Assembly: GCA_964291495.2 (NCBI GenBank) | Contig: OZ219871.1 | Span: forward strand, 288,001-352,000 | Length of the DNA: 64,000 nucleotides | Direction of reading: 5' to 3' | From: Dehalococcoidia bacterium | GTDB lineage: Bacteria; Chloroflexota; Dehalococcoidia; UBA2979 | In this document: positions 1 through 64,000 of the stretch, piece by piece | Numbering within the stretch: the stretch's first letter is position 1 | How the letters are laid out: each line of letters opens with the position of its first letter | Program-made: the position numbers and the translations under genes | Notes under the pieces: generated by a model | The model's database searches: none | Seen by the model: the letters and a program-made list of their open reading frames with translations, nothing else | What the model was told of the DNA's origin: nothing

Positions 1-1245
1 CTCCCATGTCTCTTCCAACGGCAGCAGACGGTAGTACTCGAAGATCGCGGGTTCGCCCGCCAGTGCTGCAAGCCGCTCAATGGCAAGAAACGCGAGCGCG
101 TGCGCTCCAGCGGGCTGATCGCCGGGGTCTTGGCTGACCGTCTCGAGGCTGTGCAGCGGAACCGTGGCGCGCGTTGTCTGGTTCACCTGGCCGCCCCGGG
201 CTACCTCGTAGCCGACACTCCCCGCCACGGGTTGGTAGATGACATCGATGTACATCTCCGTGCCGATCACCAGCCAGTCCGCTCCGCCTGGATCACCGGT
301 CGAGACTCCATGGCCGACCAGCGCTTGCACCTGACGATTCTCCAGCCTGAGCACGTCGTCCGGCCGGGCGCAGCTGGCCAGCACCACGTCCACGTAGTCG
401 TCAGTGAGCCGCGCACAGTTCCGGTACGGTGGCGGCCGCCCGAATACCGCGACGTGGGTCGCCCGCAGCGCCTCCACGTCGGCGCCCACGTAGAGCGGAG
501 TCTCCCTCGGAACGACCCCGAAGCGCTCGGCGAATAACGTCTGGACCCGCTCGTACTCGGCGATGATGCCCCTCTTGATGTGGGCAGGAACCTCGCCGAG
601 GAACACGACCGGCGGATCCGCACCCGGTTGATCCCACTCGACGGCCCTCGCTGCCCGGATCATGAGCGCGTCGCCCCGGCGAAGACCGGGCCCCGTGTCC
701 GCCTGCCCGCTCGAGCGCAGGCTGTGGCGCACGTATTGCTGTCCGGCTGCGTCCCAGCCCCACGCCGCGAGCGCCGCGTCGCCGAGCCCCTGGAGGGCTT
801 CCCTGACCGGCGTGCCGTCGTCTCCTGTCCAGCCGACGAGGTTCAGGCCCGGGTGCAGCCGGAGCTCCGCGCCCTCCAGCGCGATCGGGCGGTCCCACCG
901 GACCGGCGCGTCGCCACCGATCAGCAGCCATAGCCCCATGCCGGCGGTGAGCGTTGGCAACTGCTCGTACTCGCCTCGCCACGCCCGCCGGTAGCGCTCG
1001 TGCTCGGCGTCCCACGCCGAGATCCGCTCCAACTCCGGGAGCTGGTGGAACAGACGCCGGGACGCGGTCTCGGGCCCGACCCAGCCGACCATGTTCCAGC
1101 CGGGCTGCAGCTCCGTCGAGGTACGTGGCAGGACCACCCACGAGGACAAGCCGACAGACCCGGTCGCGCCGGCCGATGCGAGCCCTGCGCACAGCACCAG
1201 CGCAGCGAGGAGAGGAGTGAACCCGAGGTGGACGGGCCGACGCAT
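1..1245 (-). CDS. Secreted protein with two LxPGxNxVGWxG repeats and a degenerate peptidase-MA-like C-terminal region (runs off the left edge)
   Basis: Not in the ORF track because it has no stop in the window. Manual translation from ATG 1245 is open to base 1: MRRPVHLGFTPLLAALVLCAGLASA (signal peptide), ELQPGWNMVGWVG, RLHPGLNLVGWTG, then ADWLVIGTEMY and AFLAIERLAALAGEPAIFEYYRLL. Confidence 0.75.
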   Translation of the reverse strand, partial: MRRPVHLGFTPLLAALVLCAGLASAGATGSVGLSSWVVLPRTSTELQPGWNMVGWVGPETASRRLFHQLPELERISAWDAEHERYRRAWRGEYEQLPTLTAGMGLWLLIGGDAPVRWDRPIALEGAELRLHPGLNLVGWTGDDGTPVREALQGLGDAALAAWGWDAAGQQYVRHSLRSSGQADTGPGLRRGDALMIRAARAVEWDQPGADPPVVFLGEVPAHIKRGIIAEYERVQTLFAERFGVVPRETPLYVGADVEALRATHVAVFGRPPPYRNCARLTDDYVDVVLASCARPDDVLRLENRQVQALVGHGVSTGDPGGADWLVIGTEMYIDVIYQPVAGSVGYEVARGGQVNQTTRATVPLHSLETVSQDPGDQPAGAHALAFLAIERLAALAGEPAIFEYYRLLPLEETWE

Positions 1246-1328
1246 GCTCACCCCCCGTGCAGTGGCTCCACTCACAAGGTACTACGCCAGTTCGACCGGT
1301 CTGGTTCCCTCGGATCTTTCTCACCTCG

Positions 1329-1358
1329 TTGACACTCCGTGGCGGCCAGCCGTAGCCT
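1329..1358 (+). promoter_or_regulatory. Sigma70-type promoter of the trp leader
   Basis: TTGACA (1329-1334), 18-nt spacer, TAGCCT (1353-1358), just upstream of the T-box leader. Confidence 0.6.
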
Positions 1359-1384
1359 CGATCACGGTCGCAAGCGCGAAAGAG

Positions 1385-1707
1385 AGCGACGCGGAACGGG
1401 AGTAGTACGCCGTCACGCGGGGCCCAGAGAGCCGGGGCAAGGTGGAAGCCCGGCGCCCGACAGCAGCGGCGGAATGGACCCGGGAGTCTCGGCCCGAACG
1501 CCCCCAATCGACCCGACGAGGGGCAAGTAGGCGTCGACGGTGTGGGCGCCGTTATCCAGGCCCAGGGCATCGCCGCCACGCCCCGCGTCCGGGGCAGCCG
1601 GGTGGCCGTGCCTTGAATGAGCGCGAGCCGCGGGCCTCGAGGCCTCCGGCGCGCGGAACTTGGGTGGCGCCGCGAGGACCATCGCCCCAGGGCGGTGGTC
1701 CCTTTGT
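1385..1707 (+). promoter_or_regulatory. T-box riboswitch, Trp (UGG) specifier
   Basis: Stem I elements: AGTAGTA (1401), AGAGAGCC, GGTGGAAG and specifier loop GAA-TGG-A (TGG 1475-1477). Also GCAAGTAG, GCCGTTATC (1548-1556) and T-box AACTTGGGTGGCGCCGCG (1657-1674). The antiterminator (TGGG/CCCA, GCGA/TCGC) overlaps a terminator hairpin. It lies upstream of trpE. Confidence 0.9.
1676..1707 (+). terminator. T-box intrinsic terminator
   Basis: GGACCATCGCC-ccag-GGCGGTGGTCC followed by CTTTGT. It is mutually exclusive with the antiterminator; the U-tract is short. Confidence 0.7.
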
Positions 1708-1740
1708 ATCCGGGACAACCCGTGTATCCGGGGCAACCCA
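1705..1740. repeat. 18-bp tandem duplication in the trp leader
   Basis: TGTATCCGGGACAACCCG followed directly by TGTATCCGGGGCAACCCA (16/18 identical). Confidence 0.85.
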
Positions 1741-1768
1741 CGGCTGGAGGAAACGAGGAGGCTTGATC

Positions 1769-1891
1769 GTGCACCGCAGCAGCCCTGCGCCGTACCGCCG
1801 CCAGTCCGCCGCACGCCTCGGCGGCGTCTGGTGGTGGCCGCGCGCCACGGGCTCACGACGCTGCATCGCACGAACAGGACGACGACGATGA
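1769..1891 (+). CDS. Putative Trp-sensing leader peptide (40 aa, WWW)
   Basis: GAGGAGG 7 nt before GTG 1769. Translation MHRSSPAPYRRQSAARLGGVWWWPRATGSRRCIARTGRRR*, with TGG TGG TGG at 1829-1837. Its TGA (1889-1891) overlaps the trpE ATG (1888). Confidence 0.65.
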   Translation: MHRSSPAPYRRQSAARLGGVWWWPRATGSRRCIARTGRRR

Positions 1892-3378
1892 CGACACCGA
1901 CCGCAACCCGCACCATGCCGACCCGCGAGGAGCTGCACCGCCTCGCGGCCGCCGGCGAGGGCAACATCGCGGCGATCTACCGCGAGGTGCGCGCCGACCT
2001 GGAGACGCCTGTCTCCGCCTACCTCAAGATCGCGCGCGGCAAGTACTCCTTCCTCCTCGAGTCCGTCGAGGGCGGCGAGCGCATGGGGCGCTACTCCTAC
2101 ATCGGCACCGAGCCGTACCGGGTGAGCGCCCTCAACCACGAGGACGGCGATCCGCTGAGCGTGATCGAGGACGAGATCGCCGAGTTGCGGCCGGTCGCGG
2201 CGCCAGGGCTGCCGCGCTTCCACGGCGGGGCCGTCGGCTACCTCGGCTACGAGACCGTCGGGCACTTCGAGCGCATCCCGCGCCCGGAGACGGACGCGCT
2301 GGGCGTGCCCGAGTCGTGGCTGATGTTCACCGACACGCTGCTCGTCTTCGACCACGTGCTGCACACCATCAAGGTGATCTCGCACGCCCGCCTCGACGGC
2401 GACGTCGACGCCGCCTACGACGCGGCGGTCGCGAAGATCGAGCGCCTTACGGAGCGCCTCGAGGCGCCGCTCGCCGCGCTGCCCTACGTTCCGCTCGACG
2501 GGCCGACCGGGCAGCCGATCGGGTCCAACTGGGCGCACGAAGACTACCTGCGAGCCGTCGAGCGCACGAAGCAGTACATCGTCGAAGGCGACATCATCCA
2601 GGCGGTGATCGCGCAGCGCTTCTCGCGCGAGACCGGCGTGCACCCCGTGGAGCTGTACCGCTCGCTGCGCGTCGTCAACCCCTCGCCCTACATGTACCTG
2701 CTGCAGTTCGACGACATCGCCATCATCGGCGCCTCGCCGGAGCTGCTGGTGAAGGTCGAGGACGGCGTCGTCGACGTGCACCCGATCGCCGGAACGCGCC
2801 CGCGCAGCGGCTCGCCCGACGAGGACGAGCGGCTGGCCGAGGAGCTGCGCAACGATCCCAAGGAGATCGCCGAGCACGTGATGCTGCTCGACCTCGGGCG
2901 CAACGACGTCGGGCGCGTCTCGAAGTCCGGCTCGGTCGAGGTGACGCAGAGCTTCGACCTCGAGCTCTACTCGCACGTGATGCACCTCGTGAGCCACGTG
3001 CGGGGCGAGCTGCGCGAGGAGATGAGCGGCTACGACGCGCTGCGTTCGGCCTTCCCGGCGGGAACGGTCTCCGGCGCGCCCAAGATCCGCGCGATGGAGA
3101 TCATCGCCGAGCTGGAGCCGGACCAGCGCGGCCCCTACGCGGGGGCCGTCGGCTTCTTCGACCTCTCGGGCAACGTCGAGACCTGCATCACGATTCGCAC
3201 GGTGCTGCTGCGCGACGGCGTCGCCTACGTGCAGGCCGGCGGCGGCATCGTCTACGACTCCGACCCGCAGCGCGAGTTCGAGGAGACGCAGCACAAGGCG
3301 CGCGCGTTGATGGCCGCCATCGACGACGCCGAGGCGCGAGCGGGCGTCAGCACGCCCTCGGGAAGCCTGGGCTACTGA
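1888..3378 (+). CDS. trpE: Anthranilate synthase component I
   Basis: DLETPVSAYLK, FLLESVEGG, NPSPYMY, PIAGTRPR, EHVMLLDLGRND, FPAGTVSGAPK. Start moved to ATG 1888 (alternative 1915). Confidence 0.96.
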   Translation: MTTPTATRTMPTREELHRLAAAGEGNIAAIYREVRADLETPVSAYLKIARGKYSFLLESVEGGERMGRYSYIGTEPYRVSALNHEDGDPLSVIEDEIAELRPVAAPGLPRFHGGAVGYLGYETVGHFERIPRPETDALGVPESWLMFTDTLLVFDHVLHTIKVISHARLDGDVDAAYDAAVAKIERLTERLEAPLAALPYVPLDGPTGQPIGSNWAHEDYLRAVERTKQYIVEGDIIQAVIAQRFSRETGVHPVELYRSLRVVNPSPYMYLLQFDDIAIIGASPELLVKVEDGVVDVHPIAGTRPRSGSPDEDERLAEELRNDPKEIAEHVMLLDLGRNDVGRVSKSGSVEVTQSFDLELYSHVMHLVSHVRGELREEMSGYDALRSAFPAGTVSGAPKIRAMEIIAELEPDQRGPYAGAVGFFDLSGNVETCITIRTVLLRDGVAYVQAGGGIVYDSDPQREFEETQHKARALMAAIDDAEARAGVSTPSGSLGY

Positions 3379-4283
3379 TGGACGCCAAGCCGCTTGTCGC
3401 ATCCGCCGCGCTGCGCCGCAGCGACGGCCGCGTGCTGCTCGTGCGCCACGCCCGCGAGGAGCGCAGCGGCGCGGGCAGCCGCTGGACGCTGCCCTCGGAG
3501 CCCGTCGCCGACGACGAGACGGCCGAGCAGGCGCTGGCGCGGCTGCTGGCCGACCGCCTCCGCCTGGCGCCCGACCGCCGCGAGTTCAACGACTCGCTGG
3601 CGCTGCCGGCCGCGATCGCCAACGTTTTCATCTGCAGCTCCTGGCGCGGCGACCCGCAGTACGCGCCTGCGGACTTCCTCGACGCCGCCTGGGCGCCTCC
3701 CGGCACCGCGCCGGGCATCGACCTCGTCGAGGGTGTGCGTGAGTGGCTGCGCGGCTTGCCCGCAGACGGCGGTGCGCTCCCGAAGAGCGCCAGCGTCGAG
3801 GACCTGACGGCCGAGCTGATCACAGCGCGCGATGCGCTGCGGGCGGCCTACCTGGCGCTCGACGAGCCCTGGCGCGACGTCAGCCTCGATGGCGAGTGGG
3901 CGCCGGTGGACCTGCTGACGCACTGCGCCACGGTCGAGGCCTACTACGCCTCCGAGGCGCGCGAGCTGCTGGAGACGCCCGGCCACACCTGGCGCCCCTT
4001 CAACCCTGCGCAGGGCGAAGCGGAGCGCGCCGGCCGCGCCCGCCCGGCCAGCGATCGCGCCGAAGTCGAGCGCCTCGACGTGCTGCGGGCGGAGACGCTC
4101 GCCTGGATCGAGGAACTCACGCAGGACGAGCTGGACGCCTACGGCGACCACGCCGATCGCGGCGCGGTGCGCGTCGGCGACCGGATCGCGCGCATCGCGG
4201 CCCACGACCGCGCGCACACGCAGCAACTTGCGAAGATGCTTGCCGCCTCGCAGGCGGATCCCGACGACGACGAGGAGGCCTGA
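3378..4283 (+). CDS. Degenerate NUDIX domain fused to a DinB/YfiT-like domain
   Basis: ATG overlaps the trpE stop. The N-terminal GRVLLVRH...WTLPSEPVADDETAEQALARLLADRL is NUDIX-fold-like but lacks the REUXEE glutamates. The C-terminal GEWAPVDLLTHC...AAHDRAHTQQL matches the DinB His triad. Confidence 0.7.
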   Translation: MDAKPLVASAALRRSDGRVLLVRHAREERSGAGSRWTLPSEPVADDETAEQALARLLADRLRLAPDRREFNDSLALPAAIANVFICSSWRGDPQYAPADFLDAAWAPPGTAPGIDLVEGVREWLRGLPADGGALPKSASVEDLTAELITARDALRAAYLALDEPWRDVSLDGEWAPVDLLTHCATVEAYYASEARELLETPGHTWRPFNPAQGEAERAGRARPASDRAEVERLDVLRAETLAWIEELTQDELDAYGDHADRGAVRVGDRIARIAAHDRAHTQQLAKMLAASQADPDDDEEA

Positions 4284-4285
4284 CC

Positions 4286-4369
4286 ATGCTTCTCCTGATC
4301 GATAACGTCCGCGGCCGATCCGTGGCTTACTCCCGCAGCTTGTTTGGAGCGTTCCCATGCTCTTGCTGA
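4286..4369 (+). pseudogene. Duplicated trpG 5' fragment (27-codon ORF starting MLLLIDN)
   Basis: ATGCTTCTCCTGATCGATAAC at 4286 encodes the same first 7 aa as trpG at 4357 (ATGCTCTTGCTGATCGATAAC), then diverges. It is preceded by GAGGAGG. Confidence 0.6.
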
Positions 4370-4950
4370 TCGATAACTACGATTCGTTCACCTACAACCT
4401 CTACCAGTACCTCTCCGAGCTGGGCGCGACTGTCGAGGTCGTGCGCAACGACGAGGCGAGCGTCGAGGACTGCCTGGCGATGGGAGCGGAGCGGATCGTC
4501 GTCTCGCCGGGGCCCTGCACCCCTGCGGAGGCGGGGATCTCGATCGACCTGATCCGGGCGGCGGCCGGACAGGTGCCGCTCCTCGGCGTCTGTCTCGGGC
4601 ACCAGAGCATCGGCGAGGCGTTCGGCGCGCGGGTCGGGCCGGCAGGCGAGATCATGCACGGCAAGATCTCGACGGTGACGCACGACGGCAAGGGCGTCTT
4701 CGAGTCGCTGCCGCAGCCGTTCGAGGCGATTCGCTATCATTCACTCGCGATCGAGCCGGACACGCTGCCCGCCGAGCTGGAGGTCACGGCACGCGCGGAG
4801 AGCGGAGTGATCATGGGCGTCCGCCACCGCACGCTGCCGATCGAAGGCGTTCAGTTCCACCCCGAGTCCATCATGACGACGACCGGCCACGACTTGCTGC
4901 GCAACTTCCTCGCGATGGAGTCGCCGCGCACGGCGGCGGCCCCGGCGTGA
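4357..4950 (+). CDS. trpG: Anthranilate synthase component II (glutamine amidotransferase)
   Basis: IDNYDSFTYNL, SPGPCTP, LGVCLGHQ, RYHSL, GVQFHPES. Confidence 0.96.
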   Translation: MLLLIDNYDSFTYNLYQYLSELGATVEVVRNDEASVEDCLAMGAERIVVSPGPCTPAEAGISIDLIRAAAGQVPLLGVCLGHQSIGEAFGARVGPAGEIMHGKISTVTHDGKGVFESLPQPFEAIRYHSLAIEPDTLPAELEVTARAESGVIMGVRHRTLPIEGVQFHPESIMTTTGHDLLRNFLAMESPRTAAAPA

Positions 4951-4968
4951 GGCGAGAGGCGGCCTGAG

Positions 4969-5349
4969 ATGGGCACCTTCCACCAGCAAATCGAACTCGC
5001 CGCGAGGCCTGAGGGGCCATTCGAGACGCTGGACGCGCTAGTCGACACCGGTGCGACCTACACGCTCGTGCCAGCATCCATCCTGAGAAGGCTCGGAATT
5101 AGGCCGACGGACAGCCTCACATTCATCATCGCCGATGGCAGTCGAATGCAGCAGGAGATTGGCGAAGCCACCGTCCGGCTCGACGGACGCGAGCGCACGA
5201 CTCTCGTTGTGTTTGGCGACGAGGGCGCCACCGTGCTGTTGGGCGCCTACACACTGGAAGCATTCGCGCTAGGAGTCGATCCGCGAAACCGCCAGTTGAT
5301 CCCCGTGGACGGCTACCTCGTGGGGTTGCGACACGGGGGCGGCTCATGA
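4969..5349 (+). CDS. Clan AA (retropepsin-like) aspartic protease
   Basis: ALVDTGATYT catalytic motif, ADG flap-like segment, C-terminal LLGAYTLEAFALGVDP. Confidence 0.85.
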   Translation: MGTFHQQIELAARPEGPFETLDALVDTGATYTLVPASILRRLGIRPTDSLTFIIADGSRMQQEIGEATVRLDGRERTTLVVFGDEGATVLLGAYTLEAFALGVDPRNRQLIPVDGYLVGLRHGGGS

Positions 5350-6371
5350 TCGGCGAGGCGATCGGCGCGCTCGTCGAGGAGGGGCGCGACCTCAGCGAGG
5401 ACGAGGCCGCCGCCGTCATGAACGAGATCATGGAGGCGGAGGCGACGCCCGCGCAGTTCGGCGCCTTCGTCCTCGCGCTGCGCCACAAGGGCGAGACCGT
5501 CGACGAGGTCGTCGGAATGGCGCGGGTGATGCGCGAGCACTCGCTGAGGGCGCACGTCAGCGCCCGCCCGCTGCTCGACACCTGCGGGACCGGCGGCTCC
5601 GGGCTCAACACGTTCAACGCCTCGACGGCGGCCGCGATCGTCGCCGCCTCGGTGGGCGCGAAGGTCGCCAAGCACGGCAACCGCGGGATGACCTCGCAGT
5701 CCGGCTCGGCGGACCTGCTCGAGGCGCTCGGCGCGGAGATCGCGCTCGCACCGGAGCAGGTCGCGAGCTGCATCGAGCGCACCGGCGTCGGCTTCCTCTT
5801 CGCGCAGTCGTTCCATCCCGCGATGCGCTTCGCGGCGCCGCTGCGGCGCGAGATCGGCGTGCGCACCGTCTTCAACATCCTCGGCCCGCTCACCAATCCC
5901 GCCTCGGCCAACTGCCACGTGCTGGGCACGCCCCGCGTCGAGACCGCCGAGCTGCTCGCCGGGGCGCTGGCGCGCCTCGGCGTCCGTCACGCCCTCGTGG
6001 TCTCGAGCGACGAGGGCCTCGACGAGATCTCGGTTTCAGCGCCGACGACGCTGTTCGAGGTGCGCGGCCTGGAGGTCACGCAGCACAGCGTCACGCCGCG
6101 CGACCTCGGCGTCGCGGAGCGCACGCTCGACGAGGTGCGCGGCGGCAGCGCCGAGGAGAACGCGGACGCGCTGCGCGCGGTGCTGCGCGGCGACGGCTCC
6201 GGCTCAGCCGCACTGCGCGACTTCATCGCCGTCAACACCGGCGCGGGGCTCTACGTCTGCGGCCTCGCCGCCTCGATCCAGCAGGGCGCCGAGCAGGCGC
6301 TGACGGCGATCGACGAGGGCGAGGCGGCCGCCCGCCTCGGCGCCTTCGTCGAGGCCACCCGGCGCAGCTGA
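5346..6371 (+). CDS. trpD: Anthranilate phosphoribosyltransferase
   Basis: DTCGTGGSG, TFNAST, AKHGNR, RTVFNILGPLTNP, GLDEIS. Confidence 0.97.
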   Translation: MIGEAIGALVEEGRDLSEDEAAAVMNEIMEAEATPAQFGAFVLALRHKGETVDEVVGMARVMREHSLRAHVSARPLLDTCGTGGSGLNTFNASTAAAIVAASVGAKVAKHGNRGMTSQSGSADLLEALGAEIALAPEQVASCIERTGVGFLFAQSFHPAMRFAAPLRREIGVRTVFNILGPLTNPASANCHVLGTPRVETAELLAGALARLGVRHALVVSSDEGLDEISVSAPTTLFEVRGLEVTQHSVTPRDLGVAERTLDEVRGGSAEENADALRAVLRGDGSGSAALRDFIAVNTGAGLYVCGLAASIQQGAEQALTAIDEGEAAARLGAFVEATRRS

Positions 6372-6375
6372 CGCG

Positions 6376-7263
6376 ATGACGGCGCACCCTTCGGCAACCT
6401 CCGGCGGCCCGCGCGAGACGGGTACCGTGCTGGACCGCATCGTCGCCGACCGGCGGCTGCGGCTTGCCGAAGACCAGCGTGCCGTGCCTCGCGACGCCCT
6501 CGAAGGACTCGCCGCCGCGCAGCCGCCCGCGATCGACTTCGTCACACGGCTGACGGGCGGGCGCGCCGCCTCGCCCGAGGGCGCGCGGCTGCGGCTGATC
6601 GGCGAGATCAAGCGCGCCTCTCCCTCGCGGGGGGTGATCGACGGCGATCTCGACGCCGCGGCGCAGGCGCGCGAGTACGCCGCAGCCGGAGCGTCCGCCG
6701 TCTCCGTGCTGACCGAGCCGAGCTTCTTCCAGGGCGGCATCGCGGACCTCGCAGCCGCCTCGGAGGCGTTCGGCGGCGACACGGACCGGCCGGCGCTGCT
6801 GCGCAAGGACTTTCTCTTCGACCCCTACCAGGTCGTCGAGGCGCGCGCGCACCGCGCGGACGCGCTGTTGCTAATCGCGATGATGCTGCCGCCCCGGGCC
6901 CTCACCGATCTGCTGGCGCTCACGCACGCGCAGGGCATGGAGGCGCTGGTCGAGGTGCACGACGCCGACGAACTCGGCGCCGCCGTCGACGCCGGAGCGC
7001 GCGTGATTGGCGTCAACAACCGCGATCTGCGGACGTTCGACGAGGACCTCGCGACGTTCGAGCGGCTCGCGCCGCTGGCGCCGTCCGGGGTCACGCTCGT
7101 CGCCGAGTCGGCGATCCAGAGCGCCGCCGACGCCGAGCGGATGGCCAAGGCCGGCGCGCACGCGCTGCTCGTCGGCGAGGCGCTGGTGCGCACGGGCGAT
7201 GTCGCCGCCAAGGCGCGCGAGCTGATGCTCGCGCCCGCTCGCAGCGGGGTGGGCGGGCGATGA
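6376..7263 (+). CDS. trpC: Indole-3-glycerol phosphate synthase
   Basis: EIKRASPSRG, SVLTEP, LRKDF, LVEVH, IGVNNRDL, VAES. Confidence 0.96.
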   Translation: MTAHPSATSGGPRETGTVLDRIVADRRLRLAEDQRAVPRDALEGLAAAQPPAIDFVTRLTGGRAASPEGARLRLIGEIKRASPSRGVIDGDLDAAAQAREYAAAGASAVSVLTEPSFFQGGIADLAAASEAFGGDTDRPALLRKDFLFDPYQVVEARAHRADALLLIAMMLPPRALTDLLALTHAQGMEALVEVHDADELGAAVDAGARVIGVNNRDLRTFDEDLATFERLAPLAPSGVTLVAESAIQSAADAERMAKAGAHALLVGEALVRTGDVAAKARELMLAPARSGVGGR

Positions 7264-8006
7264 CGCTCGTCAAGATCTGCGGTAACCGCACACCCGCCGA
7301 CGTACTCAATGCGGCCGAGGCCGGCGCCGACTTCGTGGGGATGATCTTCGCCGAGTCGAAGCGTCAGGTGGGCCTGGGCGAGGCGCAGGCGATGGTGCGG
7401 GCCCTCGGCGATCCGCTCGCCGCGCACGAGATCGCGCTGCCGCCGCCCGCTCGCGGCCACGCGCGGGAAGACGAGCGCGAGTGGTTCCGCCACGGCGCGC
7501 AGGTGATCGAGGCCTACCTCGAGGCGAAACGCCCACTCACCGTCGGCCTCTTCGCCGACCAGCCGATCGAGGAGGTCAACGAGCTGGCGCTCGAGTCCGG
7601 TGTCGATCTGGTGCAACTCTCCGGCGACGAGAGCTGGGAAGACTGCCTGCTCGTCGCCCGGCAGGTGATCCAGGTGGTGCACGTCTCGCCGCTCGACTCG
7701 CCCTCGGACCCGATGAGGTACGTCGAGCCCGGGTTCGCGATCGCGCTCATGCTGGACTCGGCGCACGGCCCTTATCGGGGCGGATCGGGCCGCACATTCG
7801 ACTGGGAGGTCGCGCGCATCGTTTCCGCCGAGCTGCCGATGCTGCTGGCCGGCGGCCTGACGCCCGAGAACGTCGGCGAGGCGATCGAGCGCGTCCGCCC
7901 CTGGGCCGTCGACGTATCGACCGGGACGGAGCGCGACGGGCGCAAGGATCCGGAGCGCGTGCGCGAGTTCATCGAGGCTGTGCGCCGCCAGGACGCCACA
8001 GCCTGA
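7260..8006 (+). CDS. trpF: Phosphoribosylanthranilate isomerase (with ~40-aa internal insertion)
   Basis: VKICG, GADFVGMIFAESKRQV, GGSGRTFDW, LAGGLTPENV, VDVSTGTE. Confidence 0.93.
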   Translation: MTLVKICGNRTPADVLNAAEAGADFVGMIFAESKRQVGLGEAQAMVRALGDPLAAHEIALPPPARGHAREDEREWFRHGAQVIEAYLEAKRPLTVGLFADQPIEEVNELALESGVDLVQLSGDESWEDCLLVARQVIQVVHVSPLDSPSDPMRYVEPGFAIALMLDSAHGPYRGGSGRTFDWEVARIVSAELPMLLAGGLTPENVGEAIERVRPWAVDVSTGTERDGRKDPERVREFIEAVRRQDATA

Positions 8007-8073
8007 CGCCCGCCGGCACTCGGCCGTCGCGCGACGCGGCCAGTGAAGCGGGTGCGGCGGAACTACAAGCCAG

Positions 8074-9267
8074 CTAGAGGCGCAGCAGGCCCCGGATCGA
8101 GAAGCCCGAGGGAATCTCCGGGCGCGCGGTGAACGCAAGGTGTCCGACGTGGTGGTTCTCGGTGCAGCCCGCCAGCGACTGCTCGGCCTGCACGGTAACG
8201 TGCCCGATGCGGTACTTGTCGTGCGCCAGGTCCTGAACGCCGGAGATCAGCTCGTCGATGTCGCCCTCGTACGAAGGGTCGACCAGGACGTGCGCGGTGA
8301 ACGCCTCGTCGTTGGAGGTGATCGTCCAGCAGTGGACGTCGTGGATCAGCTGGACACCCTCGATCTCCTCGATGTCGGCGCAGAGGCTGTAGACGTCGAC
8401 GTGCTCCGGGGTGCCCTCCAGCAGTACGTGGAAGACCCGCGTCACCAGGCCCCACGAGGAGGCGAGAATCAGGATGCCGATGATGATGCTGATGATCGGG
8501 TCGGCGATGACCCAGTCGAACGCCAGCACGAGGACGGCCGCGACGATCACACCGACAGAGCCGAGCAGGTCGGCCAGCACATGCTGGAAGGCGCCCTCGG
8601 CGTTGAGGCTGTGCTCCGCCGAGGCGTGCAGCATGTACGCGGCGATCAGGTTCACGATCAGATCGCCGGTCCCGACGATCAGCACCGGCAACCCGTCGAC
8701 GTGCACCTCCTCGACCGCGAAGCGGTGGTAGGCCTCGAAGAAGATCCAGGCGACGATCAGCCATAGCGCGAAGGCGTTGAGCAGCGCCGCCAGCACCTCC
8801 GTGCGGTAGAAGCCGAAGGTGCGCTCCGCGGACGCCTCGCGCTCGGCGAACCACATCGCGAGCAGCGCGAGGCCGATGGCGGCCGCGTCGGTGGCCATGT
8901 GCCCGGCGTCCGCCAGCAGCGCGAGGCTGCCCGAGGCCAGCCCGCCGATGATCTCGGCCAGCATGTAGCCGGCGATCAGGAACAGGCTGATCGTCAGCCT
9001 GCGACGGCTGAGCCCTCGCAGGTCGTGCGCGTGATCGTGGTGGGCGTGGTCGTGTCCATCGTGGTCGTCGTGGTCGTGGGCATCGTGGTCGTGTTCGTCG
9101 TGGCCGTGTTCGTCGTGGCCGTGTTCGTCGTGGTCGTGGTCGTCGTGGTCGTGGTCGTCGTGGTCGTGCCCGTCGTGGTCATGGTCGTCGTGGTCGTGGG
9201 CGTCGTGGTCGTGGGCGTCGTGGGCGTGCTCGTCGTGGGAGTCCGCTGCTGGCCTCAGCGTCGACAT
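8074..9267 (-). CDS. Cation diffusion facilitator (CzcD/ZitB-like) with long His/Asp-rich N-terminus
   Basis: SLALLADAGHMATD, TFGFYRTEVLAALLN, AFQHVLADLLGS, IHDVHCWTIT. About 75 N-terminal residues of HDHDx repeats. Confidence 0.93.
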   Translation of the reverse strand: MSTLRPAADSHDEHAHDAHDHDAHDHDDHDHDGHDHDDHDHDDHDHDEHGHDEHGHDEHDHDAHDHDDHDGHDHAHHDHAHDLRGLSRRRLTISLFLIAGYMLAEIIGGLASGSLALLADAGHMATDAAAIGLALLAMWFAEREASAERTFGFYRTEVLAALLNAFALWLIVAWIFFEAYHRFAVEEVHVDGLPVLIVGTGDLIVNLIAAYMLHASAEHSLNAEGAFQHVLADLLGSVGVIVAAVLVLAFDWVIADPIISIIIGILILASSWGLVTRVFHVLLEGTPEHVDVYSLCADIEEIEGVQLIHDVHCWTITSNDEAFTAHVLVDPSYEGDIDELISGVQDLAHDKYRIGHVTVQAEQSLAGCTENHHVGHLAFTARPEIPSGFSIRGLLRL

Positions 9268-9407
9268 GGCCGCCGGTTATCCCCCTACGCGCAGAACGCC
9301 CAGAGCCTGAAGGCTACCCCACGGGGCGCGCCTCCAGGCTCGTGCTCTCTCCCGGCAAGTTCGACCGTTGCAGGCAGACGACCCTTGCCGCAACCAATTC
9401 CCGCTTG

Positions 9408-9743
9408 CTAGTGGGAGTGGTGCTCGTGCTCGTCGCACTCGTGCTCGTCGTGCACGTGGGCGTGGTGCTCGTGCTCGTCGCACTCGTGCATGTCGTGCTC
9501 GTGCCCCGGCTCGCCGTGGTGCTCGTGCTCGTCGCACTCGTGCTCGTCGTGCACGTGGGCGTGGTGCTCATGCTCGTCGCACTCGTGCTCGTCGTGCCCG
9601 GCGCCGTGCGCATCGCCGTGGTGGGCGTGATCGTGCGCGTGGTGCTCGTGCTCGTCGCACTCGTGCATGTCGTGCTCGTGCCCCGGCTCGCCGTGATGCT
9701 CGTGCTCGTCGCACTCGTGGACATCGTGGACTACCTGTACCAC
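9408..9743 (-). CDS. Small His/Glu/Cys-rich repeat peptide (6 x HECDEHEHH), putative metal-binding
   Basis: AGGAGG lies 5 nt before GTG 9743 (TTG 9746 is an alternative start). CAC/CAT differences between repeat units are synonymous only in this frame. Same strand as, and directly upstream of, the CDF gene. Confidence 0.75.
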   Translation of the reverse strand: MVQVVHDVHECDEHEHHGEPGHEHDMHECDEHEHHAHDHAHHGDAHGAGHDEHECDEHEHHAHVHDEHECDEHEHHGEPGHEHDMHECDEHEHHAHVHDEHECDEHEHHSH

Positions 9744-9779
9744 CAAATCCTCCTGACCCTAAATCGCTTCTGGCTTGCG

Positions 9780-9809
9780 ATATTAACAGGTCTGGATAAC
9801 TTGAGTCTA
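9780..9809 (-). promoter_or_regulatory. Promoter for the His-rich peptide / CDF genes
   Basis: Minus strand TAGACT (9809-9804), 18-nt spacer, extended TGt-TAATAT (9785-9780). Confidence 0.5.
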
Positions 9810-9836
9810 TGACTCCAACCGAAAACCGCTCGCTAG

Positions 9837-9905
9837 GAGAAGATAAGACTTAGTATCAACTGCAACAAGAAGCCCCGTCCGAGAAGATAAGACTCAGTAT
9901 CAACT
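9837..9905. repeat. 25-bp direct repeat pair (44-bp period), operator-like
   Basis: GAGAAGATAAGACTTAGTATCAACT (9837-9861) and GAGAAGATAAGACTCAGTATCAACT (9881-9905), 24/25 identical, in an AT-rich intergenic stretch. The core is an imperfect palindrome, ATAAGACT-N-AGTATCAA. Confidence 0.85.
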
Positions 9906-10331
9906 ACGATCGTTCCATACGTGTGGCGCGGTTAGTTGTTGGTTCGTCGATTCTTTTCCTGCAGTTAACTGTTAACCTGGTGAGTGCTCCATTGCACAAC
10001 TCAAAACGTGGCCACTTTGTTGCTGGGGGGTTCGCCCGTCTCCAGAGTCGACATGTGACCGGGCACGCACGCCGAGCGCGTCCAGACCCTCGCCTCATGT
10101 CGGGAGCGCCATCGCCGGGCGCCCGGCCCTGGCCGGGCGCCGCCTCACGCGCGCCCGTGAGGCCGATCGGGCCCCGCGGAGGGCGGGCGCGGAGTTCCTC
10201 GCGGCGCCGCGGCAGCCTGCAATTCGGCGAAGCTTTCGTCGCCCACCGATGGTCGGGCCCCACGTATACTCCAACCGGGCTATACTGCGGCCCTGCCACC
10301 AATCGCGAGCGAGGGGTCAGGAGACGGAGTT

Positions 10332-10670
10332 ATGGAAATCAACGCGGAGCGCGACGGCGCGACGGTCATCGCCAGGCCGACGGGGCGCCTTGACGGCTCC
10401 AACGCGGGCGAATTCCAGGAAGCCCTGGAGTCGGCCATCGACGAGAGCGACCGCGCCCTGGTCCTGGACTTCGAGCAGATCTCCTACATCAGCAGCGCCG
10501 GGCTGAGGGTGATCCTGCTGACGGCGAGGAACCTCCAGGGCAACGGCGGCCAGATGGCGCTCTGCTCCCTCGACGCTCCGATCCGCGAGGTATTCGCTAT
10601 CAGCGGCTTCGACACGATCATCCCGATTCACGGCACCCGAGACGAGGCTCTGGCGGCAGTCGGCGGCTAG
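10332..10670 (+). CDS. STAS-domain anti-sigma factor antagonist (RsbV/SpoIIAA-like)
   Basis: GRLDGSNA, LVLDFEQISYISSAGLRVIL (phosphoacceptor Ser), EVFAISGF. Confidence 0.92.
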   Translation: MEINAERDGATVIARPTGRLDGSNAGEFQEALESAIDESDRALVLDFEQISYISSAGLRVILLTARNLQGNGGQMALCSLDAPIREVFAISGFDTIIPIHGTRDEALAAVGG

Positions 10671-10720
10671 TCCGCCGCCGTCGCACTGGAACGCAAGCGC
10701 GCACTCCCCCGAACGATGCG

Positions 10721-11872
10721 ATGACCCACAAGATCCTGGTCGTTGACGACGAGCCCGATCTCGAACCCCTGGTGCTCCAGCGCATGCGCCGCGCCATCCG
10801 GCGCGGCGTCTACGAGTTCGTCTTTGCCCGCAACGGCGTGGAGGCGCTGCAGAAGCTCGACCAGGAAGACGACATCGACATGGTCCTCTCGGACATCAAC
10901 ATGCCCGAGATGGACGGTCTGACCCTGCTGGAGCAGATTCCCACGGTGAATCCGGATATCCGGGCCGTGATCATCTCCGCCTACGGCGACATGCAGAACA
11001 TTCGCACAGCCATGAACCGCGGCGCCTTCGACTTCGTGACCAAGCCGCTGGACTTCGACGACCTGCGGATCACCGTCGACCGCACGCTCCAGCACGTCGA
11101 GGAGTGGCGCGAGGCGCTGAAGAGCCGCGACCGGCTGGTGACGCTGCAGAACGAGCTGGACGTCGCCAGCAAGATGCAGCAATCGATCCTCCCGACATCC
11201 TTCCCCAGCGGACCGAACTACAGGGTCTTCGGGACCATGGAGCCGGCGCGAAACGTGGGCGGCGACTTCTACGACGTGGTTCGCCTGCAGGACGACCAGA
11301 TCGGCCTCGCGATTGCCGACGTGTCCGGGAAGGGCGTGCCCGCCGCGCTGTTCATGATGTCCAGCCGCACCCTGCTCAAAGGCGCGGCGATCGCCTTCCA
11401 CGAACCCGGTGAGGTCCTCTCGGAGGTCAACAACCTGCTGCAGGAGGACGACACGGCCGGCATGTTCGTCACCATGCTGTACGCCACGTACAGCCCCTCC
11501 ACCGGGGTGTTCTCCTACGCGAGCGGGGGCCACGACCCGCCACTCGTGATTCACGCCGACGGCAGCTCCACCCTGCTGCCCCTGACCGGGGGCCTCGCCC
11601 TCGGCGTGGTGCCCGGTATCGAGTACCGGCAGGAGAGCTACACGCTCGCGCCCGGCGACACCGTCATCCTCTATACCGACGGGGTAACCGAAGCCACCAA
11701 CATCGACGACGCGCTGCTCGGCATCGAGGGCGTGCGCGAGCACTTCGGGCCCGGGCACCTGTCTGACGACGCCGAGGAGACCGGCATGGAGGTCATGAGG
11801 GTCGTCCGCGAATTCACCGGCGACGCCCCACAGCACGACGACATCACCTGCCTGACCCTGCGACAGGGGTAG
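10721..11872 (+). CDS. Response regulator-PP2C (SpoIIE/RsbU-like) phosphatase
   Basis: REC domain: ILVVDDE, SDINMPEMDG, FVTKP. PP2C domain: VGGDFYD, ADVSGKG, LYTDGVTE, HDDIT. Confidence 0.93.
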   Translation: MTHKILVVDDEPDLEPLVLQRMRRAIRRGVYEFVFARNGVEALQKLDQEDDIDMVLSDINMPEMDGLTLLEQIPTVNPDIRAVIISAYGDMQNIRTAMNRGAFDFVTKPLDFDDLRITVDRTLQHVEEWREALKSRDRLVTLQNELDVASKMQQSILPTSFPSGPNYRVFGTMEPARNVGGDFYDVVRLQDDQIGLAIADVSGKGVPAALFMMSSRTLLKGAAIAFHEPGEVLSEVNNLLQEDDTAGMFVTMLYATYSPSTGVFSYASGGHDPPLVIHADGSSTLLPLTGGLALGVVPGIEYRQESYTLAPGDTVILYTDGVTEATNIDDALLGIEGVREHFGPGHLSDDAEETGMEVMRVVREFTGDAPQHDDITCLTLRQG

Positions 11873-11876
11873 CGAG

Positions 11877-12296
11877 TTGAGCACGTCATTGCTACTGACC
11901 ATGAAGACCGACCGCGACGAACTGGAGCGGATCGTCGCCGCTATCGAGAACCTCGCGGAAGAGGACGACTGGCCGGCCGACCTGCTCTTCCGGGTCAACC
12001 TCGTGCTCGAAGAACTGAGTCTCAACATCATCGACTACGGGCATGACGACGACACCAGCGACTTCGAGATCGCCTTCATGTCGGAAGAGGACTCACTGAC
12101 CATCGAGATCGTCGACGGCGGACGGGCGTTCGATCCCCTGAACGACGCTCCGGAGCCGGATCTCAGCTCCGGAGTCGCGGAGCGGCGCGTGGGTGGTCTC
12201 GGCGTCCACTTCGTGCGCACGCTGATGGACGACGTGCAGTACGAGCGCTCCGCGGGCAAGAACCGCTTGAAGATGGTCACACGCAAGGTCAGATGA
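11877..12296 (+). CDS. RsbW-like anti-sigma factor / Ser kinase (HATPase)
   Basis: LVLEELSLNIIDYG, IVDGGRAFDP, RRVGGLGVHFVRTLMD. Confidence 0.9.
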   Translation: MSTSLLLTMKTDRDELERIVAAIENLAEEDDWPADLLFRVNLVLEELSLNIIDYGHDDDTSDFEIAFMSEEDSLTIEIVDGGRAFDPLNDAPEPDLSSGVAERRVGGLGVHFVRTLMDDVQYERSAGKNRLKMVTRKVR

Positions 12297-13555
12297 GACG
12301 CATGCGCCCCGCGCGAGTCCACTGGCTGGCGGGGGCCTGCCTGGTGCTTGCCACAACGCTCTTCACGGGATGCACCGGCGGCGACGACGGCGTGGCGACC
12401 GCGACACCCACCGCAGAGCCGACCGCGACCGCCGCAGCCGGTACGCCGGGCGTGTCCGGGGACCGGATCCTGTTCGGGCAGTCCGCCGCGTTCAACGGAC
12501 CCGCCCAGGAGCTCGGGAAGAACATGCGGATCGGCATCGAGGCCGCGTTCTTCGAGGCGAACATCGCCGGCGGAGTCCACGGGCGCACGATCGATCTCGT
12601 GTCGTTCGACGACGCCTACGAGCCGGAGGCGGCGATCGCCAACACCCAGCGACTGATCGAGGAGGAGCAGGTCTTCGCCCTGATCGGAGCGGTCGGCACG
12701 CCCACATCGCGCTCGGCCACACCGATCGCCGCGGACGCAGGCGTGCCCTACATCGCACCATTCACCGGCGCCGCGTTCCTGCGCGACCCGGACTGGGACA
12801 ACATCATCAACCTGCGCGCCTCCTATAACCAGGAGACGGAGGAGATGGTCGCGAGGCTGATCGGCGACCTCGGCATCGAACGCATCGGCATCATGTACCA
12901 GGACGACTCCTACGGCCGCGCGGGCTATGGCGGGTCTCTGGCCGCACTGGAGCGGCGCGGTCTCGAACCCGTGGCAGTCGGCGTCTATCCCCGCAACACG
13001 ACGGCCGTCAAGACGGCGCTCCTCGACCTTCGCGAGGGCAGCCCGGACGCCGTAATCATGATCGGCGCCTACGAGCCGATGGCGGCCCTCATCAAGTGGG
13101 GGCGGGCGACCGGGTTCAACCCCGTGTTCCTCAACGTCTCGTTCGTCGGCAGCAACGCGCTCGCCCGGGAGTTGGGCCCCGAGGGCGCCGGGGTTGTCGT
13201 CACGCAGGTGGTCCCGTTCCCGGACGACGACTCGCTTCCGGTGATCTCCGCCTACAAGCGGGCCCTGAGACTCTACGCGCCCGACGCCGTGCCCGGTTTC
13301 GTCTCGCTCGAGGGATACCTCGCCGGCCGGCTCGCCATCGAGGGGCTCGAGCGCTGCGGGCGCGATGTGGATCGCGCCTGCTTCATGAATGCGGTTTTGG
13401 GGGCCGACCCGATCGACATCGGGGGGTTCGGCCTCAGCTTCGGCGAGGGCGACAACCAGGGCTCCGATGCCGTGTTCATCACGGTGATCGGCGCCGACGG
13501 CCTCTACCATCCCATCGAGACGCTGCAGGACGTGGAGACATGGTCGACAAACTGA
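12293..13555 (+). CDS. Periplasmic-binding lipoprotein (LivJ/branched-chain amino acid-like fold)
   Basis: Lipobox-like LFTGC, GQSAAFNGP, GGVHGRTIDL, DDAYEP, GAVGTPT, NLRASY. Confidence 0.88.
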   Translation: MRRMRPARVHWLAGACLVLATTLFTGCTGGDDGVATATPTAEPTATAAAGTPGVSGDRILFGQSAAFNGPAQELGKNMRIGIEAAFFEANIAGGVHGRTIDLVSFDDAYEPEAAIANTQRLIEEEQVFALIGAVGTPTSRSATPIAADAGVPYIAPFTGAAFLRDPDWDNIINLRASYNQETEEMVARLIGDLGIERIGIMYQDDSYGRAGYGGSLAALERRGLEPVAVGVYPRNTTAVKTALLDLREGSPDAVIMIGAYEPMAALIKWGRATGFNPVFLNVSFVGSNALARELGPEGAGVVVTQVVPFPDDDSLPVISAYKRALRLYAPDAVPGFVSLEGYLAGRLAIEGLERCGRDVDRACFMNAVLGADPIDIGGFGLSFGEGDNQGSDAVFITVIGADGLYHPIETLQDVETWSTN

Positions 13556-15717
13556 AGCGCCTGATCGAGAGCCGCTTCCGGATCTCGACCCAGCTCTATC
13601 TGGCGATGGGTGGCGCGGTCGTGCTGACCCTGGCCGCCAGTCTGGTCGGCTGGTTCTCGTTCAATGAGGTCGGCGAGGTGCAGAGCCAGGTCAACGAGGG
13701 CAGCGTGCCGGAACTGGCGGCCGCGTTCGGTGTCGCACAGTACAGCGGCAACCTGGTCGCCGCCGCTCCCAACCTCACCGTCGCCGCCACTCCCGAGGAG
13801 TTCGACCAGGTGGTCCGCAACATCGACGCCGCCTACGCCTCCTTCGAGGAGCACATGGTCATGCTCGAGCAAGGCAACGCCGAGCGCGATCGTGTACTGA
13901 GCATCCGGGAGCGCGCCGACACGATCATCGCCAACATCGAAGCCATTCAGACCGAGACATCCGGCGTCTTCGACCTGACCGCTCGCCGTGAGGCGCTGCA
14001 ACTCGAACTGACCCAGGTGCGCGCACGGCTGGACGACGCGCTCGCCCCGGCGATCGACGACCAGCTCTTCTACATCCTGACCGGCTGGCGCAACCTCTCG
14101 GCGCCCCCGGCCGCTCGCGAGGAGCACCTGTCCGAGGACCAGATGGTCCGCTACCGGCGTCTGGCCGAGTTGCAGGCGGACGTGAACATCGCCACCGAAC
14201 TGCTCGCGAACGCCTTCACACTCCCAGATGCCTCCCTGATCGAGCCGCTCAGGGAGCGCTTCGAGTCCACCGCCAGCCGCATCGAGAGGAATCTCTCGGC
14301 CCTCGTCGGTTCGTCCTTCTACGTTGAGACCGCGCCCATCTTCGACCAGCTGTTCGCCCTTGGCTCGGGCGAGGACAGCGTGTTCGGCGTGTTCGCGGCC
14401 GAACTGAGGATCGCGGAACGGCAGGCGGAGCTGCTCGGCCTCAACCGCGATCTCTCCGTGGAGCTCGTTGCGGAGGTGAACGGCCTGGTCGGCGCGGCCC
14501 AGGCAAGCACCGAGGAAGCCACCGAGGCGTCCACCCAGGCGATCTTCACCGGCCGCGTGCTGCTGCTCGCCATTATCGCGATCAGCATCACCGGCGCGCT
14601 GCTCATCACCTGGCTCTTCATTGGCCGCGTGCTGCTGCGCCGCATCGGGATGCTCTCCCAGTGGATGCGTGACATGGCCCAGGGTGACCTCGAGGTCCGC
14701 GCCGACATCGGCGGACGGGACGAGGTCGCCGAGATGGCCGCCGCCCTCGATGTGTTCCGGCGACACGCCCTTGAGGTGCAGCGCCTCAACCTCGTCGAGC
14801 AGCTCGCCGAGGAACTTCAGGGTAAGAACGACGAGCTGGAAGACGTGCTGGCCCAGCTGCAGCAGGCGCAGGACCAGATCGTCCTGCGCGAGAAGCTGGC
14901 CGCCCTCGGCGAGCTGACCGCAGGCGTGGCCCACGAGATCCGTAACCCGCTGAACTTCGTGAACAACTTCTCCGAGGCCTCCGGCGAGCTGGTGGACGAA
15001 CTGAAGGAGATTCTCGAGGAGGAAGGCGTCGAGCTCACGGAGGAGCAGCGCGATCTCGTTGACGAGATCACGAGCGATCTCACCAGCAACGTCCAGCGCA
15101 TCCACTCGCACGGCGAGCGCGCGAATCGCATCGTGCAGGACATGCTGGCCATGGGCCGGGGTTCGCAGGAGTGGCAGGCCGTGGAAATCAACGCGCTGGT
15201 GGACCAGCACGCGCTGCTGGCCTATCACAGCGCCCGCGCGACGAACCCCGACTTCCAGCTCGACATCCAGCGGGAATTCGATCCGGACGCGGGCGAGCTC
15301 GAGGTCATCCCGCAGGACCTGGGGCGCGTGTTCCTCAACATGGTGAGCAACGCCTGCCACGCGACCAACGAGCGGCGCGTCGCCGGCGAGGGAGACTCCG
15401 AACGCTACTGGCCGACGCTCACCCTGATCACGCGACGCGAGGACGGCGAGGTCCAGATCCGCATCCGCGACAACGGCCCCGGCATCCCGCCCGACATCAT
15501 CGAGAAGATCTTCAATCCCTTCTTCACCACCAAGCCTACGGACCAGGGCACCGGCCTCGGGCTGGCGATCTCGAGCGACATCGTGCGCCGCCACGGCGGC
15601 CACATCAGCGTGGAGTCGGAGCCGGGCGAGTTCACCGAGATGATCGTCGCGCTGCCGCTGGAGCGGCCGCCGGAGCTGGATCCGACCGCGCTGGCCGCCC
15701 ACCCCGGCTTCGAGTAG
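13540..15717 (+). CDS. Membrane sensor histidine kinase (large helical extracytoplasmic domain, HAMP)
   Basis: Start ATG 13540 (MVDKLKRL) overlaps the binding-protein gene. Two TM segments, [14 protein letters not shown]-box [30 protein letters not shown]. Confidence 0.92.
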
Positions 15718-15884
15718 TCGCCGAACGCCGCCCGCTCCCGGTCCCGCCCTCGCGGCAGCCCGTGAGGCAGGTCAGCGGTATCATCGAGAGCACCGCGCGC
15801 GCGGCGAAGAGGGTGCGACATGGGCGCGTTCCCGGTACCGATCGAACCGCCGCCCATCGTCGCTGCAGCGACGCAGGCGTCCGC

Positions 15885-17099
15885 ATGACCGCCACCACGG
15901 ACCGTCCCGCCCTCCCCGACGAACGCGGCTACTTCGGCGCCTTCGGCGGTCGCTACGTCCCCGAGACGCTGATGCCCGCCCTCGCCGAGCTGGAGGAGGC
16001 CTACGCCGCCGCCCGCGAGGACGCGACGTTCGGCGAGGAGCTCGACCGGCTGCTGGGCGAGTTCGTCGGCCGGCCCACGCCGATTACGCGCGCCGACCGA
16101 TTGGCACAGCGCATCGCGGGCGGAGGCGCGCCGATCGTCTACCTCAAGCGCGAGGATCTGACCCACACCGGCGCGCACAAGATCAACGCCGCGTTGGCGC
16201 AGGGCCTGCTCGCGCAGCGCATGGGCAAGCCGCGCATCGTCGCCGAGACGGGCGCCGGTCAGCACGGCGTGGCCACCGCCACCGCCTGCGCGTTGCTCGG
16301 CCTCGAATGCGTCGTCTACATGGGCGCGGAGGACGTGCGGCGGCAGGCGCTCAACGTCTTCCGCATGAAGCTGCTGGGCGCCGAGGTGCGCACCGTCGAG
16401 TCCGGCTCGCGCACGCTCAAGGACGCGATCAACGAGGCGATCCGCGACTGGGTCACCAACGTGCGCACCACGCACTACCTGCTCGGCTCGGTCGTCGGAC
16501 CGCACCCCTACCCGCTGTTGGTCCGTAACTTCCAGGCCGTGATCGGCCACGAGGCGCGCACGCAACTGCTCGAGGCCGAAGGACGGCTGCCCACGGTCGC
16601 GCTCGCCTGCGTCGGTGGCGGGTCGAACGCGATCGGGCTGTTCCACGCCTTCGTCGACGACCCGGTGCGGCTGATCGGCGTCGAGGCGGCGGGCGAGGGG
16701 CTGGACGGGCGGCACGCGGCCCCGCTGGCGGCGGGCGAGCCCGGCGTGCTGCACGGCTCACGCTCCTACCTGCTGCAGGACGAGCACGGACAGGTCACCG
16801 AGGCGCACTCGATCTCGGCTGGCCTCGACTACCCCGGCGTTGGGCCGGAGCACTCCTGGCTGAAGGTCAGCGAGCGCGCCGAGTACGTCTCCGTGACCGA
16901 CGAGGAGGCGCTCGCCGCCTTCCGCCTGCTGAGCGAGACCGAGGGCATCATCCCCGCGCTGGAGCCCGCGCACGCGCTCGCCCACCTCGCGAAGCTGCTG
17001 CCCGAGCTGGGCGAGGACGAGTTGGTGCTCGTCAACCTCAGCGGGCGCGGCGACAAGGACATGGGCACGGTCGCCGACGCGCTCGGCGTCACGCTGTAG
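15885..17099 (+). CDS. trpB: Tryptophan synthase beta chain
   Basis: [56 protein letters not shown]. Confidence 0.97.
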
Positions 17100-17148
17100 C
17101 GGGCAGCCCGCCGTTCTAGAGTCTCGGCCGAGGCCCTACTATTGCTCC

Positions 17149-17853
17149 ATGGCTGACCGACACGCCAAGACCAGAAAGGCATACGAGCTGCTCCGCGAGC
17201 GGAACGGCGAGACCGTGACGATCGGTCAGTTGATGGCCCGAACCGGATGGGCAAGAGACACCGCCAGAACTTACGTCACGAAGCACTGGCGTCCTTGGCT
17301 GCGGCGAGTCGCAGCTGGAACCTATCGCGTGGATGGCTTCGCGTTGATCTCCGAGGATGAGTTCATCCGGCGCCAGTCGCAGGTGAAGTCAGACAACTAC
17401 GGTGAAGCAGCGCTGCTGCGGGACCTTCTCGACGAGGCACTGCGCGCTGGTGAGGGGCAGCGCTACGAGTTCAAGGAAGAGATGCCGGAGCAAGGCCACA
17501 GCCTCGGGAGAGAGATTGCAGCGCTTGCCACAAGTGGCGGCGGGACCATCTTTCTAGGTGTGAGCGACGCGCCCGCAGTGATCGGGTTGGTCGGCTTGGG
17601 TGACGCGAAGTCACGAACTGACTTCAGGGAGCGTGTTGAGGGGATCGCTAGGACCGTGCAACCGGCGGTCTCACCACTCATAGACTATGTCGACTATGGC
17701 GGCGCGACTCTGTGCCTTGCCCGAGTGCCCGACGGGGCCGAGCCCGTGTACTACTACGACCATCGCCCCTACATCCGAATTGGCAGCCAATCGAGGCCGG
17801 CTACGCCTGCCGAGGTCAAGGACTTGATCCGTAACCACGCCGACGCGCTGTAG
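17149..17853 (+). CDS. AlbA_2 (Schlafen-like) domain protein with N-terminal HTH-like region
   Basis: GEGQRYEFKE, EIAALATSGGGTIFLGVSD, YIRIGSQSRPA. Codon usage is less GC-biased than in the trp genes. Confidence 0.8.
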   Translation: MADRHAKTRKAYELLRERNGETVTIGQLMARTGWARDTARTYVTKHWRPWLRRVAAGTYRVDGFALISEDEFIRRQSQVKSDNYGEAALLRDLLDEALRAGEGQRYEFKEEMPEQGHSLGREIAALATSGGGTIFLGVSDAPAVIGLVGLGDAKSRTDFRERVEGIARTVQPAVSPLIDYVDYGGATLCLARVPDGAEPVYYYDHRPYIRIGSQSRPATPAEVKDLIRNHADAL

Positions 17854-17901
17854 CCCTCGCGGCGCAGTGCGGCAGCGAGGGACGGCTGTTACGCTCGAAG
17901 C

Positions 17902-18627
17902 GTGATTGCCGATCCCGCAGCGCCGGTGACCGGAACCCTTCCACCGCTCTGGCGCGTGCGCGACATGGTCTCCGCCCTCGCCGTTGTCGTCCTGGCGTTC
18001 GCTGCCCTCGGCGTGCTCTTCGCCGTGACCGCGGACGGGGGCGCGAGTGTCGAGGGCGTCACCCCCGCCGGCGCGGGCGCCATCCTCGGCTTCAACCTGC
18101 TGCTCGTCGCCACGGTGCTGGCGCTCGCGTCGCGGCGAGGCATCACGACGGCGGACCTCGGGTTCGTGCGGCCCCGCGTCTGGGGTCCGCTGGCGATCGC
18201 CTGGGCCGGCGCCTACGTGATCCTGATCTGCTACGTGGCGGTGATCGCGCTGCTCGAGGCGTTCGGGCTTTCCGTCGACGCATTCAAGGGAACCAACACG
18301 ATCGACTTCGACCACAGCCGCGTCGTGCTCGTCGTGGCGCTCGGCCTCGCGACCATCGTCGGCGCGCCGTTCGGCGAGGAGCTGCTGTTCCGCGGGCTGC
18401 TGCACCGTGGGCTGCGCGGCTACTGGCGGAGGTTTCCGGCGATGTCTCTCAGCGGGGCGCTCTTCAGCGTCTTTCACCTGAACCTCGCCGTGCTCGTACC
18501 GTTCGCCTTCATCGGGGCGCTGTGGGCGTGGGCCTACGAGGAGTCCGGCTCGATCTGGACGACTATCGCGGCGCATGCCGGCGTCAACAGCGTCGCGTTC
18601 ATCGCTACACTGCTGTTCCTGGAGTGA
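17902..18627 (+). CDS. CPBP (CAAX/Abi) family intramembrane metalloprotease
   Basis: APFGEELLFRG, FSVFH, AHAGVN, multiple TM segments. Confidence 0.9.
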   Translation: MIADPAAPVTGTLPPLWRVRDMVSALAVVVLAFAALGVLFAVTADGGASVEGVTPAGAGAILGFNLLLVATVLALASRRGITTADLGFVRPRVWGPLAIAWAGAYVILICYVAVIALLEAFGLSVDAFKGTNTIDFDHSRVVLVVALGLATIVGAPFGEELLFRGLLHRGLRGYWRRFPAMSLSGALFSVFHLNLAVLVPFAFIGALWAWAYEESGSIWTTIAAHAGVNSVAFIATLLFLE

Positions 18628-18635
18628 ACCAACCG

Positions 18636-19451
18636 ATGAGTGATCGCATCGCGAAGCTGTTCGAGCGGACGCGGGCCGAGGGCCGCCCGGCGCTGATCGC
18701 CTTCGTCCCCGGCTGCTGGCCGGAGCCGGACGCCACGCCCGGCATCGTGCGCGCGCTGCTCGAGGGCGGCGCGGACGCCGTCGAGCTGGGCGTGCCCTTC
18801 AGCGACCCGCTCGCCGACGGCGTCACCAACCAGGCTGCCTACCAACAGGCGCTCGACGCCGGCGTGACGCCGCACGACGTGCTCGCCAGCGTCCGGGCCC
18901 TGCGCGATGACGGCGTCTCCGCCCCGCTGCTGCTGATGGGATACTTCAACCCGATGCTGGCCTCGGGAACGGAGTCGTTCACGCGAGCGGCCGCCGAGGC
19001 CGGGGTCGACGGGCTGATCGTCGTTGACCTGCCCGTCGAGGAGGCTGCGGAACTGGCGGAGCCGGCGAAGGCGCACGGCGTGCACCTCGTCTACCTGCTG
19101 GCGCCGACCTCGACCGCGGAGCGCATCGCAGCGGTCGGCGAGCACGGCAGCGGCTTCGTCTACTGCGTGAGCGTCACCGGCGTGACCGGGGCGCGCGCGC
19201 AGGTTTCCGAGGAGCTCCCGGCGTTCATCGCACGGGTGCGCGAGGACGCCGCGCTCCCGCTTGCGGTTGGCTTCGGCATCTCGGCGCGCGAGCATGTCGA
19301 GGAGGTCGCCCGCGTCGCCGACGCCGCGATCGTGGGGAGTGCGGTGGTGCAGACGATCAGCGAGGCGCCCCCCGAGCGGCGGCATGAGGCGGTGCGCGGC
19401 CTGATGGAGCGCCTGAGCGGACGAGCGACGGCAAAGGCGGCGGCGTCATGA
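18636..19451 (+). CDS. trpA: Tryptophan synthase alpha chain
   Basis: ELGVPFSDPLADG, LMGYFNP, YCVSVTGVTG, AVGFGIS, IVGSA. Alternative start GTG 18624. Confidence 0.96.
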   Translation: MSDRIAKLFERTRAEGRPALIAFVPGCWPEPDATPGIVRALLEGGADAVELGVPFSDPLADGVTNQAAYQQALDAGVTPHDVLASVRALRDDGVSAPLLLMGYFNPMLASGTESFTRAAAEAGVDGLIVVDLPVEEAAELAEPAKAHGVHLVYLLAPTSTAERIAAVGEHGSGFVYCVSVTGVTGARAQVSEELPAFIARVREDAALPLAVGFGISAREHVEEVARVADAAIVGSAVVQTISEAPPERRHEAVRGLMERLSGRATAKAAAS

Positions 19452-19837
19452 TGGTTCGCGGCATCCGGGGCGCCACGTCGGTTCGCGCGAACACCCGCGA
19501 GGCGATCATCGAGGCGGCCACGGAGCTGCTCCGGGCCGTCACCGACGCCAACGACGTGGAGCGCTCGCACATCGCCTCGGTGTTCTTCACCACGACGCCG
19601 GACCTCAACGCCGAGTTCCCCGCAGTCGCCGCGCGCGAGGCGGGGTGGACCGACGTGCCGCTGCTGTGCGGCCACGAGATGGCGGTGCCGGGAGGCCTGC
19701 CGCGCTGCCTGCGGCTACTGATGCACGTCAACACGGACCGCCCGCCCGAGGAGATCCAGCACGTCTACCTGCATGAAGCCGCGACGCTGCGCCCCGACAT
19801 CTCCTCGCAGGGCGGTGGGGGGTACGGCGGCCCGTGA
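19448..19837 (+). CDS. aroH: Chorismate mutase, AroH class
   Basis: RGIRGAT, FTTTPDLNAEFPAVAAR, HVYL..A..LRPD. Confidence 0.94.
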   Translation: MMVRGIRGATSVRANTREAIIEAATELLRAVTDANDVERSHIASVFFTTTPDLNAEFPAVAAREAGWTDVPLLCGHEMAVPGGLPRCLRLLMHVNTDRPPEEIQHVYLHEAATLRPDISSQGGGGYGGP

Positions 19838-20874
19838 TCGTCGTCATGCGCATCGACAGCAGCGAGGAGCACGGCGACGCCGTGATCCAGCGCATCGAGT
19901 CCTTCGGGCTGCGCGGCGAGGTCATCCACGGCGAGCAGCGCAAGGTCATCGCCGTCCTCGGGCAGGTCTTCCCGGACCTGCGCGACGAACTGGCGACGAT
20001 GGTGGGCGTGGACCAGGTGCTGCGCGTCTCGCGCCCCTACAAGCTCGCCAGCCGCGAGGTGCGCGAGCGCGACACCGTTGTCGATCTCCCTTACGGCGTG
20101 AGCATCGGGACCGGGCGGCCGGTGGTCATGGCCGGACCGTGCGCGATCGAGTCGGAGGAGCAGTTGCGGGAAACCGCGGCGCAGGTCAAGCAGGCCGGGG
20201 CGCACATCCTTCGCGGAGGCGCCTTCAAGCCGCGCACCTCGCCCTACTCCTTCCACGGGCTCGGCCTCGAGGCGCTCGAGATGCTGCAGCGCGCGGGCCG
20301 GGAGTACCAGATGCCGGTGATCACCGAGCTGCTCTCCGAGCGCGACGTGGACGTCGTCGCAGAGCACTCGGACGTGCTCCAGATCGGTACCCGCAACATG
20401 CAGAACTTCGTGCTGCTCTCCGAGGCCGGCAAGACGGGCAAGCCCGTGATGCTGAAGCGCGGGCTCTCCGCCACGATCGAGGAGTGGCTGCTCTCCGCCG
20501 AGTACATCCTGACGCAGGGCAACGGCGACGTGATCCTCTGCGAGCGCGGCGTCCGTACCTTCGAGACCGCCACGCGCAACACGCTCGACCTCAACGCCGT
20601 CGCGCTCGTCAAGCGGCTCAGCCACCTGCCGGTCGTCGTCGACCCCTCGCACGGGACGGGGCACTGGTACCTCGTGCGGCCGATGGCGACCGCCGGGCTC
20701 GCAGTCGGCGCGGACGGGCTGATGATCGAGGTCCACCCGGACCCGGACCGGGCGCTCTCCGACGGCGCGCAGTCGCTCACCCCGGAGCACTTCGACGAGC
20801 TGATGCAGGAGGCCTCGGCGCTCGGGCGCGCCATCGGCCGCCCGCTCGCCGAGCGCCCGCGTGTCGCGGTCTGA
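19834..20874 (+). CDS. aroF: 3-deoxy-7-phosphoheptulonate (DAHP) synthase, type I-beta
   Basis: AGPCAIE, RGGAFKPRTSPYSF, IGTRNMQNF, VDPSHG, EVHPDP..ALSDG. Confidence 0.95.
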   Translation: MIVVMRIDSSEEHGDAVIQRIESFGLRGEVIHGEQRKVIAVLGQVFPDLRDELATMVGVDQVLRVSRPYKLASREVRERDTVVDLPYGVSIGTGRPVVMAGPCAIESEEQLRETAAQVKQAGAHILRGGAFKPRTSPYSFHGLGLEALEMLQRAGREYQMPVITELLSERDVDVVAEHSDVLQIGTRNMQNFVLLSEAGKTGKPVMLKRGLSATIEEWLLSAEYILTQGNGDVILCERGVRTFETATRNTLDLNAVALVKRLSHLPVVVDPSHGTGHWYLVRPMATAGLAVGADGLMIEVHPDPDRALSDGAQSLTPEHFDELMQEASALGRAIGRPLAERPRVAV

Positions 20875-20888
20875 GGGCGGCGCACTCG

Positions 20889-21746
20889 ATGACCGCCCAG
20901 CACTCCGCCGAGCACCCAGCCCCGGACGAGGCCCCGACAACGGCAGCCGGCGACGCCGCCGCCCCCTCCGACGCCGAGGCGCAGCAGGGGGATCTCTTCG
21001 CCCTCGATCTGCCGAAGTTCCAGGGGCCGCTCGAGCTGCTGCTGCACCTGATCGAGCGTCGCGAGCTGGACATCACCGAGGTCTCGCTCGTCGCCGTCAC
21101 GGAGCAGTACCTGGCGCACGTGCGCGAGGGCGAGCGCATCGACCTCGGCGCGCTCGCCTCGTTCATCGCGATGGGCGCACGGCTGCTGCTGCTCAAGTCC
21201 CGCGCGCTGCTCCCGCGCGATCCCGAGGACGAAGACGAGGCCGAGGACAGCGACCCGCAGGCGCTGCTCGACGCGCTGGCCGAGTACCGCCGCTACCGCG
21301 AGGCCGCCGAGCACCTGCGCGACCTCGAGACCGAGCACCGCACCGGCTACCGCCGCGAGGCCGCCCCGCCCGAGTTGCCGCTCCCGAGCGGCCTCGACGG
21401 CGTCACCACGGACCAGCTCTACGCGCTGTTCCGCGAGGTGCTGGAGCGGCTCCCCGAGGAGGAGCCGCCAACCGAGGTGGAGCGCGAGGCCGTGCTGCTG
21501 CGCGATCGCGTCTCGTTGCTGACGGAGCGCCTGGAGCGCGAGCGCACGATCCCGTTCCGCGAGCTGATCGGCGCGGCCACCTCGCGGGTCATGGTGATCG
21601 TCGACTTCCTCGCGGTGCTGGAGCTGATCCGCCGCCGCTACCTGGAGGCGCGCCAGGACGAGGCGTTCGGCGAGATCACCCTCGCCCGCATCCAGGGCGC
21701 CACGCCGCCACCACTGGTCTCCACAACGGACTTCACCGAGGGCTAG
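20889..21746 (+). CDS. scpA: Segregation and condensation protein A
   Basis: FQGPLELLLHLI, LDITEV, LLLKSRALLP, FLAVLEL, QDEAFGEI. Confidence 0.92.
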   Translation: MTAQHSAEHPAPDEAPTTAAGDAAAPSDAEAQQGDLFALDLPKFQGPLELLLHLIERRELDITEVSLVAVTEQYLAHVREGERIDLGALASFIAMGARLLLLKSRALLPRDPEDEDEAEDSDPQALLDALAEYRRYREAAEHLRDLETEHRTGYRREAAPPELPLPSGLDGVTTDQLYALFREVLERLPEEEPPTEVEREAVLLRDRVSLLTERLERERTIPFRELIGAATSRVMVIVDFLAVLELIRRRYLEARQDEAFGEITLARIQGATPPPLVSTTDFTEG

Positions 21747-21912
21747 CCGAGGCCGCGGACACACGCCCGTTTGAAGCGGCGGCCGTCTGGGCTTATGTCG
21801 CTAACCAGGCAGGGGGCACATCCTTCGGCGTGACCCTTGGGCCATACTGAAGAAGAGCTACCAGGGCACGTACCACCTGCATAGAGAGTGCCCCAGAGAG
21901 GTCGCTGGCGAG

Positions 21913-22665
21913 ATGAACACCTGTATTCTCGGTGCGACCGGCAGCATCGCTTTTGAGTTGACCGTTCACCTGTTGCAGACCGGTTCCGGCGTGCTCGCGG
22001 TTGTGCGCGACGCCGACAAGCTGCGGCGGATGCTCGGGGAGCGCGGATTCGCCCCTGACCCTGATGCGCTGTCCGTTGTCGAGCAGGACCTGTTCGCAGG
22101 GCCGGGCGTCACCGCCACGCCCCTGTCTCAAGAGATGCTGGACTGCGAGTACATCTTCAACATGGCCTCCAAGCCTGTCTCGTTGGCGCCCTGGTCACGG
22201 GTCAACCGTGAATGGGGCAGCGCCGTCTCATCGCTGACACGGGAGCTCGTGGAGACTGCCTCGGTGGCGGGGGTGAAGCCACACATCGTGGCCTTCTGCG
22301 GGACAGAGCAGTTCGCGGGATACGACAGCAACATCAGCCTCCTACAGAAGGTCCTGCCGAAGGTGCTGAACAGGATGAGCGCAGCCCTGCGCGACAATCA
22401 CGATGAGGCGATGTTCCTCCTCACCTCGGGATACGGACGCTGGAGCGTGCTCCGCTGTGGCAGCATCCGGCCACATACCGGCCAACCCGGAGACGCCAGC
22501 CGGATCGGGATGGACCTGCACGAAGACGGCAGCGACTACCGGAGTGGCAGGGGCAAATCACTGGTCGTCGAGGACCTTGCGGCCTACCTCGCCCGCGCAA
22601 TCCAGAACGGAACACTCTCGGGATTCGAGACAGAAATGCCTTTCCTCTTCAACACCCGCTTCTAG
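21913..22665 (+). CDS. NAD(P)-binding Rossmann-fold protein
   Basis: ILGATGSIA, AVVRDADKL, WSVLR. Confidence 0.7.
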   Translation: MNTCILGATGSIAFELTVHLLQTGSGVLAVVRDADKLRRMLGERGFAPDPDALSVVEQDLFAGPGVTATPLSQEMLDCEYIFNMASKPVSLAPWSRVNREWGSAVSSLTRELVETASVAGVKPHIVAFCGTEQFAGYDSNISLLQKVLPKVLNRMSAALRDNHDEAMFLLTSGYGRWSVLRCGSIRPHTGQPGDASRIGMDLHEDGSDYRSGRGKSLVVEDLAAYLARAIQNGTLSGFETEMPFLFNTRF

Positions 22666-22778
22666 GGGACGTCAAGTTAGGGTTACAATCCGCGGCCGTT
22701 TGAGCAGCGATCATGCCGGTGCTACGATCGATGCTCACGGCCGCGCCGACGGCGGCCATGAGGGGGCCAGTCCGCCAC

Positions 22779-23699
22779 GTGCTGCTGATTCGCGAGGAAC
22801 TGCGCCGCGCGTCCACGCCGGGCGCCCACGCCCTGACACTCGGCGTCTTCGACGGCGTGCATCGCGGCCACCGGATGCTCTTCGAGCGTCTGCGCGCCGA
22901 GGCCGCGGCCCGCCAGCTCGGCGCCGGCATCGTCACCTTCCACCCCCACCCGATCACCGTGCTCCGCCCCGACATAGAGATCTCCTACCTCACCTCCCTC
23001 GAAACCCGCGTCGAACAGCTCCGCACCACGGGCGTCGACTTCGTCGCCGTCGTGCAGTTCACCTCGGAGCTCGCGCAGGTCTCGGCGGAGGACTTCGCGC
23101 GCATCCTCATCGAGGAGACCGGCCTGAAGCTGATCGTCACCGGGCGCGACTTCGCGCTCGGCCGCAACCGCGAGGGCACGCCCGAGCGCCTCGCAGAGCT
23201 GGGCCTCGACCTCGGCTTCGAGGTGCACCCGATCGACCTGCTGCCGGAGGACGGCGCCCCGGTCTCTTCGACGCGCGTACGCGAGGCGCTGGCCGGCGGC
23301 GCGATGGCCGAGGCGGCGGAGCTGCTCGGCCGCCCGTTCGCGCTGCGCGGCCCGATCGTCCGCGGCGACGAGCGCGGCCGCACGATCGGCTTCCCGACCA
23401 TCAACCTCGGACTCAGCCCGGACCTCGCGCTCCCCGCCGACGGCGTCTACGTCTCGCGCACCGAGGTCGGCGGGCGCCGCCTCGAGAGCTGCACGAATAT
23501 CGGGATGCGGCCGACGTTCGCGGGCGTGCGGCGCTCGGTGGAGACACACCTGCTGGACTTCGAGGGCGACCTCTACGACCGGATCGCCTCGGTGGAGTTG
23601 CTGCACCGGCTGCGCCCGGAGCAGAAGTTCGACGGCCCGGAGGCGCTGATCGCCCAGATCCGCCGGGATGTCGAGGAGACGCGAGCCTGGTTCGCATGA
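22779..23699 (+). CDS. ribF: Bifunctional riboflavin kinase / FAD synthetase
   Basis: GVFDGVHRGH, TFHPHP, SSTRVR, GRTIGFPTIN, NIGMRPTF, ETHLLDF. Start uncertain (22713, 22758 or 22779). Confidence 0.95.
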   Translation: MLLIREELRRASTPGAHALTLGVFDGVHRGHRMLFERLRAEAAARQLGAGIVTFHPHPITVLRPDIEISYLTSLETRVEQLRTTGVDFVAVVQFTSELAQVSAEDFARILIEETGLKLIVTGRDFALGRNREGTPERLAELGLDLGFEVHPIDLLPEDGAPVSSTRVREALAGGAMAEAAELLGRPFALRGPIVRGDERGRTIGFPTINLGLSPDLALPADGVYVSRTEVGGRRLESCTNIGMRPTFAGVRRSVETHLLDFEGDLYDRIASVELLHRLRPEQKFDGPEALIAQIRRDVEETRAWFA

Positions 23700-24916
23700 G
23701 CGCCTCGATCGAGCAGCAGGCGGCCGCGATCATGCGCGGCGCGGAGTTCGGCGACGAAGCCACGCGCCAGACGATGGAGCGTGAGTTGCGCGAGCGCCTC
23801 GCCGAGGGCCGCCCGCTGCGCGTCTACTGCGGCTACGACCCGACCGCCGTCGACCTGCACCTCGGCCACACGCTGACGATGCGCAAGCTGCGCACCTTCC
23901 AGGACTTCGGCCACGAGGTCACGTTCCTGATTGGCAACTTCACCGGCCTCGTCGGCGACCCCTCGGACACCGACAAGACGCGCCCGATGCTCTCGCCGGA
24001 GAAGCTCGAGGAGAACAGCCAGACCTACGTGGACCAGGCGTTCCGCATCCTCGACCGGGAGCGCACCATCGTGCGGCGCAACGCGGACTGGCTCGGAGAG
24101 CTCAGCTTCGGCGACGTGCTGCGCCTCGCCTCGCACTTCACGGTGGCGCAGTTCCTGGAGCGCGACAACCTCGCCCGCCGCTTCGAGCGCCACGACCCAA
24201 TCCACGTGAGCGAGTTCCTCTACGCGCTGATGCAGGCCTACGACGCCGTCGCGATGGAGACCGACGTGCAGGTCGGTGGCAGCGACCAACTCTTCAACCT
24301 CATGGCCGGCCGCGTGCTGCAACGCGAGTACGGCCAGCAGCCGCAGATCGCGATCACGCTGCCGATCCTCACCGGCACCGACGGCCACGAGAAGATGTCG
24401 AAGTCGCTCGGCAACCACATCGGCATCGACGAGCCTCCCAACGATCTGTTCGGCAAGGTGATGTCGATCCCGGACTCCTCGCTGCGGAACTACTTCACGC
24501 TGCTCACGAACCTCTCCGACGTGGAGATCGAGGCGCTGCTCGCCGGCGCCCCGATGGAGGCCAAGAAGCGCCTCGCCTCCGAGATCACCGCCAGCCTGCA
24601 CGACCCCGCCGCCGCCGAGGCGGCCCGCGACTACTTCGAGTCGACGTTCCAGCGTCGCCAGACGCCCGAGGCGATGCCGGAGTACGCGCTCGGCGCCGAC
24701 GGCGACGGAGGCTCCTCGGGACGCCTCGACCATGTGCTGGTGGACGCTGACCTGGCGCAGAGCGGCGCCGAGGTGCGGCGGCTCGTCCAGCAGGGCGCCG
24801 TGCGCGTCAACGGCGAGCCGGTCGATGCATTCGACCGAGCGGTGCACCCGGGAGACGAGCTGCGCGTGGGACGCCGCCGCTTCCTGCGGCTTGTCGCGGA
24901 GGCGCCCGATGCTTGA
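23696..24916 (+). CDS. tyrS: Tyrosine--tRNA ligase
   Basis: GYDPTAVDLHLGH, GDPS, GGSDQLFN, KMSKSLGN, C-terminal S4 domain. Confidence 0.96.
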   Translation: MSASIEQQAAAIMRGAEFGDEATRQTMERELRERLAEGRPLRVYCGYDPTAVDLHLGHTLTMRKLRTFQDFGHEVTFLIGNFTGLVGDPSDTDKTRPMLSPEKLEENSQTYVDQAFRILDRERTIVRRNADWLGELSFGDVLRLASHFTVAQFLERDNLARRFERHDPIHVSEFLYALMQAYDAVAMETDVQVGGSDQLFNLMAGRVLQREYGQQPQIAITLPILTGTDGHEKMSKSLGNHIGIDEPPNDLFGKVMSIPDSSLRNYFTLLTNLSDVEIEALLAGAPMEAKKRLASEITASLHDPAAAEAARDYFESTFQRRQTPEAMPEYALGADGDGGSSGRLDHVLVDADLAQSGAEVRRLVQQGAVRVNGEPVDAFDRAVHPGDELRVGRRRFLRLVAEAPDA

Positions 24917-25367
24917 CGGAGGCTACGAGCTCGACATCGAGGGCATCTGCGAAAGCGTGGACGAGGTGGAGGTCATCTCGCTCTACTTCCCGATGCTGCG
25001 CCGGACCCTGCTGATGGACACCCGCTCGGGCGACCTCGTGCGCCCCTACATCGGCATCGTCCCGATGGTCCGCACCCCCGCCGAGCGCTTCGAATCGCTG
25101 AAACGACTGCGTCCGCGGCTCCCGCGGCCGGACTCGATCACGATCGTCCCCTGGACGCGGCGCGTCGGCGCGCTGGAGGAGGCGGGCGTGTGGGAGCGCG
25201 TCCTCGCGCGCCTCGAGGACGAAGGCGGCGAGGCCGAGCTGACGCGCGCGTGCGACTGCCTCGCGGAGCTCTACGCCCTGGAGCAGCAGGAACTCGGCAA
25301 CGCCATCCGCGGCCGTCAGTACGAGACGATCTGGCGCAACCCGGAGCCGGGCTCCGCGCCGGCCTGA
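24909..25367 (+). CDS. Hypothetical protein
   Basis: Start ATG 24909 overlaps the end of tyrS. Typical codon usage; MLDGGYELDIEG...YETIW. Confidence 0.7.
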   Translation: MLDGGYELDIEGICESVDEVEVISLYFPMLRRTLLMDTRSGDLVRPYIGIVPMVRTPAERFESLKRLRPRLPRPDSITIVPWTRRVGALEEAGVWERVLARLEDEGGEAELTRACDCLAELYALEQQELGNAIRGRQYETIWRNPEPGSAPA

Positions 25368-25413
25368 GGGCGGCCCTGCTGCACAGCCGTCGGAGCCCGC
25401 GCCCCCACCTAGC

Positions 25414-25464
25414 GTAATACGATTTGACTGCCAGTCTCCAGATCCGCATAATCTTCCGTATTAC
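25414..25464 (+). promoter_or_regulatory. Sigma70 promoter flanked by an 8-bp inverted repeat
   Basis: TTGACT (25424-25429), 17-nt spacer, CATAAT (25447-25452). GTAATACG (25414-25421) and CGTATTAC (25457-25464) flank it. Confidence 0.55.
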
Positions 25465-25466
25465 CG

Positions 25467-26324
25467 GTGATCGATGCGGTCAGGAGAATGCCCATGGTAG
25501 AAACGATGACTAGTTCCGGCGAGCCCAGTGCGGTCGCTGGTCGCCGGGAGCGCTCGACTATCGCCTTCCCCTACGGCGACCTTGAGTCCGGAATCGCGAT
25601 CGCCCGGGCGCTCCTCGATCACGGCGGGGGGCAGGGTGACCTGAACTCCCTCGCTGCGTGGGCTGAGCACAGTTCGGCGCAGAGCGGTACGTTCCGGAAC
25701 AAGGTCTACGCTGCTCGCGACTTCGGGCTCCTTGAGATCGAGAAGAACGAGATTCGGCTCTCGCAGCTAGGCCGGGACATTCTCGACTCTGGCAAGGAAG
25801 CCAGCGCTCGTTCCGAGGCCTTTCTTGCGGTCCCGCTGTACCGGGCGATCTACGAGGGGTACGAAGGCAATCTGCTCCCGAAGGATGCTGGTCTCGAAAA
25901 CAAGATGCACGCGCTCGGCGTCGCGCGGAAGCAGGTTGCTAGGGCTCGGCAGGCGTTCGCGCGTTCCGCTGATCAAGCCGGGTTCCTTGCATTCGGGCGG
26001 GACCGACTCGTTAAGCCGACGGCATCGCAGGGCACGGATCCCGGGGCGGGCGAAGACACGGGTGGGGCCGAGTCGAGTACCAGTTCCGAGTCGGGAACAC
26101 CGGCGGGCAGGAACGTAAAGACGATCGACCTCCGGAGCGGCGGCGAAGTGACGCTCAGCCTGAGTGTCGACCTCGTGTCTCTGTCGAAGCAAGACAGGGA
26201 GTTCGTGTTCAAGCTGATCGACTCGCTGAACGACTACACAGCAGGCGCTTCCACTGAGTCGGTGCCTGAAGTCAGCGATGCCGCGCTCGGAGCGCCGACA
26301 ACAGCGGAACAGGACGCTGTTTAG
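25467..26324 (+). CDS. Hypothetical protein, possible winged-helix DNA-binding
   Basis: Long ORF with atypical codon usage: STIAFPY, SGTFRNKVYAARDFGLL, AFLAVPLY. Start uncertain (25467-25506). Confidence 0.7.
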   Translation: MIDAVRRMPMVETMTSSGEPSAVAGRRERSTIAFPYGDLESGIAIARALLDHGGGQGDLNSLAAWAEHSSAQSGTFRNKVYAARDFGLLEIEKNEIRLSQLGRDILDSGKEASARSEAFLAVPLYRAIYEGYEGNLLPKDAGLENKMHALGVARKQVARARQAFARSADQAGFLAFGRDRLVKPTASQGTDPGAGEDTGGAESSTSSESGTPAGRNVKTIDLRSGGEVTLSLSVDLVSLSKQDREFVFKLIDSLNDYTAGASTESVPEVSDAALGAPTTAEQDAV

Positions 26325-26525
26325 GAGACCGTGGGGCGGGGAGGGCCTGTTTAGGCTGGTCGGCCACCCTCCCCGCCCGGAAAGGAAGGACGGGATGCTC
26401 TCGCACCCTTGGTCGGTGGTACTCCGGGTCTGGACCCCGGAGTACCATGCGGCCCTTACCTTGTTGTCTAGGCTAACACGAACCTGAGTCGGCCCCGGCG
26501 GCACCCGCCCGAACAGCGCGACAGC

Positions 26526-28577
26526 CTAGGCCTCCGCGGCGGCCTGCAGCTCCTTGAGCACCTGCTCCTGCACATGCACCGGCACCTCGGCGTAGCGGTC
26601 GACGGCGACGGTGAAGGTGCCGCGGCCGTTGGTCATCGAGCGGAGGTCCGGGCCATAGCGCTGGATCTCGGCGAGGGGCGCCTCGCCGTGGATCACGCTG
26701 TAGTCGCCCTCGGTGTCCACGCCGTGCACCTGGCCGCGCCGGCCGTTGAGGTCGCTCATCACGTCGCCGACACGGTCGCCGGGGATGCGCACGACGAGCC
26801 GCACGATCGGCTCCAGCAGGATCGGCCGCGCATCGAGGAAGCCCTGCTTCAGCGCCTGCGAGGCGGCCAGCTTGAACGCCATCTCCGAGGAGTCCACCGA
26901 GTGCGATGAGCCGTCGAGCAGCGTCACCCGCACGTCGACGATCGGCGCGTGCGCGAGCGGGCCGTCCGGCAGCGTCTCCATCAGGCCCTTCTCGACCGCG
27001 GGGATGAACTGCCTCGGCACGTTCCCGCCGACGACCTTCTCCTCGAAGCTGAAGCCCGCGCCGCGCTCGGCCGGGTCGATCTCGATGATCACGTGGCCGT
27101 ACTGGCCGTGCCCGCCGGTCTGCTTCTTGTGCTTGTACTCGGACTTCGCCTTCGTGGTGACCGTCTCGCGGTAGGGCACCAGCGGGATGCTTACGTCGAC
27201 CTCGACGCCGTAGTTCTTCTCGAGGCGAGCGGCGGCGATATTCGCCTGCGCGTCGCCGATCGTCGACATCACCGTCTCGCTCGTGTTCGCGTCGCGCGCG
27301 ACGACGATCGTCGGATCCTGCTCGACGAGCCGCTGGAGGGCCGAGGAGAGCTTGTCGACGTCCGCCTTCGTCTTCGGGTGGAGCGCGGAGCGGAACGTCG
27401 CCTCGGGGAACGGCAGGCCGGGCACGCGCTCGCCCTGCGTGTCGCTGGCGAGGAGCGTGTCGCCGGTCATCGTCTCGGCGAGCTTGGCGGCGACGCCGAT
27501 ATCGCCTGCCGCCAGCTGAGGCGTCTCGATCTGCTCCTTGCCGCGCTGGATGAAGAGGTGGCCGAGCCGCTCGTTGGTGCGCCGGTCCGGGTTGTGCGGG
27601 TTGGCGTTCGGCGTTAGCACGCCGCTCAGCACCTTCATGAACGTCAGCCGGCCGACGAAGGGGTCCGCCGCGGTCTTGAAGACATGCACCACCAGCGGCC
27701 CGTCCGCGTCCGTGCTGCAGGAGCCGTCGACCAGCTCGTGCTCGCGGCCCAGCGGCGAGGGCAGCAGCCGCGCGACTTCGTTCATCAGCGTGCGCACGCC
27801 GACGCCGCTCACGGAGCAGACCGGCAGCACCGGCACCACGTCGCCCGCCGCCACGGCCGCGGCCAGCACCTCTGCGACGCGATCGGGCGGCAGCTCCTCG
27901 CCCTCGAGGTACAGCTCGAGCAGCTCGTCGTCGGTCTCCGCGATCGACTCGATCAGTTGCTCGCGCGCCGCCTCGATCTCGTCGGCGAGGTCGTCGGGCG
28001 CCGCGCCGGCGGTCGCGTCGGCGCCCATGCGCGCCTCGCCGCTGGCGAGGTGTACGACGCCCTCGAAGCTGTCGGCGGCGCCGATCGGGATCGCGAGCGG
28101 CACCACCTTCACGCCGAAGCGGTCGCGCATCGATTCGAGGACCTGCTGGAAGTCCGCGTGCTCGCGGTCCATCCGCGTGACGGCGATGAAGCGCGGCAGG
28201 CCGCGCGCCTCCGCCTGGCTCCAGGCCAGCTCGGCGCCGGCCTCGACGCCGCTGGAGGCGTCGACGGCGATGAGCGCCGAGTCGGCGGCGGCGAGGCCGC
28301 TGACGACCTCGCCGATGAAGTCGGCGTAGCCGGGTGTGTCGATCATGTTGAGGCGCGTGCCGGCCCACTCGACGGGGACCATGGAGAGCGAGATGGAGTA
28401 GGTGCGGGCGTGCTCCTCGGGGTCGTAGTCGGAGACGGTGTTGCCGTCCTCGACGCGGCCGAGGCGGTTGGTGACGCCGGAGGCGAAGAGCATCGCCTCG
28501 CCCAGCATCGTCTTCCCCGCCCCGCTGTGGCCCAGCAGTACGACGTTACGAAGCTGTTCGGACGTGTAGGCGTTCAT
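26526..28577 (-). CDS. fusA: Elongation factor G paralog (EF-G2-like)
   Basis: GHSGAGKT, DTPGYADF, KKQTGGHGQYG, HSVDSSEMAF, LLEP. Switch I is RTYSI and G4 is TRMD; the gene is not in an str operon. Confidence 0.9.
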   Translation of the reverse strand: MNAYTSEQLRNVVLLGHSGAGKTMLGEAMLFASGVTNRLGRVEDGNTVSDYDPEEHARTYSISLSMVPVEWAGTRLNMIDTPGYADFIGEVVSGLAAADSALIAVDASSGVEAGAELAWSQAEARGLPRFIAVTRMDREHADFQQVLESMRDRFGVKVVPLAIPIGAADSFEGVVHLASGEARMGADATAGAAPDDLADEIEAAREQLIESIAETDDELLELYLEGEELPPDRVAEVLAAAVAAGDVVPVLPVCSVSGVGVRTLMNEVARLLPSPLGREHELVDGSCSTDADGPLVVHVFKTAADPFVGRLTFMKVLSGVLTPNANPHNPDRRTNERLGHLFIQRGKEQIETPQLAAGDIGVAAKLAETMTGDTLLASDTQGERVPGLPFPEATFRSALHPKTKADVDKLSSALQRLVEQDPTIVVARDANTSETVMSTIGDAQANIAAARLEKNYGVEVDVSIPLVPYRETVTTKAKSEYKHKKQTGGHGQYGHVIIEIDPAERGAGFSFEEKVVGGNVPRQFIPAVEKGLMETLPDGPLAHAPIVDVRVTLLDGSSHSVDSSEMAFKLAASQALKQGFLDARPILLEPIVRLVVRIPGDRVGDVMSDLNGRRGQVHGVDTEGDYSVIHGEAPLAEIQRYGPDLRSMTNGRGTFTVAVDRYAEVPVHVQEQVLKELQAAAEA

Positions 28578-28721
28578 CGTGTCGGCACCCCCTGCGCGCG
28601 TGCTGGCGGCGATGGTACACCGCGCGGGCGCGCGAGGGCAGGCGGCTCAGGCCTCGGGGGCCGTGTCGGCGTGCATTGGTCTGCTGGACTGACGAAACCG
28701 CGCAAGAATACGATCGAGCCG

Positions 28722-29759
28722 ATGACCTCCGACGAGCAAACGCAACGCCTGTGGGCTGAGCCAAATCTTGCACCCACGGACGTGAAGCGCCAGCACTACG
28801 TCCCACAGATGTACCTGAGGAACTTTACGGGTGCGGGCGGGTTGCTGACCGTGCACGACCTTGATGAAGGCAGGCGTTTTGAGGCCTCCCCAAAGGATGT
28901 GGCCGTCACTAAGCGATTCTATGATCTCGGTAGTCCCCCTACCCCGATCTCGACCGAGGGCTGGCTCGCGGACATCGAGAGTGCAGCTGCACCCGCAATA
29001 GCTCGGCTAGCTGCGGACCCATCTGCGTTGGTCGAACTCACGACGGATGAAGAGTCGGCGCTCGCGCGCTTCCTAATGGCGCTCCATCTCAGGGTTCCTG
29101 CGTTTCGCAAGCGGGACCAACGCATCACGGAAGACCTCGTCGAGGACTTGAAACACCGGACGAAGCAGATGCTGAGAGGTGGCGTACTGGGTTTGGAGGG
29201 TACCGAGGCTGCCGAGGCTTGGAAGATATGGGAGTCACTTCCGGACCACTGGTGGCTCGGCCAGAGCGAGCCGCACTCAGAGGCGCAACTCACCGCAGAC
29301 ACTCTTGAGGAGACACAGGGTTTTGCCAACCTCCTCCTTGCGAAGCCGTGGAGAGCAGGCTACGTCCCGGAGGGAATGCAACTCTACACATCCGACAATC
29401 CCATGAGTGCGTGGCTGACACCAGTGCGACCTTGGTGGGAACACGGACGCCTGACAGCCCTAGACTTCTGGATCCCTCTCTCGCCCCGAGTACTCCTCCG
29501 GTTGGGGAAGAAGCGACGCTCAGCTGAGGAGCAACACGAGACTAGACTTCAGGGGCCGCGCGAGTACCGGAACTTTAGCGAATGGGAGACGTCCTTTGCT
29601 CGCCATGTAGTCACGGACAACGCCACGCGGTTCCTCTACGGCGACGCCTTCCCGGTGGACAGAGCGTGTGCAGACAGCTGTATTCGTAGCGTTGAGCGGG
29701 CGATGCTTGACACAGCGACAGAGTTGTCCGACTTCAACCCGTCGCCACCCGCGGTCTAG
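28722..29759 (+). CDS. DUF4238 domain protein
   Basis: KRQHYVPQMYLRNF, FY, YTSDNP, IPLSPRVLL. Lower GC than the flanking genes. Confidence 0.85.
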   Translation: MTSDEQTQRLWAEPNLAPTDVKRQHYVPQMYLRNFTGAGGLLTVHDLDEGRRFEASPKDVAVTKRFYDLGSPPTPISTEGWLADIESAAAPAIARLAADPSALVELTTDEESALARFLMALHLRVPAFRKRDQRITEDLVEDLKHRTKQMLRGGVLGLEGTEAAEAWKIWESLPDHWWLGQSEPHSEAQLTADTLEETQGFANLLLAKPWRAGYVPEGMQLYTSDNPMSAWLTPVRPWWEHGRLTALDFWIPLSPRVLLRLGKKRRSAEEQHETRLQGPREYRNFSEWETSFARHVVTDNATRFLYGDAFPVDRACADSCIRSVERAMLDTATELSDFNPSPPAV

Positions 29760-29780
29760 GTCCTTAAGGGCCACCCGTGG

Positions 29781-31502
29781 CTAAGCCGCGGCCCGCAGGT
29801 CCAGCACCTCAAGCTGGAGGGTGCCGCGGAAGTTGTCCTTGCTGAACGTGTAGACGATGTCCGCCGCCTCGCCGTCGGGGACGGCGTGCTCGGCGAGGCC
29901 GAAGGCGATCGCGCGCCAGGTGACACGACCCGCCTTCAGCGTGAACTGCAGGTGCGTCCCGTCATTGCCCACCACGCGGCTGTTGAGGATGCGCACCGCC
30001 CTCGAGAGGAAGCGCGGCGTCGGGTTGCCGATGCCGTGCGGACCGAGCTGCTGCAGGCGGCGCAGCAGCTCGCCGTTGACGGCGGCGAGCGGCAGCTCCG
30101 CCTCCACGTCGATCGTCGGCGTCAGGTCCTCGGCCGTCAGGTGCTCGGCGGCGTCGGCCACGAGGCGCGCGCGCAGCTCGGGCAGCCGGGACGCCTCGAT
30201 GCTGAAGCCGGCGGCGGCGCGGTGGCCGCCGTAGCGCAGGAACAGGTCGTCGTGGCGGCGCAGCAGCGCCGTGACGTCGAAGGCGTCGATCGAGCGGCAC
30301 GAGGCACGGCCCTCGCCGTCCGCGATCTGGATCGCGATCGCCGGACGGTGATGCGCCCCGACGAGCCGCCCGGCCACCAGCCCCACAATGCCCGACGAAA
30401 GCTCCTCGCTGGCGACGATCAGCAGCGGTGCGGCCAACTCGTCGGGGGTCAGCAGCCTCTCCGCCAGCTCGAGGGCGGCCGTCGTCTCCTCGCGGCGCTC
30501 GCGGTTGAGCCGGTCGAGCTCGGCGGCGAGGCGGCGCGCCTCGTCGGCGTCGTCAGTCAGCAGCAGCTCCAGCGCGGTGCGGGCGTGCGCCATCCGCCCG
30601 GCGGCGTTGAGCCGCGGGCCGAGCTGCCAGCCGCAGGTGTCGGGATCGGCCTCGGCGAGGTCGACCTTCGCCACCCCGGCGAGGGCACGCAGACCCGGCC
30701 GCTTCGAGCGCCGCAGCGCGTGGAGTCCGATGCGCACCAGGTCACGGTTCTCGCCCAACATCGGCGCGAGGTCGCAGACCGTCCCAAGGGCGACGAGCGC
30801 GCGGTGCTCCTCGGGCGATCCGTCGTGCCCTGCGCGTTCGTAGAGATGGTCGACGACCTTGTGCGCGACGCCGACGGCGGCCGGCTCCGAGCCGTATTGC
30901 GAGCCGGCGAGCTTAGGGTTGACGAGGGCGAGCGCGTCCGGCAGCAGGTCCGGCACGGTGTGGTGGTCGATCACGATCACGTCCATGCCCAGCTCGTTGG
31001 CCAGCTCCACCTCGCGCAGCGCCGAGGTGCCGCAGTCCGCCGTCACCAGCACGCTCGCGCCCTGCGCGTGCAGCGTGCGGACCGCCTGCGGGTTGGGGCC
31101 GTAGCCCTCGCTGAAGCGGTCCGGGATGTAGGGCAGCGGGCGCGCGCCGAGCTCGCGCAGGCCCTCGCTGAGAATCGTCGTCGAGGTCAGCCCGTCGACG
31201 TCGAAGTCGCCGAGGACCGCGACCGTCTCGCCGTCGGCGCAGGCGCGCTGCAGCCGCTCGACGGCGACGTCGAGGTCCGGCATCAGCGCCGGGTCCGTCA
31301 GCTCGCCCGGCTCGCCGAGGTAGGCGATCGCCTCCTCGAGGCTGCGCACGCCGCGGTGCGCGAGCAGGACGGAGATCAGGCGAGGCCACGCCGCGCCCTC
31401 GAAGGCGCCGAGGTCGGGCACGGCGCGCAGGCGCCAGCGGCGTCCGCCGGAGCCGTCGATGAGCCGTGCGCCTGTGGTCGGAGCGGTCGGGTTAGTCGTC
31501 AT
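29781..31502 (-). CDS. recJ: Single-stranded DNA-specific exonuclease RecJ
   Basis: GDFDVDGL, IPDRFSEGYG, TADCG, IDHH, PRLNAAGR, GGHRAAAG. Confidence 0.96.
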   Translation of the reverse strand: MTTNPTAPTTGARLIDGSGGRRWRLRAVPDLGAFEGAAWPRLISVLLAHRGVRSLEEAIAYLGEPGELTDPALMPDLDVAVERLQRACADGETVAVLGDFDVDGLTSTTILSEGLRELGARPLPYIPDRFSEGYGPNPQAVRTLHAQGASVLVTADCGTSALREVELANELGMDVIVIDHHTVPDLLPDALALVNPKLAGSQYGSEPAAVGVAHKVVDHLYERAGHDGSPEEHRALVALGTVCDLAPMLGENRDLVRIGLHALRRSKRPGLRALAGVAKVDLAEADPDTCGWQLGPRLNAAGRMAHARTALELLLTDDADEARRLAAELDRLNRERREETTAALELAERLLTPDELAAPLLIVASEELSSGIVGLVAGRLVGAHHRPAIAIQIADGEGRASCRSIDAFDVTALLRRHDDLFLRYGGHRAAAGFSIEASRLPELRARLVADAAEHLTAEDLTPTIDVEAELPLAAVNGELLRRLQQLGPHGIGNPTPRFLSRAVRILNSRVVGNDGTHLQFTLKAGRVTWRAIAFGLAEHAVPDGEAADIVYTFSKDNFRGTLQLEVLDLRAAA

Positions 31503-32757
31503 ACCTCCGGAACAGCAGGGAGGAGTTGTGACCGCCGAAGCCCAGGGAGTTCATCATCGCGTACTCGATGTCCACGTCGCGCGCGCCCTCGGCCACGTAG
31601 TCGAGGTCGCAGTCGGGGTCGGGGATCTCGAGGTTGCGGGTCATGTGGAGGCGCTGGTCGCGGAGCGAGAGCACCGTGACGGCGGATTCGATGCCGCCCG
31701 CCGCACCGAGGGTGTGCCCAAGCATCGACTTCGTCGAGTTGACGGGGATGCCGAGGGCGGACTCGCCGAAAACGGCCTTGATCGACATCGTCTCGAACTT
31801 GTCGTTGAGCGGCGTGCTGGTGCCGTGCGCGTTGATGTAGCCGACGTCGCTCGCGGCGACCCCGCCCTTGCGCAGGGCGATGTTCATCGCACGGGCGGCG
31901 CCCTCCCCGTTCTCCGAGGGCTGCGTGACGTGGAAGGCGTCGGCCGACTGCCCGTAGGAGACGGCCTCTGCGAGGATCGTGGCGCCGCGCGCCTTCGCGT
32001 ACTCCAGCTCCTCGAGCACCAGCGTGCCCGCGCCCTCGGCGAGCACGAAGCCGTCGCGCTTGAGGTCGAAGGGGCGCGAGGCGTGCTCGGGGTCGTCGTT
32101 GCGCTGCGTGGAGAGTGCGCGCGAGGCGTGGAAGGAGGCGAGGCCCATGCGCGTCACGCAGGCGTCGCTGCCGCCGGTGATCATCGCGAGGGCGTCCCCG
32201 CGGCGGATCACCTCGAGCGCGGTGCCGATCGCGTCGGCGCCGGAGGCGCAGGCGGAGACGGTGTTGTAGTTCGGCCCGCGCGCGCCGTAGCGGATCGAGA
32301 CCTGGCCGGCGGCCATGTCCGGGATGAAGGCAGGCACGAGGAAGGGCGAGATGCGGCTCGGCCCCTTCTCGAACATCACCTTGAACTGGTCCTCGAGCCA
32401 GGTGAGGCCGCCCATGCCCGAGCCGATCATCGCCCCGACCTCGTCGGCGATCGGCGCGATGTCCAGCCCCGACTGTTCGAGGGCGTCCTGCGTGGCGGCG
32501 ATCGAGATCTGGACGAAGCGGTCCATGCGCCGCGCGTCCTTGCGGTCCATGAAGTCGAGCGGGTTGAAGTCGGGCGCCTCGCCGGCGATGCGCGAACCGA
32601 GGTCCGAGGCGTCGCAGAGCGTGACCGGCCCGATGCCATTCTCGCCCGCGAGCAGCGCGTCCCACGTGGCCTCGCGGCCGATGCCGACGGCAGTGACGAG
32701 GCCGATGCCGGTTACGGCGACGCGGCGCGGTTCCGTCTGGCCCGCTCCCTCAGCCAT
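31492..32757 (-). CDS. fabF: Beta-ketoacyl-ACP synthase II (copy 2)
   Basis: RRVAVTGIG, VSACASG (Cys), INAHGTST, KSMLGHTLG, NSLGFGGHN. Confidence 0.94.
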   Translation of the reverse strand: MAEGAGQTEPRRVAVTGIGLVTAVGIGREATWDALLAGENGIGPVTLCDASDLGSRIAGEAPDFNPLDFMDRKDARRMDRFVQISIAATQDALEQSGLDIAPIADEVGAMIGSGMGGLTWLEDQFKVMFEKGPSRISPFLVPAFIPDMAAGQVSIRYGARGPNYNTVSACASGADAIGTALEVIRRGDALAMITGGSDACVTRMGLASFHASRALSTQRNDDPEHASRPFDLKRDGFVLAEGAGTLVLEELEYAKARGATILAEAVSYGQSADAFHVTQPSENGEGAARAMNIALRKGGVAASDVGYINAHGTSTPLNDKFETMSIKAVFGESALGIPVNSTKSMLGHTLGAAGGIESAVTVLSLRDQRLHMTRNLEIPDPDCDLDYVAEGARDVDIEYAMMNSLGFGGHNSSLLFRRYDD

Positions 32758-34016
32758 CACGCACCCTCCCAGCGCCCGAAGAGCAGGACCGAATTGTGCC
32801 CGCCGAGGCCAACCGAGGTGCTCATCGCGTGTCGCACCTCCATCGGCCGCGCCTCGTTCGGGACATAGTCGAGGTCGCACTCCGGGTCAGGCGTACGATA
32901 GTTGATTGTAGGCGGTGCGATCTGCCGATCACAGGCGAGGACCGCGACTGCCGCCTCCACCGCGCCCGCCGCGCCCATCATGTGCCCCAGCATCGACTTC
33001 GTCGAGGAGACCGCGATGCGGTCCGCATCCTCGCCGAAGACGGTGCGGATCGCCAGCGTCTCGACGCGGTCGTTGAGCGGCGTGCTCGTCCCGTGCGCGT
33101 TGAGGTAGTCGACCTCGTCCGTCGCCACGCCGGTTTCGGCGAGTACCTGCTGCATCGCGCGCACGATACCGCGGCCGTCATCGGCGGCGGCGGCCATGTC
33201 GAAGGCGTCGCTGGCCGTGGCCGCGCCCTCCCACTCGGCGTAGATGCGCGCGCCGCGCGCAAGCGCGTGCTCGAGCTCCTCGAGGATCAGCACGCTGGCG
33301 CCCTCGGAGATGACGAAGCCGTTGCGCTCGGCGTCGAACGGCCGCGAGGCCTGCGTGGGGTCGTCGTGCACGGCGAGGGCGCGCATCGCCTGGAAGCCGG
33401 CGTAGTAGATCGGCTTCAGCGGCGCCTCGAAGCCACCGGCGACGATCACATCGGCAGCGCCGCGGCGGATCATCTCCGCCGCCTCGCCGACGGCCGCGCC
33501 GCCCGTCGCGCAGGCGGCGGTGACGGCGAAGTTGGGGCCGCCTGCGCCCAGCGCGATCGAGACGAGGCCGGAGGCCGTGTCCGGCAGCATGTTGGTGATC
33601 AGGAACGGGCTCACCCGTCGCGGCCCCCGGTCGTCCAGCACCTGCTGGTTCTCGACGATCAGGTGCGCCCCGCCGATGCCCGTCCCCAGTACGATGCCGA
33701 CGCTGCCGGGAGGCTGGCTCTCCAGGTCGAGCTGCGCATCCTGCACCGCCTGCTTCGAGGCGGCGATCGCCAGCACCGAGGAGCGGTCGATGCGCCTCGC
33801 GAGCTTCGGGTCCGCGTGCTGGGCGGGGTCGAAGCCCCGCAGCTCACCGGCGATCGGGCACTCGAAGGCGGACGTGTCGAAGGCGGTGATCGGGGCGATC
33901 CCGGAGCGGCCAGCGATCATGCCGTCCCAGGTCGACTCGGTGTCGAGCCCGAGGGGCGTGAGCAGCCCCAGGCCCGTGACCGCAACCCGGCGCGGCGCCT
34001 GGGCGATCGGCGTCAT
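32757..34016 (-). CDS. fabF: Beta-ketoacyl-ACP synthase II (copy 1)
   Basis: RRVAVTGLG, TAACATG, LNAHGTST, KSMLGHMMG, TSVGLGGHN. Confidence 0.92.
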   Translation of the reverse strand: MTPIAQAPRRVAVTGLGLLTPLGLDTESTWDGMIAGRSGIAPITAFDTSAFECPIAGELRGFDPAQHADPKLARRIDRSSVLAIAASKQAVQDAQLDLESQPPGSVGIVLGTGIGGAHLIVENQQVLDDRGPRRVSPFLITNMLPDTASGLVSIALGAGGPNFAVTAACATGGAAVGEAAEMIRRGAADVIVAGGFEAPLKPIYYAGFQAMRALAVHDDPTQASRPFDAERNGFVISEGASVLILEELEHALARGARIYAEWEGAATASDAFDMAAAADDGRGIVRAMQQVLAETGVATDEVDYLNAHGTSTPLNDRVETLAIRTVFGEDADRIAVSSTKSMLGHMMGAAGAVEAAVAVLACDRQIAPPTINYRTPDPECDLDYVPNEARPMEVRHAMSTSVGLGGHNSVLLFGRWEGA

Positions 34017-35023
34017 CAGGTCTGAGGCGCCTCGAGCGCGTCCGGCGGCAGCACAGAGATCGGGATCGGCTCCACCTCCGCGTCGTCGAGCGAGACGGCG
34101 ACCACGCGGTTCGAGATGCGGCGCACCATGCGCGAGAGCACGTGCCCGGGCCCGACCTCGATGAAGGTCTGCACGCCCTGGTTCGTCATCTCGCGCACGT
34201 TGCCTTCCCAGAAGACCGGCGCGCGCAGCTGCTCGGAGAACTCCTCGCGCAGCTCCGCGGCGGTGCGCAGCGGGCGCGAGGTGCGGTTGGAGACGATCGG
34301 CCGCACAGGGTCGCTGATCGGCACGCCCTTGATGATCGCCGCGAACTCCTCGGCCTGTTCGTTGTGCAGCGGGGTGTGGCTGGAGACCTTCACCTTGAGG
34401 CGGATCACGCGGCCCTGAAGCTCGCGTGCGCGCTCCATCGCGCGCTCGAGGGCGGAGACATCGCCGCTGATCACCGTCTGCGTCTGCAAGTTGTGGTTGG
34501 CGATGTCGACGCGGTCCGCGAGAGAGCGCGTCGCGCCCTCGCAGATCTCCTCCACCAGCTCACCATCGAGGCCGATGATCGAGGCCATCCCGACGGGGCG
34601 GCCCTCGTTGAAACTGCTCATCAGGCGCGAGCGTTCCAGCACCACCAGCAGCGCGTCACGGAAGGTCAGCGCCTCGCTGGCGACGGCGGCGCCGAACAGG
34701 CCCAGCGAGTGGCCGCCGAAGAGGCGCGGCTGGATTGAGCGCCGTACCTCGGTCAGCTTCTCCCGCATGCTGCGGAAGATCGCGGTGGAGGTGGTCAGCA
34801 CCGCGGGCTGCGTGAAGCGCGTCTCCGCCAGCTCGTCGGCGTCGCCCTCGAAGCAGACGCGCGCGACGTCGATGCCGGTGACGTCGCTCGCCTCCTCGAA
34901 GGCGAGGCGCGCCTCGGCCGAGTGCTCGTGCACGAGGCGGCCCATGCCGGGCGACTGGGAGCCCTGGCCGGGGAAGACGATCGCGACCGGATCGTGGCCC
35001 ACGGAGCTAGCACTGCTGGTCAT
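34016..35023 (-). CDS. fabD: ACP S-malonyltransferase
   Basis: FPGQGSQ, TQPAV, GHSLG, SSHT, FIEVGPG. Confidence 0.9.
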   Translation of the reverse strand: MTSSASSVGHDPVAIVFPGQGSQSPGMGRLVHEHSAEARLAFEEASDVTGIDVARVCFEGDADELAETRFTQPAVLTTSTAIFRSMREKLTEVRRSIQPRLFGGHSLGLFGAAVASEALTFRDALLVVLERSRLMSSFNEGRPVGMASIIGLDGELVEEICEGATRSLADRVDIANHNLQTQTVISGDVSALERAMERARELQGRVIRLKVKVSSHTPLHNEQAEEFAAIIKGVPISDPVRPIVSNRTSRPLRTAAELREEFSEQLRAPVFWEGNVREMTNQGVQTFIEVGPGHVLSRMVRRISNRVVAVSLDDAEVEPIPISVLPPDALEAPQT

Positions 35024-35231
35024 GGCGTTCGCTCGATCCTCACGTACGGCCGCCCGCGAGCGGTCCTGCGTTGCCCGTGCAGCAGCCGTGGAGTCGGGTC
35101 GGTCATCACCGCTGGACGCCCCCCTCGCGGTTCGATTCCGCCACCGCGCCCACGCGTGTCCGGGACATGGTAGAGGTTACCTGCCTCTGCCCGTCAAGCG
35201 CATCGCGTACGGCCTCGTGAGGATTGTGCAA

Positions 35232-36800
35232 CTAGCCGTCGAGCGCCTTGCGCGTATCGGGCAGCGCGCGCAGCAAGTCCTGCGCGATCGCCGTCGAGGC
35301 GCCGACCGCCGACTCCAGCTGGCGCCCGCACTCGGTGTGCAGGTAAACACCCGTCGCAGCCGCGTCGTAGGGGTCCATTCCCTGCGCGATCAGCGAGACG
35401 ATGAAGCCCGCCAGCACGTCGCCGGTCCCGGCCGTCGCGAGGACGGCGCTGGCAAACTCGGAGAGCCGTGCCCGCCCATCCGGGTGCGCCACGATCGTGC
35501 CCGCCCCCTTGAGCACCACCACGCTGCCCGTGCGCTGCGCGTACTCCGTGGCGGCAGTGAGCCGGTCCGACTGCACCTCGTCGACGCTCGTACCCAGCAG
35601 CCGGGCCATCTCGCCCGGGTGCGGCGTGAGCACGCGAGGCATCTCGATCCCCTCGTGCCAGCCCGGGATCTCCGAGAGTGCGTTCAGCGCGTCCGCGTCG
35701 ATCACCACGGCCTGCAAGCCCGCGACGGCGTCGACGCCGTCGAGCACGCCTCGGACGAAGTCGACCGTGCCCGGCGAGTTCGTGAGGCCGGGGCCGATCA
35801 GCAGCGCCTCGCGGCCCTCGAGGGCGGCCAGCAGCTCGGCAGACGAGCCGCCGTCGGCGCCCCCGTTGGCGCCCCCGCCCGCCGGCAGCGGGTGGTGCGT
35901 GATCTCCGGCGACATACCGGCGAACAGCGGCTGGATCGACTCCGGCGCGGCCAGCACGATCAGGCCGGCTCCGGCGCGCAGCGCCGACTCCGAGGCGAGC
36001 CGCGCCGCGCCGGGGTAGAACTTCGAGCCGGCCGCGATGACGGCGGCGCCGAAGGTGCCCTTGTGTGCGTCGTCGGAGCGGAACGGCATCAGCGGCTGGA
36101 GATCGCGCATCCGGATCTCCTCGTAGGGGAGACCCTCCTCCGCGTCCTCGGGCAGCCCGATCTCGACGGGGGCGATTGTGCCGGCTATCGCGCGGGCAGG
36201 CATCGCGAACAGGCCGACCTTGGCGAAGCCGAGCGCAACCGTCGTGTCCGCGCGCACCACCGCCGGGTCCGCCATGCCCGTGTCCGGGTTCACGCCCGAC
36301 GGCACGTCGACCGCCACGAGATGCGGGCGAAGGGTGCGGTCGGCGCGCGCGTCGGCGAGGCGGTCGAGCACCTCCTTGATCGCGCCATCGATCGGGCGGC
36401 TCAGTCCGGTGCCGAGCAGCGCGTCGACGATGCCCTGCGCGCCGCGCATCGCCTGCACGAGTTGCTCGCAGCCGGGATCGTCCGCCGCCGAGAGCACCTC
36501 GATCTCCGCATCGATGACGCGCTGCAGTAGCGGATCGTCGGCCGGGCGGTCGCCCACGAGGTAGACGGCGGACTCGGCGCCCCAATCCTTGAGGCTCACG
36601 GCAGCGACGAGTCCGTCGCCGCCGTTGGAGCCCGGCCCCACGAGGACGATCGCAGTGCGGCCCTCGACGGCGCCCATGTTGATCCAGGTCTCCTGGGCGA
36701 CGGCGACGCCCGCCGCCTCCATCAGCTCCGCCTCGCTCGTGCCCGCCGCGACGGCGGCCGCCTCCAGGGCGCGCATCTGCTCGACCGTGACCAGCTTCAT
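35232..36800 (-). CDS. nnr: Bifunctional NAD(P)H-hydrate epimerase/dehydratase
   Basis: LMEAAG, GSNGGDG, DALLGTG, HKGTFG, IGPGL, LTPHPGE, AGTGDVLAG. Confidence 0.94.
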   Translation of the reverse strand: MKLVTVEQMRALEAAAVAAGTSEAELMEAAGVAVAQETWINMGAVEGRTAIVLVGPGSNGGDGLVAAVSLKDWGAESAVYLVGDRPADDPLLQRVIDAEIEVLSAADDPGCEQLVQAMRGAQGIVDALLGTGLSRPIDGAIKEVLDRLADARADRTLRPHLVAVDVPSGVNPDTGMADPAVVRADTTVALGFAKVGLFAMPARAIAGTIAPVEIGLPEDAEEGLPYEEIRMRDLQPLMPFRSDDAHKGTFGAAVIAAGSKFYPGAARLASESALRAGAGLIVLAAPESIQPLFAGMSPEITHHPLPAGGGANGGADGGSSAELLAALEGREALLIGPGLTNSPGTVDFVRGVLDGVDAVAGLQAVVIDADALNALSEIPGWHEGIEMPRVLTPHPGEMARLLGTSVDEVQSDRLTAATEYAQRTGSVVVLKGAGTIVAHPDGRARLSEFASAVLATAGTGDVLAGFIVSLIAQGMDPYDAAATGVYLHTECGRQLESAVGASTAIAQDLLRALPDTRKALDG

Positions 36801-36836
36801 GGGTGTGTCCCCTCGTTGCGCCCTCGCGCGTCCGGC

Positions 36837-37280
36837 CTACTGTAGCCGCCCCGAGGCCCTGAGCCGCTCGACGAGCCTCGCGCGCGCGACATCGTGCTCC
36901 TGCTCGCGGCGCTCCTGCGCGGAGACCACGACGGCAACCGCGAAGTCGGCGAGGTGGCTGAGCGAGATGTCGATCGCGTGCAGCCCAATCGCTTCCGCGC
37001 GCGCCTCGGCGCCTCCGTAGAGGTAGACGAGCGGCTTGCCGCGCCGGTCCGGGAGCACCTCGATGTCGCGCCAGGCGACTGAGCGCGCGCCCGTGCCGAG
37101 CGCCTTCATCACCGCCTCCTTCGCCGCGAAGCGGGCTGCCAGCTCCGGCACGCGGCCCCGGCAGAACGCAACTTCCTCGGGCGTGTAGACGCGATCGAGG
37201 AAGCGGCGAGGGTGACGCTGCAGAACGCGCGCGACGCGGCTAATCTCGATCATGTCGACGCCGACGGCGTGCGTACTCAC
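36837..37280 (-). CDS. acpS: Holo-ACP synthase
   Basis: VGVDMIEISR, RFAAKEAVMKALGTG, ISLSH. GTG start at 37280. Confidence 0.94.
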   Translation of the reverse strand: MSTHAVGVDMIEISRVARVLQRHPRRFLDRVYTPEEVAFCRGRVPELAARFAAKEAVMKALGTGARSVAWRDIEVLPDRRGKPLVYLYGGAEARAEAIGLHAIDISLSHLADFAVAVVVSAQERREQEHDVARARLVERLRASGRLQ

Positions 37281-37337
37281 GGCGCGCGATTCTAGCACGC
37301 GAGGGCCGCTATACTCTCAGCCCGTGAGGGTGCATCC

Positions 37338-38216
37338 ATGACCGCCGAGCGAATCGACGGCGCCGCAATCGCCGCGGCGATCCGCGGCGAGGTCGCCGAC
37401 CGCGTGCGCGCGCACGTCGCCGGCGGCGGCGCGACGCCGCAACTGACCGCCGTCCTCGTCGGCGACGACCCCGCCTCGGCCACCTACGTCCGCAACAAGG
37501 CGCGCGCCTGCGAGGAGGTCGGCCTCGAGGCGCAGACGCTCACCCCGCCCGCCGACATCTCCCAGGACGAGCTGCTGGAGATCGTGCGCGGGCTCAACGC
37601 CGACCCCGTGGTTTCGGGCGTCCTTGTGCAACTCCCGCTCCCGCCGCAGCTCGACGAGCGAGTGATCACCGAGGCCGTCGACCCCGCGAAGGACGTGGAC
37701 GGGCTGCACCCGGTCAACCTCGGGCGGCTCGTGCAGGGCGAGCCGCACCTGGTGCCCGCGACACCGGCGGGCGTGCAGCAGCTGCTGCTGCGCACGGGCG
37801 TGGACCCGGCGGGCAAGCGCGTCGTCGTCGTCGGCCGCTCGACGCTGGTCGGCAAGCCGCTGGCGCTGCTGCTCGGGCAGAAGGCGGAGGGTGCGAACGC
37901 GACGGTCACGCTGGCGCACACCGGCACGAGCGACCTCGGCGCCGTCACCCGCGAGGCCGAGATCCTGGTCGTCGCGGCGGGCTGGCCCAACACCGTGACG
38001 GCGGAGATGGTGCGGCCGGGCGCGGTCGTCATCGACGTCGGCACGAACCGCGTCGACGACGCCACGCGCAAGCGTGGCTGGCGCCTCGCCGGCGACGTTG
38101 ACTTCGCGGGCGTCTCGGAAGTGGCGGCGGCGATCACGCCGGTCCCCGGCGGCGTCGGCCCGATGACCATCGCGATGCTGCTCGTCAACACGCTGCGGGC
38201 CGCGGGGGTGGCGTAG
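37338..38216 (+). CDS. folD: Methylenetetrahydrofolate dehydrogenase/cyclohydrolase
   Basis: YVRNK, VQLPLP, KDVDGLHP, GRSTLVGKP, TPVPGGVGPMT. Confidence 0.96.
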   Translation: MTAERIDGAAIAAAIRGEVADRVRAHVAGGGATPQLTAVLVGDDPASATYVRNKARACEEVGLEAQTLTPPADISQDELLEIVRGLNADPVVSGVLVQLPLPPQLDERVITEAVDPAKDVDGLHPVNLGRLVQGEPHLVPATPAGVQQLLLRTGVDPAGKRVVVVGRSTLVGKPLALLLGQKAEGANATVTLAHTGTSDLGAVTREAEILVVAAGWPNTVTAEMVRPGAVVIDVGTNRVDDATRKRGWRLAGDVDFAGVSEVAAAITPVPGGVGPMTIAMLLVNTLRAAGVA

Positions 38217-38249
38217 GGCCTACACTGGGGTGGTGTCGGGAGGTCCGTC

Positions 38250-39104
38250 GTGGGCGCCTTCGATGCCGCTCCCCACGTGTTCTCGTTCCTCAATGGCGTC
38301 GGACCCGACAGCCCAAGCGAGTACTGGATCGTATTTCAGTCGCTCGGCGCGATCGCTCTCGCAATACTGCTTCCGCTGCACTTCGCGCTGACACTCCCTG
38401 TGGTCGCACTCAGCAAGAGACTCCTGGGACGACATCAGAAGCTGGCCTGGACGCCGCTGGCGAACGCGCGCCTGCTCGCCGGGCTGGCGCGAAACCGCAC
38501 CGAGTTCAGCAGCAGTTGGAGTTCCTCGCTGCTGCTTGTCCTCTCTGGCCTGCTGATGGTCTGCCTCGCCCTGATTGCGATCGCGTGGGCGTTCATCATC
38601 AATCCAGGCGGCACTTCGCAGCTTTCTCTTCACTACGCGCTAGCTACGGCGCTGGGGCTCATATTCGCGCCCGCCGTCCTGGTGAACATCCATGGATGTG
38701 TCGTGCTTGGCCTGAGCCGCGTTTGGCCGTTCGCCCACCGCGGCGCGTCTGGTCAGGACCTGCTCACCGGAAGCGAAGGGGTCTCAACGTTGGCGTTCGC
38801 TCTCGCGCTCATCATCGCCATCCAACTGGCTTCCGGGATTCTCTTCCTGATGTATCTCCAGTACGAGAATCTCATCGTGTTCGTGTTCCTGTTTCCACTG
38901 GGGGTTGCAGGCCTGGTATTCCTTGCGGGGTTCGCCTGGCTGTTCGCGCTCGGGTGGACGTGGATGGCGCTGGCGCGCTCGACCGGCCAACCCGAGTGGC
39001 TCGGATGGTTGGCTGCAATCCCGCTCGTCGGTGTGATTCCGCAGTGGGCGATCGCGCAGGGAGCGCCGCAGCGCGCTCCTCCGAGCCGCGACCTCACCTC
39101 CTGA
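38250..39104 (+). CDS. Hypothetical multi-pass membrane protein
   Basis: GGGAGG RBS, 6-7 hydrophobic segments, atypical codon usage. Confidence 0.65.
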   Translation: MGAFDAAPHVFSFLNGVGPDSPSEYWIVFQSLGAIALAILLPLHFALTLPVVALSKRLLGRHQKLAWTPLANARLLAGLARNRTEFSSSWSSSLLLVLSGLLMVCLALIAIAWAFIINPGGTSQLSLHYALATALGLIFAPAVLVNIHGCVVLGLSRVWPFAHRGASGQDLLTGSEGVSTLAFALALIIAIQLASGILFLMYLQYENLIVFVFLFPLGVAGLVFLAGFAWLFALGWTWMALARSTGQPEWLGWLAAIPLVGVIPQWAIAQGAPQRAPPSRDLTS

Positions 39105-39143
39105 CCCTTCGCGCTCTGCGCCCGCGCGTGCGAAGATCGAGGC

Positions 39144-40272
39144 ATGGACGACCTGAGGCAGCGCCTGGCCGAACTCCTCGAGCGCGTGCGGGATGTGCAG
39201 GTGCGCCTTTGACCTGCCCGCTCGCGAGCGCGAGCTGACCGAGGCTCGCACGCAGGCCGCCGCCCCCGACCTCTGGGACGACTCCGAACGCGCACAGGCG
39301 CTGATGAAGCGCGTCGCCCGCCTCGAACGGCAGGTCGAGACCTGGCGCTCGCTCGAACGGCGCTCCGCGGACCTCGCCGACCTCGTGGAGCTCGCCGACG
39401 AGACCGAGGGCGAGGACCACGACGCGCTCGGGCGCGACATCGAGGAGGAGCTGGGCGGGCTCGAGGCGCAGTTCGAGGAGTTGGAGGTCGCGCTCACCCT
39501 CGGCGGGCCCTACGACGACCACAGCGCCGTGCTGGCGATCCACGCCGGGGCCGGCGGCACCGAGGCGCAGGACTGGGTGGAGATGCTGCTGCGCATGTAC
39601 CTGCGCTGGGCAGAGCGCCACGCGTACCAGACGCAGGTGATGTCGATCTCCTCCGGCGACGAGGCCGGCATCAAGTCCGTCTCGATCCGCGTCGGCGGCG
39701 ACGACGCCTACGGGCTGCTGCGCTCCGAGCGCGGCGTGCACCGGCTGGTGCGCATCTCGCCCTTCGACGCCTCGAACTCGCGCCACACCAGCTTCGCCCT
39801 CGTCGAGGTGATGCCGGAGGCGCAGGACGAGGACATCGAGATCGAGATCCGGCCCGAGGAGCTGCGCGTCGACACCTACCGCGCGAGCGGCCACGGCGGC
39901 CAGAACGTGCAGAAGAACGACACCGCCGTGCGGCTCACACACCTGCCGACTGGTATCGTGGTGACCTGTCAGAACGAGCGCTCCCAGCTGCGTAACCGCG
40001 AGGCCGCCATGCAGGTGCTGCGTTCCCGTCTACTCGAGATCGAGTTGGAGAAGCGCGAGGCGGAACTCGCCCGCCTCAAAGGCGATCACGTGCAGCCCGG
40101 CTGGGGCAACCAGATCCGCTCCTACGTCCTGCACCCCTACCGCATGGCCAAGGACCTCCGCACCAACCTCGAGACCAGCGACACCAACGCCGTCCTCGAC
40201 GGCGAGATCGATGGCTTCATCCACGCCTGGCTGCGCGAGCAGGTGGGCGTCGCCGAGCCCGGAGGAAACTGA
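39144..40272 (+). CDS. prfB: Peptide chain release factor 2 (programmed +1 frameshift)
   Basis: ATG 39144, 22 codons to CTT-TGA-C (39207-39213) with AGGTG just upstream. The downstream frame has SPF, GHGGQNV and WGNQIRSYV. Confidence 0.96.
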
Positions 40273-41699
40273 TGTCGCCCGCGCGATTGCTGCAGGCCGT
40301 GCGGAACTGCTCGCTGCTCGCGGCGCTCGCGCTCGGCCTCGCGCTCGCCTGGCCAGCCATCGCGGACGCGGACGGCATCGAGGTGTCCGAGCTGCGCGTG
40401 CGCAGCCCCGATCCAACCGAGATCACGTTCAGCGCCCGCGTCGCCGCGCCGGACGGACTGCAGGAGGCGGAGCTCGTCTACCGCGTGCTGAACCCCAAGG
40501 AGGGCGATGTCGGCGGGAGCGTGGTCCGCGAGGACTTCGCGCCCGGCAGGGAGTTCGACGTCTCGGTCACCCTCGAGACGCGGACCAGCCAGCGCTACAT
40601 CCCGATCGGCTCGCAGTTCCGCTACCACTGGCACCTCACCGGCCCCGACGGATCCAGCGTTGTGACCGAGGAGCAGAGCTATCTCTTCCTCGACGGCCGC
40701 TACCCCTGGGTCTCCGTCCGGGAGGGCGACGTGACGGTCTACTACTACGGCACGGCCCACGAGCGCGCCGAGCGCGTGGCGCAAGCAGCCCGCTCCGCCA
40801 TCGAGGACACCGAGAACCTGCTGCAGGTGAAGGTCCCCTTCCCCGTGCGTGTGATGGTCTGGGCCTCGGAGGAGGACGGCGAGCTGGCGATGCGGTCGCG
40901 CGGCCTGGTCTTCGACGAGCTCGTGCGCACCGGCGGCCAGCGGGTCGGGTCCGATCTGCTGTTCGTGTTCTCGGCGACGATGGACGTCGTGCGCCACGAG
41001 GCGGCGCACATCGTCACCTCGGTCGCGGGCGACGGCCCCTTCACCAGCATCCCCTCGTGGCTGGACGAGGGCACGGCGGTCTACATGCAGAACTCGCAGC
41101 TGGGGTACGACGACGCCATCGCCTTCGCGATCGCGGCGGACCGCACGATCCGGCTGCGCAACATGGAGTCGTCCTCGAACAACCCCAACGAGGTCAACCT
41201 CTTCTACGGCCAGTCCTGGTCGGTGGTCGACTACATGCTCGCGGAGTTCGGCGAGCAACGATTCGCCGAGCTGTACCGCGTGATCCGCGAGGGCGCGACC
41301 ACCGACAGCGGCCTGCAACAGATCTACGGCGTCGACCAGGACGGGCTCTACAACCTCTGGCGCACCGCCAAGGGCCTCGACGCGATCGACTACGCGCCGC
41401 GCATCGAGGCCACCGCCGCCCCGGTCGCCGAGGCGACCCGCGCGCCCCTCGCGATCCCCACCTCGATCGGATCGAGCGGCAGCTCCGGCGACCGCGAGGA
41501 GGCGGCTCCGACCGCGACCCCCGAGTCGGCGGCCCCCGCGGCGACAGCCGCAGCCGAGCCCGAACCGGAGGCTGCGGCGGCGAGCGAGGACGGCGGCGGC
41601 TCGAACACCGTCATCGCCATCGTGATCGCCCTCGTCACGCTGCTGCTGGGTGGCGGGCTCGGCGGCGCCGCCTTCTACATCGCGCGGCGGCCCGGGTAA
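40272..41699 (+). CDS. Secreted, membrane-anchored peptidase MA family metallohydrolase
   Basis: Signal peptide, RHEAAH (HExxH), PSWLDEGTA, FYGQS, Ala/Pro linker and C-terminal TM. Confidence 0.85.
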   Translation: MSPARLLQAVRNCSLLAALALGLALAWPAIADADGIEVSELRVRSPDPTEITFSARVAAPDGLQEAELVYRVLNPKEGDVGGSVVREDFAPGREFDVSVTLETRTSQRYIPIGSQFRYHWHLTGPDGSSVVTEEQSYLFLDGRYPWVSVREGDVTVYYYGTAHERAERVAQAARSAIEDTENLLQVKVPFPVRVMVWASEEDGELAMRSRGLVFDELVRTGGQRVGSDLLFVFSATMDVVRHEAAHIVTSVAGDGPFTSIPSWLDEGTAVYMQNSQLGYDDAIAFAIAADRTIRLRNMESSSNNPNEVNLFYGQSWSVVDYMLAEFGEQRFAELYRVIREGATTDSGLQQIYGVDQDGLYNLWRTAKGLDAIDYAPRIEATAAPVAEATRAPLAIPTSIGSSGSSGDREEAAPTATPESAAPAATAAAEPEPEAAAASEDGGGSNTVIAIVIALVTLLLGGGLGGAAFYIARRPG

Positions 41700-41705
41700 G
41701 GCAGG

Positions 41706-42539
41706 CTAGCGGCCGGGGATGATCAGGCCGCCCGGCGTGGTGGGCGGCTGGCCGGGTGCGGCCTCGCCCTGCATCTCGCGCGCGACGTACTCCTGCGCCT
41801 GCTCGACGTCCATGTAGGGCGAGACGAGGATGCGCTCCCGGACCACCGGCTCGTCGTTGCCCTCGACGATCCGCTTGAGCTGCTCCAGCAGGTCGGGCTC
41901 GTCCCAGGCGCCCGGGAAGCGGCGGCCGTTGACGATCAGCAATGGCAGCTCGGTCACCATCCGCGCCTGCGCCAGGCGCGGGAACTCGGACACCTCGATC
42001 GCCTCGAGGCGGATCCGGCGCCCCTCGACCGCGAAGGCCGAGGCGACGCGCAGCGTGTACGCCGAGTACGGGTCGTAGGGCGCGATCAGCAGCTCGAGCT
42101 TGAGCTCGTCCTCGATCTCGTGCAGCGCCTCGCGGGTCTCGGGCTGGATCGGGGCGACGCCTGCGCCGACGTAGATCAGCGCGTCCATGAAGGCGGAGAA
42201 GAGCAGCCCGGACCAGAGCCCGACCATGCGCACCTCGCGGCCGTTGCGCCCTCGCAGGACCGTCACCGGCGGACGCTCGATGCCGGCCTCGGCGGCGCGG
42301 TCGGCGTGCCTGTCGATGTCGTAGGGGGTGATCGAGATCAGCGGGTGCAGCGCGGCGAGCTGCCGCGCGGCGCTGGCGACCGGCTCGCAGAACATGCAGG
42401 GGTCGCGATCGGTGCGGACGAGCGTGGACTCACGCTGCGTCCAGGTCTCCAGCGCGACAGGTCCCGCGAGGCGTTGCGAGAGGTAGTTCGCGATCGCGGG
42501 CCGTTGTTCGCGCGGAATGACCGGTTCGCTGCTTACCAC
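41706..42539 (-). CDS. Two-domain thioredoxin-fold protein (PDO / AhpF-N-like)
   Basis: CMFC in domain 1; the second site is degenerate (PYDPYS); EVSEFPRLA. Confidence 0.75.
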   Translation of the reverse strand: MVSSEPVIPREQRPAIANYLSQRLAGPVALETWTQRESTLVRTDRDPCMFCEPVASAARQLAALHPLISITPYDIDRHADRAAEAGIERPPVTVLRGRNGREVRMVGLWSGLLFSAFMDALIYVGAGVAPIQPETREALHEIEDELKLELLIAPYDPYSAYTLRVASAFAVEGRRIRLEAIEVSEFPRLAQARMVTELPLLIVNGRRFPGAWDEPDLLEQLKRIVEGNDEPVVRERILVSPYMDVEQAQEYVAREMQGEAAPGQPPTTPGGLIIPGR

Positions 42540-42540
42540 C

Positions 42541-43152
42541 TCAATCGCCGCCTTCCACAGACTGCCCGCGCCGCAGCGCGCCGATTGCGATCACCAGTCG
42601 TTGCAGCGCCGTCAGCACAGTGGCGACCGCGAGGATCCACAGCGCCAGGCGCAGCCAGCCCGTCATCAACCCCAGCGCCAGCAGCACCACGCGCTCCGGC
42701 CGCGTCGCCAGCCCCTCGGCCACCTCGGAGCCGAGCTCGCCGGCGCGCGTGCGCACGTAGGAGACGAGGAAGGAGCCGGCGAACGCGACGAAGACGAGCG
42801 CCGCCCCCTCGTCGTTGCCGCGCTCGAGCTGGTGCAGCAGCACCCCGAACAGCACGACCGCCTCGGAGGCGCGGTCGAGCGTGGAGTCGAGCAGCGCGCC
42901 GACCGGGCCGGCGCGCCCCGTCGCGCGCGCCAGCGCCCCGTCGAACAGGTCGAGGGCGCCGGCGACCAGCAGCACGATGCCGCCGATCAGCAACTCGCCG
43001 CTCGCGATCAGCGCAGCTGCGGCGACTGCGCCGAGGAAGCCTACGACGGTGATCACGTTCGGCGTGATGCGCAGCGCGATCAGCACGCGCACGATCGGGT
43101 CGAGGATCACGGCCGGAACGCGCGAGGGCAGGAGGCGCGGGATCATCGTCAT
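42541..43152 (-). CDS. CDP-alcohol phosphatidyltransferase (PIP synthase-like)
   Basis: ITPNVIT, DLFDGALAR...GALLDSTLDR signature, VSYVRTRA, RPER. Confidence 0.9.
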   Translation of the reverse strand: MTMIPRLLPSRVPAVILDPIVRVLIALRITPNVITVVGFLGAVAAAALIASGELLIGGIVLLVAGALDLFDGALARATGRAGPVGALLDSTLDRASEAVVLFGVLLHQLERGNDEGAALVFVAFAGSFLVSYVRTRAGELGSEVAEGLATRPERVVLLALGLMTGWLRLALWILAVATVLTALQRLVIAIGALRRGQSVEGGD

Positions 43153-43197
43153 CGCCGCGCGCTCCTTGCCGGCATCGCGGTCACTGCGGACCGGCGC

Positions 43198-44373
43198 CTA
43201 GTCGAAACGCCGCGCGGCGGCCTGCACCGCGCGGTTGTGGGTGGCGCGATCGTAACGCAGTCGCTCGTAGTAGGAGAGCACCCGGCGCGTCACGCGCGGC
43301 CAGGAGTAGGTCTCGACGCGCTGGCGGCCGGCCCGCACCAGCTCCTCGCGCAGCTCGCGGTCGCGCACCAGCCTCGTCAGCGCGTCCGCGAGCGCCATCG
43401 GATCCTTCGGCCGCACGAGCAGGCCCTCGACCTCGTCCGTGACGACCGAGGCGTAGCCGTCGATGTTCGAGGCGACGACCGGCACGCCCGAGGAGAGCGC
43501 CTCCAGCAGCACGTAGCCCTGCGACTCGTGGCCCGTCGCCGGCGAGCAGAAGACGTGGGCGCTGCGGTAGTAGCGCGGCAGATCCTCGTCGGACACGTCG
43601 TCGACGAAGAGGATGCCGCGGCGGCCCGTTCGCTCCATCGAGGCGCGGTAGCGGCGCTTCCCTCGCGAGTCCGGCCCGACGACGATGAGGCGGGTGGCCG
43701 GGTCGCGCGCGTTGACGATGCCGAAGGCGCGCAGCAGGTGCGCGAGTCCCTTGCGCTTCTCGGCGCGGCCGACGTAGAGGATGTTGACCAGTCCGTCGTC
43801 GAGGCCGGGCATCGGCTCCAGCGTGGGATCGGCGAAGCGGCCCACCTCGATGCCGTTGGGGATGACGTTGTAGAAGCCGGGGAAGTAGCGCCCCACGTAG
43901 CGCCCGGCGGGCGGCGAGACGGTGATCTTGCCGTCCAGCTCGCGGAACCAGCGCTTGAGCAGCCGCCGCCCGTAGGAGTAGAGGCGATTGCCGCCGTCCT
44001 TCGTCGCGTGGAAGGTGCCGACGTTGACGACGTCCGGGTTCGCCGCACGCGAGTTGCGCAGCACCTGGATCGGCAGCGTCGGCATCAGCGGCTCGTGCAC
44101 GTGGACCACGTCGCACGCCTCTTCCTCGAGGACGCCGCGCACGCGCCGCCCCAGCCGGGGCGAGAGCGCGATGCGCGCCATCGAGCCCGAGGCGGGCACG
44201 GGCGTTGGCCGGCCGATCACGCGCACGCGCGGGTCGTCCACCTCGTCGCTGGCCGGGGCGAGGATGATCGGCTCGTGGCCGTAGTCCTCGAAGCGCGCCG
44301 AGAGCTGCTCGATGTGCTTGTTGACGCCGCCGGGGGTGACCCAGTCGTAGGGGGAGACGAGCGCTATCTTCAT
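43198..44373 (-). CDS. GT4 glycosyltransferase, PimA-like
   Basis: MKIALVSPYD..PGGV, DVVHVHEP, GTFH, RKG, ESQGYVLLEA. Confidence 0.88.
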   Translation of the reverse strand: MKIALVSPYDWVTPGGVNKHIEQLSARFEDYGHEPIILAPASDEVDDPRVRVIGRPTPVPASGSMARIALSPRLGRRVRGVLEEEACDVVHVHEPLMPTLPIQVLRNSRAANPDVVNVGTFHATKDGGNRLYSYGRRLLKRWFRELDGKITVSPPAGRYVGRYFPGFYNVIPNGIEVGRFADPTLEPMPGLDDGLVNILYVGRAEKRKGLAHLLRAFGIVNARDPATRLIVVGPDSRGKRRYRASMERTGRRGILFVDDVSDEDLPRYYRSAHVFCSPATGHESQGYVLLEALSSGVPVVASNIDGYASVVTDEVEGLLVRPKDPMALADALTRLVRDRELREELVRAGRQRVETYSWPRVTRRVLSYYERLRYDRATHNRAVQAAARRFD

Positions 44374-45149
44374 CGCCGCGCCACCTCCCGCAGCCGGCGC
44401 CAGCGCTCGCCGACGACCTTGCGTGGCGTGACCGCGAGCCCGCGCACCTGCTGCTCCGCCAATCGCCGCACGCCGAGCGCGCGCAGTCCCGGCGCGCCGT
44501 GGGTGACCCCGGAGCAGCGCCGCTGCTCGATCGCGCGCCGCAGGTCCGTGGCCGTCCGGCCCTCGAACTGAGTCGTCGCGCTGCCGACGTGCTCCAGGAA
44601 GTGTGCGTCGCTGCCGCCGGTCTCGGCGAGGCCGTAGCGCTCGGCGTTGAGCCGCCGCGCCTTCGCGCCCGTCACGCGACCGGCGAGGGTCGGATTCGCG
44701 ACCTCGATGCCGTCCGGGTGAACGGCGGGGTCCTCGATGGCGAGCACCCGCTCCAGCGCGCGCTGCCCGATCGAGCGCGTCAGCCACGAGAACGGGTGCG
44801 GCGCGACGGCCAGCCCGCCCGCGCGATGCACCGCGGCCACGGACTCCTCGAGCGGCCGCAGCGTCGGCAGCGGCTCGTCGATCCAGAGCGCGAGCAGGTG
44901 GCCGGAGCGGGTGGTCAGCTCGATGCCCGGCACGAACTCGAAGCGGTAGTTGCCCTGCGCGTGCAGCTCGCGCGCGAGCAGCGCGCCCTCGACATCGTCG
45001 TGGTCCGTGACCGCGAGGACGTCGAGATCGGTGTACTGCTCGACGTGGTCGAGCAGCGCGCGCGCATCCGCCATGCCGTCGCCGTGCGCCGTGTGGATCT
45101 GGAGATCGGCCTGGCCGAAGCGGGTGACCGAGGGGGTGTCGTCGGTCAT
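44370..45149 (-). CDS. PHP-domain phosphoesterase
   Basis: DLQIHT, VTDHD, GIEL...GHL, PHP, GGSDAH. Start ATG 45149. Confidence 0.88.
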   Translation of the reverse strand: MTDDTPSVTRFGQADLQIHTAHGDGMADARALLDHVEQYTDLDVLAVTDHDDVEGALLARELHAQGNYRFEFVPGIELTTRSGHLLALWIDEPLPTLRPLEESVAAVHRAGGLAVAPHPFSWLTRSIGQRALERVLAIEDPAVHPDGIEVANPTLAGRVTGAKARRLNAERYGLAETGGSDAHFLEHVGSATTQFEGRTATDLRRAIEQRRCSGVTHGAPGLRALGVRRLAEQQVRGLAVTPRKVVGERWRRLREVARR

Positions 45150-45178
45150 GGCGGCATTGTACGCAGATCGCGCGGCGC

Positions 45179-46072
45179 CTACGAGGAGGAGCCCGCGTCC
45201 GGTTCGGACTCGTCCCAGACCGGGTGCAGGGCGAACCACTGGTCCGGCGACTCCCGGATGCCCCGCTCCAGCGCGCGCAGCATCAGGTCCATGCCCGCGG
45301 CCGCGTCCGCCTCGCGGTCCCCGCTGCGCGGCAGCGTGAGCGGCGGATCGATGCTGATGTGCACGCCTCCCCGCTCCGTGTTGCGCACGAAGCCGACGAC
45401 GACCTCGGCGTTGGCGCGCAGCGCCAGCTCGATCGGACCTCGGGGCAGGCGCGCCGGCTCGCCGAAGAACGGCTGAGGCTGACCGCTGCCGAGCACGTCG
45501 CGATCCGCGAGGATGGCGACGGCGCCGCCACGGCGCAGTTGCTCGATCGTCGCGCGCACGCCGCGCATGTCCGCCGGCACGAAGTGCACGCCGGGCGCGG
45601 CTCGCACCTCGTGCACGAGGCGGTGCAGCGCGGGCGGCGAGAGCGGCTCCGTCAGCACCACCACGTCCACGCCCATCGCCCCGACGGTGCGGATCATGTG
45701 CTCCGGGCTGCCGAGGTGCGCGGAGACGAAGACGACCCCGCAGCCGCGGTCGTGCGCGGTGAAGAAGTGCTCGACGCCGTCGATCGCCTCCACACGGTCG
45801 ACCGCGCGCTCCGGCGGGCGGTGCGCCGCCCAGGCGAGGTCGGCCCAGTAGCGGTAGGCGTTGCGCAGGCAGCCGCGGGCGGCGCGGTCGCGCTCGCGCT
45901 CCGTCGCCTCCGGCGCGCAGGCGCGGCGCATGTGCGCCCTCGTGACGGCTCGCAGGCGCGGCGAGGCGTACCAGGCGAGGCCCGCGCCGAGGTCCGCGAT
46001 GAGGTGGAGCGCACGCCGCGGCAGCCGTCCGAAGAGACGCACCCAGCACCAGAGCAGGATGAAGCCAGGCAC
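45179..46072 (-). CDS. Lipid acyltransferase (LpxL/PatA family), copy 2
   Basis: SAHLGSPE, ILADRD, FFG, PDQWF. Confidence 0.85.
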   Translation of the reverse strand: MPGFILLWCWVRLFGRLPRRALHLIADLGAGLAWYASPRLRAVTRAHMRRACAPEATERERDRAARGCLRNAYRYWADLAWAAHRPPERAVDRVEAIDGVEHFFTAHDRGCGVVFVSAHLGSPEHMIRTVGAMGVDVVVLTEPLSPPALHRLVHEVRAAPGVHFVPADMRGVRATIEQLRRGGAVAILADRDVLGSGQPQPFFGEPARLPRGPIELALRANAEVVVGFVRNTERGGVHISIDPPLTLPRSGDREADAAAGMDLMLRALERGIRESPDQWFALHPVWDESEPDAGSSS

Positions 46073-46075
46073 GGG

Positions 46076-46954
46076 CTAGCTCGCCGCCTCCGCCGCTGCG
46101 TCCTCCGGCCAGAGCGAGCGGAAGATGTACCACTGGTCGGGCCGCGCGCGCACCATCTCCTCGAAGACGCGGAACATCGCCTGGGTCAGCGAGCGCACGT
46201 CATGCTCGCGATCGCCGGTGCGCTCGCACTCGATGAGCTGGAAGTCGCCCGTGAACTCGTCGCTCCACGGCCCCAGGCGCGGCACGGTCGCGGCAACAAC
46301 GCTGGCTCCGGTGCGCAGCGCGAGGCGCGCCGCGCCGTCCGGCACCGCGATCGTCCCGCCGAAGAACTCGACCTCGACGCCGCCCTCGGGCTGCGGCACG
46401 TCGGCGAGCACGCCGACGATCTCGTTGTGCCGCAGCGCGCGCACCAGGCGCAGGCTGAGGTGTCCGGCGGGCAGGATCCGCAGCCCGATGCGCCGCCGCG
46501 AGGAGAACACCAGCTCATCGAGCCGCGCCTCGGCGAACGTGTCGGCGATGACCGAGACCGGGTAGCCGCGTTCGGTCATCGCGGCCGCGCCGAGGTCCCA
46601 GTTGCCGAAATGGATGGTGACGAAGAGCACGCCGTTGCCCGCGCGCGCCTCGTCGAGTTGCTGCCACTCGTCGAAGATGACGCGCCGCCGCACCTCAGGG
46701 ACGGAGACGTCCGTGAGGCGCAGGAAGTCGACGATGTACAGGCCGTAGTAGCCGAAGGAGCGGCGCGCCAGCCGTCTCGCGGCCGACTCGTCGCCGCCCG
46801 CGACGCGGCGCATGTTGGCGATGCAGCGCCGCCGGCCGCCGCGCCAGAGGTAGTAGACGCACAGCCCGCCGAGGCGGCCCGCGGCGTAGGAGACTCGCAG
46901 CGGCGCCGCGCGCGCGACCCAGGCGGCGATCCGGAACGCCAGGTAGATAGCCAT
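46076..46954 (-). CDS. Lipid acyltransferase (LpxL/PatA family), copy 1
   Basis: IHFGNWD, LAD, VEFFG, GAARLALRTGA, PDQWY. Confidence 0.88.
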   Translation of the reverse strand: MAIYLAFRIAAWVARAAPLRVSYAAGRLGGLCVYYLWRGGRRRCIANMRRVAGGDESAARRLARRSFGYYGLYIVDFLRLTDVSVPEVRRRVIFDEWQQLDEARAGNGVLFVTIHFGNWDLGAAAMTERGYPVSVIADTFAEARLDELVFSSRRRIGLRILPAGHLSLRLVRALRHNEIVGVLADVPQPEGGVEVEFFGGTIAVPDGAARLALRTGASVVAATVPRLGPWSDEFTGDFQLIECERTGDREHDVRSLTQAMFRVFEEMVRARPDQWYIFRSLWPEDAAAEAAS

Positions 46955-46999
46955 CGGCGCGCAGTCTACGCCGCAGGCCGCGCGCCGGGGCGCTCCTGC

Positions 47000-48091
47000 C
47001 TAGCCCGCCGGCGCCTCGGCCTCCTCGGCGATGAACGCCTCGAGGCGCTCGCGCGCGACGTGGTCGACCCACTGCTCGGGCGGCGACTTCATGAAGTAGG
47101 CCGAGGGGGCCAGCAGCGGACCGCCGATGCCGCGGTCGAGCGCGATCTTCGCGCAGCGGATGGCGTCGATCACGACGCCCGCGGAGTTGGGGCTGTCCCA
47201 GACCTCGAGCTTGCACTCCAGGTTGAGCGGCACGTTGCCGAACGTGGTGCCCTCCATGCGGATGTGGCACCACTTGCGGTCGTCCAGCCATGGCACGTGG
47301 TCGGAGGGCCCGACATGCACGTCGGCGCCCGGCAGCTCGTAATCGATCTGCGAGGTGACGGCGTTGGTCTTCGAGATCTTCTTGGACTCCAGCCGCTCGC
47401 GTTCGAGCATGTTGAGGAAGTCCGTGTTGCCGCCGAAGTTGAGCTGGTAGGTGCGGTCGACGCGCACCCCGCGGTCGAGGAACAGCCGCGCCAGCAGACG
47501 GTGCAGGATCGTCGCGCCGACCTGCGACTTGATGTCGTCACCGATCACGGGCAGGCCCGCGTCGATGAAGCGCTGCTGGAAGTGCCCCTCCTTCGCGATG
47601 AAGACAGGGATGCAGTTGATGAAGGCGCAGCCCGCCGCCAGCACCTGCTCCACGTACCACTTCGTCGCCTCCTCGGAGCCGACCGGGAGGTAGTTGACGA
47701 CGACGTGGGTGTTGGTCGCGCGCAGGATGCCGGCGATGTCGGCGGTCGCGCCCGGCGCCTTGTCGATCACCTCGGAGAGGTACTTGCCGAGGCCGTCGTG
47801 CGTCATGCCGCGGTCCACCGTCACGCCCGAGGCGGGCACGTCGGCGAAGCGGAAGGTGTTGTTCGGGGGCGCGTAGATCGCGTCGGAGAGATCCTGCCCG
47901 ACCTTGTTTGCGTCGATGTCGAAGGCGGCGCTGAAGCGGATGTCGCGGATGTGGTAGTCGCCGAGCTGCGGATGCATCAGCCCCGGGATCGTCTCGTCCT
48001 CGCTCGCGTCGCGGTAGAACTCGATGCCCTGCACCAGCGAGGAAGCGCAGTTCCCCACACCGATGATCGCAACGTTGATCGGCTCGCCCAT
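47000..48091 (-). CDS. ino1: Myo-inositol-1-phosphate synthase
   Basis: [58 protein letters not shown]. Confidence 0.96.
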
Positions 48092-48197
48092 CGCACACCC
48101 TCCGTTCGCCCCGGCCCGCGCGGGAGCGCGTCCGGCCTTCCGGACTACGATAGGAGCGTCGATCCCATTACTCCAATACGACTCAATGACAAGACAC

Positions 48198-48212
48198 ATA
48201 AGCACTACTTAT
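48198..48212. promoter_or_regulatory. LysR-type T-N11-A operator
   Basis: ATAAG-CACTA-CTTAT palindrome between the divergent ino1 and lysR genes, adjacent to TATACT (48214-48219). Confidence 0.65.
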
Positions 48213-48225
48213 CTATACTGCCCCC

Positions 48226-49158
48226 ATGACCAGCCTCCCCGCCTCCCCTGGCATCGAGTCGATCGAGGCGGCCGACGCCGTCGAGGCCGCGCCGCTCAAC
48301 CTGCACATGCAGCAACTCGCCTACCTCCAGGCGGTCGAGCGCTGGGGCTCGCTGACCGTGGCGGCGCGGCGCCTTGGCGTCACCCAGCCGGCGCTCTCGC
48401 AGGCGATCGCACAGCTGGAGCGGCGGCTCGGCACGCCCCTGCTGGAGCGAGCCGGGCGCGGGCGGCGGCTGACCGAGGCGGGGATCGAGGTCGCCCGCTT
48501 CGCCTCGGAGGTGCTGGGCCGCGCCACGGAACTGCGCGAGTGGCTGCAGGAGTACGAGGCCGGCGCCGGCGGCGTGCTGCGCGTTGGGATGATCGATGCG
48601 GCAAGCCTCTACGTCCTGCCGGAGACGGTGCGCGCCTTCCGCGCCGCCAGCCCCGGCGTCGAGGTGCGTCTCACCGTGGACCGCAGCGCGGTGCTGCTCG
48701 AACGGCTCGCGCGCTTCGAGCTGGACGTCGCCTTCGTCGTCGGGCCACCGCCCGAGGGCTACCGCTCCACCGAGGTGCTGAGCGAGCCGCTCTACGTCTA
48801 CCAGCCGCCGGGCTCCGGGGAGGGGGCGGAGCAGGGCGACTGGGCGCTCTACCCACAGGGCCGGCGGACACGGCTGCTGATCGACGAGGGCCTGGCGCTG
48901 CGCGGCCTCCGCCCGCGCGTGACGCTGGAAAGCGACAACCCGGCCGTGCTCCGGCAGATGGTGGTGCTCGGTCTCTGCTGGAGCGTGCTGCCCGCCGAGA
49001 TCGCCGAGGCGGGGACGCCCTCGCTGCGGCCGCAGCGGCGCGAGCTCGTCGCCGAGCGCACGTTGCTCGCGGTCCGTCGCGCGCAGGCGCCGGACGACGC
49101 CCGCGTCGCGTCCTTCCTGCGGCTCGTCGCCGAGCGCGGCGCGGCGCCGGCGGTGTAG
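48226..49158 (+). CDS. LysR family transcriptional regulator
   Basis: GSLTVAARRLGVTQPALSQAIAQLE...LLER...LTEAG. Confidence 0.94.
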   Translation: MTSLPASPGIESIEAADAVEAAPLNLHMQQLAYLQAVERWGSLTVAARRLGVTQPALSQAIAQLERRLGTPLLERAGRGRRLTEAGIEVARFASEVLGRATELREWLQEYEAGAGGVLRVGMIDAASLYVLPETVRAFRAASPGVEVRLTVDRSAVLLERLARFELDVAFVVGPPPEGYRSTEVLSEPLYVYQPPGSGEGAEQGDWALYPQGRRTRLLIDEGLALRGLRPRVTLESDNPAVLRQMVVLGLCWSVLPAEIAEAGTPSLRPQRRELVAERTLLAVRRAQAPDDARVASFLRLVAERGAAPAV

Positions 49159-49168
49159 CGCCGCGAGG

Positions 49169-50101
49169 CTACTCGGCGAAGACGCGGTACGGGTGCCAGA
49201 CGCCGGGGATCGGGCCACACTCGAGCAGCGCAACGAGCCTGCCATGCCACCCGTAGCCACGCGCCTTCACGCCGACGCGCGCCGGGGGCCGCCCGTCGAT
49301 CGGCCGGGGCCGCACGTCGCGGCCCTGCCGCGCGAGCGCGATCGAGCGCTTCCCGAGGACCACGGCCGGCCAGTCATGCAGCACCGCGTCCGGGGCGTGC
49401 ACCAGCTCGTCGCTCAGCCCTCCCTCGAGCATCAGCACCGCGTCGTCGAGCGTGACCGCATCATCGAGCCGGAACGGCCCGACGGCTGTGCGGCTGAGGC
49501 TGGCGAGGTGCCCGCCCACGCCGAGCGCCTCGCCGAGGTCGTGCGCGAGCGAGCGCATGTAGAAGCCCTTGCTGCACTCGACCTCGATCTCCAGCTCGGG
49601 CGGCTCGCACACGCCAAGCGTGAGCTCGTAGACCATGACCGCTCGGGGCTCGAGTTGCGGCTGCTCGCCGCGCCGGGCCGCGCGCCAGGCGCGTTCGCCC
49701 TCGATCTTGACCGCGCTGAAGGCGGGGGGCGTCTGCATCAGCTCGCCGCGGAACGCCTCGAGGGCGTCCTCGACCTCGGCGCGCGTCACGCCGGAGGCGT
49801 CGCAGCTGGCCTGCACCTCGCCGGCGGCGTCGTAGGTGTCGGTCTCGACACCGAGCGTGACCATCGCGCGGTAGCGCTTGCGCGCGTCCATCAAAGAGTC
49901 GATCAACCGCGTCGAGGGCCCGAGGGCGATCGGCAGCACGCCGGTCGCGGGCCGGTCGAGCGTGCCCGCGTGGCCGACGCGGCGGATGCCGGCGGCGCGC
50001 CGCACCACGCGCACCACGTCGAACGAGGTCATGTCCGGCGGCTTGTCGATGTTGAGGAAGCCGCTCAGCGCCGGGGCCTCCGCGCGGGCGGCGGCGCTCA
50101 C
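49169..50101 (-). CDS. truB: tRNA pseudouridine(55) synthase
   Basis: NIDKP, GHAGTLD, TDTYD, PPAFSA, CSKGFYMRSLAHD. Confidence 0.95.
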   Translation of the reverse strand: MSAAARAEAPALSGFLNIDKPPDMTSFDVVRVVRRAAGIRRVGHAGTLDRPATGVLPIALGPSTRLIDSLMDARKRYRAMVTLGVETDTYDAAGEVQASCDASGVTRAEVEDALEAFRGELMQTPPAFSAVKIEGERAWRAARRGEQPQLEPRAVMVYELTLGVCEPPELEIEVECSKGFYMRSLAHDLGEALGVGGHLASLSRTAVGPFRLDDAVTLDDAVLMLEGGLSDELVHAPDAVLHDWPAVVLGKRSIALARQGRDVRPRPIDGRPPARVGVKARGYGWHGRLVALLECGPIPGVWHPYRVFAE

Positions 50102-50460
50102 AGCTCGCGGCCCTCGGAGCGTGCGAGGTCGCGCATCAGCACGGTCATGCGATCGGCCTCGGCGATCGACTCGTCGAGCACGAAGCGCAGCCGCGGGACG
50201 CGCTTCATGCGGATCCGCTTCACCAGCTCGCGGTGCAGGAAGGGGGCGCTGCGTTCGAGCGCGACGAGCACCTCGTCGGCGCCGCCGGCGGGGTCCATCA
50301 CGCTCACGTGCACGCGCGCAGCCGCGAGGTCCGGCGTGACCTCGACGCGCGTGATCGAGAGGAAGGCCTCGGCCAGCACCGGGTCCTTGACGCGGCGCTG
50401 CAGCAGCTCGGCCACCTCCGACTGCACGAGGTCGTTGACCTTCTCTATGCGACGGCTCAT
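50098..50460 (-). CDS. rbfA: Ribosome-binding factor A
   Basis: MSRRIEKV, VKDP, VTPDL, VPRLRFVLDES. Confidence 0.94.
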   Translation of the reverse strand: MSRRIEKVNDLVQSEVAELLQRRVKDPVLAEAFLSITRVEVTPDLAAARVHVSVMDPAGGADEVLVALERSAPFLHRELVKRIRMKRVPRLRFVLDESIAEADRMTVLMRDLARSEGREL

Positions 50461-50538
50461 CGCGGCGCGGTCCTCACAGGCCATTCCGATCGCGGGGAGT
50501 GCTCGGGCGTGCGCCCGGGTGCTGCCATGCAAGCGACG

Positions 50539-52347
50539 CTAGCGCACCTGCTCCATGTGGTACGTGACGATCTCGTCGCCTTCCTCGAAGGCCTCGAAGC
50601 CGTCGACGGTGATGCCGCACTCGAGGCCGGCGGCCACCTCGCGCGCGTCCTCCTGGAAGCGCTTGAGCGAGTCGATGCGCGACTCGCGCAGGACCTCGCC
50701 GCCGCGCATCACCCGTGCGAGTGAGCCGCGGGTGACCGACCCGTCGCGCACGAGGCAGCCGGCAATCGAGTTGCGGCGGCCGCGGCGGAAGACCTGGCGC
50801 ACCTCGGCGACGGCGTCGCGGCGCTCCTCATAGATCGGCTGAAGCATGCCGCGCACGGCCTGCTCGACATCCTCGATCACGTCGTAGATCACGCGGTACT
50901 CGCGGATCTCGACGTGCTCCGCCTCGGCAAGGCGCTGCGCGCCGGTCTCGGCGCGGGCGTTGAAGGCGATGATCACGCCCTGCGAGGCGACCGCGAGGTT
51001 GACGTCGGACTCGTTCACCGTGCCGGCCGCGGCGTGGATCACCTTGACGTTGATCTCGTCCAGGGCGAGGCCCTCGATGGCGCGCACGAGCGGCTCGATC
51101 GAGCCCTGCACGTCCGTCTTGAGCACGATGTTGAAGTCCTGCACCGCCCCGCGGTGGATCTCGCCGAACAGCGTGTCGAGGGTGACGCCGGTGCGGACGT
51201 TGCCCTCGCGCTCGACCGAGCGGCGTAGCTCGACGCTCTCGGCGCGGGCCGTGCGCTCGTCCTTCACCGTCTCGAAGCGCTCGCCTGCGGGCGGCACCTC
51301 GCTGAGGCCGAGCACCGTCACCGGCGTCGAGGGCCCCGCCTCCCGGAGCTGCTGCCCGGCCGAGTCCGTCATCGCCTTGATGCGGCCGTAGCTCAGCCCG
51401 GCGCGGATCACGTCGCCGCGGTGCAGCGTGCCGGTCTGCACGAGGATCGTCGCCGCGATGCCGCGCCGCGGGTCGGTTGCCGCCTCGAGCACGACGCCGA
51501 TGGCGGCGCGGTCCGGGTTGGCCTTCAGCTCCTCGAGCTCGGCGACCAGCAGCACACTCTCGAGCAGGTCGTCGATGCCGTCGCCGGCGAGCGCGGAGAT
51601 CGGCACCACGACGGTCTCGCCGCCGAACTCCTCGGGCACCAGCTCCGCGCCCATCAGGTCCTGCTTCACGCGGTCCGGGTTGGCGTTGGGCAGGTCCGTC
51701 TTGTTGACCGCCACCACGATCGGCACGCCGGCCGCGCGCGCGTGGTCGATCGCCTCGCGCGTCTGCGGCATCACGCCGTCGTCGGCGGCGACGACGATGA
51801 TCGCGATGTCGGTGACCTGCGCGCCGCGCGCGCGCATCTCCGTGAACGCCTCGTGGCCGGGTGTGTCAATGAAGGTGAGCGTCCGCCCATCCGGGCCGGC
51901 GGCCTGGTAGGCGCCGATGTGCTGCGTGATCCCGCCGGCCTCGCCCTCGACGACCCGGGCGCGGCGAATCGTGTCCAGCAGCGTCGTCTTGCCGTGGTCG
52001 ACGTGTCCGAGCACGGTGACCACCGGCGCGCGCGGCTGAGCGTCCTCGCCTTCCTCGATGATGCGGCGCGAGAGCGGCGCGGACTCGTCCTCGCCGGCGA
52101 CGGCGGCGGCCTCCTCGTCGCCCTCCTCCTCGGGCGCGTACCCGAGGTCGGCGGCGACGACGGCGGCGGTGTCGAAGTCGACCACCTGGTTGATGGTCGC
52201 CATCACGCCGTTCTTCATCAGTTCCTTGATCACGTCGACCGGCGTGATGCCGAGCAAACCCGCGAGGTCGCTGACGACGACCGCGGCGGGGATCGTGACG
52301 CGCGGCGATTCTGCCGCTGAAACGGTCTGGTCCGGCGCCTGCGTCAT
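50539..52347 (-). CDS. infB: Translation initiation factor IF-2
   Basis: [41 protein letters not shown]. Confidence 0.97.
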
Positions 52348-52667
52348 CGCTCGCTCTCTCCCGTTCCCCGGGTTCCGGCAGCCGCGGCTTCGCCGTGCCG
52401 TCGTGCGTACCCTCGCAGTGTAGCGCGGTCGGCGGCGCTGACCGAGGTCCGCAGCGCTCGATCGAGCCGTCCGCCCTCGAGTGCCTGCTGCCAGCAGGCG
52501 GGCGACTCGCAGAGGTAGCCGCCACGCCCCGGCGCTCGCCCCCGCTCGTCGACGCTGACCGAGCCGTCCGCGCCTCGCACCAGCCGGGTCAGCGAACGCT
52601 GGTCGCGCTGCTCGCGGCAGCTCAGGCAGCTACGCTGCGGCGGCGTCCGTCTGCGGGCCGGGGCCAT
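52344..52667 (-). CDS. ylxR: YlxR family RNA-binding protein
   Basis: PQRSCLSC, RLVR, GRGGYLC; lies between nusA and infB. Confidence 0.9.
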   Translation of the reverse strand: MAPARRRTPPQRSCLSCREQRDQRSLTRLVRGADGSVSVDERGRAPGRGGYLCESPACWQQALEGGRLDRALRTSVSAADRATLRGYARRHGEAAAAGTRGTGESER

Positions 52668-52725
52668 TGCCGTGCATCCGTCCCATTCGCTGTTCGCGTT
52701 CGCGGCGTCGCGCTACCGATCGCCG

Positions 52726-54369
52726 CTAGTCCTCGTACTCGTCGTATTCCCCGTACTCGTCCTCGTCCTCGTCTTCGAAGGGCAAGTCGCCGTGGAGCTC
52801 GCTCAGCCCCTCCTCGATCTCGTCCTCGTCGACCTCGAAGCGGCGGCGGCCGCCGCGCGGCTGGCGATCGCGCTCGGGCTGCGCACCCCCGCGCCGGCGT
52901 CGCCGCGCCGGACTGCGGCCACCGCGCGCCGGCCGGTCCGGCTCGTCGTCGATGTCGCGCAGCTCGCCGATCTCCTCCGCGAAGCGCAGGCCGCCGGGAG
53001 CGGACGGCGCCGCGGCGGGCGCACGAGGGGGCGCCGCCGGCGCCTCCTCGACGACGACCTCCGCGGCGGCCGCGGCCTCCTCGACCGGCTCCGCCGCGGC
53101 GGGCTCGGCGAACTCGGCGAGCACCTCCTGCTCCGGGGTGAGCGGGGCGGGCTCGGCGGGCGCCTCGACCAGCTCGTGCTCGCCGGGGAGCCCCGGCCGC
53201 GCGTATCCGGCCTGCGAGGGCGCCACGAAGTCCGGCAGCGTCGGGAGCGCCGGCGTCGGCGCCAGCGGGAGCGCCTCCATGTTCGGCTCGGGAGGCGGGT
53301 AGAGGTCCTCGCCGTTGCGGATCAGCAGGCTCTCCGGGCTGATCTCGACGCGGCGGCCGGTCAGGCGCGCAGTCAGGCGCGCGTTCTGCCCCTCCTTGCC
53401 GATGGCGAGGCTGATCTGCTTGTCCGGCACCGCGAGGAACGCCGTGTTCGTCTCCTCATCGAGGCGCACCGAGACGACCTCGGCGGGGCTCAGCGCGTTC
53501 GCGACAAAGCCCGCCTCGTTCGGGTCCCAGCGGACGATGTCGATGCGCTCTCCGCCCAGCTCATTGACCACGTTCTGGATGCGCGCGCCGCGCACGCCGA
53601 CGACCGCGCCGATCGGGTCGACGCCGTCCTGGCGCGAGATCACGGCGATCTTGCTGCGGAAGCCGGGCTCACGCGCCATCTTCACGATCTCGACGGTGCC
53701 CTTGGCGATCTCCGGCGATTCGAGCTCCAGGAGGCGTCTCAGCAGCTCCGGATGGGAGCGCGAGGCGACCACCTGCGGCCCCTTGGCCGCGCGGTAGACC
53801 TCCTTCACGTAGACCCGCAGCCGCTGCCCGACGCGGTAGTGCTCCGGGCGCACCTGCTCGGCCGACGGCAGCACGGCCTCGGTCCGTCCGAGGTCGAGAA
53901 CCACGTTGCGGCGGCCGGCCTCGACGCGCAGCACGGTGCCGGAAACCAGCTCGCCCTGCTTCGTGGTGAACTCGCCGAAGACGGCCTCGCGCTCGGCCTC
54001 GCGGAGGCGCTGGAGCACCACCTGCTTCGCCGTCTGTGCGGCGATGCGGCCAGCGTCCAGCGACGCCTCGAGCGGCTCGCGGATGCGATCACCCTCGGCG
54101 GCCCCGGCGTGGCCCATCTCCGCGGCGCGCTCCGGCGAGACCTGGATCTCGTCGTCCTCGATCTCCTCGTCCGGCATCACGTCCCAGACGCGCCAGGCGT
54201 CGATGTCGCCGGATTCGATGTCGATCCTGACCTCGATCTCGGCGTACTGGAGCTCGTCCTTCTTGTAGGCGGAGGCCATCGCCGCCTCGACGGCCTTGAA
54301 GACGGTCTCGGTATCGAGGTTCTTTTCCGCTGAAAGCTGCGCGATCGCGGTGACGAATTCGCTCTTCAT
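52726..54369 (-). CDS. nusA: Transcription termination/antitermination factor NusA
   Basis: GRIAAQTAKQV, SRSHP, REPGFRSKIAV, AIGKEGQNARL, long acidic tail. Confidence 0.96.
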   Translation of the reverse strand: MKSEFVTAIAQLSAEKNLDTETVFKAVEAAMASAYKKDELQYAEIEVRIDIESGDIDAWRVWDVMPDEEIEDDEIQVSPERAAEMGHAGAAEGDRIREPLEASLDAGRIAAQTAKQVVLQRLREAEREAVFGEFTTKQGELVSGTVLRVEAGRRNVVLDLGRTEAVLPSAEQVRPEHYRVGQRLRVYVKEVYRAAKGPQVVASRSHPELLRRLLELESPEIAKGTVEIVKMAREPGFRSKIAVISRQDGVDPIGAVVGVRGARIQNVVNELGGERIDIVRWDPNEAGFVANALSPAEVVSVRLDEETNTAFLAVPDKQISLAIGKEGQNARLTARLTGRRVEISPESLLIRNGEDLYPPPEPNMEALPLAPTPALPTLPDFVAPSQAGYARPGLPGEHELVEAPAEPAPLTPEQEVLAEFAEPAAAEPVEEAAAAAEVVVEEAPAAPPRAPAAAPSAPGGLRFAEEIGELRDIDDEPDRPARGGRSPARRRRRGGAQPERDRQPRGGRRRFEVDEDEIEEGLSELHGDLPFEDEDEDEYGEYDEYED

Positions 54370-54417
54370 GTGCTGCTGCCGCTCCCGAGGTGCCCTCGGC
54401 TGGGCCGCCCTTGCTAC

Positions 54418-54445
54418 AAAAAAACGTGGGCGTCGGCCCACGTCT
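54418..54445 (-). terminator. rimP-leader-type attenuator hairpin upstream of nusA
   Basis: Minus strand ACGTGGGC-cgac-GCCCACGT-TTTTTT, matching the GTGGG/CCCAC-U-tract pattern typical of nusA-operon leaders. Confidence 0.75.
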
Positions 54446-54510
54446 CGCAAGGAGGCGCTGGTGTGCGAATCAGTGTAGCACGCGGCCCGGTTCGGGGCGC
54501 GCCGACCCGG

Positions 54511-56259
54511 CTATACGTCCGGGTCGAGGGCCTCGATGGCGGCCGCGCGCAGTGCTTGCAGGCGGCCGGCGACCTCGCCGCGCGGGATGTGCTCGACCTC
54601 GCCCGTCGCGCGCGTGCGCAGTTCGACGGCGCCCTCCGCCTGGTTGCGCGCCGAGACGGTCAGCCGCCAGGGCAGGCCGATCAGGTCGGCGTCGTTGAAC
54701 TTCACGCCCGGGGACTCGTCGCGGTCGTCGAACAGCACCTCGAGGCCGGCGTCCGCCAGCTCGGCGTAGAGCGCCTCCGCCTCCTCGGCGACTTGCGGGT
54801 CGCGGTCGAGGCGCAGCGCGACGAGCTGCACGTCGTAGGGCGCGACCGAGGCGGGCCAGCTGATGCCGTCCTCGTCGTGGTTCGCCTCGACGGCGGCCGC
54901 GACGATGCGGTCGACGCCGATGCCGTAGCAGCCCATCGTCGGCACCACCGGCTGCCCCTCGGCGCCGAGCACGTCGACGCTGAACGCCTCGGAGTAGATC
55001 TGACCGAGGCGGAAGACGTGCCCCATCTCGATACCGCGGCGCAGCCGGATCACGCCCTCGCCGCAGGCCGCGCAGACGTGGCCGTCCTCGGCGAGGGCGA
55101 TGTCGGCAACGAGGCTCGCCTGCCAGTCGCGGCCGTGGTTGACGTTGCGCAGGTGGAAGTCCGCCTTGTTCGCGCCGGCCACGAGGTTCGGCGAGTCCGG
55201 GATCGAGAGGTCCGCCACGACGGTCATGCGGTCGCCGAGGCCGACCGGCGAGGCCGACCCGGCGACGAGGCCATGGTGCTCCACCTCGGCGTCGGTCATC
55301 GCCCGCACGGCGCGCCCATCGAGCTCGTTGGAGAGTTTGACCTCGTTGATCTCGAGGTCGCCGCGCACGACGGCGAAGATCGGCTCCTCCGGATCGCTGC
55401 CGCCCCCGGCCATGTAGAAGACCGCCTTGGCGGTGCGCGAGGTCGGGACCTCAAGCAGCGTCGCGAGCTGCTCGATGGTCGTCGTGCCCGGCGTCGAGAC
55501 CTCCTCGACGGGCAGCGGGTCCTCGGGAGCGGCTGGCGGGCGCACGAAGGCCGCCTTCTCCGTGTTGGCGGCGTAGTCGCAGTCGGAGCAGAGCGCGACG
55601 GTGTCCTCGCCGGCCTCGCTGAGGAAGATGAACTCCTGCGAGCCCTTGCCGCCGATCGCGCCCGAGTCCGCCTCGACGGGGACGGTCGGCACGCCGCAAC
55701 GGGCGAAGATGCGGCGGTAGGCCTGGAACATCGCGTCGTAGGAGTCGGTCAGCCCGTCCTCGTCGAGGTCGAAGGAGTAGGCGTCCTTCATCGTGAACTC
55801 GCGGACGCGCACCAGTCCGCCGCGCGGGCGTCCCTCGTCCCGGAACTTGGTCTGGATCTGATAGAGCGTGACGGGTAGATCGCGATAGGAGCTGGTGTGA
55901 TCGGCGAAGAGGCGCGTGATCACCTCCTCGTGCGTCGGTCCGAGGACGAGGCCGCGCCCGCGCTGGTCGTTGAGGTGGAAGAGGACAGGGCCGAAGGCCT
56001 CCTCGCGGCCGCTCTGCTGCCACAGCTCGACCGGCTGGATGGCGGGCAGCAGCACCTCTTGCCCGCCGGCGGCGTCCATCTCCTCGCGGACGACGTTCTC
56101 GGCCTTGAGGCGGGCGCGGCGGCCGAGGGGCATGTAGCTGTATGCCCCCGCCATGAGCTGGTCGATGCAGCCCGCGCGCAGCAGCAGCCGATGGCTCGCC
56201 GTCTCCGCGTCGGCGGGCGCCTGGCGCAGCGTGCGTCCGAACAGCCGCGACATCCGCAT
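54511..56259 (-). CDS. proS: Proline--tRNA ligase
   Basis: MRMSRLFGRT, LGPTHEE, QIQTKFRDE, REFTMKDAYSF, MGCYGIG. Confidence 0.97.
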   Translation of the reverse strand: MRMSRLFGRTLRQAPADAETASHRLLLRAGCIDQLMAGAYSYMPLGRRARLKAENVVREEMDAAGGQEVLLPAIQPVELWQQSGREEAFGPVLFHLNDQRGRGLVLGPTHEEVITRLFADHTSSYRDLPVTLYQIQTKFRDEGRPRGGLVRVREFTMKDAYSFDLDEDGLTDSYDAMFQAYRRIFARCGVPTVPVEADSGAIGGKGSQEFIFLSEAGEDTVALCSDCDYAANTEKAAFVRPPAAPEDPLPVEEVSTPGTTTIEQLATLLEVPTSRTAKAVFYMAGGGSDPEEPIFAVVRGDLEINEVKLSNELDGRAVRAMTDAEVEHHGLVAGSASPVGLGDRMTVVADLSIPDSPNLVAGANKADFHLRNVNHGRDWQASLVADIALAEDGHVCAACGEGVIRLRRGIEMGHVFRLGQIYSEAFSVDVLGAEGQPVVPTMGCYGIGVDRIVAAAVEANHDEDGISWPASVAPYDVQLVALRLDRDPQVAEEAEALYAELADAGLEVLFDDRDESPGVKFNDADLIGLPWRLTVSARNQAEGAVELRTRATGEVEHIPRGEVAGRLQALRAAAIEALDPDV

Positions 56260-56405
56260 GGCGTCGAGGGTACGCAGGCGCGGCGGCGCGGGCAAAGGTG
56301 GGACCCCAGCCGATCCTTGCCCCCTCCCCGGCAGGTGCTACCATCCGCCGCGCCGCCTCGACAGCCCCGAGGCGCGCCCATCCGCATCCGCACCGGGAGC
56401 CCGCG

Positions 56406-57572
56406 ATGAAGCTGCACGAGTACCAGGCCAAGGAACTGCTGGCGCGCTACGGCGTGCCCACACCGGGCGGCAAAGTCGCCCGCAGCGCCGACGAAGCCGC
56501 CGCCGCCGCCGAGGAGCTCGGCGGCAAGGTCGTCGTCAAGGCGCAGGTGCACGCGGGCGGACGCGGCAAGGCCGGCGGCATCAAGCTCGCCAACTCCGCC
56601 GAGGAGGCGCGCGCCGCCGCCGAGGAGCTGCTCGGCACGAACCTCGTCACCATCCAGAGCCCGCAGGGCCAGCCGATCAACTCGGTGCTGGTCGAGGAAC
56701 AGATCGACGTCGCCCGCGAGCTCTACCTCGGCGCCGTCATCGACAACCAGTCCGGGCGCCCCGTCGTGATCGCCTCCGCGGCCGGCGGCATGGACATCGA
56801 GCAGGTCGCCGAGGAGACGCCGGACCAGATCCACAGCCAGGCGATCGACCCCGCCTGCGGCTTCCAGGGCTACCAGGCGCGGGCCCTCGCCTTCGCCACC
56901 GGCCTCGACGGCGACCTCAACCGGCCCGCCGTCGCGCTGATCTCGGCGCTCGCCCAAGCCTTCGAGGAGAACGACGGCTCGCTCGCCGAGATCAACCCGC
57001 TCGTCGTCACCGGCGACGGCAAGCTGCTCGCCGTCGACGCCAAGTTCAGCATCGACGACGACGCCGACTTCCGGCATCGCGACCTCGTCGAGCTGCGCGA
57101 CAAGTCGCAGGACGACGCCCTCGAGGTCGAGGCGGAAGAGGCCGGGGTGCAGAATTACGTCAAGCTGGACGGCGACATCGGCTGCATGGTCAATGGCGCC
57201 GGGCTGGCGATGGCGACGATGGACGCGATCAAGTTCGAGGGCGGCGAGCCCGCGAACTTCCTCGACATCGGCACCGCGAACGACCCGGAGGCGATCGTCA
57301 CGGCGCTGCGCCTGATCGGCGCCGACCCGGACGTGAAGGCGGTGCTGGTCAACATCTTCGGCGGCCTCGCGCGCACCGACGTGATCGCGGAGGGCGTGGT
57401 GCAGGCCCACGAGCAGGGCCTGATCACGCAGCCGACGGTCGTGCGGCTGGCCGGCACCAACGTCGAGGAGGGCAACCGCATCCTCGACGAATCGGGCCTC
57501 GACCTGATTCGCGCGGACGGCTTCGCCGACGCCGCGCAGAAGGCCGTCGAGGCGGCAGGCGAGGGAGCGTAA
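56406..57572 (+). CDS. sucC: Succinate--CoA ligase (ADP-forming) beta subunit
   Basis: MKLHEYQAK, KAQVHAGGRGKAGG, EINPL, NGAGLAMATMD, NIFGG. Confidence 0.96.
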   Translation: MKLHEYQAKELLARYGVPTPGGKVARSADEAAAAAEELGGKVVVKAQVHAGGRGKAGGIKLANSAEEARAAAEELLGTNLVTIQSPQGQPINSVLVEEQIDVARELYLGAVIDNQSGRPVVIASAAGGMDIEQVAEETPDQIHSQAIDPACGFQGYQARALAFATGLDGDLNRPAVALISALAQAFEENDGSLAEINPLVVTGDGKLLAVDAKFSIDDDADFRHRDLVELRDKSQDDALEVEAEEAGVQNYVKLDGDIGCMVNGAGLAMATMDAIKFEGGEPANFLDIGTANDPEAIVTALRLIGADPDVKAVLVNIFGGLARTDVIAEGVVQAHEQGLITQPTVVRLAGTNVEEGNRILDESGLDLIRADGFADAAQKAVEAAGEGA

Positions 57573-57573
57573 C

Positions 57574-58455
57574 GTGGGCGTACTGCTGGACGAGAACAGC
57601 CGCGTCGTCATCCAGGGCTTCGGCGGCGCCGGGCAGCGCGAGGCGAAGACCAGCCGCGAGTACGGCACGCAGATCGTCTGCGGCGTCACGCCCGGCCGCG
57701 GCGGCCAGGTCCTCGAGGACACGCCGATCCGCAACACCGTGCGCGAGGCCGTCGACGAGTTCGACGCCAACGTCTCGCTGATCTTCGTGCCCGCGCCCTT
57801 CGCCGCCGACGCGATCCTCGAGGCCGCCGACGCCGGCATCCCCGTCGCGATCTGCATCACCGAGGGCATCCCCGTGCAGGACATGGTGCGCGTGAAGCGC
57901 GCGCTGGAGGGCAGCGAGACGCTGCTGATCGGGCCCAACTGCCCAGGCGTCATCACCCCCGCGGCCCGCGCCCGCGCCGGCATCATGCCGACCGACGTCT
58001 ACCTCGAGGGCAGCGTGGGCGTGATCTCGCGCTCCGGCACGCTCGTCTACGAGACGGTCGACCAGCTGACGCGGGCCGGCGTCGGGCAGTCCTCGAGCGT
58101 CGGCGTGGGCGGCGACCCGATCATCGGCACCACGCAGGCCGAGGCGCTGGCGCTGTTCGAGGCGGACCCGGACACGGCGGCGGTGGTGCTGATCGGCGAG
58201 ATCGGCGGCACCGCCGAGCAGGAGGCCGCGGCCTACGTCGCGCAGATGTCGAAGCCGGTCACGGCTTTCATCGCCGGCGCGACCGCCCCGCCCGGCCGTC
58301 GGATGGGCCACGCCGGCGCGATCATCGCCGGCAAGGCCGGCACCGCCGAGGCCAAGAAGGCCGCCCTGCGCGAGGCCGGCGCGGCCGTCGCCGACTCCCC
58401 CTCGCAGATCGGCGAGACCTGCCTGGAGCAGCTGCGGAGCGCCGGGCTGCTCTAG
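57574..58455 (+). CDS. sucD: Succinate--CoA ligase alpha subunit
   Basis: CITEGIP, IGPNCPG, SRSGTL, IGEIGG, RMGHAGA. Confidence 0.96.
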
Positions 58456-58492
58456 CGCGGCGCCCTCCGCGCTGGTGTACGCGGGTACGGCC

Positions 58493-58648
58493 ATGGTGAA
58501 GCCGAAGACCCAGCCGCAACGCCGTAATGAGGCGAAGAAGTCCTCCGCCCGGAAGGGGCGCGACGGACTCAGTGCCGAGCGCCGCGAGCAGCTGCGCGCG
58601 CTGATCGCGAGGCGCGCCCCCGCGCTGCGGGAACTCGAGAAACACTAG
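58493..58648 (+). CDS. Small basic hypothetical protein (51 aa)
   Basis: MVKPKTQPQRRNEAKKSSARKGRDGLSAERREQLRALIARRAPALRELEKH*. It fills the sucD-SDR gap and is below the ORF track cutoff. Confidence 0.4.
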   Translation: MVKPKTQPQRRNEAKKSSARKGRDGLSAERREQLRALIARRAPALRELEKH

Positions 58649-58741
58649 AGCCACAACCAACAGGTCGCGCGATAGCCCGACGCCGCTCGGTTGCCGCCCC
58701 CCGCACCCCTCCCTACGCTCCGCTGCGGAGGGCGGCAAGCA

Positions 58742-59500
58742 GTGGCGGAAGGCACAGGCGGCGGCAAGCTCCAAGGCAAGGTCGCCGTCGTCACTGGCGG
58801 CACCAGCGGCATCGGCCTCGCCGTCGCGCGCGAGTTCCTTGGCGAGGGCGCGCGTGTCGCCGTCTGCGGGCGTGACCCGCGCCGGCTCGACGCCGCCTCG
58901 GTCGCCCTCGGCGATCGGGCGATCACCATTCCCTGCGACGTCACCAGCGTCGAGGAGCTTGACCGGCTGTTCGAGGAGGCGGCCGCCAAGCTCGGGCCGA
59001 TCGACGTCGTGGTCGTGAACGCGGGCGGGGACAACCCGCCGCAGTCCTTCCTCGAGGTCACCGAGGACGAGTTCGATGCCGTCGCGTCGCTGAACTTCAA
59101 ATCGGTGTTCTTCACCGTGCAGAAGGCCGCGCCGCGCATGAACGACGGCGGCTCGATCATCATCACCACCTCCGGCGCGAACGCGCAGGGGTACGCCGAC
59201 GGCGCGGTCTACAGCGCCTCGAAGGCGGCGGCGAGGTCGCTCGCGCGCTCGCTCGGCGCGGGGCTGCTGCGGCGCGGCATCCGCGTCAACGCGCTCCGCC
59301 CCGGCCTGATCGACACGCCGATCCTCTCCACGACGATGACCGAGGAGACCCGCGAGTACATCCGCCGCCGCATGATCCCGATGCGCCGCGAGGGCGCGCC
59401 CGACGAGATCGCCAAGGCCGCCCTCTTCCTCGCCTCGGACGACTCGTCATACGTGCTCGGCGTCGAGCTCAGCGTCGACGGCGGTCTGACCGAGCTGTAG
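58742..59500 (+). CDS. Short-chain dehydrogenase/reductase
   Basis: VTGGTSGIG, VNAG, YSASK, RVNALRPG. GTG start at 58742. Confidence 0.93.
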   Translation: MAEGTGGGKLQGKVAVVTGGTSGIGLAVAREFLGEGARVAVCGRDPRRLDAASVALGDRAITIPCDVTSVEELDRLFEEAAAKLGPIDVVVVNAGGDNPPQSFLEVTEDEFDAVASLNFKSVFFTVQKAAPRMNDGGSIIITTSGANAQGYADGAVYSASKAAARSLARSLGAGLLRRGIRVNALRPGLIDTPILSTTMTEETREYIRRRMIPMRREGAPDEIAKAALFLASDDSSYVLGVELSVDGGLTEL

Positions 59501-59577
59501 GGCCGGCTGCGAGCCGGGAACTTGCTGAGGCTTGCCCCTCACTTCGACCGGCGCCCCGAGTGAGCAGGGCAACGGAG

Positions 59578-59617
59578 CCCCCTCACCCCAGCCCCTTCCC
59601 GCCGGGGGCAAGGGGGT
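59578..59617. repeat. REP-like GC-rich hairpin between convergent genes
   Basis: CCCCCTCACCCCAGCCCCTTCCCGCCGGGGGCAAGGGGG resembles the widespread CCCTCACCCCNNCCCTCTCCC extragenic palindrome. Single copy in this window. Confidence 0.4.
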
Positions 59618-59622
59618 AGTAG

Positions 59623-60267
59623 CTAGAGGAAGACGGGCTCGCGGGAGGTGAAGCGGTAGAGGCGCGCGGGGCGGTGGGCGCCCTCGCGGCGCACGTCCTC
59701 GGTGGCCTCGATCAGCGCGGTCGAGAGCATGCGCTTGCGGAAGTTGCGGCGGTCCAAACGCGCCGCGAGGATCGCCTCGTACGCGGCCTGCAGCTCACGC
59801 AGCGTGAAGCGCTCCGGCAGCAGGCCGTAGGCGATATTCGTGTAGTCCAGCTTCGCCCGCACCCGCTCGACCGCCTGCGCGATCACGCGGCCGTTGGAGA
59901 AGGCCAGCGGCGGCAGCGCGTCCACCGGCAGCCAGGCAGGCCGCCAGGCGTCGTCCGCGCTCTCGCGCAGCCGCACCGCCTTCGCCTCGACCAGCGCGAA
60001 GTAGGCGATCGCGACGCCCGGCTGCGTCGGGTCGAGCCCGGACTCGGTGAAGAGCTGCTCGAGGTAGACGTCGCGCGCGCCGGTCTCCTCGAAGAGTTTC
60101 GCCTGCGCGGCCTGCTCCAGCGTGCGCCCGCCGTCCCAGAGCCCTCCGGGCAGCGCCCACAGCTCCGCCTCGGGCGGCTCGTCGCGGTACACCAGCAGCA
60201 CCTGCAGCCGCTCCTCGATGATCGCGAAGATCACGAGGATGGTGGCGACGGCCGGTCCGCCGGACAT
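59623..60267 (-). CDS. nrtR: NrtR family regulator (NUDIX + wHTH)
   Basis: WALPGG, YLEQLFT, AYFAL, LAF, FTLRELQAAYE, LDRRNFRK, RPARLY. Confidence 0.9.
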   Translation of the reverse strand: MSGGPAVATILVIFAIIEERLQVLLVYRDEPPEAELWALPGGLWDGGRTLEQAAQAKLFEETGARDVYLEQLFTESGLDPTQPGVAIAYFALVEAKAVRLRESADDAWRPAWLPVDALPPLAFSNGRVIAQAVERVRAKLDYTNIAYGLLPERFTLRELQAAYEAILAARLDRRNFRKRMLSTALIEATEDVRREGAHRPARLYRFTSREPVFL

Positions 60268-60277
60268 CGCGCGGTCC

Positions 60278-61600
60278 CTAGACCACGTTGAGCAGGAGGT
60301 CGCCGCCGCGCAGCGCCCCCGCGCGTTGACCGCGCAGCGACCAGGACGTCGTCTCCGCGACCTCGACATCAACGAGCTCGCCGAGCAGCTCAGCGCCGTC
60401 GAAGTGCACGATGCGCCCGCCGCGCGTCCGGCCGCTGGCGCGGCCCTCCTCCTCGCGCTCGACGAGGACCTCGACGGTCTCGCCGAGCAGTCTGCGGTTG
60501 CGGGCGCCGGCGCTCTCGGCGTGGATCGCCTCGATCACCTTGAGGCGCGCCTTCTTGACCTCGCGCGGCACGTCGTCGGCGAGCTTGCGGTAGGCGAATG
60601 TGCCGGGGCGCGGCGAGTAGGCGGCGACGTGGATCACGTCGAAGCCGATCCGCTCGAGGAGCGCGACGGTGCTCGCGAACTCCTCGTCGGTCTCGCCGGG
60701 GCAGCCGACGATCACGTCGGTGGCGATCGCGGCGTCGGGCATGCGGCTGCGGATGCGCTCGACGCGCTCCTCGTACTCGGCGACGGTGTAGCCGCGCCGC
60801 ATCCGCTCCAGCATCCGGTCGTCGCCGGACTGCACGGGGATGTTGAAGTGCTCGCAGACCTTCGGTAGGTCGGCGACGGCGTCGATGATGCGGTCCGTCA
60901 TGTCCTTCGGGTACGAGGTGAGGAAGCGCGTGCGCGCGATGCCCTCGATCGCCTCGATGCCCTCGAACAGCGTGGCGAGGTCGGCCCGCTCCTCGAGGTC
61001 GTGGCCGTAGGCCTCGACGGTCTGGCCGAGCAGCGTAACCTCGCGCACGCCGCGGGCGGCGAGGAAGCGCACCTCGCCGAGCACCTCGGCGACGGGCCGC
61101 GAGCGCTCGCGCCCGCGCCGCAGCGGGACGATGCAGTAGGTGCAGAACTTGTCGCAGCCGTGGACCACGGGCACGTAGGCCGTCGGGCCGGTCGGCTCGC
61201 CGAAGGTCTCGGTCCAGAACTCGCCCTCGGAGACGTCGCGGGCCAGCCCGGCAGCCTCGAGGATCGGCTCGTACTCCTGCGGCCGCGCCCAGACGTCGAC
61301 CCAGGGGAAGCGGCGCGCGAGGGCGGCGCGCTCGCTGTCGCCCTCGGGGCCGACCATGCAGCCCATGACGGCGATCTGGAACGTCTCGCCGCGCTTGCGG
61401 CGCTGGTTGAGGGCGTGGAGGCGACCGCCGGCGCGGTCCTCGGCGTGCTGGCGGACAGCGCAGGTGTTGACGACGGCGAGGTCGGCGCGCGCGGGGTCCT
61501 CGGCGGGCGTGTAGCCCGTGCGCTCGAGGCCGGCGGCGAGGCGCAGGGAGTCGGCCTGGTTCATCTGGCAGCCGAGCGTCCAGATGTGGAAGGTGGGCAC
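60278..61600 (-). CDS. miaB: tRNA-2-methylthio-N6-dimethylallyladenosine synthase
   Basis: TLGCQMNQADS, NTCAVR, GCDKFCTYCIVP (radical SAM), TRAM domain. Confidence 0.94.
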   Translation of the reverse strand: MPTFHIWTLGCQMNQADSLRLAAGLERTGYTPAEDPARADLAVVNTCAVRQHAEDRAGGRLHALNQRRKRGETFQIAVMGCMVGPEGDSERAALARRFPWVDVWARPQEYEPILEAAGLARDVSEGEFWTETFGEPTGPTAYVPVVHGCDKFCTYCIVPLRRGRERSRPVAEVLGEVRFLAARGVREVTLLGQTVEAYGHDLEERADLATLFEGIEAIEGIARTRFLTSYPKDMTDRIIDAVADLPKVCEHFNIPVQSGDDRMLERMRRGYTVAEYEERVERIRSRMPDAAIATDVIVGCPGETDEEFASTVALLERIGFDVIHVAAYSPRPGTFAYRKLADDVPREVKKARLKVIEAIHAESAGARNRRLLGETVEVLVEREEEGRASGRTRGGRIVHFDGAELLGELVDVEVAETTSWSLRGQRAGALRGGDLLLNVV

Positions 61601-61676
61601 GAGGCTGCTCCGTCCGGCGTGGGGCGCTGGCCCGCGCGACTCGCCTCGGTGGTTCCGGGGCGGGTGCGGGTGCGTC

Positions 61677-61765
61677 TGGCGGAGGGGGCGGGATTCGAAC
61701 CCGCGATCCCGAACAGGGATAAGCGCTTAGCAGGCGCCCGCACTAGGCCACTATGCGACCCCTCC
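61677..61765 (-). tRNA. tRNA-Ser (GCT)
   Basis: GGAGGGGTCGCATAGTGGCCTAGTGCG GGCGC-CT-GCT-AA-GCGCT, long variable arm, GCGGG-TTCGAAT-CCCGC, CCCCTCC-G-CCA. Confidence 0.96.
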
Positions 61766-61831
61766 ACGAGCGATCGTAGGGCGGGGGGCGTGCGGGCGGC
61801 AAGGTGGGGCGGCCGTGCATTGACGCTCGGC

Positions 61832-61858
61832 GCGACGGACGTTGAGATCGAAGACCAC
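61832..61858 (+). pseudogene. Possible remnant of a HigB toxin C-terminus
   Basis: Encodes ATDVEIEDH just upstream of higA, similar to the typical HigB end (DVEIVDYH). No intact toxin ORF. Confidence 0.35.
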
Positions 61859-61884
61859 CGTGAAGAGCGAGGAAGACCGTAAAG

Positions 61885-62175
61885 ATGTTCAGGCAGGCGG
61901 TGCACCCGGGAGAGATCCTCAGGGACGAGCTGGCCGAGTTCGGCGTCACGCCGACGGAGTTCGCCCGCCAGATCGACGTGCCGCCGAACCGCATCAGTCA
62001 GATCATCGCCGGCAAGCGGTCCGTCACGGGCGACACCGCGCTTCGACTCGGGCACTGGTTCGGTGTCGACCCGCAGTTCTGGCTGAACCTCCAGGCGCAG
62101 TTCGACCTCGCGGCGGCCGATCGGCTCGTTGGCGACGCCGTGGAGCAGCTTCCAACGGCGGCCGGGAGTTCGTAA
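61885..62175 (+). CDS. higA: HigA family antitoxin
   Basis: HPGEIL, RISQIIAGKRSVTGDTALRLG, FWLNLQ. Confidence 0.93.
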   Translation: MFRQAVHPGEILRDELAEFGVTPTEFARQIDVPPNRISQIIAGKRSVTGDTALRLGHWFGVDPQFWLNLQAQFDLAAADRLVGDAVEQLPTAAGSS

Positions 62176-62224
62176 CGCGGCTGTCGAGCCCACATCGACA
62201 GCCCGCTCGCACACACCCGGAGGT

Positions 62225-62287
62225 TTGACGCCCCTCGGGTACTTCGCGTACCATGTACGCTGTCACTTAGCGTACTTCGTACACGAA
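62225..62287 (+). promoter_or_regulatory. nadA promoter with two NrtR-type boxes
   Basis: TTGACG (62225), 18-nt spacer, TACCAT (62249). GT-N7-AC sites at 62243-62263 (TTCGCGTACCATGTACGCTGT) and 62267-62287 (TTAGCGTACTTCGTACACGAA). Confidence 0.75.
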
Positions 62288-62350
62288 GTGTAGAGCGCGG
62301 CTGCCGCGTCGCTCTCGCGTCCGCAGCGCCGCAGGAATGAGGGCTCCCCC

Positions 62351-63547
62351 ATGGTCTCCTCGATCTCACGTCCCGTCCCGCAGCTCCAGTGCGAGTCCGA
62401 CTTCGGGATCGAGACGCTGCCGCTCTCACAGGAGGCCTCCTTCGGCTCCTGGCAGCGCGAGATTCCCGAGGCCTACTGGCAGCTCGGCAGCGACGACCTC
62501 GTCGCGCGGGTGCGCGAGGCGCGCGCCAGCCTCGGCGGCCGCGCCGTCATCCTCGGTCATCACTACCAGCGCGAGGACATCATCCAGTTCGCCGACGAGC
62601 GCGGCGACTCGTTCATGCTCGCCCAGTACGCCGCCGAGCGCCCCGAGTCCGAGTACATCGTCTTCTGCGGCGTGCACTTCATGGCCGAGGCAGCCGACAT
62701 CCTCTCCGCCTCGCACCAGCAGGTCGTGCTGCCCAACATGGAGGCCGGCTGCTCGATGGCGGACATGGCCGCGCCCGCCGACGTGCATGTCGCCTGGCGC
62801 GAGCTCGGCGACCTGTTCGGGTCGACCGAGGACCTGATCCCCGTCACCTACATGAACTCGGCGGCCTCGCTGAAGGCGTTCTGCGGCGAGCACGGCGGCG
62901 TGGTCTGCACCTCCTCGAACGCAGTGAAGGTGCTGGAGTGGGCGTTCGAGCAGGGCAAGCGCGTCTTCTTCTTCCCGGACCAGCACCTCGGCCGCAACAC
63001 CGGCCACGCGATGGGCATCCCGCTCGAGGAGATGACGCTCTGGAACTGGCGGCTGCCCGCGGGCAACCTCGGCGGCGCCGCGCCGGAGCAGCTCGAGCGC
63101 TCGCGCGTCATCCTCTGGCAGGGCCACTGCTCCGTGCACCAGCGCTTCACGACGACGCAGATCGAGGAGGCGCGCGAGCGCTACCCGGACGTGCAAATCG
63201 TCGTCCACCCCGAGTGCCGCTACGACATCGTCCAGGCCGCCGACGCGATCGGCTCGACGGCCTACATCGCCAACTACGTCGCCGAGGCGCCCGCCGGCTC
63301 GGTGATCGGCGTGGGGACCGAGATCAACCTCGTCTCGCGGCTGGCGAAGGAGAACCCGGACAAGACGGTGTTCTGCCTCGACCCGGTCGTCTGCCCGTGC
63401 AGCACGATGTACCGCGTCCACCCCGCCTACCTCGCCTGGGTGATGGAGTCGCTGGCGGCCGGGCACGTCGTGAACCAGATCGTCGTGCCGGAGGAGGTGC
63501 AGGCGCACGCCCGCATCGCCCTCGAGCGCATGCTGGCGCTGCGCTAG
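62351..63547 (+). CDS. nadA: Quinolinate synthase
   Basis: ILGHHYQ, FCGVHFMAE, AGCSMAD, CTSSNA, PDQHLG, CSVH, VHPEC. Confidence 0.96.
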   Translation: MVSSISRPVPQLQCESDFGIETLPLSQEASFGSWQREIPEAYWQLGSDDLVARVREARASLGGRAVILGHHYQREDIIQFADERGDSFMLAQYAAERPESEYIVFCGVHFMAEAADILSASHQQVVLPNMEAGCSMADMAAPADVHVAWRELGDLFGSTEDLIPVTYMNSAASLKAFCGEHGGVVCTSSNAVKVLEWAFEQGKRVFFFPDQHLGRNTGHAMGIPLEEMTLWNWRLPAGNLGGAAPEQLERSRVILWQGHCSVHQRFTTTQIEEARERYPDVQIVVHPECRYDIVQAADAIGSTAYIANYVAEAPAGSVIGVGTEINLVSRLAKENPDKTVFCLDPVVCPCSTMYRVHPAYLAWVMESLAAGHVVNQIVVPEEVQAHARIALERMLALR

Positions 63548-63559
63548 CCGCGGCATCCC

Positions 63560-64000
63560 GTGTCGGCACACTCCCCAGCCCCACCGCCCGAGACCGCGCG
63601 CGAGTTGCTGCGCGCCGACCTGCTCGTGATCGGCTCCGGCATCGCCGGGCTGTTCGTCGCCCTCCAGGCGCACGAGCGCGGCGCCCGGGTGCTGGTCGTC
63701 ACCAAGAGCGCGATCGACGAGGCGAGCACGCGCTACGCCCAGGGCGGCATCAGCGCCGCGATCGGCCCCGGCGACTCGCCGGAGCTGCACCTGCGCGACA
63801 CCATCGAGGCCGGCGCGGGGCTCGTCGACGCCGCCGCCGCTCGCGTGCTCGTCGAGGAGGCCGCCGGGCGCATCGCCGACCTCGGCGGCTACGGGGTGCG
63901 CTTCGACGAGGCCGAGGGCGAGGCGGCGCTCGGCAAGGAGGGCGCGCACTCGACGCGGCGCGTGCTGCGCGCGCGCGGCGACCAGACCGGGCTGGAGATC
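63560..64000 (+). CDS. nadB: L-aspartate oxidase (partial, runs off the right edge)
   Basis: Manual translation: LLVIGSGIAGL, STRYAQGGISA, HLRDTIEAGAG, EGAHSTRRV; directly follows nadA. Confidence 0.92.
   Translation, partial: MSAHSPAPPPETARELLRADLLVIGSGIAGLFVALQAHERGARVLVVTKSAIDEASTRYAQGGISAAIGPGDSPELHLRDTIEAGAGLVDAAAARVLVEEAAGRIADLGGYGVRFDEAEGEAALGKEGAHSTRRVLRARGDQTGLEI

Follow-up and report, generated by a model that had tools for sequence, protein, structure and literature searches.

The closest described counterpart of the arrangement analysed here is the leader of the rtpA operon of Bacillus subtilis, a precedent that reportedly goes back to Chen and Yanofsky in 2003 and 2004. Its leader ORF, rtpLP, has 10 codons, and the rtpLP stop overlaps the Shine-Dalgarno (SD) sequence. 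According to the available part of the source, the transcript carries a Trp T-box and the leader peptide RtpLP with three Trp codons, and complete translation of RtpLP prevents translation of RtpA (PMC2311275). T-boxes on trp genes have been described elsewhere: a T-box before trpE in Dehalococcoides is already published (PMC2494555), and tandem T-boxes on trp genes are, in the available sections of PMC12452182, reported only in Bacillota. The polycysteine leaderless small ORFs (sORFs) of mycobacteria have a Cys tract that pairs with a downstream SD, and are described, in the available text, as acting with no transcription termination and with polar effects (10.1101/834739). In the trpL leaders of E. 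coli and Sinorhizobium, as far as the accessible accounts go, a leader ORF with tandem Trp codons lies upstream of trpE and the speed of the ribosome is the signal. Some Actinobacteria also have Trp leader peptides.

The window, by which is meant the whole stretch of 64,000 nucleotides that was analysed, comes from an uncultured Dehalococcoidia bacterium whose trpE leader carries a T-box and then an upstream ORF (uORF) with Trp codons. We propose, with a probability of roughly two in three, that the trpE operon is under two serial sensors of tRNA-Trp charging on one leader RNA, namely the T-box and then a uORF on which ribosomes would stall. The elements themselves, the way they match the tRNA and the extent to which they are conserved are observed, and from these we infer that stalling raises trpE translation, and by what route. 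The features of the locus are as follows.

1329..1358, plus strand: promoter-like site, TTGACA at 1329-1334, an 18-nt spacer and TAGCCT at 1353-1358 (read from the sequence; conservation)
1389..1487, plus strand: T-box stem I with specifier loop, UGG at 1475-1477 and then A (GAA-UGG-A) (RF00230)
1488..1656, plus strand: variable middle of the T-box, where stems II/III would lie (gap between two Rfam matches)
1657..1689, plus strand: T-box sequence and antiterminator, with bulge UGGC at 1665-1668 (RF00230 model 183-216)
1676..1711, plus strand: terminator hairpin at 1676-1701 with T-containing tail, CTTTGTATCC (terminator scan: 11 pairs, 8 G-C)
1755..1761, plus strand: SD of the uORF, GAGGAGG, 7 nt before GTG 1769 (sequence)
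1769..1891, plus strand: leader uORF, 40 codons, GTG start, TGA stop at 1889-1891 (sequence; conservation)
1876..1879, plus strand: SD of trpE, AGGA, within the uORF at its 3' end, with 8 nt between it and the ATG (sequence)
1888..3378, plus strand: trpE, anthranilate synthase component I, 496 aa (Pfam Chorismate_bind 1e-91, Anth_synt_I_N 1.2e-30)
3378..4283, plus strand: NUDIX-DinB_2 fusion gene (GC3 frame test, translation, Pfam DinB_2 4.1e-10, NUDIX 3.2e-7)
4357-4950, plus strand: trpG (Pfam)
4969-5349, plus strand: retropepsin-like ORF (Pfam)
5346-6371, plus strand: trpD (Pfam)
6376-7263, plus strand: trpC (Pfam)
7260-8006, plus strand: trpF (Pfam); the remainder of the operon after the NUDIX-DinB_2 gene spans 4357..8006

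Sequence conservation among relatives starts exactly at the promoter-like site at 1329, the DNA upstream of it being unrelated between genomes. A consensus promoter scan reported no sites and missed 1329-1358, so it is conservation only that points to a promoter here. The N-terminus of TrpE from ATG 1888 is conserved in close relatives. A 328-aa ORF on the minus strand (3372-4358) seemed at first sight conserved, but the GC3 test marks it as the shadow of the gene on the plus strand; Pfam and NCBIfam gave no match for the wrong frames.

Judged by its defining sequence features and its fit to the genome's tRNA-Trp, the T-box is genuine. A permissive search with RF00230 matched stem I, with the AG bulge, the distal loop motifs and a specifier loop whose codon has a purine behind it, at 1389-1487 (model 7-103, 35.8 bits, E 2.9e-6); the further match at 1657-1689 is weak when taken alone (14.4 bits, E 0.92). 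The single tRNA-Trp of the genome has the anticodon CCA and a 3' end GCCA, and therefore fits both the UGG specifier and the UGGC bulge, as expected for a UGGN bulge that reads the NCCA end of a tRNA. The 5' arm of the terminator overlaps the 3' half of the antiterminator, with 1676-1689 common to both, and the two helices are predicted to be mutually exclusive. The complete Trp-specifier T-box of the original prediction is thus borne out by specifier, bulge and terminator within 1389-1711. The Rfam model recovers it as the two permissive matches, and not at the curated gathering score of 93 bits, at which positions 1-12000 gave no match (best piece 35.8 bits). Scores are low for the other T-boxes of the genome as well (27.8 and 24.4 bits), and those of the clade score 29.7-64 bits, all under the 93-bit cut-off, so that routine annotation would overlook the whole system.

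Across 11 sequences of subgroup A and 7 of subgroup B the stem I region hardly varies, and the T-box sequence motif with its UGGC bulge is invariant in the 18 sequences of the genus. The middle section (1488-1656) is conserved within the genus, with indels, and amounts to about 170 nt outside the Rfam model. Folding of 1365-1720 gives no stability beyond that of shuffles (z -0.92). The terminator of the window has a weak U-tract. Relatives have a better one, and in subgroup B the helix is the same and the run of T longer. T-box matches precede trpE across the class: 37 of 41 genomes have a T-box match anywhere, and 48 of 60 Chloroflexota loci have one upstream of trpE (Rfam, E<=0.01 in both cases). 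With contigs from four public RNA runs, 1381-1622 is covered, as are short conserved stretches of trpE; no contig crosses the terminator or the uORF, and the six public RNA runs hold small shares only.

The uORF downstream of the terminator has three Trp codons among its 40, and these are consecutive (TGG TGG TGG at 1829-1837, codons 21-23). Its TGA overlaps the trpE ATG at 1888-1890. A scan for terminators in 1712-2000 found no second terminator-like site, and within 1200-2000 the terminator of the T-box was the only one. The original prediction had named the GTG at 1769, the GAGGAGG, the three TGG codons and the overlap with trpE, each of which lies where it was placed, and had seen no second terminator after the Trp codons, with which the scan agrees.

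The upstream regions of trpE were compared in related genomes with a detection rule for a Trp-cluster uORF that abuts the trpE start. Such a uORF, its stop lying between -4 and +14 nt from that start, is present in 52 of 60 Dehalococcoidia/Chloroflexota loci, which represent species-level genomes and, being related, are not independent samples. The 15 trpE loci of the outgroup have none, and of 1200 dinucleotide shuffles 78 (6.5%) pass the rule by chance. Locus L021 was left out as it is broken by a contig end and the stretch looked at falls inside trpE. The clade consists of uncultured, partly sponge-associated Chloroflexota.

The positive loci have 2-5 Trp codons in uORFs of 32-54 codons, with the cluster in the middle of the ORF. 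All 18 loci of the genus (L001-L018) have the uORF, 14 with WWW and 4 with W-x-W. The offset of the stop relative to the trpE start is -4 (5 loci), +1 (33), +5 (9), +8 (3) or +14 (2), and the stop and start overlap as ATGA or GTGA in 33 of the 52. An SD of 4-6 matching bases precedes nearly all of the uORFs listed for related loci. The uORF peptides are unrelated between lineages, which nevertheless keep the Trp cluster, an SD and a stop that overlaps the trpE start. Indels within the uORF keep the frame (3, 12, 15 and 30 nt), with the one exception of 1 nt in L017. The feature is absent in 8 of the 60 loci: for example, L078 is frameshifted after WWW, and L084 keeps a uORF with one Trp codon. 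The congener L085 has neither the T-box nor the Trp cluster. In other families of the class the T-box lies 34-116 nt before the trpE match, and the uORF insert is missing. The expectation that relatives would share a tandem-TGG uORF whose stop overlaps the trpE start therefore clearly holds, and an arrangement kept in so many species-level genomes is under selection. On these comparisons of sequence, we regard the uORF as real and conserved.

The uORF goes with trpE and not with T-boxes in general. Six loci have the order T-box, trpS, Trp-uORF, trpE, which indicates that the uORF belongs to trpE. No uORF was found in the ileS and thrS T-box leaders of the same genome, and no uORF with a Trp pair in the regions upstream of its trpB and trpS. 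A Trp-free mini-ORF overlapping the trpB start was considered as a sign that coupled uORFs are general here, and was discarded as the N-terminal remnant of a retropepsin-like gene.

On the basis of these observations, we hypothesise the following sequence of events. In the first tier, uncharged tRNA-Trp would bind at two points, its anticodon at the UGG specifier and its GCCA end at the UGGC bulge. The antiterminator would thereby be stabilised, and RNA polymerase would continue past the terminator at 1676-1711. In the second tier, with an ample supply of charged tRNA-Trp, ribosomes that start at the strong SD of the uORF would finish on top of the weaker ribosome binding site (RBS) of trpE, and by terminating there would keep independent initiation on trpE low. 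When charged tRNA-Trp is scarce, ribosomes would stop at the Trp codons, some 55 nt upstream of trpE. The second Trp codon is 50-89 nt before the trpE AUG (mode 55-56; 50 loci), too far away for a ribosome halted there to reach over the trpE site; this site would be left free and, in this subgroup, unpaired. TrpE would then be made, and the downstream operon would be shielded from polarity. The product of the two steps may be a steeper and faster response than that of a T-box alone.

A different role for stalling is that of a hairpin switch, as in translational attenuation of the ermC or mycobacterial polycysteine sORF style (10.1101/834739, available text, being the precedent): a fold would pair the trpE RBS, and a ribosome stalled on the Trp codons, with others queued behind it, would break the fold and expose the site. 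We consider this unlikely. The region of the uORF is predicted to form a long imperfect hairpin with the Trp codons in its 3' arm (-76.5 kcal/mol, z -2.11, 5 of 200 shuffles being as stable). The stem proposed for the Trp codons in the original prediction is therefore present in the minimum-energy fold, but has almost no support from covariation (RNAalifold: 2 of 44 pairs in subgroup A, 0 of 43 in subgroup B, the variation being too low for judgement) and is not supported as a conserved switch, since the pairing partner of the Trp tract differs between the two subgroups.

Three predictions bear on such a switch across the clade. The predicted accessibility of the trpE RBS is 0.43 for the free leader and 0.43 with a stalled ribosome (21 of 50 loci being higher when stalled), and rises to 0.50 when all upstream sequence is blocked (higher in 34 of 50); position by position from -30 to +35 of trpE, stalling changes it by no more than 0.05, except at -30 to -27. 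Pairing between the Trp tract and the initiation region of trpE appeared favourable in a first control (-19.4 vs -13.0 kcal/mol, 47 of 52 loci), which proved to be compositional: the duplex with -20..+25 of trpE averages -19.4 kcal/mol against -21.6 for other windows of trpE (median rank 0.70). It falls in the top tenth in 3 of 52 loci, and the probability mass of such pairs is near 0 in most loci. Two subgroup B loci are the exception: there the complementarity of the Trp tract to trpE codons 4-7 is unusually high (ranks 0.03 and 0.00). The helix that would join the start region of the uORF to the region upstream of trpE has a median rank of 0.41 and is in the top tenth in 9 of 52 loci. It is enriched in subgroup A only (6 of 10), where the uORF start region is predicted to pair beside the trpE SD, and where blocking the 5' half of the uORF raises the predicted RBS accessibility in 9 of 10 loci (0.58 to 0.76 in L033 and 0.47 to 0.77 in L040; L038 stays as it was, 0.78 to 0.77). 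These subgroup A pairings and the two subgroup B loci speak for a switch, and the subgroup A results also favour the two-tier proposal, in which the trpE site is left unpaired; stall-operated RNA-switch models have no clade-wide support in the three modelled tests, whose clade-wide figures count against both readings.

A reading that we think improbable is that the uORF is mainly a coupling device, from which terminating ribosomes restart on trpE, with the Trp codons neutral, structural or damping only. An ATGA overlap of stop and start is the textbook arrangement for positive translational coupling, and complete translation of the uORF might therefore deliver ribosomes to trpE instead of blocking it. 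All five offsets noted above place the terminating ribosome on the trpE site, and the same geometry would also allow a restart. The ATGA or GTGA overlaps thus fit coupling, as does the weak SD of trpE, which in almost every related locus has 4-5 bases where that of the uORF has 5-6, and as does the next gene, NUDIX-DinB_2, whose ATG overlaps the trpE stop (TGATG) and which is likewise coupled. However, Trp clusters are kept, far above the expectation from shuffles, where the leader peptides share nothing else, and none precedes ileS, thrS, trpB or trpS in the genome; the only other coupled mini-ORF seen is the retropepsin-like remnant before trpB. It would also be physiologically senseless to lower the synthesis of TrpE when Trp is scarce.

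Stalling might alternatively act on the fate of the RNA, by protecting the transcript from 5'-to-3' decay or by altering the loading of Rho on a C-rich, G-poor tract, and so change the amount of full-length operon mRNA. An excess of C over G is conserved from -40 to +60 of the trpE AUG (skew +0.20 to +0.30, against 0.00 in the gene body; above 0.2 at 0 to +40 in 39 of 52 loci), the uORF has no intrinsic terminator after it, and polarity following translational repression is described, in the accessible text, for the mycobacterial system (10.1101/834739). The C-rich tract, however, is downstream of the stall site and is not covered by the stalled ribosome, so that stalling alone predicts more access for Rho and not less, and selection for an unstructured initiation region explains the skew equally well. 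We give this reading little credence.

That the uORF is a chance, untranslated frame and the T-box the sole regulator of trpE can hardly be right: its frame is open from 1442 in a leader of 70% G+C, where long open frames are common, its codon-position GC (0.68, 0.80, 0.71) has no GC3 peak like the 0.91-0.97 of real genes, and some shuffles pass the detection rule, but their 6.5% and the 0 of 15 outgroups stand against 52 of 60 loci with conserved SD and start codon, frame-keeping indels and a stop fixed at the trpE start, in a uORF that stays beside trpE where trpS separates it from the T-box and that is missing as an insert from other families with a T-box at trpE.

Returning to the two serial sensors, the T-box and the leader ORF are each textbook devices, and the closest precedent controls a regulator protein in one Bacillus lineage. 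A T-box and a Trp-codon uORF in series on a biosynthetic trp operon were not described in the literature searched, which included the available parts of PMC2494555, PMC12452182 and PMC3766115; an earlier mention is possible. The added Trp-codon uORF behind the trpE T-box may thus be undescribed, the T-box itself being already in print. The system would be a natural test of what is gained by stacking two sensors for one signal, candidate gains being a steeper response, fast shut-off of existing mRNAs, and separate control of trpE in a trpS-trpE transcript. The proposed leader-ORF mechanism is, in addition, apparently independent of RNA structure and free of a terminator, in a high-GC organism.

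A wider reading, which we offer tentatively though it seems quite possible, is that of a portable attenuator without an RNA switch. It would consist of an SD-led uORF, a Trp cluster in mid-ORF and a stop on the trpE start, the position of the ribosome deciding whether trpE is initiated, and would be stacked either behind a T-box, giving a two-step and multiplicative read-out, or behind trpS in a T-box operon, where trpE would gain an additional control of its own. This would be an independent invention of a logic not known beyond the anti-TRAP leader of B. subtilis, with no earlier case on trp enzymes or outside Bacillota.

How the locus relates to the known systems can be put as follows. Trp T-boxes on trp operons have, as here, a UGG specifier and a terminator that directly controls trpE. 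The tandem T-boxes are, in the available account, two serial sensors, as proposed here, although the second sensor of the present locus would be an ORF read by the ribosome and not a T-box (PMC12452182). Compared with the trpL attenuators, the putative uORF is likewise enriched in the codons of the regulating amino acid, but there is no terminator/antiterminator or U-tract at or after it; its stop lies at the trpE start and not within alternative hairpins, and a T-box precedes it. The polycysteine sORFs share with it, in the text available, the high-GC organism, a uORF of sensor codons directly upstream of a biosynthetic gene, and the lack of a terminator. The uORF differs from them in being SD-led and not leaderless and in being combined with a riboswitch, and its sensor tract is not predicted to pair with the initiation region of the regulated gene, the Trp tract being not specially complementary to that of trpE.

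The rtpLP stop lies over the SD, whereas that of the uORF overlaps the start codon, mostly as ATGA; the uORF is also, at 32-54 codons, differently built, with its Trp cluster in mid-ORF and 50-89 nt before the regulated start. The likeness drawn in the original prediction to the rtpA operon is nonetheless apt, since in both a Trp T-box that sets read-through is followed, on the same transcript, by a leader ORF with three Trp codons, and both tiers read, or here in the second tier would read, the charging of tRNA-Trp (PMC2311275 and PMC10327191, available parts). The gene regulated here is biosynthetic, TrpE in place of a regulator protein, in a member of the Chloroflexota with no TRAP context. 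There is no sequence relationship with the rtpA leader, which points to convergence or independent assembly. As the downstream gene is trpE, and not rtpA in a TRAP-regulated system, the locus would work like the rtpA leader and would not be a member of the rtpA locus family.

The window derives from contig C5 of a 3.08-Mb genome of about 70% G+C; MAGs of uncultured Dehalococcoidia/Chloroflexota are its nearest relatives in public records. The leader that separates trpE from a divergent gene upstream is, judged from its sequence, a real and conserved two-sensor arrangement: a Trp T-box followed by a Trp-codon upstream ORF (uORF).

Features of the leader and trp operon (window coordinates)
1329-1334 / 1353-1358, plus: promoter-like site, TTGACA / 18 nt / TAGCCT, read from the sequence
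1389-1711, plus: T-box, from RF00230 matches and the terminator-like hairpin
1389-1487, plus: stem I, specifier loop GAA-UGG-A (RF00230 model 7-103, 35.8 bits, E 2.9e-6)
1657-1689, plus: T-box sequence, bulge UGGC (RF00230 model 183-216, 14.4 bits, E 0.92)
1676-1701, plus: terminator-like hairpin of 11 pairs, 8 G-C, then CTTTGTATCC
1755-1761, plus: uORF SD GAGGAGG, 7 nt before GTG 1769
1769-1891, plus: uORF of 40 codons, from the reading frame
1829-1837, plus: uORF Trp codons TGG TGG TGG (codons 21-23)
1876-1879, plus: trpE SD AGGA, within the uORF
1889-1891, plus: uORF stop TGA, overlapping trpE ATG 1888-1890
1888 onwards, plus: trpE, from Pfam
3378-4283, plus: NUDIX-DinB_2 fusion gene, 301 aa, from a GC3 frame test; its ATG overlaps the trpE stop
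4969-5349, plus: retropepsin-like (gag-asp_proteas) ORF, 126 aa, between trpG and trpD

The order on the plus strand after trpE is NUDIX-DinB_2 gene, trpG, retropepsin-like ORF, trpD, trpC and trpF. The NUDIX-DinB_2 gene thus lies inside the operon, between trpE and trpG, and is masked in ORF listings, its open frame extending back to 2316; relatives carry similar sequence at this place. In a congener, a 62% identical paralogue of the retropepsin-like ORF adjoins trpB with an ATGA overlap (L118 2709-3089, minus strand), and a 22-codon remnant of such a paralogue precedes trpB in the window (15820-15888, plus strand; 7/9 N-terminal residues identical). Within the genus, trp genes and small aspartyl-protease-like genes seem to go together. 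When loci L001-L011 are aligned (TrpE 91-97% identical), similarity sets in abruptly with the -35 hexamer, while 5' of it (window 1247-1328) the DNA differs from genome to genome, so the leader-plus-trpE unit occupies different neighbourhoods.

The original prediction of a complete Trp-specifier T-box holds: stem I carries UGG, the UGGC bulge and terminator follow, and both specifier and bulge are matched by the genome's single tRNA-Trp, whose anticodon is CCA and whose 3' end reads G followed by CCA. The proposed RF00230 search gave a divided answer, with no match at the Rfam curated threshold (window 1-12000) and two with permissive filters, separated by about 170 nt unmatched by the model. 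Predicted folding of 1365-1720 shows no excess stability over shuffled sequence (z -0.92). The terminator-like hairpin and the antiterminator share the latter's 3' half; the helix recurs in relatives, with longer T runs than the window's. We accept 1389-1711 as a Trp T-box of the terminating type, by these features rather than by Rfam score, and as too divergent for routine annotation to catch. For Dehalococcoides, a T-box preceding trpE has been reported before (PMC2494555).

The window's genome (G000) has two further T-boxes, one for an ileS-like gene (L032, C5:1053171-1053468; AUC specifier region, gene starting about 45 nt past the terminator) and one for a thrS-like gene (L112, C6:156744-156855), scoring 27.8 and 24.4 bits. 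All three are far under the Rfam cut-off, so that standard annotation would list none. Across the class, 37/41 genomes have a T-box match at E<=0.01, above the cut-off in 9. Upstream of trpE, 48/60 Chloroflexota loci have an Rfam T-box at E<=0.01 (29.7-64 bits, all <93 bits). The gap from the end of the T-box match to the trpE match is 34-116 nt in seven genomes belonging to other families (G029-G033, G038, G040), as against 199 nt in the window, where the uORF takes up the space.

The uORF was found just as first noted, with GAGGAGG, GTG 1769, three TGG codons and the stop/start overlap all in place. It is kept in 18/18 loci of the genus (L001-L018), as WWW in 14 and as W-R-W or W-C-W in 4, and the leader peptides of the two subgroups, A (which includes the window) and B, are otherwise unrelated to each other. 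Indels within it measure 3, 12, 15 and 30 nt; the exception is L017, where a 1-nt deletion makes the uORF stop 37 nt inside trpE. G006 (L023/L085), the nineteenth congener, lacks both T-box and Trp cluster before trpE; what remains is an ORF of 19 codons with one Trp codon. This joint loss hints that both tiers are kept or dropped together.

Conservation in relatives was scored over 60 Chloroflexota trpE loci, from a collection with one genome per species, as an open frame with >=2 TGG in 6 codons and a stop -12 to +16 nt from a start codon in the trpE frame. A uORF of this kind, the subject of the check proposed originally, was found in 52/60 loci, against 78/1200 dinucleotide shuffles, and in 0/15 outgroup trpE loci (Kiritimatiellae, Fibrobacteria, Alphaproteobacteria, Actinomycetota; four short loci, L098, L100, L103 and L105, excluded). 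The negatives are L043 (T-box adjoins trpE), L078 (the frameshifted L017 genome), L083 and L091 (trpS in between, uORF missing), L084 (uORF with a single Trp codon), L085 (neither T-box nor Trp cluster), and L087 and L088 (AT-rich genomes). Related uORFs are 32-54 codons long and begin with ATG or GTG; they have an SD with 4-6 matching bases and 2-5 Trp codons in mid-ORF, and stop at -4 (5 loci), +1 (33), +5 (9), +8 (3) or +14 (2) from the trpE start. The feature is retained across many unrelated leader peptides, though kin are not independent samples. An Rfam T-box match lies inside 43/52 of the uORF-positive loci; in 4 others the two diagnostic motifs are recognised by pattern alone, and the remaining 5 are trpS-type loci with the 5' end cut off.

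The uORF belongs to trpE. Among the loci examined, eight have trpS between T-box and trpE, and in 6/8 (L042, L052, L054, L057, L058, L092) a Trp-rich uORF directly precedes trpE; L083 and L091 have none. No leader ORF was found at the ileS-like and thrS-like T-boxes, and neither T-box motif nor Trp-pair uORF upstream of trpB (window 15885-17099) or trpS of the window's genome.

Metatranscriptome contigs from four runs (three studies) cover 1381-1622 at 88-99% likeness. None of them spans the terminator or the uORF, a gap that carries no weight either way. They derive from close relatives, mostly in sponge-associated communities, and include one 13-nt deletion variant. Such coverage would be expected of a leader transcript that begins close to the predicted promoter, with DNA carry-over possible.

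The geometry is invariant, with a strong uORF SD, a weaker trpE SD and the uORF stop on the trpE start. From the Trp cluster to the trpE AUG the distance is 50-89 nt (mode 55-56), which would leave room for a 30S subunit to initiate while a ribosome is stalled on the cluster. In Bacillus subtilis rtpLP/rtpA (leader peptide and anti-TRAP), complete leader translation occupies the downstream site and stalling at Trp codons frees it (PMC2311275). By analogy, such a scheme is the simplest model resting solely on the invariant geometry. The first tier would be ordinary T-box antitermination; in the second, finished uORF translation would keep ribosomes sitting on the trpE initiation site, and stalling at the Trp codons would release it.

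We keep as a rival positive translational coupling, in which uORF termination feeds trpE initiation. The stop/start overlap is ATGA, which usually gives positive coupling, and this is the main objection to occlusion of the trpE site. From -40 to +60 of the trpE AUG (window ~1850-1950) most loci are C-rich and G-poor, the C-over-G skew there being +0.20 to +0.30 and exceeding 0.2 in 39/52 loci at 0 to +40; the gene body has a skew of 0.00. This stretch may serve as an initiation region free of structure or as a site of Rho loading, and would let translational control of trpE extend to the operon.

The Trp codons had also been placed in a potential stem. A switch built on it is without clade-wide support, accessibility being unchanged; covariation (2/44 and 0/43 pairs) is too scarce to judge. 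A helix between the uORF start region and a segment 5' of the trpE SD has a clade-wide median rank of 0.41 (top tenth 9/52); in subgroup A it reaches the top tenth in 6/10 loci, which agrees with the RNAalifold consensus and with the higher accessibility obtained on blocking the 5' half. With a ribosome placed as if halted at the second Trp codon, the trpE ribosome-binding site has the same mean unpaired probability, 0.43, as in the free leader (higher in 21/50 loci), with per-position shifts <=0.05 between -24 and +35; blocking all upstream sequence gives 0.50 (higher in 34/50). Pairing of the Trp tract with the trpE initiation region was rejected (median rank 0.70, top tenth 3/52), a seemingly positive first comparison having disappeared under a fair control.

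Of the hybrid T-box and WWW regulator originally envisaged, both elements thus stand as real and conserved, and stem-based control of trpE is unsupported clade-wide. The proposed second-tier mechanism is directly testable. The combination of T-box and Trp-leader ORF is undescribed, for trp biosynthetic operons and for Chloroflexota alike, in the literature searched, of which coverage is partial; a 2025 survey gives tandem T-boxes on trp genes for Bacillota only (PMC12452182). The leader differs from the classical trpL attenuator in that no terminator follows the uORF. In the mycobacterial polycysteine sORF the sensor tract pairs with the initiation region (10.1101/834739), a pairing that the leaders of this clade do not generally show (median rank 0.70). 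The B. subtilis rtpA leader would share the window leader's mode of working, without homology.

What the first reader, a model, noticed from the sequence alone, without database searches (positions are those of the whole stretch)
9408..9743. Small HECDEHEHH-repeat peptide: candidate new metal-storage or chaperone protein
Seen: a 111-aa ORF made almost entirely of His, Glu and Asp, with six exact copies of HECDEHEHH (one Cys each) and recurring linkers GEPGHEHDM and AHVHDE. It has a strong RBS and a candidate promoter. CAC/CAT variants between units are silent in this frame but change amino acids in the alternative Thr/Ser frame. It lies directly upstream of a CDF exporter on the same strand. 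Known: His-rich metal buffers (Helicobacter Hpn) and Cys-rich metallothioneins (SmtA) exist, but I do not recognise this modular His/Cys/acid unit. Inference: a repeat-number-tunable Zn/Ni/Co sink co-expressed with an efflux pump. Gene callers would probably miss it or call the wrong frame.
Basis: partly seen in the sequence, partly recalled or inferred. Interest (0 to 1): 0.75.

Follow-up and report, generated by a model that had tools for sequence, protein, structure and literature searches.

The report
Unannotated histidine-cysteine repeat zinc-binding protein
A real but uncalled gene encodes a small acidic protein built from six copies of a histidine/cysteine motif; it belongs to an unnamed family in Dehalococcoidia that sits beside zinc exporters and carries the same operator as zinc-uptake genes, so it is most likely a new kind of cellular zinc buffer.

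Summary
Window 9408-9743 (- strand) encodes a 111-aa protein (40 His, 25 Glu, 14 Asp, 6 Cys) with six exact HECDEHEHH units, an AGGAGG ribosome-binding site and a GTG start.

- It is a coding gene in this frame. Median dN/dS is 0.22, against 0.85-1.87 in the other five frames.
- It belongs to an unnamed family. There was no Pfam, NCBIfam or PDB match, and no paper was found. 211 loci turned up in the species-representative genomes, and the 80 kept are all Chloroflexota, mostly Dehalococcoidia.
- Members carry 2-10 units, nearly always an even number, with one invariant Cys per unit.
- A ZitB-like CDF exporter lies directly beside the gene in 57 of 80 loci. In two loci the exporter's own N-terminus carries the motif, and some loci also hold znuABC.
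- A 15-bp Fur-type palindrome (TGAKAC-N3-GTMTCA) marks the znuA promoters of this genus. It also occurs, often in pairs, upstream of the His gene in 53 of 80 loci, against 49 of 1813 control windows.

Best reading: a disordered, high-capacity cytosolic Zn(II) buffer or store. It would be a histidine-based functional analogue of metallothionein, controlled by the probable Zur. Metal binding, expression and the direction of regulation are all untested.

The scan noted similar proteins in three other genomes before.

The parts
9408..9743 (-). Gene for the 111-aa His/Cys repeat protein (GTG start at 9743, stop TAG at 9408-9410). It has six HECDEHEHH units joined alternately by GEPGHEHDM and AHVHDE-type linkers, plus one long central linker.
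   Evidence: Purifying selection acts in this frame only. Orthologs occur in 11 of 18 other genus genomes.
9749..9754 (-). Ribosome-binding site AGGAGG, 5 nt upstream of the GTG start.
   Evidence: Read. A GGAGG/GGAG element lies at the same place in the 12 genus loci.
9844..9858 (-). Proximal 15-bp Fur-type palindrome TGATACTAAGTCTTA, a candidate Zur box.
   Evidence: The same box type lies upstream of both znuA genes of this genome and of 8 of 8 znuA loci in five sister genomes.
9888..9902 (-). Distal 15-bp palindrome TGATACTGAGTCTTA. It is part of a 44-nt tandem duplication of the box-plus-flank segment.
9840..9868 (-). Candidate promoter P1: TTGTTG (9863-9868), 17 nt, TATCTT (9840-9845). 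The proximal box fills the spacer, which is a repressor-type geometry.
   Evidence: Read by eye. Sister loci show TTGCTT/TTGCCC-18-TATATT/TATAGT at the aligned place. The consensus scan found no promoter at 9 of 12 matches or better. Inference.
9780..9809 (-). Alternative candidate promoter P2: TAGACT (9804-9809), 18 nt, TAATAT (9780-9785), with TG at 9787-9788. Both boxes would then lie upstream of -35, which is an activator-type geometry.
   Evidence: Read. The CYTGYTAR element is kept in 7 of 12 genus loci. Inference.
9803..9815 (-). Inverted repeat GAGTC-ATA-GACTC in the leader/promoter region, partly conserved in sister genomes. Role unknown.
9268..9407 (-). 140-nt spacer between the His-protein gene and the CDF gene. 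It contains a 13-bp GC-rich hairpin with no U-tract.
   Evidence: MFE -69.4 kcal/mol, z -1.88, not significant. No terminator-like site was found.
8074..9267 (-). CDF exporter of 397 aa. It has a ~75-aa His/Asp-rich N-terminal extension and HxxxD motifs in TM2 and TM5. It is the only CDF found in this genome.
   Evidence: PF01545. (TIGR01297; ZitB model 254 bits, below its 408-bit cut-off; DmeF 109 bits). (single match in the genome). (H123, D127, H229 and D233 invariant in 43 sequences).

Best explanation
The gene encodes a cytosolic, very acidic protein that is intrinsically disordered when metal-free. I propose that it binds many Zn(II) ions and acts as a zinc buffer or store. It would be a histidine-dominated functional analogue of bacterial metallothionein.

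The working module is the family-wide unit [A/G]-H-x-H-D-x-H-E-C-D-x-H-E-H-H. Each unit supplies about 7 His, 1 invariant Cys and 4 carboxylates. Units come in pairs joined alternately by a short AHxHD linker and a longer G(D)EPGHxHD linker.

Inferred: each unit forms at least one tetrahedral site using Cys, two His and a carboxylate, which is the N2OS ligand set of Zur sensory sites. That gives 6 to about 12 Zn per protein.

Inferred from operators: transcription is controlled by the Fur-family regulator encoded next to znuA (probable Zur), through one or two 15-bp palindromes shared with the znuA promoters.

The protein works alongside a ZitB-type CDF exporter and may hand zinc to it. The sign of regulation is unresolved. 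It could be Zn-Zur activation, as for zitB in Streptomyces and bmtA in Synechococcus, or derepression under zinc starvation. I lean slightly to activation.

Shown: the gene is real and conserved, and its genomic and operator associations hold. Not shown: metal binding, metal identity, expression, regulator identity.
For: 1. The gene is real. dN/dS is 0.08-0.34 in this frame, against medians of 0.85-1.87 in the other five frames. Start codon and RBS are conserved.

2. It belongs to a family. 211 loci were found in genome contigs. In the 80 kept, 370 units were collected, and H1, E2, C3, H6, E7, H8 and H9 are invariant in all 370, with D4 in 369. Unit counts are 3:1, 4:41, 5:1, 6:15, 7:1, 8:15, 9:1 and 10:5. 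Two-unit proteins of 31-57 aa also exist.

3. Zinc context.
- A CDF lies directly downstream on the same strand in 44 of 80 loci and is adjacent and convergent in 13 of 80.
- The CDF scores best against ZitB and has invariant HxxxD/HxxxD. That this pair marks Zn-type CDFs is from recall.
- In L026 and L037 the CDF N-terminus itself contains two HECDxHEHH units.
- znuA/znuC/znuB lie within 6 kb in 11-14 loci.
- In a genome of another class (G359) the same arrangement recurs.

4. Operator.
- GA[TG]AC-N3-GT[CA]T[CT] occurs in pairs upstream of both znuA genes, one of which is next to a Fur-family gene.
- In 8 of 8 znuA loci of five sister genomes, all hits lie at the znuA start.
- A box with at least 9 of 10 arm matches lies within 400 nt upstream of the His gene in 53 of 80 loci, against 49 of 1813 control windows.
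- In G359 the only 2 perfect boxes in 8 kb lie upstream of the His gene.

5. Disorder. AlphaFold2 gives pLDDT 43.4 and 47.9 with two alignments, as expected for a protein that folds only around metal.

6. Precedents. Zn-Zur activates zitB from a 15-bp box 8 nt upstream of -35 (PMC9371925 and PMC5472717, passages read). Five loci here show a box 8 nt upstream of TTGACA-17-TAACAT. Zur activates the metallothionein gene bmtA, which has two Zur boxes (PMC9337993, passages read).
Against: - No metal-binding, expression or regulation data exist. No RNA run was listed.
- NCBIfam cannot tell whether the Fur-family protein next to znuA is Zur or Fur; all hits are far below the cut-offs.
- The box also precedes non-zinc-specific genes: Peripla_BP_2 with an ABC gene, two SBP_bac_5 genes, and an acyl-CoA dehydrogenase/pth pair. 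The regulon could therefore respond to another metal.
- 27 of 80 loci have no box at the threshold used.
- A whole sub-lineage lies between NAD kinase/NUDIX and sdhAB genes with neither a CDF nor, mostly, a box.
- Promoter geometry is inconsistent between lineages. The box sits inside the spacer in L060 and perhaps here, but upstream of -35 in 5 loci and in G359.
- His-rich proteins bind Ni, Co, Cu and Cd as readily as Zn in vitro (general knowledge).
- The loci are related genomes, not independent samples.
Confidence: 0.6

Rival explanations
1. It is a dedicated partner of the CDF exporter. It would be a detachable version of the pump's His-rich cytoplasmic N-terminal domain that captures Zn(II) and delivers it to the transport site or gates the pump, rather than a general buffer.
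For: A CDF is adjacent in 57 of 80 loci, and the adjacency survives a change of orientation. All adjacent CDFs carry His-rich N-terminal extensions. In L026 and L037 that extension contains two HECDxHEHH units. The gene and the CDF N-terminus are the two most His-dense ORFs of this genome.
Against: Three sister genomes (G002, G005, G016; completeness 87-94%) keep the gene under selection, but no PF01545 match was found anywhere in them. In 22 of 80 loci no CDF lies within 6 kb. No fused or longer forms were found in the protein database. Convergent CDFs lack the box in 12 of 13 cases, so the two genes are not co-regulated there.
Confidence: 0.15
2. It is a nickel/cobalt (or Cd/Cu) storage or detoxification protein that works like Helicobacter Hpn. 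The linked CDF and Fur-family regulator would serve that metal rather than zinc.
For: The composition, His-rich with a few Cys, resembles Ni-binding proteins (recalled). The box also precedes two SBP_bac_5 genes, the family that includes NikA-type nickel/metallophore binding proteins (the NikA link is recalled). CDFs of the DmeF type export Co/Ni, and the DmeF model does hit the pump at 109 bits.
Against: The pump scores 254 bits against ZitB and 109 against DmeF. The box marks znuA genes whose products carry ~100-aa His/Asp/Glu loops typical of zinc-specific ZnuA (the specificity rule is recalled). No urease, hydrogenase or other Ni-enzyme genes recur among the neighbours.
Confidence: 0.1
3. 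It is induced by zinc starvation and acts as an acquisition-side factor. It would be co-derepressed with ZnuABC to catch incoming zinc and pass it to client proteins, in a role like Zur-regulated COG0523 chaperones, and would not act as a store for surplus zinc.
For: The operator is shared with znuA. The box lies inside the spacer of a good promoter in L060, and of candidate promoter P1 here, which is the classical repression geometry. The gene sits at the end of znuACBB clusters in some loci.
Against: Where canonical promoters are recognisable (5 loci plus G359), the box lies 8-15 nt upstream of -35, which is the activation geometry of ScZur at zitB (PMC9371925). Adjacency to an exporter fits surplus handling better. 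The protein has no GTPase or other catalytic domain.
Confidence: 0.1
4. It is a repeat-core precursor peptide (RiPP) that is cut into small His/Cys metallophores.
For: It has several identical short core-like units separated by linkers, and each unit has one Cys.
Against: None of the 35 recurrent neighbour clusters scanned matched a Pfam family that I recognise as a peptide-modifying enzyme, protease or export system. The protein has no leader-like N-terminus. The linkers are conserved as strongly as the units.
Confidence: 0.03
5. It is not a gene in this frame. It would be a GC-rich tandem DNA repeat, or a gene in the Thr/Ser frame or on the opposite strand (Val/Leu-rich ORF 9342-9812 +).
For: Three frames stay open through the repeat and have equally high GC3: 0.94, 0.92 and 0.92.
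Against: Median dN/dS is 1.54 in the Thr/Ser frame and 1.87 in the codon-aligned antisense frame, against 0.22 in the His frame. Substitutions cluster at third positions of the His frame. An RBS and an ATG/GTG start are conserved for the His frame.
Confidence: 0.02

Closest known systems
Bacterial metallothionein BmtA/SmtA, especially the Zur-activated bmtA of Synechococcus sp. WH8102 (PMC9337993)
   Same: Both are small cytosolic proteins presumed to hold several Zn(II) ions and to be unfolded without metal. Both genes carry two Fur-family (Zur-type) boxes of the kind that also control znuA. Both organisms are marine bacteria that appear to use one sensor for uptake and storage.
   Different: There is no sequence similarity; Pfam gives no hit. 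Ligands are mostly His (36%), with one Cys per 15-19 residues, instead of a Cys-rich cluster. The protein is a modular tandem repeat of 2-10 units rather than one fixed domain. It is usually paired with a CDF exporter.
Hpn / Hpn-2 of Helicobacter pylori (small His-rich Ni-binding proteins; recalled, also named in earlier scan notes)
   Same: Both are small, cytosolic, about one-third to one-half His with a few Cys, and act as a high-capacity metal reservoir.
   Different: There are no poly-His runs; the longest run is HH. The repeat unit is strictly periodic. The genomic context is zinc (ZitB-type CDF, znuABC) rather than nickel enzymes. The taxonomic range is different (Chloroflexota).
Zur-activated zitB of Streptomyces coelicolor (PMC5472717, PMC9371925)
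   Same: A ZitB-type CDF locus carries a 15-bp 7-1-7-like Fur-family palindrome. In five loci of this family the box lies 8 nt upstream of a -35 element, as at zitB (passage).
   Different: Here the box precedes the small His/Cys protein gene, not the pump itself; convergent pumps lack it in 12 of 13 cases. The half-site sequence differs (TGAKAC). Nothing has been tested experimentally.
His-rich cytoplasmic N-terminal or loop regions of CDF transporters and His-rich loops of ZnuA
   Same: The composition is the same (His/Asp/Glu). In L026 and L037 the CDF N-terminus contains the very same HECDxHEHH units.
   Different: This is a free-standing protein with an invariant Cys in every unit. The pump and ZnuA extensions of this genome lack Cys.

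Membership tests
Bacterial metallothionein (SmtA/BmtA) | Sequence match to the family model | tested here: not met
   There were no Pfam-A hits at E up to 0.1, no NCBIfam hits at E up to 1, and no PDB profile hit at E up to 1.
Bacterial metallothionein (SmtA/BmtA) | Cys-rich (about 9 Cys in ~55 aa, recalled), forming a Zn4 thiolate cluster | tested here: not met
   The protein has 6 Cys in 111 aa, one per unit and 15-26 residues apart. His makes up 36%.
Bacterial metallothionein (SmtA/BmtA) | Binds several Zn(II) ions and folds around them | not testable with these tools
   Only the disorder of the apo-form is predicted (pLDDT 43.4 and 47.9).
Hpn-like His-rich Ni proteins | Poly-His runs and paired Cys (recalled) | tested here: not met
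   The longest His run is 2, and no Cys-Cys pair or CxxC occurs (sequence).
Hpn-like His-rich Ni proteins | Nickel-enzyme context (urease/hydrogenase) | tested here: not met
   The recurrent neighbours are CDF, ZnuA, ABC-3, ABC_tran, STAS, and trp or sdh genes.
Zur regulon member | Operator of the same type as upstream of znuABC | tested here: met
   the boxes are shared with znuA in this genus, occur upstream of the gene in 53 of 80 loci, and occur in control windows in 49 of 1813.
Zur regulon member | The regulator is a zinc-sensing Zur, and binding depends on zinc | tested here: inconclusive
   A Fur-family gene lies directly upstream of znuA, but NCBIfam scores do not separate Zur, Fur and PerR. 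Binding cannot be tested here.
HECDxHEHH repeat family (unnamed, defined here) | At least 2 units of H-E-C-D-x-H-E-H-H spaced 15-19 residues apart, a His-rich acidic composition, and no signal peptide | tested here: met
   The protein has six exact units. It aligns over its full length at 76-95% identity with 11 genus orthologs and shares the unit with all 80 fetched loci.
Zn-type CDF (ZitB/CzcD-like), for the neighbouring pump | Cation_efflux domain, with HxxxD in TM2 and HxxxD in TM5 (signature recalled) | tested here: met
   PF01545 matches. H123, D127, H229 and D233 are invariant in 43 sequences. ZitB is the best NCBIfam model, but its score is below the equivalog cut-off.

The most novel reading that the evidence does not exclude
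Marine and sponge-type Dehalococcoidia (including SAR202 relatives) would use a previously unrecognised, histidine-based 'metallothionein'. It is built from 2-10 copies of a 15-19-residue unit, and each unit forms a Cys/His2/carboxylate zinc site like that of the sensor itself. A single Fur-family sensor would repress znuABC and activate this protein, setting the cellular zinc quota, with a ZitB-type pump as overflow. The unit also works as a plug-in N-terminal domain of the pump. This would be a new structural class of metal-storage protein and a second, independent example of one-sensor zinc quota control.
Probability: 0.3. Interest if true: 0.75.

Novelty: new variant of a known kind. Interest (0 to 1): 0.6.

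Why it matters
Zinc buffering inside bacteria is poorly understood. Outside cyanobacteria and a few pseudomonads, no storage protein is known. Here is a conserved, strongly selected family that standard annotation leaves out. It lies in an abundant marine lineage and has a clear, testable link to both zinc uptake control and zinc export.

If it binds zinc as proposed, it adds a new histidine-based design to the metallothionein concept. It would give a modular peptide unit of possible use in metal capture. It would also show that gene callers systematically miss low-complexity metal proteins in GC-rich genomes.

If the Fur-family box activates the gene, this would be a further case of one sensor controlling import, storage and export.

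Tried and rejected
- **Rfam:** an E-value scan of 7900-10500 gave only a chance snoRNA hit (E 0.7), so there is no riboswitch upstream of the pump.
- **Consensus promoter/terminator scan:** nothing found. The promoters named in this report were read by eye.
- **ESM Atlas:** no usable hit.
- **Longer or fused forms in the protein database:** none found.
- **Structure prediction:** two AlphaFold2 runs gave pLDDT below 50, so no fold search was made.
- **Sequencing runs:** no RNA holder was listed. Logan contigs of four runs do not bridge the repeat. The many short 90-95% pieces and joints come from repeats and relatives and say nothing on repeat number. The small-share runs were not used for habitat.
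- **Exact 18-mer of the upstream direct repeat:** it occurs nowhere else in the genome. The looser palindrome was the informative pattern.
- **Intergenic RNA fold between the gene and the pump:** not significant, z -1.88.
- **Strict sigma-70 search near boxes:** it resolved only 7 of 81 loci, so the sign of regulation stays open.
- **Complex prediction** (pump dimer without its N-terminus, plus this protein, plus 4 Zn): it could not be queued in any attempt, so no result exists.
- **Literature:** the searches found no paper on this motif or family. This covers only the held library; subscription journals are not searched.
Full report
**1. What is there**

On the - strand of the window, an ORF runs from a GTG at 9743 to a TAG at 9408-9410. 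An AGGAGG lies 5 nt before the GTG. In six of the twelve same-genus loci the homologous codon is ATG, which fixes the start and gives 111 residues.

The protein has 40 His, 25 Glu, 14 Asp, 6 Cys and almost nothing hydrophobic. Its pI is 5.2, and it has no signal peptide or membrane segment.

HECDEHEHH occurs exactly six times, at residues 9, 27, 53, 68, 86 and 101. GEPGHEHDM occurs twice and AHVHDE twice. At the DNA level four of the six 27-nt units are identical. The other two each differ by one silent CAC>CAT change.

A CDF gene follows 140 nt downstream on the same strand, at 8074-9267 (PF01545). It is the only CDF found in this 3.08-Mb genome.

**2. It is a gene, in this frame**

Three of the six frames stay open across the repeat and have equally high GC3: 0.94, 0.92 and 0.92. 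Composition therefore cannot choose between them, which is probably why callers fail.

Comparison with orthologs can choose. Eleven of 18 other genomes of the genus, but none of 22 genomes from other genera of the family and class, have an open ortholog.
- Across the 12 sequences, variable sites fall 25/26/72 on codon positions 1/2/3.
- Pairwise dN/dS against the window is 0.08-0.34 (median 0.22) in the His frame.
- The medians in the other five frames are 0.85-1.87. This includes the Thr/Ser frame and the codon-aligned antisense Val/Leu frame.

Substitutions concentrate at two positions: the residue before each unit and the x of GHxHD. The unit itself is invariant.

In this genome the block unit1-linker-unit2 is 98.8% identical to unit4-linker-unit5. 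That is more than to any ortholog (96% or less), so intragenic conversion has acted recently.

**3. Repeat number**

Short-read contigs of the best-holding run match both flanks without a difference (9138-9446 and 9666-10100), but nothing listed spans the array. The reads therefore neither confirm nor contradict six units.

The same six-unit, 111-113-aa layout is seen in 10 other genus genomes, several assembled as one to three contigs. This makes an assembly artefact unlikely. One genome (G017) has five units.

**4. The family**

A pattern scan of one genome per prokaryotic species found 253 stretches, of which 211 encode a relative. The 80 kept all carry Chloroflexota titles: Dehalococcoidia, SAR202 cluster, Tepidiformaceae and a few others.

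In an even sample of 400 other genomes of the phylum, the motif was found in one. That genome, from another class, has a 77-aa four-unit protein followed by a CDF and flanked by a znuB-type gene.

Unit number per protein in the 80 loci is 3:1, 4:41, 5:1, 6:15, 7:1, 8:15, 9:1 and 10:5, so 76 of 80 are even. Two-unit proteins of 31-57 aa exist in metagenomes.

From 370 units, the consensus is [A/G]-H-x-H-D-x-H-E-C-D-x-H-E-H-H. The seven positions H1, E2, C3, H6, E7, H8 and H9, and the H at -2, are invariant in all 370, and D4 in 369. Cys-to-Cys spacing is mostly 15 or 17-19 residues. Short AHxHD linkers alternate with longer G(D)EPGHxHD linkers. This gives a two-unit super-repeat and explains the even numbers.

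**5. It is unnamed and largely uncalled**

The following searches found nothing:
- Pfam
- NCBIfam
- a PDB profile search
- the ESM Atlas
- four literature searches

The 5.8-billion-cluster protein database holds 7 relatives and no longer forms. A full profile search of 1.84 billion representatives gives 20 hits, mostly short.

The pump protein of this very contig is in the 15-billion collection. None of five ORF versions at the His locus is, nor are three orthologs tested.

**6. Genomic partners**

I searched the 80 loci with the window's pump core by tblastn.

| Arrangement of the CDF | Loci (of 80) |
|---|---|
| Directly downstream, same strand | 44 |
| Adjacent and convergent | 13 |
| Elsewhere in the locus | 1 |
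| None within 6 kb | 22 |

All adjacent pumps have His/Asp-rich N-terminal extensions. In L026 and L037 that extension contains two HECDxHEHH units with the GDEPGHVHD linker. This is a domain-fusion link between the module and the pump.

The pump is Zn-type by its best model (ZitB 254 bits, DmeF 109; both below the equivalog cut-offs). It also has invariant HxxxD motifs in TM2 and TM5 (that this pair marks Zn-CDFs is recalled).

Clustering of neighbours, followed by a Pfam scan, shows ZnuA, ABC-3 and ABC_tran genes in 12, 14 and 23 loci. The window's ZnuA finds a match in 11 of 80. L087 reads znuA-znuC-znuB-znuB, then the His gene, then a convergent CDF.

The link to the pump is not obligate.
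- Among genus genomes with the gene but no adjacent pump, no PF01545 match was found anywhere in G002, G005 and G016 (completeness 87, 94 and 92%).
- Among six genus genomes without the gene, two have a CDF and four do not.
- One sub-lineage carries the gene between NAD kinase/NUDIX and sdh genes.

**7. A shared operator with znuA**

Upstream of the gene lies a 44-nt tandem duplication. Each copy holds TGATACT(A/G)AGTCTTA, at 9844-9858 and 9888-9902. This is a 6-3-6 palindrome with the outline of a 15-bp Fur-family box.

In the window's genome, the relaxed pattern GA[TG]AC-N3-GT[CA]T[CT] hits 13 sites. Perfect 13-mers number 11, against 3 in the reversed genome. The sites fall as follows:
- Pairs lie before each of the two znuA genes. 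One of these directly follows a Fur-family gene, and both encode ~100-aa His/Asp/Glu loops.
- A pair lies between a Peripla_BP_2 gene and an ABC gene.
- Single sites lie before two SBP_bac_5 genes, before an unknown membrane protein, and between an acyl-CoA dehydrogenase gene and pth.
- One site lies inside a gene.

In five sister genomes, all hits in eight ~4-kb znuA loci lie at the znuA start, one to four per locus.

Across the 80 family loci, at least one box (9 of 10 arm matches or better) lies within 400 nt upstream of the His gene in 53. The same holds in 49 of 1813 control windows from the same loci. Boxes are often paired. In G359 the only two perfect boxes in 8 kb lie 78 and 215 nt upstream of the gene. 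Convergent pumps have a box upstream in 1 of 13 cases.

The regulator is therefore tied to the small gene, not to the pump. I take it to be Zur because of the znuA link. NCBIfam cannot separate Zur from Fur or PerR for either Fur-family protein, so this step is inference.

**8. Sign of regulation**

Two promoter readings are possible here.
- P1 is TTGTTG-17-TATCTT with the proximal box in the spacer. Sister loci have TTGCTT or TTGCCC, 18 nt, then TATATT. This implies repression by the metal-bound regulator.
- P2 is TAGACT-18-TAATAT with a TG extension, 34 nt downstream of the box. Its -10 region is conserved in 7 of 12 genus loci. This implies activation.

Recognisable canonical promoters elsewhere point toward activation.
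- Five loci have TTGACA-17-TAACAT with one box 8 nt upstream of -35 and a second box 36 nt upstream.
- G359 has TTGACA, then TAGGAT, 15 nt downstream of a box.
- These match the geometry at which Zn-Zur activates zitB in Streptomyces coelicolor: a 15-bp box 8 nt upstream of -35, with further palindromes upstream (PMC9371925 and PMC5472717, passages read).

In Synechococcus WH8102, Zur activates the metallothionein gene bmtA through two boxes, one of which overlaps the promoter. The authors find no rule linking box number to the sign of regulation (PMC9337993, passages read).

I therefore leave the sign open, with a slight preference for activation.

**9. Mechanism proposed**

AlphaFold2 predicts no structure from a 12-sequence or a 39-sequence alignment (pLDDT 43.4 and 47.9). 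This fits a protein that orders only around metal.

Each unit offers one thiolate, about seven imidazoles and four carboxylates. The absolute invariance of the single Cys argues for defined sites rather than a diffuse poly-His cloud. A Cys + 2 His + Asp/Glu site would copy the N2OS set described for Zur sensory sites (PMC9337993). It could poise the buffer near the sensor's set-point.

The two-unit minimal proteins and the even unit numbers suggest that two units, bent at the Pro-Gly linker, cooperate. All of this is inference.

Together with sections 6 and 7, the most economical reading is a cytosolic Zn(II) buffer or store. It would belong to the probable Zur regulon and work next to, and possibly feed, a ZitB-type pump.

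**10. Rivals**

| Reading | Confidence | Main evidence against or for |
|---|---|---|
| Pump-dedicated chaperone | 0.15 | Weakened by genomes that keep the gene without any CDF found |
| Ni/Co (or other metal) protein | 0.10 | Weakened by the ZitB-type pump and the znuA link |
| Starvation-induced acquisition factor | 0.10 | Stands or falls with the sign of regulation |
| RiPP precursor | 0.03 | No maturase-like neighbours |
| Not a gene in this frame | 0.02 | Rejected by the six-frame test |

**11. Novelty and earlier notes**

The kind, a small multi-site metal-binding protein under a metal sensor, is known. This family, its unit, its His-dominated chemistry and its pairing with CDF pumps are not described in anything I could search.

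The scan itself has met similar proteins in three other genomes (notes e1-2143692, e1-1257343, e1-2132956). Their readings, a metal-buffering partner of a zinc exporter and in one case control by the zinc sensor, agree with mine. Here I tested the selection, the distribution, the pump linkage and the shared operator independently.

**12. Limits**

- The loci are related genomes, so the counts are not independent events.
- Only 80 of 211 loci were examined.
- Starts of relatives were chosen by rule.
- Alignment A2 uses 39 of the 41 four-unit proteins; two with long predicted N-termini were left out.
- Alignment A3 uses the window's pump plus 42 of the 44 same-strand pumps.
- Promoters were read by eye.
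- No expression or metal data exist.
- The complex prediction could not be run.

Noticed in passing
window 9022-9238 (- strand, inside the CDF gene 8074-9267): The pump's ~75-aa His/Asp N-terminal extension is encoded by a 15-bp tandem repeat (14.5 copies, 85% matches). Its length and sequence differ strongly between orthologs, whereas the membrane core is 55-92% identical.
   Followed up: partly
own genome C5:1503869-1505080 and C5:744453-745802 (outside the window); L087:264-2822: Both ZnuA proteins carry ~100-residue His/Asp/Glu-rich loops built from short repeats. A relative's ZnuA ORF reaches 852 aa. With the pump and the His protein, this lineage has unusually long His-rich segments on every zinc-handling protein.
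   Followed up: partly
own genome C5:141796-141810: A perfect palindrome, TGATACTCAGTATCA, lies between an acyl-CoA dehydrogenase gene and the peptidyl-tRNA hydrolase gene. It is the best match to the box in the genome but has no obvious metal link.
   Followed up: partly
own genome C5:778298-778342, C6:333509-333521, C6:865251-865263: The same box type precedes a Peripla_BP_2 gene (divergent from an ABC_membrane/ABC_tran gene) and two SBP_bac_5 genes. These are candidate metallophore or metal-chelate uptake systems of the same regulon.
   Followed up: partly
window 10332-12296 (+ strand): A partner-switching module lies divergent from the His gene: a STAS anti-sigma antagonist, a response-regulator/SpoIIE phosphatase and an HATPase_c_2 anti-sigma kinase. 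It is syntenic in 6 of 12 genus loci. No link to the finding was seen.
   Followed up: no
window 9803-9815 (- strand): The inverted repeat GAGTC-ATA-GACTC lies between the boxes and the start codon and is partly conserved in sister genomes. It overlaps the -35 of candidate promoter P2.
   Followed up: no
window 9408-9743, units 1-2 versus units 4-5: The two 81-nt blocks are 98.8% identical in this genome and 86-96% identical in ten orthologs. This points to recent intragenic gene conversion.
   Followed up: yes
L007-L011, just after the stop codon of the His gene: In the more distant genus orthologs a GC-rich perfect hairpin (GGAGCCGCTCCC...GGGAGCGGCTCC) directly follows the stop codon. It may be a terminator or a stabiliser that separates the gene from the pump.
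   Followed up: no
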